NCBI RefSeq assembly: GCF_024818015.1
Contig: NZ_CP093908.1
Coordinates: forward strand, 150,001 to 182,000
Reading direction: 5' to 3'
DNA: 32,000 nucleotides
Source of the DNA: Candidatus Saccharimonadota bacterium
Lineage (GTDB): Bacteria > Bacteroidota > Bacteroidia > Flavobacteriales > Blattabacteriaceae
The position numbers were made by a program, and so were the translations under genes. The first letter of the stretch is position 1; each line of letters begins with the position of its first letter. Shown in pieces: positions 1 through 32,000 of the stretch. The notes below the pieces were generated by a model that saw nothing but the letters and a program-made list of their open reading frames with translations, was not told where the DNA came from and did not search any database.

Positions 1-599
1 TTCTATTATAAATATTTTAGATCCTATCTTATTATAAAAATAAGCAAATTCTAAACCAATAGCTCCAGATCCTATAATTAATATATTTTTAGGTATATAT
101 TTTAATAACATTGCTTCACGATAACCAATGAGGGTTGATAATTTTTTTACTGTCTTCAAAATTTGATATTTAGCTCCCGTGGCAATAATTATATTTAAAG
201 CATTATATGTTTTTTTCTTTCCATATTTATCTATAACAGAAACTATTTTGTTTTTACAAATTTTAGCTTCACCATATAAGATTTTTATCTTATTTTTTTT
301 TATTAAATATAAAACTCCTTTATTAAGACTATCTGATATATAACGACTACGTAAAATAATTTTTTTAAAATCTAATTTTAGATTATTAGTAATAATTCCA
401 TATTTTGAAGCTTTTTTAAAACTATTAAAAATATTTGCACTTTTTAATAATGATTTGGTAGGTATACATCCCCAATTAAGACATACACCTCCAAGATTTT
501 CTTTTTCTACAATAGCAGTTTGTAATCCTAATTGTGCTGCACGTATTGCAGCTACATAACCTCCAGGACCACTTCCAATTATAATTAAGTCAAAATACA
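1..599 (-). CDS. lpdA: Dihydrolipoyl dehydrogenase (E3 component), N-terminal ~200 codons; the rest lies left of the window
   Basis: Hand translation of the minus strand from the ATG (rc of 597-599) gives MYFDLIIIGSGPGGYVAAIRAAQLGLQTAIVEKENLGGVCLNWGCIPTKSLLKSAN... It has the FAD-binding GxGxxG motif, the redox-active CxxxxC disulfide, and a second GSGAIGLE NAD-binding motif near position 1. The frame stays open to the window edge. It is absent from the ORF track only because it is truncated. Confidence 0.9.
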
Positions 600-621
600 T
601 AAATAATTATTAATAACTTAG

Positions 622-708
622 TACTCACGACTGGATTTGAACCAGCAAATCTTAATAAAAGATACTACCACCTCAAGGTAGCGTGTATACCAATTTCACC
701 ACGTGAGT
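622..708 (-). tRNA. tRNA-Leu, anticodon GAG, type II with long variable arm
   Basis: The reverse complement folds as a cloverleaf. Acceptor is ACTCACG/CGTGAGT with discriminator A. Anticodon stem is CTACC/GGTAG with loop TTGAGGT. The variable arm pairs ATCTT/AAGAT. The T arm is GCTGG-TTCAAAT-CCAGT. No CCA is encoded. Confidence 0.85.
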
Positions 709-713
709 TGAGT

Positions 714-1091
714 CTAAACTTTTGTTATATTTTTTAATTTTTTTATTCTATTTTTCCACCACATTTTAGATTTTTTTATTTCAGTTTTTATAGCAAAATC
801 TGTTATTTTAAGATAAACATTTTTTGTTATATTATTTTTTTTAATAAAAAATTCAAAATAATATTTGTTATCAAAATCTTGTTTCCATTTATATCTTACT
901 AATTTATAAGGTATTTTTTTTATTAAAAAACATGTTGCATCATAATTATACCAAGTAAAAATATATCTATTTCCAATAGAAATAACATTATCTGCCAACC
1001 ATTCAGACAATTTGACAGGGGCAGTTATATAATTATATAATAATTCAGTTGAAGAATTCATTAAAAATGAAATTTTTGTTTTTTTTCGCAT
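714..1091 (-). CDS. Small conserved hypothetical protein, START-like / SRPBCC-superfamily domain (tentative)
   Basis: 125-aa ORF. The segments ELLYNYITAPVKLSEWLADNV..., YFEFFI, ITKNVYLKITDFA and KMWWKNRIKKLK match my recollection of the ~130-aa START-like domain proteins of Bacteroidota. No search was run. Confidence 0.5.
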   Translation of the reverse strand: MRKKTKISFLMNSSTELLYNYITAPVKLSEWLADNVISIGNRYIFTWYNYDATCFLIKKIPYKLVRYKWKQDFDNKYYFEFFIKKNNITKNVYLKITDFAIKTEIKKSKMWWKNRIKKLKNITKV

Positions 1092-1122
1092 GTTAAATTT
1101 AAATTTATTGATAATATACGTG

Positions 1123-1196
1123 GGCGTGATAGCTCATTCGGTTAGAGCGTCGGATTCATAACCCGGAGGGTGCCGGTTCAATTCCGGCTCACGCTA
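1123..1196 (+). tRNA. tRNA with CAU anticodon (elongator Met, or Ile2 if lysidine-modified); not an initiator type
   Basis: 74-nt cloverleaf. Acceptor GGCGTGA/TCACGCT with 1:72 paired. D arm GCTC/GAGC. Anticodon loop TTCATAA. T arm GCCGG-TTCAATT-CCGGC. There is an A31:C39 mismatch in the anticodon stem. Confidence 0.85.
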
Positions 1197-1219
1197 CAGT
1201 GGATTAAAATATATGATCT

Positions 1220-3886
1220 ATGGATAGATATTCTTTCCTAAACACAATCAATCACCAACAAATAGAAATTTTATATAAAAAATACCTAGAAGATCCAGAT
1301 TCAATAGAACATAGTTGGCGTGCTTTTTTTCAAGGATTTGATTTCTATAAAGAAAAATATGACTTTTGTAAGTTTAGAAAAAAATCTGTATCAATAGATA
1401 AAGAAATTAATGTTTTAAAATTAATTAATTTTTATAAAAAAGAAGGTCATTTATTTGCTAAAATAAATCCTATATCAGAAAAAATCTATTATCCTACACC
1501 GACATTAAAAAAATTTTGTCTTGAGAAAGAGGATCTTGATAAGATTTTTTTTTCTTCAAAAGAAATTGGATTGCCTCCATGTACTCTTAGAGAGATAATT
1601 GTTTTTTTAAAAAACAGATATTGTGAATCAATTGGATTAGAATATATGTATTTATATAACCCAGAACAAATAAATTGGATTAATAACTGGATTAATAATT
1701 CTAATAATAGATTATATAATAATGAGAAATTTCAAATATTAATAAATCTAAATAAAGCAACAAAGTTTGAAAAATTTATTCATACCAAATTTGTTGGACA
1801 AAAAAGATTTTCAATAGAAGGTAATGAATCTATTTTACCAGCGATAAATTATATAATAGAATATTCTTCGATTAATTATCCAATAAAAGATTTTGTTATA
1901 GGTATGTCACATAGAGGACGTTTAAATATATTATGTAATATACTAAAAAAAAATTGTAAAAAACTTTTTAGTGAATTTTTTGGAAAAGAATATATTGAAA
2001 AAACTTTTTTAGGAGATGTTAAATATCATTTAGGAGATAACATTTATCTAAAAAATAAAATAGGAAGAGAAATTAATATTATAAATGTTCCTAATTCATC
2101 TCATTTAGAATCTGTATATCCAATTGTAGAAGGAATTGTTCGTGCTAAAATTGATAATGATTATAATTGTAACTTTAATAAAGTGATTCCCATCCTTATA
2201 CATGGAGATGCAGCTTTTTCTGCTCAAGGAATAGCATATGAAGTTATACAAATGTCATTACTTGAAGGCTATAAGACTGGTGGAACTATACATATTATAG
2301 TAAATAATCAAATTGGATTTACTACAAATTGCTCAGATTCTCGTTCAAGTATTTATTGTACAGATTTAGCTAAAGTCATTCTTTCTCCAGTTATACATGT
2401 TAATTCAGATGATGTAGAATCAGTTATTTATTCTATTCGTTTTGCTATAGATTTTCGTATGTCATATAATCAAGATGTATTTGTAGATTTATTAGGTTAT
2501 AGAAAATATGGACATAATGAAGGAGATGACCCGCGTTTTACTCAACCAAATTTTTATCAAATTATTGATAATAATAAAAATATATATAAAAACAAACTTA
2601 AGAAATTAATCTATAAAAAAAAAATTAAATTTTCTGAAAAAAAATATAAAAATTATCTCAATAATGGATTAATTAAATCTAAATTTGAAATAAAAACTAA
2701 GTTAGATAATTTTCTAATTGCTAAAGTATTAATTAATGTAGTTAAAACTAACTTTAAGAAAAATCTATTATTAAAAATAGGTAATAAAATTTATAATGTT
2801 CTTAAGAAGAAAAACATTTATAATAAAACTGAAAAATTTTTCAAAATCAAAAACAAAAAACTGTTAAAAACAGAAACTGTAGATTGGGGGATAGCTGAAT
2901 TACTTGCATATGGGTCTTTATTATATGAAGGTTATAATATTAGATTATCTGGAGAAGATGTAGAAAGAGGAACTTTTGCACATAGACATATTGTCATTAT
3001 TTCAGAATTTGAAGAAAAGATATATTTATTAAATAATATCCGGAATGGACAAGGGAAATTATATGTTTATAATTCTTTATTATCAGAATATGGAGTTTTA
3101 GGTTTTGAATATGGATATTCAATGTTTAATACAAATACTTTAACAGTATGGGAAGCTCAATTTGGTGATTTTAGTAATAGTGCTCAAATTATAATAGATC
3201 AATATTTATCTTCTGCGGAAACTAAATGGAAAATAAAAAATAGTATAGTTCTACTTTTACCTCATGGTGATGAAGGTCAAGGATCAGAACATTCTTCTTC
3301 AAGAATTGAAAGATATTTACAATTATGTGCATACTATAACATGTTTATATGTAATTGTAGTACTCCATCAAATTTTTATCATCTTTTAAGAAGACAAATA
3401 AAATTTGATTTTATCAAACCATTAATAATATTTACACCCAAAAGTTTATTGAGAAATATTCAATGCATTTCATCATTAAGTGAACTTTATAATGGAAAAT
3501 TTGAAGAATTTATAGATGATAAATATGTAATTAAAAATTATGTAGATACATTAGTATTTTGCTCTGGAAAAATTTATTATGATCTTTTTAAAAAAAGAAA
3601 AATTCTTAATAAAAAAAATATTGCAATTATAAGAATTGAACAATTATATCCAATAATCAATAATTTATTTGAAAAAATACTTAGACAGTATACAAATAAA
3701 AGAAAAATTATTTGGGTACAAGAAGAACCAGAAAATATGGGAGTATGGCCTTATTTGTTTAGAAAATATAGTAAAATTCCATGGATACTTATATCCCCCA
3801 CTGAAAGTTCAGCACCTTCTATTGGAAGAAATAATTTTTTTTTAAAAACCTATTTAAAATTAATAAATAAAGTATTTAATACATAA
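1220..3886 (+). CDS. sucA: 2-oxoglutarate dehydrogenase E1 component
   Basis: 888-aa ORF with the ThDP-enzyme motifs [10 protein letters not shown] and [16 protein letters not shown] and the N-terminal [16 protein letters not shown]. It lies directly upstream of the E2 gene. Confidence 0.93.
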
Positions 3887-3890
3887 ATTA

Positions 3891-4997
3891 ATGTTATTAG
3901 AAATAACAATTCCATCTCCTGGAGAATCAATAACAGAAGTTGAAATATCATCTTGGTTAGTTAAAGATGGGGATTTTGTAAAAAAAAATCAAGTAATTGC
4001 AGAAATAGATTCAGATAAGGCAACTTTAGAAATACGTGCAGAAGAAAGTGGAATTTTAATTATAAAAGCTAAAAAAGGAGAAATTTTAAAAGTCGGAGAA
4101 AGATTATGTTTAATAGATACTTCTAAAAAAGAACCATCAGAAAAAAATTCTACATCTCCATCAGCAAAAAAAATATTAAGTCAATATAAAATATATAATA
4201 AAATAGCCCCAAAAAAACATGATGCTATTAAAGCAATTCCGTCTATGGGAACTAAAAGTTTAATTAATAGATCTTTTAACGTAAAAAGATTATCTAAACT
4301 TAGACGTAAATTATCAGAAAGACTTGTTTCAGTAAAAAATGAAACAGCTATGCTGACTACTTTTAATGAAGTAGATATGAGTCAGATTTTGTTTTTAAAA
4401 ACAAAATATAAAGATGTTTTTAAAGAAAAACATGGAGTTAATTTAGGATTTATGCCTTTTTTTGTAAAATCTTGTATAAAAGCGTTAAAAGAATATCCTA
4501 ATATTCATTCTATGATAGATAGGGAAAATCAAATTAATTTTAATTATTATGATGTAAGTATTGCCGTTTCTGGACCTAAAGGATTAATGGTGCCAGTTAT
4601 TAGAAATGCAGATACTCTTTCTTTTAGAGGTATAGAAAAAACTATAAAAGATTTATCTAATCGTATTAAAAATTCAACCATATCTATAGATGATATGACT
4701 GGAGGTACTTTTACAATAACAAATGGAGGAATTTTTGGTTCTATGTTATCTACTCCTATAATAAATCCCCCCCAAAGTGCTATATTAGGTATGCATAATA
4801 TAGTAGAAAGACCGGCAGTCATTTTAGGAAAAATCGAAATTAGACCAATTATGTATTTAGCATTATCTTATGATCATAGAATCATAGATGGTAAAGAAGC
4901 AGTAGGTTTTTTATTTTCAATAAAGAAATCAATAGAAAATCCTATTAAGACTTTAATAGGTTCAGAAAACGAATTAAATAATTATTTTGAATTATAA
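3891..4997 (+). CDS. sucB: Dihydrolipoamide succinyltransferase, E2 component of 2-oxoglutarate dehydrogenase
   Basis: N-terminal lipoyl domain ([11 protein letters not shown]), a very short putative E3-binding segment (SPSAKKIL...), and a catalytic domain with [13 protein letters not shown]. Confidence 0.93.
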
Positions 4998-5435
4998 TTT
5001 ATCCAATTTTTCTTTTTCAAAGTATTTATTTTTTATTGATTGACGTTTATCATAATTTTTTTTACTTTTAGCTAAAAAAAAAATTAATTTGATATATCCT
5101 CTCTCATTTAGAAAAATCTGAGTAGGAATTATATTGAATTTTAAATCATTTATTTTATTATAAATCAAATTAATTTCTTTTCTTTTAAGAAGAAGTTTTT
5201 TCACCCTTTTAGGATGAAAATTCATTCCAAGTAAATAATTTGATACATACATATCAAAAACATAAATATTATTTTTTATTAGTTTACAATAACTATTGTT
5301 TAAAGAAACGTTATTATTTTTTATTGATTTTACCTCACTTCCTAATAATTCTAGACCAGCTATAAATTTATATTTATTTATTAATTCATAGTCAAAATAT
5401 GCTCTTCTATTATTAATATTTAATTTCTTTACCAA
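4992..5435 (-). CDS. smpB: SsrA (tmRNA)-binding protein SmpB
   Basis: 147 aa. [31 protein letters not shown] matches the SmpB N-terminal signature. The start codon is TTG (rc of 5433-5435). Confidence 0.88.
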
Positions 5436-5444
5436 ATTTTAATT

Positions 5445-5747
5445 ATGTTTTATGACTTTAAAAAAAGTATTATTTATGAAATAATATCTGTATTAAAATC
5501 TATACAGGATCCAGAAATATCAGTAGATATATATGAATTAGGTCTTATATATGATATAAGAATATCAAATAATTTCTTTATAAATATAATAATGACTCTT
5601 ACTAGCCCTAATTGTCCTGTAGTTGAAATTTTACCTTTAAAAGTAAAAAATAAAATTTTTAATATTAAAAATGTTAAAAATGTAGAAATAATACTTACAT
5701 TTTATCCTAATTGGACTTATAATATGATAAGTAGCTTAATGATTTAA
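5445..5747 (+). CDS. DUF59 / MIP18-family Fe-S cluster assembly protein (SufT-like)
   Basis: 100 aa. VLKSIQDPEISVDIYELGLIYDI...MTLTSPNCPV is the typical DUF59 pattern (DPE...I..LGL.Y and T...CP). Confidence 0.65.
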   Translation: MFYDFKKSIIYEIISVLKSIQDPEISVDIYELGLIYDIRISNNFFINIIMTLTSPNCPVVEILPLKVKNKIFNIKNVKNVEIILTFYPNWTYNMISSLMI

Positions 5748-5821
5748 AGAAAATTTTTTTTTATAAAAAATTTATATTATATTAATAATATATATTATAT
5801 ATTTAAATTAAATTAAATGAT

Positions 5822-5923
5822 ATGATAGATAAGATAGATAAGCATAAGCATATGATAGATAAGCATATGATAGATAAGCATATGATAGATAAGCATATGA
5901 TAGATAAGCATAATACTAATACT
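5822..5923 (+). repeat. Tandem repeat of 15-bp unit ATGATAGATAAGCAT, followed by a 6-bp duplication
   Basis: Four perfect copies lie at 5852-5911, preceded by a degenerate copy at 5822-5851. A 6-bp duplication, aatactaatact, follows at 5912-5923. All were read directly. Each unit carries an in-frame ATG. Confidence 0.95.
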
Positions 5924-6472
5924 CTAGAAATTAAGGGATTGGTAAAAACTATATTTGAGGTTAAACATTTCAAAAATGTATTTCAAAAAAGAGAAATCCT
6001 TCTATTAACAGAAGAGCAATATCCACAAAAAATAATAATTGAATTTATTCAAGACAAAGTCAAAATATTAGATTTTGTGGTAGAAGGAGATAGAATAAAA
6101 GTTTTTATAAATTTAAAAGGGAGAAAATGGATTTCCTCTGATGGAACAGAAAAATATTTTAATTCTATTCAAGGTTGGAAAATTGAAAAACTTGAAAGGG
6201 AATCGGAATCTGAAGGTGAATCTGAATCGGAATCTGAAGGTGAATCTGAATCTGAAGGTGAATCGGAAGGGGAATCCGAATCTGAAGGTGAATCGGAAGG
6301 GGAATCGGAATCGGAATCGGAAGGGGAATCGGAATCTGAATCTGAATCTGAAGGTGAATCGGAAGGGGAATCTGAATCTGAATCGGAATCTGAATCTGAA
6401 TCTGAATTTGAATTTGAAGAAAAACCCCTTCCCCCAAAAAAAGGGGAAGGTCTAGAAGATTTTCCTTTTTAA
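5822..6472 (+). CDS. DUF3127-type (putative OB-fold-like) protein with an N-terminal MIDKH repeat, a ~70-aa E/S/G acidic low-complexity region and a C-terminal SSB-like EDFPF tip
   Basis: 216-aa ORF. The core [13 protein letters not shown]...[22 protein letters not shown]...INLKGRKW...[14 protein letters not shown] matches my recollection of the Bacteroidota DUF3127 family. There is no in-frame Met downstream of the repeat, so translation must start at one of the repeat ATGs (5822, 5852, 5867, 5882 or 5897). Confidence 0.6.
6200..6418 (+). repeat. Imperfect hexanucleotide/dodecanucleotide coding repeat (GAATCN GAAKSN)n encoding (ESEG/ESES)n
   Basis: About 36 consecutive GAA-NNN hexamers were read directly. 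The tract is visibly more GC-rich than its surroundings. The unit variants differ mostly at synonymous third positions. Confidence 0.95.
6427..6450. terminator. GC-rich hairpin, candidate bidirectional terminator between convergent genes
   Basis: The stem is CCTTCCCC (6427-6434) pairing with GGGGAAGG (6443-6450), 8 bp. The loop is C plus A7. The hairpin lies inside the last codons of the DUF3127-type ORF. On the minus strand it is followed by GGTTTTCTTC. It sits between that ORF and the convergent groEL. The function is inferred only. Confidence 0.3.
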
Positions 6473-6487
6473 TGCTTTAAAAGGGGG

Positions 6488-8439
<1,952 letters not shown>

Positions 8440-8452
<13 letters not shown>

Positions 8453-8655
8453 ATTCTTTTAATATTGTTTGAGATAATAATTAATATTATCAATATTAAT
8501 GATAATATAAAGGTAAGTTTTTCTAAAAACAATTGTATCTTTCTATTTCCCTTTACCAACTTAGACGTTTGTATAAACAGAAAAAATATTAAGAATAAAC
8601 ATATTATTAGAATTGATAATTCTATAATAGAATAAATGATAATTATTTTAATCAT
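8440..8655 (-). CDS. Small two-TM membrane protein, possible preprotein translocase subunit SecG
   Basis: From ATG 8655, giving [37 protein letters not shown]...[18 protein letters not shown]. The layout is two hydrophobic helices flanking a Q..K..G / FL.K.T loop, as in SecG. The ATG overlaps the miaB stop as ATGA, and the 3' end overlaps the groES start by 13 nt. The position upstream of groES fits my recollection of Bacteroidota synteny. Composition bias could also produce such an ORF. Confidence 0.45.
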
Positions 8656-10019
8656 AATAATATATTTCCAACTAAAGTAGCCGATGTACAATTAGTAATT
8701 TTTACTTTTATAAAATATCCTATTTTAGAATTTTTTTTAGGAAATATGACTATATCATTTCCAGAATTTCTTCCATAAAAAAAATTAATATTCTTTGTTG
8801 AAATTCCCTCGATTAAAATATCTTGAAGACTATCAATAGATTTTATCTTTCTATAATAGGAATGTGTTTTTTGTAAATTTATGATTTCAGTTAATCGACG
8901 TTTTTTTGTGGATAATGAGACATTGTCAATTAATTTTTTATAAGCATAAGTCCCTATTCTATGTGAATATAGAAACATATATGAAAAGTTATATTTTACA
9001 TAATTCATTAAATGAAGGGTTTCATTATGATTATTTTGATTTTCATTACAAAATCCAGTGATTATGTCACAAGATAGAGAACAATTAGGTATAATATTTC
9101 TAATTTTCTTTATAAGAAAAATGTAATCTACATATGTATGTTTTCTATTCATTAATGATAATATTCTATTACTTCCTGATTGAACTGGTAAATGAATATG
9201 TTTACATATATTAATATATTTTTTAATTACGTTTAAAACATTATCTGACATGTCATTAGGATTAGAAGTCCAAAAACGTATTCTCATAAGAGGTACAGAA
9301 ATAGCAACTAATTCTAGTAATTTAGAAAAATTTATGATTTCTTCATTTTTTATTTCTTTTCTTTTCAAATTTTTTTTTAATCCTCCTCCATACCAGAAAT
9401 ATGAATCTACATTTTGACCTAAAAGTATTATTTCTTTATATCCTTTTTTAAATAAAAATTTACATTCTTTTATAATACTATATGGATCACGACTTTTTTC
9501 ACGACCTCTTGTAAAAGGAACTACACAAAAAGTACACATATTATCACATCCCCGTATTATAGTAACAAATGCAGTTATTTTTTTTTCTTCCCTTTTAGGA
9601 ATAATATCAGCATAAGTTTCAGTTTTAGAAAATGAAGTACTTATATATTCTCCTTTTTTTTTAAAAAAATTATTTATTAAATTTGGAATTTCTCTATAAG
9701 AGTCAGGCCCTACTACTAAATGTTCTTTTATCTTTTTAAATTTTGAAGCCATACACCCTAATATACCAATTAAAATATTATTTTTTTTTATAATAAATTT
9801 GATTTGATTTATTCGTAAAAGAATTTTCTTCTCAGATTTTTCTCGAATCGAACATGTATTAATTAATATTATATTAGCTTCTTTTAAATTTTCAGTTTTA
9901 ATGAATCCTTTATTATCTAAAATAGAAGATACAATTTCATTATCAGAGATATTCATTTGACAACCATAATTTTCTATATAAAATTTTTTCTTTATCATAT
10001 GCACATAAATTAATTTCAT
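8652..10019 (-). CDS. miaB: tRNA-i6A37 methylthiotransferase MiaB (radical SAM)
   Basis: Has the N-terminal UPF0004 motif YGCQMN, the radical-SAM motif [11 protein letters not shown], and a C-terminal TRAM-like region. An alternative start at 9998 ([13 protein letters not shown]) is equally plausible. Confidence 0.88.
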
Positions 10020-10028
10020 TTATTAAAA

Positions 10029-11453
10029 ATGATAAAAAAAAAAAAGATAATATATAATTTTAATAATTCTGATTATAAATATGGATTTTATACTAAGATA
10101 GAATCAGAAAAAATTCCAAAAGGAATCAATGAAGATATTATAACTAAAATATCTAAAAAACAAAATGAACCTTATTGGATGTTAAAAATCAGATTAAAAT
10201 CATATAAAATATGGAAAAACATGATTCCTCCTAAATGGAGTAATATATCATATAAAATTCCTTATTTTAATAACATAAGTTATTATTCTGCTATAAAAAA
10301 AAATAAATTTCTTAAAAAAGAAATCGATAGTAAATTATTAGACACTTTTCAGAAATTAAATTTAAAATTTAAAAAATCAAAGATTGCATTAGAAATAATT
10401 ATGGATTCTGTTTCTGTTACTACAACTTTTAAAAAAATTTTATCAGAAAAAGGTATAATATTTTGTACTATTAGTAAGGCAATAAAGAAATATCCTTATC
10501 TTATAAAGAAATATATGGGTCAAATAGTTCCAATAAAAGATAATTTTTATTCAGCATTAAATTCAGCTGTTTTTTCTGATGGATCTTTTTGTTATATACC
10601 CAAAAATGTACGTTGTCCTGTAGAATTATCTACATATTTTCGTATAAATGAATCAGGAATCGGTCAATTTGAAAGAACACTTTTAATTGCTGATGAAAAT
10701 TCATATGTTAGTTATCTAGAAGGATGCACTGCTCCTCAGCGAAAAGAAAATCAATTACATGCTGCGGTTGTTGAATTAATAGCCTTAGAAGGTGCAGAAA
10801 TTAAATATTCTACTGTCCAAAATTGGTTTCCTGGAAATAAAAATGGAATAGGAGGAGTTTTAAATTTTGTAACTAAAAGAGGATTATGTGAAAAGAAATC
10901 TAAGATATCTTGGACTCAAATAGAAACTGGATCAGCTATAACTTGGAAATATCCCTCTTGTATTTTAAAAGGTAATAATTCAATAGGAGAATTTTATTCA
11001 GTAGCTTTTACAAAAAATTTTCAACAATCAGATACTGGCACTAAAATGATTCATATCGGAAAAAATACTAAAAGTACTATTATTTCAAAAGGTATATCAG
11101 CTGGATATTCTAAAAATAGTTATAGAGGATTAGTTTCTATTTCTTCTAAAGCTACTAATTCGCGTAATTTTTCACAGTGTGATTCTTTATTAATAGGTAA
11201 TACATGTAGTGCTCATACTTTTCCTTTTTTAAAAGGAAAAAATAATTCATCTAAAGTTGAACATGAAGCAACAACCTCGAAAATAGGAGAAGATCAAATC
11301 TTTTATTGTAATCAACGTGGAATTAATTTAGAAAAAGCAATTTCACTTATAGTAACTGGATTTAGTCAAGAAATTTTAGATAGATTACCTATGGAATTTG
11401 CAATAGAAGCAAGAAAATTATTAGAAATAAAATTAGAAGGTTCAGTCGGATAA
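10029..11453 (+). CDS. sufB: Fe-S cluster assembly scaffold SufB
   Basis: 474 aa. [43 protein letters not shown] and the C-terminal [22 protein letters not shown] are typical SufB segments. Confidence 0.92.
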
Positions 11454-12193
11454 TGTTAAAAATTAAGAATTTATATGTTTCAGTAAAAAAAAAACAAATA
11501 TTAAAAGGTGTTAATCTAACAATTAATAAAGGAGAGATTCATGTAATAATGGGACCTAATGGATCTGGTAAAAGTACATTAGCTTCTATAATAGCTGGTA
11601 AAAAGGATTATACAATAAATAAAGGGAATCTTATATTTGAAAATATAAATTTAAATTTTTTTCCTCCAGAAGAAAGAGCGCATTTAGGGATTTTTCTATC
11701 TTTTCAAGATCCAATAGAAATACCCGGTATATCAATACTTAATTTTATAAGAATTTCTATAAATTCTATAAGGAAAGCGAATGGAAAAAAAGAATTATCT
11801 TATAATGAATTTTTTAAAAAAGTAAAAATGGTATCTGATTTATTGAAAATCAATAGAACTTTTCTTTCAAGATATTTAAATGAAGGATTTTCCGGGGGGG
11901 AAAAAAAACGTAATGAAATATTTCAAATGTGTATGATTAATCCCAAATTATCTATATTAGATGAAATTGATTCTGGCTTGGATATAGATGCTATTCGTAC
12001 TATTTCTAGAGGAATTCATCAATTTAAAAAAACAAATAATTCTATATTAATAATTACTCATTATCAAAGATTGTTAAATTATATAGTTCCTGATTATGTA
12101 CATATTTTCTATAAAGGGAAATTAGTTAAATCTGGCAATAAAGAATTAGCTATAAAAATTGAATCAGAAGGTTATGATTGGATAAAAAATTAA
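11453..12193 (+). CDS. sufC: Fe-S cluster assembly ATPase SufC
   Basis: Walker A GPNGSGKST, ABC signature FSGGEKKR, Walker B LSILDEIDSGLD. The start overlaps the sufB stop as TAATG. Confidence 0.93.
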   Translation: MLKIKNLYVSVKKKQILKGVNLTINKGEIHVIMGPNGSGKSTLASIIAGKKDYTINKGNLIFENINLNFFPPEERAHLGIFLSFQDPIEIPGISILNFIRISINSIRKANGKKELSYNEFFKKVKMVSDLLKINRTFLSRYLNEGFSGGEKKRNEIFQMCMINPKLSILDEIDSGLDIDAIRTISRGIHQFKKTNNSILIITHYQRLLNYIVPDYVHIFYKGKLVKSGNKELAIKIESEGYDWIKN

Positions 12194-12197
12194 TTAA

Positions 12198-13496
12198 ATG
12201 AATTTTAACAAAAAAATTTATTCTAAATCTAGATTAGAAATTAATAATAATATTAATTATTATATAAATCTTATTCGTACTAAATCAATCAAACTTTTAA
12301 ATAAAAAGTTTTCATTAACAGATATTAAATTAATTTATTCTGAATATTTATTTCCTGTTAAAGAAGCAGAATCTATATATTATGATATAATCAATAAATA
12401 TATTTTAGATAAAAATGGAATGTATTTATTTTTTATAAATGGTTTTTATCTTTTAAATTTTTTTAAAAAAAAGAAAAAATATTTATTATCAATAAATGAT
12501 ATTATCACCAATAATAAAAATTATTGTTATTCAAATATTGAAAAATTTTATGGTAAATCCATATACAATAATGATACTTTAAATTTATTTAATTTCTTCT
12601 TTTCAAAAGATGGCGCCTACATCTTTATACCAGATAATTTTTGTTTTAAACCCAATATATATATTATATATATATATAATCTTAATTATGATTATTCAAT
12701 CATAAATCCTAGAAATTTAATAATTATAGGAAATAATTCTAAAGCTAAAATTGTAGAAATACATGAATCATTAACAAATAAAATTTGTTTTAGTAATTCA
12801 GTTACTGAAATCTATTCTAGAAAAAATAGTAATATAGATTATATTAAAATTCACAATAATTTATCTTTTTTCTATTTAAGAGATAAAACTTTTTTGACAC
12901 AAAAAAAAAATAGTACTTGTAGTGTCAGTACTTTTTCATTTGAAGGAAGATTATTAATTAATAATATTAAATTAATTAATTTAGGAAATTATTCAAAATT
13001 TAATTTAAATGGACTTACAATCATAAGAAAAAAATTATTAAATCAATTAATTTATAATAAAACATTAATAGATCATTTATATCCTAATTGTGAAAGTTAT
13101 CAAACTTATAAATCAATTTTATATGGAAGATCAAAAGTATTTTTTTGGGGTAAAATTAAAATTTCGAAAAAAGCAAATAATATAAATGCTTTACAAAAAG
13201 CTAATAATATTTTAATTAATAAAAATGCATTTGTTTATACAAAACCTGAATTAGAAATTTATACAGATAATGTTAAATGTTCACATGGATGTACTATAGG
13301 AAAAATAGATAAAAATAAGATTTTTTATCTCTGCTCTAGAGGAGTTATAAAAACTGTCGCAAAATCAATACTTATCTTTCTTTTTTCTAAAGAGATACTA
13401 AAAAAAATTAATATACAGAATATAAAAGATTTAATAATAAAAATTATAATAAAGAATTTGGATAATTATTATTTACAAAAATGTTATGTTAGCTAA
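12198..13496 (+). CDS. sufD: Fe-S cluster assembly protein SufD (divergent)
   Basis: The C-terminal PELEIYTDNVKCSHGCTIGKIDKNKIFYLCSRGV matches the SufB/SufD family core. The position between sufC and sufS also fits. Confidence 0.8.
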   Translation: MNFNKKIYSKSRLEINNNINYYINLIRTKSIKLLNKKFSLTDIKLIYSEYLFPVKEAESIYYDIINKYILDKNGMYLFFINGFYLLNFFKKKKKYLLSINDIITNNKNYCYSNIEKFYGKSIYNNDTLNLFNFFFSKDGAYIFIPDNFCFKPNIYIIYIYNLNYDYSIINPRNLIIIGNNSKAKIVEIHESLTNKICFSNSVTEIYSRKNSNIDYIKIHNNLSFFYLRDKTFLTQKKNSTCSVSTFSFEGRLLINNIKLINLGNYSKFNLNGLTIIRKKLLNQLIYNKTLIDHLYPNCESYQTYKSILYGRSKVFFWGKIKISKKANNINALQKANNILINKNAFVYTKPELEIYTDNVKCSHGCTIGKIDKNKIFYLCSRGVIKTVAKSILIFLFSKEILKKINIQNIKDLIIKIIIKNLDNYYLQKCYVS

Positions 13497-14727
13497 AATA
13501 GAGATAAAAAATCTAAGGAAAAAATTTGCTATTTTTAATTCTCTTCTTAAAAAAAAGAAATTAGTTTATTTAGATAATGCAGCCACTACTCAAAAACCTA
13601 ATAAAGTAATAAATTCAATAAAAGAATATTATTCAAATATAAATTCTAATGTTCATAGAGGAGCTTATTATTTAAGTAATAAAGCTACTGAAAAATTGGA
13701 ATATAGTAGAGTCAAAATTCAAAATTTGATAAATGCTAAATATTCACATGAAATTATTTTTACAAGTGGGGCAACAGAAAGTATTAATTTAATAGCTAAT
13801 AGTATTTCTTCTTTAATAAAACAAAAAGATGAAATTCTAATTCCATATTCTGAACATCATTCTAATATAATCCCATGGCAAATTCTTTGTAAGAAAAAAA
13901 AAGCATTATTAAAAATAATCCCCATAGATTATAATGGAAATCTAAAATTAGATTATTTTAAATCTATTATTTCAAATAAAACGAAATTAATCTCTTTAAG
14001 TCATGTATCTAATGCGTTAGGAGTTATTAACCCAATTAATGATATTATTGATGAAGCTAAAAAATATAATACGTTAGTATTAATAGATGGTTCACAAGCT
14101 ATATCTCATATTCCAATAAATATACAAAAAATTAATCCTGATTTTTATGTATTTTCAATACATAAAATGTATGGCTCTACTGGAATAGGAGTTCTTTATG
14201 GAAAAGAGTATATTTTAAATCTAATACCACCATATAAATATGGTGGTGAAATGATAGATAAAGTTTCATTTGAAGAAACAACATATTCAAATTTACCATT
14301 TAAATTTGAAGCTGGAACTAAAAATATAGGAGGAATTATATCTACAATTGATGCAATAGCATTTATAGAAAAATATAATATTAAAAATATTAAAACTTAT
14401 GAAGAGAAAATTATGAATTATGCAATAAAGTTATTTACTTCTATAAAAGGAATTAAAATTTATGGAGAAGAAAAAAACCGTTCTAGTATTATATCATTTA
14501 ATATAAAAAAAATACATCCATTTGATGTAGGGAAAATATTAGATAATTTTGGTGTAGCAGTAAGAACTGGAAATCATTGTGCACAACCTATAATGGATTT
14601 TTTTTCTATTCCTGGAACTATAAGAATAAGTTTCGCTATATATAATACATTTGAGGAAATAGATTATTTATATAAAATAATAAGAAAAATAATAAAGTTA
14701 ATTGATGGGGAATACGTTAAATTTTAA
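13486..14727 (+). CDS. sufS: Cysteine desulfurase SufS (class V aminotransferase)
   Basis: YLDNAATTQKP, HRGAYYLS, the PLP-lysine motif SIHKMYG, and the active-site Cys in RTGNHCAQP. Confidence 0.9.
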   Translation: MLAKIEIKNLRKKFAIFNSLLKKKKLVYLDNAATTQKPNKVINSIKEYYSNINSNVHRGAYYLSNKATEKLEYSRVKIQNLINAKYSHEIIFTSGATESINLIANSISSLIKQKDEILIPYSEHHSNIIPWQILCKKKKALLKIIPIDYNGNLKLDYFKSIISNKTKLISLSHVSNALGVINPINDIIDEAKKYNTLVLIDGSQAISHIPINIQKINPDFYVFSIHKMYGSTGIGVLYGKEYILNLIPPYKYGGEMIDKVSFEETTYSNLPFKFEAGTKNIGGIISTIDAIAFIEKYNIKNIKTYEEKIMNYAIKLFTSIKGIKIYGEEKNRSSIISFNIKKIHPFDVGKILDNFGVAVRTGNHCAQPIMDFFSIPGTIRISFAIYNTFEEIDYLYKIIRKIIKLIDGEYVKF

Positions 14728-14762
14728 TATTATATTGAAATAGAAATATCAACATTATGAAT

Positions 14763-14776
14763 AAAAAAAAAAAAAA
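14763..14776 (+). repeat. A14 homopolymer between the only upstream ATG (14757) and the conserved infB reading frame
   Basis: Counted directly: atg aat followed by 14 A, then g. Confidence 0.95.
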
Positions 14777-14824
14777 GTTTTAGAAGAAAAAGATCTTAAA
14801 CCAAGATGTCCTGTTGTTACTATA

Positions 14825-16255
14825 ATGGGGCACGTAGATCATGGAAAAACCTCTTTATTAGATTATATAAGAAAAACTAATGTTATAGCTGGAGAATGTG
14901 GAGGGATTACACAACATATTGGAGCATATAATGTTAAATTTAAAAAAGGGAATAGTATTACTTTTTTAGATACCCCTGGTCATGAAGCATTTACTTCCAT
15001 GAGAGCTAGAGGAACTAAAATAACAGATATAGTAGTTGTAGTAATAGCTACAGATGATGATGTAATGCCTCAAACTAAAGAAGCTATTAGCCATGCACAA
15101 TTAGCTGGTGTCCCTATAATATTTGCATTAAATAAAATTGATAAAATTAATTCAAACCCGGATAAAATACGAAGACAATTATCTGATATGAATTTGTTAT
15201 TAGAAGAATGGGGAGGAAAATATAAATCTCAAGAGATATCTGCTAAACTTGGAAAAGGAATAGAGAAATTATTAGAAAAAATTTTATTAGAAGCAGAAAT
15301 TTTAAATTTAAAAGCGAATACTAATAAACCTGCAGCGGGAACAGTAATAGAAGCTTTTTTAGATAAAGGGCGAGGGTATTGTACAACAATCCTTATCCAA
15401 GAAGGAACATTAAAGTTAGGAGATTATGTAGTAGCGGGTACTTTTCATGGAAAAATAAAAGTTATTTTAGATGATATAGGAAATAATATTAAAAAAGTAT
15501 TACCATCAAAACCAGGCAAAATTTTAGGATTAAATGGAGCTCCGACTTCTGGTGAAAGATTTCAAGTTTTTAAAAATGAAAAAGAAGCTAAACAATTAGC
15601 TTCAATAAGGAGTAATTTAAAAAAAGAACAGAATCTACGTTCTCGTATTACATTAGAGGGAAGAGGAGATTTTAAAGAATTAAAATTAATAATTAAAGGA
15701 GATATGGATGGATCGGTAGAAGCTATAACAGATTCATTAGAAAAATTATCGACAGATAGTAGAATAATTAATATTATATATAAAAACATTGGTCTGATAA
15801 CAGAATCTGATGTTTTATTAGCAAAAGCGTCTAATGCAATTATTGTTGGGTTTAATGTTAAATGCACATTAAAGGCTAAAATGATTGCCACTAAAAATAA
15901 CTTAGAAATAAGATTATATCATATAATATATGATATAATCAATGACTTTAAAAAATCATTATATGGAATAAAGGGGAAAACAGTTACTGTAATAGGAAAT
16001 GCTGAAATAATAAATTTCTTTAAAAGAAAGCAAATAGGAACTATTGCCGGATGTTTAATTAGAAATGGAAAAATAATACGTAATTCTAAGATACGTTTAA
16101 TTAGAGACGGAGTAGTTATTTATACTGGCGAGTTAAATTCTTTAAAAAGATTTCAAGATGATGTAAAAGAAGTAAATAAAGGATATGAATGTGGAATAAT
16201 TATTAAAGATTATAATGATTTTAAAATTGGAGATATAATTGAATGTTATCTTTAA
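14825..16255 (+). CDS. infB: Translation initiation factor IF-2, short form lacking the long N-terminal region
   Basis: G-domain motifs GHVDHGKT, DTPGHEAF and NKID, followed by domains II, C1 and C2. Coordinates start at the first in-frame ATG. The same frame is open from 14765 and encodes the conserved LKPRCPVVTI strand that normally precedes GHVDHGKT. See the finding on the start site. Confidence 0.85.
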   Translation: MGHVDHGKTSLLDYIRKTNVIAGECGGITQHIGAYNVKFKKGNSITFLDTPGHEAFTSMRARGTKITDIVVVVIATDDDVMPQTKEAISHAQLAGVPIIFALNKIDKINSNPDKIRRQLSDMNLLLEEWGGKYKSQEISAKLGKGIEKLLEKILLEAEILNLKANTNKPAAGTVIEAFLDKGRGYCTTILIQEGTLKLGDYVVAGTFHGKIKVILDDIGNNIKKVLPSKPGKILGLNGAPTSGERFQVFKNEKEAKQLASIRSNLKKEQNLRSRITLEGRGDFKELKLIIKGDMDGSVEAITDSLEKLSTDSRIINIIYKNIGLITESDVLLAKASNAIIVGFNVKCTLKAKMIATKNNLEIRLYHIIYDIINDFKKSLYGIKGKTVTVIGNAEIINFFKRKQIGTIAGCLIRNGKIIRNSKIRLIRDGVVIYTGELNSLKRFQDDVKEVNKGYECGIIIKDYNDFKIGDIIECYL

Positions 16256-17316
16256 ATCTTATTTATAATTTGATTTTGTATATTTATTGATTCTTTATGA
16301 ATTTCTTGAAAGATATTTTCTAGAAATTTTTCTGATAAACATAATTTCTGTCCTAAGGTTTGATATTCTTCTATTAAAGATTTCCATCTTTTAGGTTGAA
16401 AAACTAATAAATTGTTTATTTTTTTTATTATTGCTACTTTTTCAGATGATTCCATTCTCTCAGATAATAAATATATTAAATTTTGATCTAATTCAGATAT
16501 AAGAACTCTTATATGTTCTAATTCCATTTCAGTTTTAGAATTTGTTTTTTTAAAAAAATCGTTTTTTAAAAATTCTACAAATTGTTCCGGTCTTATTTGT
16601 TGTTGAGAATCACTTAATGCTTTATCAGGATTACAATGTGTTTCTACTATTAATCCTTCATATTTAAAACTCATTGCTTGTTTAATTACTTCAAATAAAC
16701 ATTCTCTATTTCCACTAATATGGGATGGATCACATAACATAGGTATATTTGGATATAATTTTTTAAATTTTAATGCTAATCCCCAATTAGGAGTATTACG
16801 ATATTTTCTACTTTTATAAGTAGAAAAACCACGATGTATAACTCCTATCTTTTTAATTCCTTGATTCATTAATCTTTCTAAAGCTCCAATCCATAAATCA
16901 AGATCAGGATTGATAGGATTTTTAACTAAAATTATTTTAGTTGTATTTTTTAATGCTTCTGATATTTCTTGTACAGTAAATGGATTAACTGTACTTCTAG
17001 CTCCTATCCAGATTATATCTATATCATATTTTAATGCTAGTTCTACATGAGTCGAATTAGCAACTTCTGTTGCTGTTAAAAAACCTGTTTCTTTTTTTAC
17101 TTTATTTAGCCATTTTAAGCCAATCTGGCCTATACCTTCAAAACAATTTGGTCTAGTTCTTGGTTTCCATATTCCTGCTCTAAAAACTTGTATATAATTT
17201 TTATCTAATTTTTTAGCTGTTTCTAGTACTTGATTTTCAGTTTCTGCACTACATGGACCTGATATAATCAGAGGCTTCTTAAAGCTATTTATCCAATTTT
17301 GTTCTATATTTTTCAT
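16252..17316 (-). CDS. aroG: Bifunctional 3-deoxy-7-phosphoheptulonate (DAHP) synthase / chorismate mutase type II
   Basis: Type I-beta DAHPS/KDO8PS-like core (GPCSAE, WKPRTRP, CDPSH) with a C-terminal chorismate-mutase-like helical domain (LEHIRVLISELDQNLIYLLSERM). Confidence 0.85.
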   Translation of the reverse strand: MKNIEQNWINSFKKPLIISGPCSAETENQVLETAKKLDKNYIQVFRAGIWKPRTRPNCFEGIGQIGLKWLNKVKKETGFLTATEVANSTHVELALKYDIDIIWIGARSTVNPFTVQEISEALKNTTKIILVKNPINPDLDLWIGALERLMNQGIKKIGVIHRGFSTYKSRKYRNTPNWGLALKFKKLYPNIPMLCDPSHISGNRECLFEVIKQAMSFKYEGLIVETHCNPDKALSDSQQQIRPEQFVEFLKNDFFKKTNSKTEMELEHIRVLISELDQNLIYLLSERMESSEKVAIIKKINNLLVFQPKRWKSLIEEYQTLGQKLCLSEKFLENIFQEIHKESINIQNQIINKI

Positions 17317-18138
17317 TTAATATTCTCCTATTACGTAAAAATAATTATTTATTTTATTTATTTCTTTTTTCATAAAAAAATAATTCTTCTTTTTAAGAAA
17401 TTTTATATCTATAAAAAATAGATATTCCCATGGTTTTTTTTTAATTGGAAAAGTTTGAATACTTGTAATATTTATATCATAATATGATATTATGTTTAAT
17501 ATTTTAGATAATTCTCCTATTAGATTTTTTAATCTAAAATAGAAAGACGCTTTCTCAAAAAGAGAAATTTTTTTATATTTCTGATTATTATTTATAATAA
17601 TAAACCTTGTAAAATTGTTATTAACAGTTTGTATATTTTTATCTACAATTTTTAAATTATACGCCGTAGCAGCTTCTTCAGAAGCTATAGCTCCTATATA
17701 ATAATTTTTATTTTTAAATATAAAATAAGCGGCTTCTGCTGTATCTACCGATTCAGATATTTTTATATTTCTATATTTAGAAATATAATTTTTACATTGT
17801 AATATAGCCATAGGATGGGATATGATTTTTTTAATATTTTTAATATTACTATTTTTAGTTTTTAGAATTAAAAAATTATGATTAATAGGTAAATATATTT
17901 CTCTACTTATTTTAAGATTATATAATTTTATTAAAAAAAAATTATATATTAACACACCTGCAATAGAATTTTCTATTGCTAGTACTCCTATATCTGCTGT
18001 AAATTTTGAAACAAAATGTGTTAATTCATTAAATGTTTTACATTCGATAAGATCATAATCTATTTTAGAGAAAAGTTTTTTAGTAGCAATTTCATGGAAA
18101 CAACCTTTTATACCTTGAATCGCAATTTTTTTTTTCAT
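17317..18138 (-). CDS. pheA: Prephenate dehydratase
   Basis: 273 aa. IAIQGIKGCFHEIA at the N-terminus, the conserved TRF motif (NNFTRFIII), and a C-terminal ACT-like region. Confidence 0.85.
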   Translation of the reverse strand: MKKKIAIQGIKGCFHEIATKKLFSKIDYDLIECKTFNELTHFVSKFTADIGVLAIENSIAGVLIYNFFLIKLYNLKISREIYLPINHNFLILKTKNSNIKNIKKIISHPMAILQCKNYISKYRNIKISESVDTAEAAYFIFKNKNYYIGAIASEEAATAYNLKIVDKNIQTVNNNFTRFIIINNNQKYKKISLFEKASFYFRLKNLIGELSKILNIISYYDINITSIQTFPIKKKPWEYLFFIDIKFLKKKNYFFMKKEINKINNYFYVIGEY

Positions 18139-18141
18139 GTT

Positions 18142-19134
18142 TTACTTTACAAACTTATTATGAATTAAATATTCTAATATTTGAACTGCATTTGTAGCAG
18201 ATCCTTTACGTAAATTATCAGAAACTATCCACATGTTTAGAGATTTGGTTTTAGACATATCTCTTCTAATCCTTCCAACAAATACATTATCGTTTCCTTC
18301 ACAAAGAATGGGCATAGGATATATATTATTTTTTAGATTATCCATTAATATTAATCCATTGGTATTTGATAATAGATTCCGTAAATCATTTATATCAAAA
18401 TCATTTTTAAATGTTAAATTAACACTTTCAGAATGACCACCTACTACAGGTATACGTACAGACGTAGCGGTAATTCTTATATTTTTATCATTAAAAATTT
18501 TTTTTGTTTCATTTATTAATTTTAATTCTTCTTTAGAATAACCATATCTATCAAATATCTCACAATGAGGAATAGCATTTCTATTTATTTTAAAACAATA
18601 ATTTTTTTTAAAATTTATAAAATTTTCCTCATTTATTAGTTGATCTAATCCTTTTTTTCCTGATCCTGTAACAGATTGATAAGTAGATATTACTATACGT
18701 TTTATTTGATATTTTTTAGATAATGGGTGTAAAACTATAACTAATTGTATTGTAGAACAATTAGGATTGGCAATTATCTTATCTTTTTTTTTTATAATAT
18801 TTCCATTTATTTCAGGTACTATAAGTTTTTTATATTTATCCATCCGCCAGGCAGAGGAATTATCTATTAATATAGTTCCTCTATTTGTAAATTTTATAGC
18901 CCATTTTTTTGAAATTTCTGCACCAGCAGAAAAAATAGCTATATCAGGTTTTAAAGAAATTACTTCTTCTATACTTAGAATTTTATATTTTTTTTTTCTA
19001 AAAAACATTTTTTTTCCAATTGATTTATTAGAAGCTACAGGGTATAATTTATTTATATAAATATTTTTTTCTTCTAAAAGATTTAAAATAACACGTCCTA
19101 CCATTCCTGTTACTCCTACTATAGCTAAATTCAT
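18142..19134 (-). CDS. asd: Aspartate-semialdehyde dehydrogenase
   Basis: The NAD(P) motif AIVGVTGMVG, the active-site IANPNCSTIQ, and YQSVTGSGKKG. Confidence 0.9.
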   Translation of the reverse strand: MNLAIVGVTGMVGRVILNLLEEKNIYINKLYPVASNKSIGKKMFFRKKKYKILSIEEVISLKPDIAIFSAGAEISKKWAIKFTNRGTILIDNSSAWRMDKYKKLIVPEINGNIIKKKDKIIANPNCSTIQLVIVLHPLSKKYQIKRIVISTYQSVTGSGKKGLDQLINEENFINFKKNYCFKINRNAIPHCEIFDRYGYSKEELKLINETKKIFNDKNIRITATSVRIPVVGGHSESVNLTFKNDFDINDLRNLLSNTNGLILMDNLKNNIYPMPILCEGNDNVFVGRIRRDMSKTKSLNMWIVSDNLRKGSATNAVQILEYLIHNKFVK

Positions 19135-19139
19135 TTTTT

Positions 19140-19394
19140 CTAAGTGATAATGTTAATTAATTTTACTAATTTACTTTTAATTCTATTAGATTTATTTTTA
19201 TGAATAATTTTTTTTTTTACTAATTTATCTATCATAGATGATATCTTAGGAAAAGCATTTAAAACTTTTGTTTTTTTAGATTCTAATTTAAATTTCTTTA
19301 TTGCTGTTTTAGTAGATTTTAAAAAAAAATGATTTTGTAATCTTTTTAAATTGTTTTTACGTATTTGTTTTAAGGCGGATTTAGTATTTGCCAT
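19140..19394 (-). CDS. rpsT: 30S ribosomal protein S20
   Basis: MANTKSALKQIRKNNLKRLQN... is the typical S20 N-terminus. 84 aa, basic. Confidence 0.88.
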   Translation of the reverse strand: MANTKSALKQIRKNNLKRLQNHFFLKSTKTAIKKFKLESKKTKVLNAFPKISSMIDKLVKKKIIHKNKSNRIKSKLVKLINIIT

Positions 19395-19411
19395 ATTAAT
19401 TTATCATTAAG

Positions 19412-19483
19412 TAGCCTATAGGGGAATCGAACCCCTCTTTTCAGAATGAAAATCTGATGTCCTTACCAATAGACGAATAGGCC
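19412..19483 (-). tRNA. tRNA-Glu, anticodon UUC
   Basis: The reverse complement is GGCCTAT-TC-GTCT...GGAC-A-TCAGA-TTTTCAT-TCTGA-AAAG-AGGGG-TTCGATT-CCCCT-ATAGGCT-A, a clean 72-nt cloverleaf. Confidence 0.88.
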
Positions 19484-19484
19484 A

Positions 19485-20747
19485 TTATATATTGTTTTTT
19501 TTAAAAAAAAAACCGATAGATTTTAAATCAATCCAAAAATTAGGATAAGATTTAGATACTACGTTATAATTTAATATTGATATAGGATATCTAATCCCTA
19601 ATGTAGAAAATGACATTGCCATCCTATGATCATCATAAGTATAAATATAAATTTCCTTTTTTTGAGTTTCATTAAACTTAACTAATTCTATACTAGAATT
19701 AGTTATAATACTTTTTACCCCTAATTTAGATAATTCATTTTTTAATGCATTTAATCTATCTGTTTCTTTAATTTTTAGAGTTTCTAGTCCTCTTAAAATA
19801 CATTTAATTCTTAATCCAGTACAAGTTACGACTATAGTTTGTGCTATATCTGGAGTTGAATTCAAATCAATATCTATTGAATTCAAATCAATATCTATTG
19901 AATTCAAATCAATATCCATTATTTTTTTTAAATTAATTTCATTTTTCTGAAAAAAAGTTTTTACATTAAAAAAATCTTTATATATATTTGAGATTATACT
20001 ATCACCTTGAATATTTTTTTTATTAAAAAATTTTAAATTTAAATCAGCTTTTTTAGAAAGAGCTACTAAAGAATAATAATATGATGCTGAACTCCAATCA
20101 GATTCTATTATTCTTTTAATTTTTTTTTTAAATTTTTTATTTTGAATATAAATCATATTATGATTCCACAATACATTTATGCCCAGTTTTTTTAAAACGT
20201 TTAATGTCATATTAAGATAAGAGATAGAAGTAATTTTATTTGATAAATATATTTTTAATCCATTTTCAAATTTTGATGCTATTAACATAAGAGCACTTAT
20301 ATATTGACTACTTATAGTTGCATCTATATTAATTCCCCCCCCTAATAATTTATTACCCATTATTCTCAATGGAGGATATCCATTTTTTTTTTCATAAAAA
20401 ATCTTTCCTCCTAATTTTTTTAGAGTTTCTACTAAAATAGAAATAGGTCTTTCTTGCATTCTATATGATCCAGTTAATATAACTTCTCTATTTTCTTTTA
20501 TAGAAAAAAAGGCGGTTAAAAATCGCATAGCGGTTCCAGAATGTTTAATATTAATTAACTTTTTTTTAGAAAATAAAGCCTTTTTTAAGATTAAAGTATC
20601 GTCAGAATTTGAAATATTTTCTAACTCAATTATATCAGGATATAATGCTTTTAATATCAAAAATCTATTAGATTCACTTTTAGATCCAGTAATCTTAACA
20701 TTACCATTTATATAAAAATTATTTTTAGATATTTGAATATAATACAT
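19485..20747 (-). CDS. aroA: 3-phosphoshikimate 1-carboxyvinyltransferase (EPSP synthase)
   Basis: GSKSESNR(F)LILKAL, RMQERPI, TPDIAQT and KIKETDRLNAL motifs. It contains an internal 3x IDIDLNS repeat. Confidence 0.9.
   Translation of the reverse strand: MYYIQISKNNFYINGNVKITGSKSESNRFLILKALYPDIIELENISNSDDTLILKKALFSKKKLINIKHSGTAMRFLTAFFSIKENREVILTGSYRMQERPISILVETLKKLGGKIFYEKKNGYPPLRIMGNKLLGGGINIDATISSQYISALMLIASKFENGLKIYLSNKITSISYLNMTLNVLKKLGINVLWNHNMIYIQNKKFKKKIKRIIESDWSSASYYYSLVALSKKADLNLKFFNKKNIQGDSIISNIYKDFFNVKTFFQKNEINLKKIMDIDLNSIDIDLNSIDIDLNSTPDIAQTIVVTCTGLRIKCILRGLETLKIKETDRLNALKNELSKLGVKSIITNSSIELVKFNETQKKEIYIYTYDDHRMAMSFSTLGIRYPISILNYNVVSKSYPNFWIDLKSIGFFFKKNNI
19856..19918. repeat. 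21-bp tandem repeat x3 inside aroA
   Basis: The unit is ttgaattcaaatcaatatcta. Copies lie at 19856-19876, 19877-19897 and 19898-19918. There is one mismatch, at 19917. Read directly. The repeat is in frame and encodes IDIDLNS x3. Confidence 0.95.
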
Positions 20748-20751
20748 ATTT

Positions 20752-21066
20752 TTAATTTTTGCTTTGCTCTATCTCTGATTTTAAAATCTTTCCTTTTTTT
20801 ACCCCAGATAAAAGATATTTTTTATAATAAATTCCCTCTTTTAAAAGAAACGATTTTACAGTACATGTAGGTTGTGCTCCTTTAATTAACCAATTAACAG
20901 CTTTATCAACATTAATTGATATAGTATATGGATTAGTGTTAGGATTATAAAAACCAATTTTTTCTATAAATTTTCCATTTCTAGGAGAACGAGAGTTAGA
21001 AACTACAATAGTATAAAAAGCTTTTTTTTTTCTCCCTTTTCTTTGGAGCCGAATTTTTATTGACAT
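20752..21066 (-). CDS. rpsP: 30S ribosomal protein S16
   Basis: MSIKIRLQRKGRKKKAFYTIVVSNSRSPRNGKFIEKIGFYNP is the S16 signature. The start is taken at the internal ATG 21066, because the longer ORF runs through tRNA-Gln. Confidence 0.9.
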   Translation of the reverse strand: MSIKIRLQRKGRKKKAFYTIVVSNSRSPRNGKFIEKIGFYNPNTNPYTISINVDKAVNWLIKGAQPTCTVKSFLLKEGIYYKKYLLSGVKKGKILKSEIEQSKN

Positions 21067-21087
21067 ATTTTTATAAAAATTTATTTG

Positions 21088-21158
21088 CAGACCCGTAGGG
21101 ATTTGAACCCCAACTAACAGAACCAAAATCTGCTGTGCTACCATTACACAACGAGTCT
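21088..21158 (-). tRNA. tRNA-Gln, anticodon UUG
   Basis: The reverse complement is AGACTCG-TT-GTGT...GCAC-A-GCAGA-TTTTGGT-TCTGT-...-GGGGTTCAAATCCCT...CGGGTCT-G, 71 nt. Confidence 0.85.
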
Positions 21159-21199
21159 TAGGAAAAGTAAAATTATATTAATATTAAATAAATAAAATT

Positions 21200-22381
21200 A
21201 TGTTATCAGATAGGATTCTAAATATGGGATATTCTAAAACATTAGAAATGACTTCTAAAGCAAGAAAATTAAAAGAATTAGGATATAATGTAATTAATTT
21301 AAGTGTAGGGGAACCTAATTTTTATCCTCCATCTTTTATTTTAGATGCCGCTAAAAAAGCTATAGATGAAGGATATCATTATTATACTCCTATATCAGGA
21401 ATATTAGATCTTAAAAAGAAGATATGTAATAAATTTAAACGTGATAATAATCTTAATTATAAGATTTCACAAATAGTCATAAGTAATGGAGTTAAACAAT
21501 CAATTATCAATTTATTTTTATCATTATTAAATAAAAATGATGAAGTGATAATACCTTCCCCTTATTGGGTAAGTTATTATGAAATGGTAAAATTTTGTCA
21601 GGCTAAACCTATTATTATACCAACTACAATAGAAGATGATTTTAAAATAACTTCTAAGCAATTAGAAACTGTAATTACTTCTAAAACTAAAATATTTATA
21701 TTTAATTCTCCTTGTAATCCGACAGGAAGTGTTTACGATAAAAAAGAATTAAAAAATATAGTTAAAATATTATCTAAATATTCTAAGATTATTATTATTT
21801 CTGATGAAATATATGAGTATATCATTTATGATAAAAAACACATAAGTATTGCTTCTTTTCCTGAAATTTATAATCAAACAGTTACATTAAATGGTCTTTC
21901 TAAATCATTTTCTATGACAGGATGGAGGGTAGGATATATGGGAGCTCCAGAGTGGATTGCTAAAGCTTGTGATAAAATCCAAGGTCAGACCACATCATGT
22001 GTAAATGCTATAGCACAACGTGCTTCTATTGTGGCATTAACATATAATCCTAAATTCTTATTAAGTAAAATAATATCTGAATTTAAATTTCGAAGAGATT
22101 TAGTAAGAAATCTGATAAAGAATATTCCTCAATTTCAATTTAAAACACCAGAAGGAGCTTTTTATATATTTCTAGATATTTCTGCTTTATTAGAAGATAA
22201 AAAATATAATTCATATATTAAATCATCAAATGATTTTGCAATGTATTTACTTAATAAATGTCATATAGCTACAGTTTCAGGAGAATCTTTTGGGTATAAA
22301 AATGGCCTTAGGATATCATATGCTAATTCTAAAGAAAATCTTATTGAAGCTTTTAAAAGAATGAAAAAATTATTAAAATAA
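21200..22381 (+). CDS. aspC: Class I pyridoxal-phosphate aminotransferase (aspartate/aromatic aminotransferase)
   Basis: 393 aa. LSVGEPNF, NSPCNPTG, and the PLP-lysine motif LNGLSKSFSMTGWRVGY. Confidence 0.85.
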   Translation: MLSDRILNMGYSKTLEMTSKARKLKELGYNVINLSVGEPNFYPPSFILDAAKKAIDEGYHYYTPISGILDLKKKICNKFKRDNNLNYKISQIVISNGVKQSIINLFLSLLNKNDEVIIPSPYWVSYYEMVKFCQAKPIIIPTTIEDDFKITSKQLETVITSKTKIFIFNSPCNPTGSVYDKKELKNIVKILSKYSKIIIISDEIYEYIIYDKKHISIASFPEIYNQTVTLNGLSKSFSMTGWRVGYMGAPEWIAKACDKIQGQTTSCVNAIAQRASIVALTYNPKFLLSKIISEFKFRRDLVRNLIKNIPQFQFKTPEGAFYIFLDISALLEDKKYNSYIKSSNDFAMYLLNKCHIATVSGESFGYKNGLRISYANSKENLIEAFKRMKKLLK

Positions 22382-22386
22382 TTAAA

Positions 22387-22665
22387 ATGGCACACCCTAA
22401 AAGGAAACAATCTAAATCTAGAAAGAAGAAAAGAAGAACTTCTTACACTATTTCTAGTCCAAAATTAGGAATAGATATAAAAACTAAACAGTTACATCTA
22501 TATCATAGAGCACATTGGTATGAAAAAAATTTATTTTATAAAGGCAAATTATTATTTATTAAAAATAAATACATTTTTTTTTTAAGTAAATCATTAATTG
22601 GAAATTATCAATATTTTAATTTATTTAAATATTTATTAATAAATAAATATGATTTTTCTCTATAG
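22387..22665 (+). CDS. rpmF: 50S ribosomal protein L32 with ~30-aa non-conserved C-terminal extension
   Basis: The MAHPKRKQSKSRKKKRRTSY N-terminus and LHLYHRAHWYEKNLFYKGK are L32-like. The ORF then runs on through AT-rich sequence to a stop inside the 41-bp repeat. Confidence 0.8.
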   Translation: MAHPKRKQSKSRKKKRRTSYTISSPKLGIDIKTKQLHLYHRAHWYEKNLFYKGKLLFIKNKYIFFLSKSLIGNYQYFNLFKYLLINKYDFSL

Positions 22666-22727
22666 TAATTTTTGTATAGAGAAAATAATATGATTTTTCT
22701 CTATAGTAATTTTTGTATAGAGAAAAT
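22646..22727. repeat. 41-bp tandem duplication, each copy carrying an 11-bp-stem hairpin
   Basis: The unit is aatatgatttttctctatagtaatttttgtatagagaaaat. Copies lie at 22646-22686 and 22687-22727, and they read as identical. A partial third copy, aatat, starts at 22728. Confidence 0.95.
22654..22726. terminator. Two tandem hairpins, candidate bidirectional terminators
   Basis: The stem is TTTTCTCTATA / TATAGAGAAAA with a 10-nt loop. The arms lie at 22654-22664/22675-22685 and 22695-22705/22716-22726. They sit between convergent rpmF and pdhB. T-runs flank both sides. The function is inferred. Confidence 0.4.
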
Positions 22728-23672
22728 AATATCCTTTTTCTGAGGATACCAATTTTTTATTAAATTATTAGCATAAGGTGCCGGGGTATCTTGTACTGTT
22801 ATTCTTTTAATTGGAGCATCTAAATAATCAAAAGCTTCTTGTTGAATAACATAAGCTATTTCAGAAGAAATAGCAGCTAATGGCCAAGATTCTTCTAATA
22901 AAAGTAATCTATTAGTTTTTTTTATAGAATTAATAATAGTTTTATAATCTAACGGACGTATAGTACGTAAATCTATAATTTCTACACTTAGATTTGTTTT
23001 TTCAAGTTCTAAAGCAACATCTAATGCTATTTTTATTATTTTACCAAAAGTAACGATTGTTACATCATTGCCTTTTTTTTTTACATTAGCTAACCCTAAT
23101 GGCAGAGTATATTCTTCAATAGGAATAATCATTTTCTCTCCATACATTTGTTCAGATTCCATAAAAAGGACTACATCATTATCACGTATTGATGATTTTA
23201 AAAGACCTTTGGCATCATAAGGATTAGAAGGAATTACTACTTTTAATCCTGGACAATTAGCATACCAACTTTCAAAAGATTGAGAATGTGTAGAACCTAA
23301 TTGGCCGGCAAAACCTGTTGGTCCTCTAAAAACTATCGGAAGATTCCATTGTCCTCCACTCATTTGCCTTATTTTAGCAGCATTATTAATTATTTGATCC
23401 ATAGCTACTAATGAAAAATTAAAAGTCATAAATTCAATAATAGGACGACACCCATTCATAGCTGATCCAATCCCTATCCCAGAAAATCCTAATTCAGATA
23501 TTGGAGTATCAATGATTCTTTTGTAACCAAATTCTTTTAGCATCCCTTTAGAAGCTTTATATGCTCCATTATATTCTGCTACTTCTTCTCCCATTAAATA
23601 GATGGTTTCATCTCTTCTCATTTCTTCACTCATAGCTGCAACTATAACTTCTCTAAAACTCATTTCTTTCAT
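22701..23672 (-). CDS. pdhB: Pyruvate (2-oxo acid) dehydrogenase E1 component, beta subunit
   Basis: 323 aa. FREVIVAAMSEEMRRDETIYLMGEEVAEYNGAYKASKGML..., IIDTPISELGFSGIGIGSAMNG, and a transketolase-like pyrimidine-binding plus C-terminal domain. Confidence 0.9.
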   Translation of the reverse strand: MKEMSFREVIVAAMSEEMRRDETIYLMGEEVAEYNGAYKASKGMLKEFGYKRIIDTPISELGFSGIGIGSAMNGCRPIIEFMTFNFSLVAMDQIINNAAKIRQMSGGQWNLPIVFRGPTGFAGQLGSTHSQSFESWYANCPGLKVVIPSNPYDAKGLLKSSIRDNDVVLFMESEQMYGEKMIIPIEEYTLPLGLANVKKKGNDVTIVTFGKIIKIALDVALELEKTNLSVEIIDLRTIRPLDYKTIINSIKKTNRLLLLEESWPLAAISSEIAYVIQQEAFDYLDAPIKRITVQDTPAPYANNLIKNWYPQKKDIIFSIQKLL

Positions 23673-23797
23673 AGAAAAAAAATTATTAAAAAGAAAAATA
23701 TAATGATTAAAATTATAAAATTATTAATTCAATTATTATTTTATTTAACGAAATATATATTATATAAATTATTTTTTAAATAGGAGCGAAACGAAAC

Positions 23798-24835
23798 TTA
23801 CAACTTACATAAGTAGGATAGTAATCTTTTTTTACGAGAAGATTTTTTTAATCTTTTAATTGCATGCATTTCTATTTGTCGGCAACGTTCTCTAGTTAAT
23901 CTTAATAGATAAGCTATTTTTTCTAAATTCATTGAAAAACATCCTAATCCATAATGTAATGTAATTATTTGAGATTCTCTTTCTGAAAGAGTTTCTAATA
24001 ATATTTTTATATCTTGTTGAAGAGATTCTTTTTCTAAAGAGTGATCAGTTTTAGGTGATTCAGAAATGTTTATAACATCATATAAATTAGAATTATCTCC
24101 CTCGCCAAGAGCAGGGGCATCTAAAGATGTATGTTTAATTGAATTTATCAGAGCTTCCTCAACATCTTTTTCACTTACATTTAAATAGTCACTAATATAT
24201 TTTATTGATGGAGGCATTTTAATTTTTTGTTCTAATTTAGAATATGTTTTATTAACTTTATTATAAAATGCTAGTTTGTTGGTAGGATAACGTACACAAC
24301 GAGCTTTATCCGATATAGCTTGTAAGATAGATTGTCTTATCCACCAGACACAATAAGAAATACATTTAAATCCCTTTCTTTCATCAAAACGATTTATTCC
24401 TTTTATGAGACCATAATTTCCTTCATTAATTAAATCTGATAAACTTAATCCTTGATTTTGATATTGTTTTGCTACAGAAATTACAAATCTTAAATTTGCT
24501 TTAACTAAATTATCAATTGCGTATTTTTTTATTCCCTTTTTAGGAAATTTTCTTAAGATAGCGGTTAATTTTTTTATTTTTAATATGACTTTACTTTTTT
24601 TTTGAAATTGTTTCAATAGTTTCCATTTTTTAAATAATTTTTTGAAGATTGATTCTATTTCAGAATTATAGATAGATCCTACTCGGGCTAATTTAGCCCA
24701 AAAGAATTCTTCTTCTTGACTTAATAATGGGAGATTACTTATCTCAAGTAAAAATTTATCTAAAGACTCAGATTCTCCATTAGTAATAGGATCAGTATCA
24801 GGCTCACGCTCACTAATAATGTTTTGTTTTTTCAT
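23798..24835 (-). CDS. rpoD: RNA polymerase primary sigma factor (sigma-70 family, Bacteroidota sigma-A type)
   Basis: Region 2 is NLRFVISVAKQYQNQGLSLSDLINEGNYGLIKGINRFDERKGFKCISYCVWWIRQSI. Region 4.2 is LTRERCRQIEMHAIKRLK. Confidence 0.9.
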   Translation of the reverse strand: MKKQNIISEREPDTDPITNGESESLDKFLLEISNLPLLSQEEEFFWAKLARVGSIYNSEIESIFKKLFKKWKLLKQFQKKSKVILKIKKLTAILRKFPKKGIKKYAIDNLVKANLRFVISVAKQYQNQGLSLSDLINEGNYGLIKGINRFDERKGFKCISYCVWWIRQSILQAISDKARCVRYPTNKLAFYNKVNKTYSKLEQKIKMPPSIKYISDYLNVSEKDVEEALINSIKHTSLDAPALGEGDNSNLYDVINISESPKTDHSLEKESLQQDIKILLETLSERESQIITLHYGLGCFSMNLEKIAYLLRLTRERCRQIEMHAIKRLKKSSRKKRLLSYLCKL

Positions 24836-24856
24836 ATTAAGAAATGTTTTGTTGTT

Positions 24857-27007
24857 TTAAATATGATAATTACGATAAAAAAGAATTTTATGGGATAATT
24901 TAATTTTTCCTAATTTCTTATTTTTACCCAAATATTTTACGTATATTATATCTCCTGTTCTTATAAAATTTTTTACTTTAGTTAATATTTTCCAAGAAAT
25001 TTCTGATATATGTAATAATCCTTCTACAGATTTAGATATTTCAACTAAAACACAAAATTTTTTTCTATTTTTAACTTTAGCTTTATAAATTTTTCCTACT
25101 TTAGGAACAAAAGTAATGTTTTTTATTTTTAAAATTGCTGATTTTAATTTTGTTTCATTTTTTCCTAAAATTTCAATTATACCTAGTTTTTCTTTTTCTT
25201 TTATTTTAATATTAGTTTCTGTAGAAACTTGGATTTCTTGTATGATTTTTCCCCCAGAACCTATTACCGTTCCTATCAATTTTTTGGGTATATAAAAAGT
25301 ATAAATTTTAGGAGCTGGAAACTTAAGTGATTTTCTAGGACAACTTAAAGTTGTAAGCATCTTTTTTATTAGAAATAATAACCCTTTTTTTGCTTTAAAA
25401 ATTGTATTTGATAGTACATCATAAGTAATTCCAGAGATTTTCATATCCATTTGACATGCTGTAATACCATATTCAGTCCCTGTCATTTTAAAGTCCATAT
25501 CTCCTATATAGTCTTCATCTCCTAATATATCTGAAAGAATTATGGCTTCACCTGTTAAATAATTCATAATTAACCCCATAGATATTCCTGAAACTGGTCT
25601 TTTAACAGTAATCCCTGCATCCATTAATGCTAATGTACTAGCACATACAGTAGCCATAGAAGAAGATCCATTTGATTCTAATACATCTGATACTACTCTT
25701 AGAGTATAAGGAGTTACAATTATATTTTTCAAAGCACGTTGAGCTAAATTTCCATGTCCAATTTCACGTCTTGAGACTCCTTTTAAGAATTTAATTTCTC
25801 CAGTTGAAAAAGGAGGGAAATTATAATGTAAGTAAAATCTTTGTTTGGCTCGTATAATAGCATTATCAATTTGATTAACATCTAATGATGAACCTAAAGT
25901 AACTGTAGATAATGCTTGTGTTTCTCCTCTTGTAAAAATTGCAGATCCATGTACACCAGGCAAACAATCTACTTTACTACAAATAGTTCTAATATCATCT
26001 AATGATCTACCATCTAAACGAATATTTTCTTTTAAAAGAATCTTTTTAATTATTTCTTTTTTGATTTCATCAAAGATAATATCAATTTCAATATTATTAA
26101 TTACAATGCTATCATTAGATAAATGAAATTTTATTTCATTTAAAATCTTCTCAATTTGTTTAGAACGTTTTTGTTGAAATAAACAACCTTTATAGATATA
26201 ATAAATATCTTCATAATAGAAAAAATTTATTTTTTCTTTTATATAAAAAACTTTTAAATTAAAATTTAAATATTTATAATAATAATTATACAATTTAATA
26301 TTGTATAATCTCTTATTAAGAAATTTTTTCTTTTTAGTAATTAAACTAATTTGAGCTTCAATTTGTAATTGAATATACTTATGTGCTTTAACTATTGCTT
26401 CCATCATCTCTATTTCAGAGATCTCTCTCATTTCTCCTTCTACAAGAAGAATATAATTATTAGTTCCTCCTACTATTAAATCTAACTCTGCTTTTTTCAA
26501 TTCTTCAATCCCAGGATTAATAATAAATGCATCATTAATTCGTATTATACGAACTGTTGATACTGGCCCCTTAAAATAAATTTCTGATATAGAAACCGCC
26601 GTAGAAGCTACTAATCCAGCTAATCCATCAGGCAATACATTTATATCATATGATAACAAAGATATCATTATTTGTATTTCCTGATAATAATTGTCTTTAA
26701 AAAGTGGACGTAATAAACGATCTACTAATCTCATAATTAATATTTCTTCCTCAGATGGCCTCCCTTCACGTTTTATATATCCACCTGGAATTTTTCCGCC
26801 AGCTGAATATTTTTCCCTATAATCGATAGTAAGAGGTATAAATTTTAAATCCTCTTTGTATTCTTTGTAAATTACTACAGTGGCTAATAAGCTAGTATTT
26901 CCCATACGAACTACAGCTGATCCATTAGCTTTACGCGCAAATTTTCCAGTTTCTATGCTTAAAGCACGTCCATCTTCTAAAAAAAGATTTTCTTTTATTA
27001 GGATCAT
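24857..27007 (-). CDS. pnp: Polyribonucleotide nucleotidyltransferase (PNPase)
   Basis: 716 aa with two RNase PH-like domains, a KH motif (IGSGGKIIQEI) and a C-terminal S1 domain (GKIYKAKVKN...GLLHISE). It lies downstream of rpsO as usual, with an ATGA overlap. Confidence 0.92.
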   Translation of the reverse strand: MILIKENLFLEDGRALSIETGKFARKANGSAVVRMGNTSLLATVVIYKEYKEDLKFIPLTIDYREKYSAGGKIPGGYIKREGRPSEEEILIMRLVDRLLRPLFKDNYYQEIQIMISLLSYDINVLPDGLAGLVASTAVSISEIYFKGPVSTVRIIRINDAFIINPGIEELKKAELDLIVGGTNNYILLVEGEMREISEIEMMEAIVKAHKYIQLQIEAQISLITKKKKFLNKRLYNIKLYNYYYKYLNFNLKVFYIKEKINFFYYEDIYYIYKGCLFQQKRSKQIEKILNEIKFHLSNDSIVINNIEIDIIFDEIKKEIIKKILLKENIRLDGRSLDDIRTICSKVDCLPGVHGSAIFTRGETQALSTVTLGSSLDVNQIDNAIIRAKQRFYLHYNFPPFSTGEIKFLKGVSRREIGHGNLAQRALKNIIVTPYTLRVVSDVLESNGSSSMATVCASTLALMDAGITVKRPVSGISMGLIMNYLTGEAIILSDILGDEDYIGDMDFKMTGTEYGITACQMDMKISGITYDVLSNTIFKAKKGLLFLIKKMLTTLSCPRKSLKFPAPKIYTFYIPKKLIGTVIGSGGKIIQEIQVSTETNIKIKEKEKLGIIEILGKNETKLKSAILKIKNITFVPKVGKIYKAKVKNRKKFCVLVEISKSVEGLLHISEISWKILTKVKNFIRTGDIIYVKYLGKNKKLGKIKLSHKILFYRNYHI

Positions 27008-27240
27008 TTTTGAGTCTTATTTTTTTTTTCTATATATTTAAGTAACTTTTTTCTTTTAGAAACTAAAATTTGTAGAGATCTTTCTGTATTAAAATCCTTT
27101 TTATTATATTTCAGATGATTGGTTAGATTTTTTATTTTAAATGTTAATAAGGCGATTTGTACTATACAATTCCCAGTATCAGATTCTGATAATCCATAAT
27201 TTTTAATTATTATTTTTTTTTTATTTGAATTTAAATCCAT
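27004..27240 (-). CDS. rpsO: 30S ribosomal protein S15 (short)
   Basis: DTGNCIVQIALLTFKIKNLTNHLKYNKKDFNTERSLQILVSKRKKLLKYI is the S15 pattern (TG..EVQ.A.LT..I..LT.HLK..KKD..SRRGL). Confidence 0.88.
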   Translation of the reverse strand: MDLNSNKKKIIIKNYGLSESDTGNCIVQIALLTFKIKNLTNHLKYNKKDFNTERSLQILVSKRKKLLKYIEKKNKTQK

Positions 27241-27326
27241 TATTTTTTGAATATTAATTATATATTATAAATATATATATCTAATAATAGATATATAGAT
27301 ATATTAAACTATTTATTTAAACTTTT

Positions 27327-27569
27327 ATGAGAAAAAAAATTCATCCTGACAATTATAGGATTGTTGTATTTAAAGATATGACTAGTAATCAAAGTTTTTT
27401 TTGTAAATCAACTATTAAAACAAAAGATAAGATTAATTTAAATGGGAAAGAATATCCATTATATAAAATGGAAATCTCAAGTTATTCTCATCCTTTTTAT
27501 ACAGGACATATTAAATATGTAGATTCTACTGGAAGAATAGAGAAATTTAATAAAAAATATAAATTATAA
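27327..27569 (+). CDS. rpmE: 50S ribosomal protein L31 (type B, no zinc-binding cysteine pairs)
   Basis: [17 protein letters not shown]...[10 protein letters not shown]...[14 protein letters not shown]. Confidence 0.88.
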
Positions 27570-27952
27570 TGCCAACTATACAGCAACTTGTAAGAAAAAG
27601 GAGAAAGAATATAAAAAAAAAAAGTAAATCGATGGCTTTAAATTGTTGTCCTCAACGTAGAGGAGTATGTACAAGGGTATATACAACTACTCCTAAAAAA
27701 CCTAATTCTGCAATGAGAAAAGTAGCCCGAGTTCGTTTAACAAATGGAAAGGAAGTAAATGCATATATTCCAGGAGAAGGACATAATCTTCAAGAACATT
27801 CTATTGTCTTAATAAGAGGTGGAAGAGTAAAAGATTTACCAGGTGTTCGTTATCATATAATACGTGGAGCTTTAGATACAGCGGGAGTTAAAGATAGAAA
27901 AAAAGCTCGTAGTAAATATGGAGCCAAGTGTTCTAAACAAAAGAAAAAATGA
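27569..27952 (+). CDS. rpsL: 30S ribosomal protein S12
   Basis: [10 protein letters not shown]..., [56 protein letters not shown]. Confidence 0.97.
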
Positions 27953-28407
27953 GAAAATCCAAAATAAAAAATTATCAACCTGATCCGAGATTTAAAGATC
28001 CTTTAGTAACGCGATTTGTAAATCATTTAATGAAAGATGGTAAAAAAACTATAGCTTATAGGATATTTTATAATTGTATTTCGGAAATAGAAAAAACAAA
28101 AAAAAATGGTTTAAAAATCTGGAAAGAAGCATTAGATAATGTAAGACCTCATGTAGAAGTTAGAAGTAGACGTATTGGAGGTTCTAATATACAAGTACCA
28201 ACACAGATTCCATCTTATGTAAAAGTTACTAAAGCTATGAAATTATTAATTAGTTGTGCACGTGAAAGAAATGAAAAAAAAATGTATAAAAAATTAGCAG
28301 AAGAAATTTTATTAGCTTCTAAAAAAGAAGGAGCTGCGTTTAAAAAACGTGAAAATATTCATAAAATGGCTGAAGCTAATAAAGCATTTTCTCATTTTAA
28401 ATTTTAA
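27949..28407 (+). CDS. rpsG: 30S ribosomal protein S7
   Basis: [41 protein letters not shown], and the position after rpsL with an ATGA overlap. Confidence 0.95.
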
Positions 28408-28414
28408 TAAAAGG

Positions 28415-30496
28415 ATGAAAAATAATTTAAAATATACAAGAAATATAGGTATAGCTGCACATATTGATGCAGGAAAAACTACAACTACAGAACGGATTTT
28501 ATTTTATACTGGAATAAATCATAAAATAGGTGAAGTTCATGATGGGACAGCTACTATGGATTGGATGGAACAAGAACAAGAAAGAGGAATAACAATAACT
28601 TCTGCTGCTACAAAATGTGAATGGTTATATAATAATAACATTTATAAAATAAACATTATTGATACGCCTGGTCATGTTGATTTTACGGTAGAAGTAGAAA
28701 GATCTTTAAGAGTTTTAGATGGGATGGTAGCATTATTTAGTGCAGTAGATGGTGTAGAACCACAATCAGAAACAGTTTGGAGACAAGCAGATAAATATAA
28801 AGTACCTAGAATAGGTTTTGTCAATAAAATGGATAGACAAGGAGCAGATTTTTTTAATGTATGTGAACAAATTAAATCTAATTTAGGTGCTAATTGTTTG
28901 ATATTACAGATACCTATTGGTATAGAAGATAATTTTAAAGGAGTTGTAGATATTATATCTAAAAAAGCTATAATTTGGGATGAAAAAAACTATGGTTTAT
29001 CCTATAATATAAGAACGATGCCTGAAGGATTATTAGAATTAACTAATAAATATAGAAAGATTTTGATAGAAACTATATCTGAATATGATTATGATATAAT
29101 GGGAAAATATTTTTCTAATCCTAATGAAATATCAGAAAATGAGATTATATCATCTATTAAAAAATCTACAATCAATCTTGATCTTGTTCCAATGATTTGT
29201 GGATCCTCTTTTAAAAATAAAGGAGTACAAGTAATGTTAGATACTATCTGTCGATATTTACCATCTCCAATTGAGATAAAGGAAACAAAAGGTATAAATC
29301 CAAAAACAGAAAAAGAAGAAATCCGTAAACATAATTCTAATGAACATTTTTCTGCTTTAGCATTTAAAATAGCCACTGACTCTTTTGTAGGTCGTTTAGC
29401 TTTTTTTAGAGTCTACTCAGGCCAATTAAAGTCTGGAACATATATTTTGAACTCTCGTTCAGGAAATAAAGAACGTATATCAAGAATATATCAAATGCAT
29501 GCTAATAAACAAAACCCTGTAAATCTTATTGAAGCTGGAGATATAGGGGCTGCAGTAGGATTTAAAGATATTAAAACTGGAGATACTTTATGTGATGAAA
29601 ATTATCCAATTATATTTGAAAATATTTCATTTCCTGATCCAGTAATTGGATTAGCTATTGAACCCAAATATAAATCTGATATAGATAAAATGAGTTTAGC
29701 GTTATCTAAATTATCAGAAGAAGATCCAACTTTCATAGTACGTAATGATAAATATACTGGCCAAACCATCATATCCGGTATGGGAGAATTACATTTAGAA
29801 ATTATTTTAGATAGAATTGAAAGGGAATTTAAAGTAAAAGTTAATAAAGGGAATCCTCAGGTAGAATATAAAGAAGCATTAACTAATTCTATTGAGCATA
29901 GAGAAATATATAAAAAACAAACTGGAGGACGAGGTAAATATGCTGATATTTTATTTAAATTAGAACCTGGAAAAAAGGGGGCTCAAGGATTGGAGTTTAT
30001 AAATAAAGTAAAAGGAGGAAATATTCCAAAAGAATATATCCCGTCAATAGAAAAAGCTTTTAATGAAGCTATGAAGAATGGTCCCTTATATGGATATGAA
30101 ATAAATAATGCAAGAATTATATTAATAGATGGTTCATATCATTCTGTAGATTCTGATCAATTATCTTTTGAATTAGCTAGTAAAATTGGATTTAAAAATG
30201 CAGCAAAGAAGACAAATCCTATTATTTTAGAACCTCTAATGAAATTAGAAGTATTAACTCCTCCAGAAAATATGGGGAATATTGTAGGTGATCTAAATAG
30301 AAGAAGAGGTATTATACAAGGGATGGAAGAAAATCGAAGTAATTCCAAAATAATAAAAGCTCTTGTTCCTTTATCCGAATTATTTGGATATGTAACTATT
30401 TTACGTACATTATCTTCTGGAAGAGCTACTTCTACAATGGAATTTTATAAATATCAGCCAGCTCCAGTTCCATATAATTTTTTAAATAAAAAATGA
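28415..30496 (+). CDS. fusA: Elongation factor G
   Basis: [40 protein letters not shown]. The start is taken at ATG 28415 ([10 protein letters not shown]). The longer track ORF from 28349 overlaps the rpsG 3' end. Confidence 0.95.
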
Positions 30497-30798
30497 TTAT
30501 GAAGATAAAAATTAAATTAAAATCATATGATTCTTATTTATTAGATCAATCTGTTTTTAGAATAGTCAAATTTGTAATTTCAACGGGGGCAAAAGTAAAT
30601 GGTCCAATACCATTACCAACTAAAAAAACAATTTATACAGTTTTAAGATCTCCTCATGTTCATAAAAAATCTCGTGAACAATTTCAATTATCAAATTATA
30701 CAAGGTTATTAGAAATATGTAATGCTGGACCTAATACTGTAGATGCCTTAATAAAATTAGAATTAGCTAGTGGTGTTGAAGTAGAAATAAAAGTATAA
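30493..30798 (+). CDS. rpsJ: 30S ribosomal protein S10
   Basis: [20 protein letters not shown]......[30 protein letters not shown]. The true start may be the second ATG at 30499. Confidence 0.95.
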
Positions 30799-31440
30799 AT
30801 GATTATGTCAGGAATAATAGGTAAAAATATTGGGATGACTAGTATATATGATGAATCAGGATTTAATGTTCCATGTTCTATAATAGAAGCAGGTCCATGT
30901 ATTGTTTTACAAATAAAAACTAAAGAAAAAGATGGATATAATTCTTGTCAATTAGGTTTTGATGAAAAAAAAAACACCAATAAACCGTTGTTATTTTTTT
31001 TTAAAAAATTTAAATCTACACCTAAAAAAAAAATATTTGAATTCCCTATAAGAGGAAATATAAAATCGGGTAATATAATTAAATTACATTTTTTTAATGA
31101 AAATGAATTAGTTAACATAACTGGGATTTCGAAAGGAAAAGGATTTCAAGGTGTTGTTAAACGTCATGGATTTTCAGGTGTAGGAGAAAGGTCTCATGGG
31201 CAACATAATAGGTCTAGAGCTCCTGGCTCTATAGGTGCAGGTTCTGACCCCTCAAGAGTATTTAAAGGTACTAGAATGGCAGGTAGAATGGGGAATAAGA
31301 AAGTAACTCTAAAAAATAGAAAAATATTAAAAATCGATTTATTAAATAATTTTTTCCTTATAAAAGGATCTGTTCCTGGGGCTAAAAATTCTTATCTAAT
31401 AATTAAAAAACTCAACTCAAATGAAAATAACAATATTTAA
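30799..31440 (+). CDS. rplC: 50S ribosomal protein L3
   Basis: [58 protein letters not shown]. The true start may be the second ATG at 30805. Confidence 0.95.
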
Positions 31441-32000
31441 TAATTCAGGTATAGAAACAGGTAGGTACTTAAAAGTAAATAATTGTTTTCTAAAAAAAGA
31501 AAATAATAATATTTTATTTCTTGATATAAAGAGATATTTATCCGACCAAAGACAGGGGACCAATAAATCTAAAGAAAGAAGTGAAATTACAGGAAGTACA
31601 AAAAAAATTCAACGTCAAAAGGGAAGTGGAAATGCAAGAAAAGGAGATATAAAAAACCCGATATTTAGATCTGGGGGACGAATTTTTGGTCCGAAACCAA
31701 GGAATTTTAATATAAAAATTAATAATAAGTCTAAATTTTTAGCCCAAAAAACTATACTAAATTTTAAGTTAAGAACCAATAAAATAAAAGTGATAGAAGA
31801 TTTTAAAATTAATATTATAAAAACTAAATTAGTCTTGAAAATTTTTAAGAGATTAAATTTTAATTTTAAAAAATCATTAATTATTTATAATAAAAGAAAT
31901 GATATTTTGTTTTTTTCATCTAGAAATTTCAAATTTACTAATATTTTGTCAATTAATGAATTAAATAGTTATGAATTAGCAAATTCCGACTATTTAGTTT
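31421..32000 (+). CDS. rplD: 50S ribosomal protein L4, N-terminal ~193 codons; continues past the window
   Basis: Hand translation from ATG 31421 gives [17 protein letters not shown]...[53 protein letters not shown]..., with the L4 KGTG.AR.G and GG..FGP.PR motifs. The frame is open to the window end and overlaps the rplC 3' end by 20 nt. Confidence 0.9.

Follow-up and report, generated by a model that had tools for sequence, protein, structure and literature searches.

The window, a 32-kb stretch of DNA, belongs to a genome of Candidatus Karelsulcia (Sulcia) muelleri, of the type that measures ~190 kb. On its forward strand lies an open reading frame (5822-6472) that opens with an ATG and encodes 216 amino acids plus a stop codon; its 3' end and that of groEL are convergent (Table 1). 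The exact 216-aa protein has no record in the gene-position index. By searching Pfam, we found that residues 36-122 match DUF3127 (PF11325) with 84.2 bits (E 7.6e-24), which passes the gathering cutoff of 27 and covers positions 1-85 of the 85-position model. Also, phrog_4932 (“single strand DNA binding protein”) was matched over profile positions 1-92 of 117, either with the full protein (E 1.2e-28) or with the core alone (E 4.3e-29). An initial annotation made without database searches had described a DUF3127-type protein with a folded core, an acidic linker and an FPF end, and all these parts were recovered by Pfam, composition analysis and AlphaFold. Indeed, the translated frame ends with ...LEDFPF, and the stretch of pure Glu/Ser/Gly, first estimated at about 70 residues, counts 69 (127-195; 35 E, 25 S and 9 G). 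As for two other genes of the window described in the same annotation, the START-like frame at 714-1091 matches PF19569, while the “SecG-like” one (ORF 8440-8691) has no Pfam match at 1e-5.

Table 1. Features of the DUF3127 locus (positions in the window)
Feature	Position	Strand	Basis
DUF3127 / SSB-like gene, maximal ORF	5822..6472	+	ORF list, Pfam and phrog_4932 matches
15-nt tandem repeat encoding (MIDKH)n, 6.2 copies	5820..5912	+	Tandem Repeats Finder
Predicted OB-fold core, residues 33-124	5918..6193	+	AlphaFold, Foldseek, dN/dS
Pfam DUF3127 match	5927-6187	+	Pfam
Hyper-acidic linker, predicted disordered, residues 125-200	6194..6421	+	Composition, pLDDT ~52
Pure E/S/G run, residues 127-195	6200-6406	+	Composition
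GAATCT hexanucleotide repeat, 36.5 copies	6200-6418	+	Tandem Repeats Finder
Conserved C-terminal segment	6422..6469	+	Tip statistics, 51-sequence alignment
SSB-type tip LEDFPF	6452-6469	+	Family and canonical SSB tip statistics
Tandem repeat, 19-nt unit x3 (or 10-nt x6)	6487..6546		Tandem Repeats Finder

The 32-kb window has five strong tandem-repeat arrays, and three of them are found at this locus, within 730 bp. The first one makes up the beginning of the protein, whose first 30 residues are (MIDKH)n, and supplies five in-frame ATGs (5822, 5852, 5867, 5882 and 5897), so that the start codon in use is ambiguous and some of the repeat could belong to a 5' leader. The NCBI gene model of a sister strain begins at the last ATG, equivalent to 5897, and in other Sulcia clades the protein starts at MEI.G, which aligns with LEIKG of the window protein. 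The second array encodes the linker, with a net charge of -38 (residues 124-200). The third fills the space that separates the DUF3127 gene from groEL and overlaps the stop codon of the latter. Its unit repeats the sequence of the groEL 3' end (reverse complement ...ATGATGTAA), and it is single-copy or absent in a sister strain (alignment with L007). In the full-length AlphaFold model, residues 33-124 have a pLDDT above 90, and residues 1-30 and 125-216 have a pLDDT of ~52 and no secondary structure, which is consistent with disorder of both ends.

Repeat copy number varies among strains. We found four length alleles (146, 159, 203 and 216 aa), which all keep the reading frame and the tip and have near-identical cores, the 159-aa allele differing by one substitution. 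One of the alleles comes from a complete 190,661-bp NCBI genome, and for a near-identical strain, the Logan assembly of short reads shows a much lower number of repeat copies. Expanded acidic linkers followed by the tip are also present in Shikimatogenerans and in a Sulcia with a 159-kb genome. It was first proposed that this tiny genome had let the gene expand. This wording implies too much design: the variation is that of tandem repeats of the replication-slippage type.

Modelled separately (pLDDT 92.4), the core shows the order beta1-3, helix, beta4-5 of an OB-fold topology (strands E2-14, E25-33 and E40-46, helix H47-55, strands E61-74 and E80-93), and its pI is 9.4. By comparing this model to the PDB with Foldseek, we found that places 1 to 48 were all occupied by bacterial SSBs (E 3e-6 to 1.3e-4, TM 0.5-0.65), with bacterial SSBs representing 49 of the best 50 matches. 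These include the SSBs of Pseudomonas, Klebsiella, Coxiella, S. aureus and E. coli and B. subtilis SsbA; the ssDNA complexes 6jdg, 1eyg and 6bhx are among the PDB matches. In BFVD, phage DUF3127 proteins rank first and phage SSBs next. The resemblance to SSB suspected in the initial annotation thus extends to the predicted fold: the core is modelled as a five-stranded OB-fold whose helix comes after strand 3 and before strand 4, and the structurally nearest proteins are bacterial SSBs.

At the sequence level, the relationship is distant. The curated threshold of PF00436 was not reached, 9 of 48 DUF3127 members having E ≤1 (best 1e-3), so that DUF3127 is not a member of PF00436 by Pfam's rule. 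Likewise, TIGR00621 matched the protein with an E of only 0.54, below its curated threshold, and searching PDB sequences with the protein and the family profile gave marginal SSB matches (E ~0.4-1). In this last search, the SSB matches stood among spurious low-complexity ones caused by the ESEG tail. Aligning the DUF3127 and SSB alignments with hhalign returned a collinear but weak local match (P 3e-4, probability 40%), for which the SSB side had little depth (Neff 1.9), as the search probe was consensus-like. Both hmmsearch and hhalign place the invariant Trp in the GR[KE]W motif at E. coli W88. In the N-terminal, low-confidence half of the hhalign alignment, the Y of QYPQ falls at W40 and the EF of IEF at E53-W54, and the region of E. 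coli SSB F60 is deleted in DUF3127. DUF3127 is therefore a separate family, distantly related to PF00436. The IF3 C-terminal domain (PF00707) was rejected as an assignment for the window protein, with 17.6 bits against a cutoff of 34.8 and a predicted OB topology. Finally, the core is under purifying selection: between Sulcia, Blattabacterium and Walczuchella, its dN/dS is 0.11-0.41 and it has no indels.

The C-terminal end could be compared directly with that of SSBs. P215 and F216 are invariant in an alignment of 51 sequences, and an [LIFMV]PF end was found in 103/120 close DUF3127 homologues and 115/148 distant representatives, mostly as [DE][DE][LIFMV]PF, so that ~80% of the family is tipped. 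The terminal [DE][DE][LF]PF, for which family-wide conservation had been suggested as a check, is thus widespread in the family. The same tip ends 119/120 canonical SSBs, and the DUF3127 consensus, DDLPF, is that of Bacteroidota SSBs. As in SSBs, the acidic tip follows a linker predicted to be disordered (pLDDT ~52). The tip is missing in two Shikimatogenerans isolates, and partner docking may therefore be dispensable in some lineages.

The DUF3127 family comprises ~7,000 clusters at 50% identity, and cellular genomes annotate it only as “DUF3127 domain-containing protein”. A literature search, PF11325 included, returned no experimental or biochemical paper on any DUF3127 protein. We found 116 phage records with a DUF3127 gene, all named after Bacteroidota genera except three generic “Bacteriophage” records. 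The RefSeq versions of the phage records label this gene SSB, which is a computational annotation. The flavobacterial Nonlabens phage P12024L has DUF3127 directly behind the genes for an Erf-like annealing protein and a YqaJ exonuclease, in that order, and two other genes separate it from primase; DUF3127 also occurs in one prophage-like block. On cellular chromosomes, the gene follows FeS_assembly_P at a fixed position in symbionts and Flavin_Reduct in free-living Flavobacteriaceae. None of the cellular neighbours (FeS_assembly_P, groEL, Flavin_Reduct and aat) is a replication gene, and the cellular genomic context says nothing on DUF3127 function. Natural two-domain proteins with a single tip exist, as do tail-less variants of 88-92 aa (P0098-P0104, Shikimatogenerans RDOM).

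The gene is kept in highly reduced genomes: Sulcia (156-285 kb), Shikimatogenerans (173-193 kb), Walczuchella (289-309 kb), Bostrichicola (337 kb) and Blattabacterium. As the initial annotation would have it, it is intact in all sister strains seen, in Sulcia genomes from 156 kb to 285 kb. Within the 32-kb window there is no canonical ssb, and ssb has been reported as lost from Sulcia (PMC6294904; PMC7952229). A wider comparison found no ssb in any Bacteroidota symbiont genome <320 kb, a canonical ssb still present in larger ones and few DNA repair genes in the small genomes; DUF3127 is unmentioned in that study (bioRxiv 10.1101/2025.10.31.685726). Host supply of SSB is possible because host mitochondrial SSBP is modestly up-regulated, 2.4-fold, in Sulcia bacteriocytes (PMC6294904). 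In Sulcia-GWSS, the orthologue SMGWSS_191 reaches a TPM of 11,350, that is rank 14 of all genes and ~4x the expression of gyrA, with sense and antisense reads in a ratio of 16 to 1 (PMC5592932 Table S2).

Compared to canonical SSBs (PF00436; E. coli SSB, B. subtilis SsbA, Bacteroidota SSBs), the DUF3127 protein shares the predicted OB-fold with its helix between strands 3 and 4, the linker, the D-D-[LIF]-P-F tip and a conserved Trp in the R-K/E-W motif, which aligns with E. coli W88. However, its core is ~87 residues long instead of ~110, the loop that joins strands 2 and 3 is much shorter, its linker in Sulcia consists of Glu/Ser/Gly only (net charge -38) instead of being Gly/Gln/Pro-rich, and its sequence similarity stays under the Pfam threshold. 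The phage proteins (Nonlabens phage P12024L gp21, Flavobacterium phage Fpv5 gp31) belong to the same Pfam and PHROG family, are 45-57% identical to cellular members and have the predicted structures closest to the core in BFVD; their genes sit in recombination/replication modules, whereas the cellular copy has a fixed chromosomal position. Some DUF3127 proteins (P0295, P0363) resemble the two-OB SSBs of Deinococcus-Thermus, with two OB domains, one linker and one DD[LI]PF tip, and Thermus aquaticus SSB (PDB 2fxq) is among the Foldseek matches of the core. The Sulcia protein, in contrast, has a single OB domain, and the tandem forms of DUF3127 were seen only in metagenomic representatives. These forms give an indirect hint that DUF3127 may assemble several OB folds into one functional unit, as the SSB homotetramer does with four.

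Two other groups of small OB proteins are relevant for comparison. T7 gp2.5 is an OB-fold ssDNA-binding dimer with an acidic C-terminal tail, the last residue of which is aromatic and essential; this tail binds proteins of the replisome and also vies with DNA for access to the cleft. By analogy, this tail could be a model for the hyper-acidic tail of Sulcia DUF3127, although gp2.5 has no detectable sequence relationship to DUF3127, differs in the elaboration of its OB-fold and is not among the top structural matches of the core in the PDB or BFVD. PriB and SsbB are small SSB-derived OB proteins of ~100-113 aa without a tip. The tail-less 88-92-aa DUF3127 variants are alike in size, whereas the Sulcia protein and ~80% of the family have a linker and a tip.

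Fold, tip, PHROG match and phage context, all computational, support the SSB-like reading first proposed for this protein. We consider it probable that the DUF3127 gene encodes a compact and divergent protein of the SSB kind, most likely the symbiont's own SSB. Its basic OB-fold of 87-92 residues would bind ssDNA and would be joined by the disordered linker to an acidic-hydrophobic tip (LEDFPF in the window protein, DDLPF for most members), which would dock replication and repair partners in the manner of canonical SSBs. Candidate partners retained in these genomes may be DnaE, DnaG and MutS/MutL. The chi subunit, named as a possible partner in the initial annotation, belongs to proteobacteria and is improbable as a partner in Sulcia. 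Canonical ssb would have been lost in Sulcia and other Bacteroidota endosymbionts under ~340 kb, for which reason the paralogue-like DUF3127 protein would most likely be the cell's own SSB; the literature and the 32-kb window suggest that Sulcia has no other. Thus a replication gene listed as lost from these symbionts has probably merely gone unrecognised. The length and acidity of the linker, as well as the MIDKH stretch, would arise by in-frame slippage of tandem repeats, which would be tolerated because the affected regions are disordered. Unlike the typical Gly/Gln/Pro-rich linkers of SSBs, the -38 linker might lower DNA affinity. A bolder version strikes us as possible but somewhat doubtful. 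There, DUF3127 would be the sole essential replicative SSB in all small-genome Bacteroidota insect endosymbionts, the compact paralogue having displaced a canonical ssb that is universal elsewhere; the view that ssb was lost and that the host mitochondrial SSB compensates would be an annotation artefact; and the variable acidic linker would be, by analogy with the T7 gp2.5 tail, a tunable autoinhibitor mimicking ssDNA.

We also considered that the protein could be an accessory SSB-like adaptor or competitor, whose tip recruits or titrates SSB partners while imported host mitochondrial SSB coats the ssDNA, possibly with a specialised role in repair or recombination inherited from free-living Flavobacteriia or phages. 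Canonical ssb is present in the larger symbionts and also in free-living Bacteroidota, so DUF3127 is not the ancestral primary SSB, and this accessory role would agree as well with the presence of the family in phages and in one prophage-like block and with the 2.4-fold induction of the host protein in Sulcia bacteriocytes. However, the gene is kept in genomes of 156-193 kb from which almost every classical partner of the SSB tip is gone, its very high expression fits a stoichiometric DNA-coating protein, and the import of host SSB into Sulcia that this role calls for is hypothetical. We thus regard an accessory role as unlikely.

Much the same can be said, more strongly, of an OB-fold with a non-DNA ligand, that is an RNA/translation or chaperone-like function for which the proximity of groEL/groES and smpB would be meaningful. 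Weak IF3_C matches were obtained for 25/48 members (best E 3.6e-5), one member (P0079) is labelled “translation initiation factor IF-3” by JGI, and the cellular neighbours are not replication genes. Yet all these IF3_C matches are under the Pfam cutoff and confined to the KVxINxxGRxW motif, the model has an OB topology and not the alpha/beta fold of IF3-C, and the best 50 Foldseek matches, dominated by SSBs, contain no IF3. Since DNA is the ligand suggested both by the DDLPF tip and by the location of the phage genes in recombination modules, we judge this function highly improbable. The least probable reading, to which we give almost no weight, is that of a decaying or neutral remnant with a non-functional product, in which the repeats are slippage debris or artefacts of short- or long-read assembly. 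The clustering of three arrays in 730 bp, the few DNA repair genes of these genomes and the lower copy number in the Logan assembly, which could itself be an assembly collapse, would fit such decay. Against it, all four alleles keep the frame, a near-identical core and the tip, purifying selection acts on the core, transcription of the orthologue is high, and in independent lineages the acidic linker has also expanded with the tip preserved behind it.

DNA replication is generally considered impossible without SSB. Its reported absence from these symbionts has been used as evidence for host-supplied core replication proteins (PMC6294904; bioRxiv 10.1101/2025.10.31.685726). Should DUF3127 prove to be an SSB, this inference would need revising and the lists of genes forming the minimal replisome of symbionts would change. 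The variation in repeat length provides a strain marker and a natural experiment on how much change an SSB linker tolerates. With its 87-residue OB core and canonical tip, the protein would rank among the smallest natural SSB designs, and a family of ~7,000 clusters would receive a testable function. In free-living Bacteroidota, DUF3127 would then compete, through the DDLPF tip that both carry, with the housekeeping SSB for the pockets of their partners, which would raise the question of its regulation.

By examining the encoded protein, we found that the gene under study, which lies in a window of ~23% G+C, specifies four consecutive parts (listed below). The initial annotation had described three parts, and its account was accurate for the ORF, the DUF3127 match, the Glu/Ser/Gly-only stretch, the C-terminal end and the disordered linker. 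It overlooked the N-terminal repeat, and therefore also the uncertainty about the start codon. Residues 127-195 are composed solely of Glu, Ser and Gly, and the net charge of segment 124-200 is -38. In a full-length AlphaFold model, pLDDT exceeded 90 at residues 33-124, with both flanks at ~52 and devoid of secondary structure.

Features of the DUF3127 locus and of other parts of the window
Feature	Position	Strand	Description
DUF3127 ORF	5822-6472	+	216 aa
(MIDKH)n, residues 1-30	5820-5912	+	15-nt tandem repeat
DUF3127 core, residues ~33-124		+	full-length Pfam match, 84.2 bits (cutoff 27), E 7.6e-24
Linker, residues 125-200	6200-6418	+	GAATCT repeat, 36.5 copies (tandem-repeat detection)
C-terminus			fourth part, final 16 residues after the linker
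Third tandem array	6487-6546		19-nt unit x3, or 10-nt unit x6; immediately downstream of the DUF3127 gene
ORF between groES and miaB	8440-8691	-	83 aa
21-nt tandem repeat	19856-19920	-	3.1 copies
EPSP synthase gene (aroA)	19485-20747		contains the 21-nt repeat
rpsP (S16), maximal ORF	20752-21144	-	Pfam match begins only at residue 34
tRNA-Gln	21087-21158		overlapped by the maximal rpsP ORF
41-nt tandem duplication	22641-22741		2.4 copies, between convergent rpmF and transketolase-like E1-beta gene

The closest proteins are the DUF3127 proteins of Candidatus Karelsulcia muelleri (Sulcia), with a core identity of 99-100%. The gene order sucA, sucB, smpB, FeS_assembly_P, DUF3127, groEL, groES, miaB, suf genes is shared with Sulcia-GWSS, tatC, which is missing in the window, being the sole exception. 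In Sulcia-GWSS, tatC lies between sucB and smpB (locus L004, 7276-9622); in the window there is none at 3891-5435, where a 6-nt overlap joins sucB and smpB. Since the near-identical strain L007 has the identical arrangement and the ~190-kb strain L029 has the overlap as well, tatC appears to have been lost in their common lineage. Cellular copies of the DUF3127 gene keep a fixed chromosomal position, directly after FeS_assembly_P in symbionts and flanked by Flavin_Reduct and aat in Flavobacteriaceae, and these neighbours are uninformative on function.

Elsewhere in the window, the ORF that the initial annotation had called SecG-like gave no Pfam match at an E-value of 1e-5 or better and overlaps groES on one side and miaB on the other. 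The 21-nt repeat adds an in-frame IDIDLNS x3 insertion to the middle of AroA, and the true rpsP start is probably an internal ATG. Because each 41-nt unit carries a hairpin (TCTCTATA, 10 nt, TATAGAGA), the duplicated segment looks like a bidirectional terminator present in tandem.

The initial annotation had proposed an SSB-like protein, and this reading is supported by a PHROGs label, the predicted fold, the PDB structural matches and the C-terminal tip. The protein matched phrog_4932 “single strand DNA binding protein” (E 1e-28). A model of the core built from 48 homologues (pLDDT 92.4) contains three strands, a helix and two long strands. When it was searched against PDB with Foldseek, ranks 1-48 were bacterial SSBs throughout (E 3e-6 to 1.3e-4, TM about 0.5-0.65), including those of Pseudomonas, Klebsiella, Coxiella, S. 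aureus, B. subtilis (SsbA), E. coli, Helicobacter, Mycobacterium and Salinibacter, with alignments spanning the whole DUF3127 domain. In BFVD, phage DUF3127 proteins came on top and annotated phage SSBs next. The models thus support an SSB-type fold for the core.

At the sequence level, the relation to canonical SSB is weak but consistent. The family profile (...GdkvkvsinlkGreWvnpqgevkyF...) aligns with residues 72-103 of Salmonella SSB, and hhalign gave a collinear match over 93 columns (P 3e-4) that places the invariant Trp of DUF3127 on W88 of E. coli SSB and, in a low-confidence part of the alignment, its conserved Tyr and Phe at the W40 and W54 positions; strands 2 and 3 are linked by a shorter loop than in canonical SSB. 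The PF00436 profile did not match DUF3127 proteins at Pfam's threshold, so that membership of PF00436 was rejected. Given this and the weak sequence match, we treat DUF3127 as a separate family, distantly related to PF00436 and predicted to act like SSB. These data support a previously unrecognised protein of the SSB kind, and no new kind of system; we infer both its oligomeric state and the partners of its tip. In the literature searched, we found no experimental characterisation of any DUF3127 protein. About half of the DUF3127 proteins also have sub-threshold IF3_C matches through a KVxINxxGRxW motif, so the label “translation initiation factor IF-3” on at least one JGI record (P0079) is likely a propagated mis-annotation.

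The tip proved to be conserved among homologues. An [LIFMV]PF ending was present in 103 of the 120 close homologues (in 97 of these as [DE][DE][LIFMV]PF) and in 115 of 148 distant representatives, and proteins without it were mostly tail-less forms of 88 aa or clearly fragmentary or frameshifted. The same comparison gave 119/120 for canonical SSBs, those named as Bacteroidota (Bacteroidales, Flavobacteriales) ending in -DLPF. Thus, the tip is common to the whole DUF3127 family and matches that of the phylum's housekeeping SSB.

The family comprises 7,119 clusters at 50% identity (E 1e-3 or better). Four metagenomic representatives (P0241, P0295, P0363 and P0370) have two tandem DUF3127 domains. 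In P0295 and P0363, only one tip (DDEIPF or DDLPF) follows the two domains, an arrangement shared with the two-OB SSBs of Deinococcus-Thermus. P0293 (408 aa) appears to be joined to a membrane-protease-like protein encoded upstream, either as a fusion or through a merged gene call. By tblastn, we found the gene in 116 phage records, whose hosts by name are Bacteroidota genera (Flavobacterium, Polaribacter, Cellulophaga, Nonlabens and others) bar three generically named records; their RefSeq versions label it SSB. In Nonlabens phage P12024L, it follows genes for an Erf-like annealing protein and a YqaJ exonuclease and precedes two other genes and a primase. This position is the usual SSB slot in phage recombination modules. 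One Flavobacterium copy sits in a prophage-like block (sp. JP2137, CP191647.1; locus L003, 8001-8378), a run of ~25 small ORFs, all on the same strand, in which Pfam finds little other than HTH_17, Gad2 and ASCH. As this block resembles a prophage or mobile element, some free-living genomes may hold a phage-borne copy in addition to the chromosomal one.

The DUF3127 locus holds, within 730 bp, three of the window's five strong tandem arrays. Among strains whose cores are identical or nearly so, four alleles occur (146, 159, 203 and 216 aa; the core of the 159-aa allele differs by one residue), one of them in the complete 190,661-bp genome CP093907.1. Both the N-terminal and the linker array differ among these alleles, in repeat unit as well as in copy number, and every allele stays in frame and retains the tip. 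One of the assemblies compared is from short reads, and its repeats may be collapsed. The DUF3127 gene and groEL converge, and the third array fills the space between their 3' ends and reaches into the groEL stop codon, with each of its units copying the groEL 3' end/stop region (reverse complement ...ATGATGTAA, Met-Met-stop); it varies between strains, L007 having one copy. Acidic low-complexity linkers expanded independently in Shikimatogenerans isolates and in the Sulcia with a 159-kb genome. In Shikimatogenerans (L013, L014, L015 and L025), convergent D/E/N-rich expansions reach 214 aa, and one is poly-Lys. Isolate MSCA lost the DDLPF tip, and in RDOM the 92-aa OB domain alone remains; no tip sequence was found in any downstream frame of these tip-less genes. 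In our reading, linker expansion results from slippage, which a disordered segment can tolerate, and is no evidence for a new function. So acidic a linker could possibly affect the predicted DNA affinity.

Loss of ssb has been reported for Sulcia (Mao et al., PMC6294904) and likewise for Sulcia-MSEV (Waneka et al. 2020, PMC7952229), and a 2025 preprint (10.1101/2025.10.31.685726), which does not mention DUF3127, reports it absent from all Bacteroidota symbiont genomes <320 kb. Searching for PF00436, we found no canonical ssb within the 32-kb window; its absence from Sulcia is stated here on these three papers and the window. By genome or contig size, intact DUF3127 genes were present in Sulcia (156, 159, 191, 207-218, 236, 245 and 270-285 kb), Candidatus Shikimatogenerans bostrichidophilus (173-193 kb), Walczuchella (289 and 309 kb), Bostrichicola (337 kb) and Blattabacterium (560-640 kb). 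Across symbiont lineages, the 87-codon core has no indels and a dN/dS of 0.11-0.41. In the published Sulcia-GWSS RNA-seq table (PMC5592932), the orthologue SMGWSS_191, listed as “hypothetical”, ranks 14 among all genes (TPM 11,350; 84,187 sense vs 5,217 antisense reads), at ~4x gyrA. For the co-symbiont Baumannia, the same paper names ssb as one of the genes with the highest expression. The most economical reading is that these symbionts retained a compact SSB-like DUF3127 protein when they lost canonical ssb, and an SSB-like DUF3127 would bear concretely on accounts of replication in tiny Bacteroidota symbionts.
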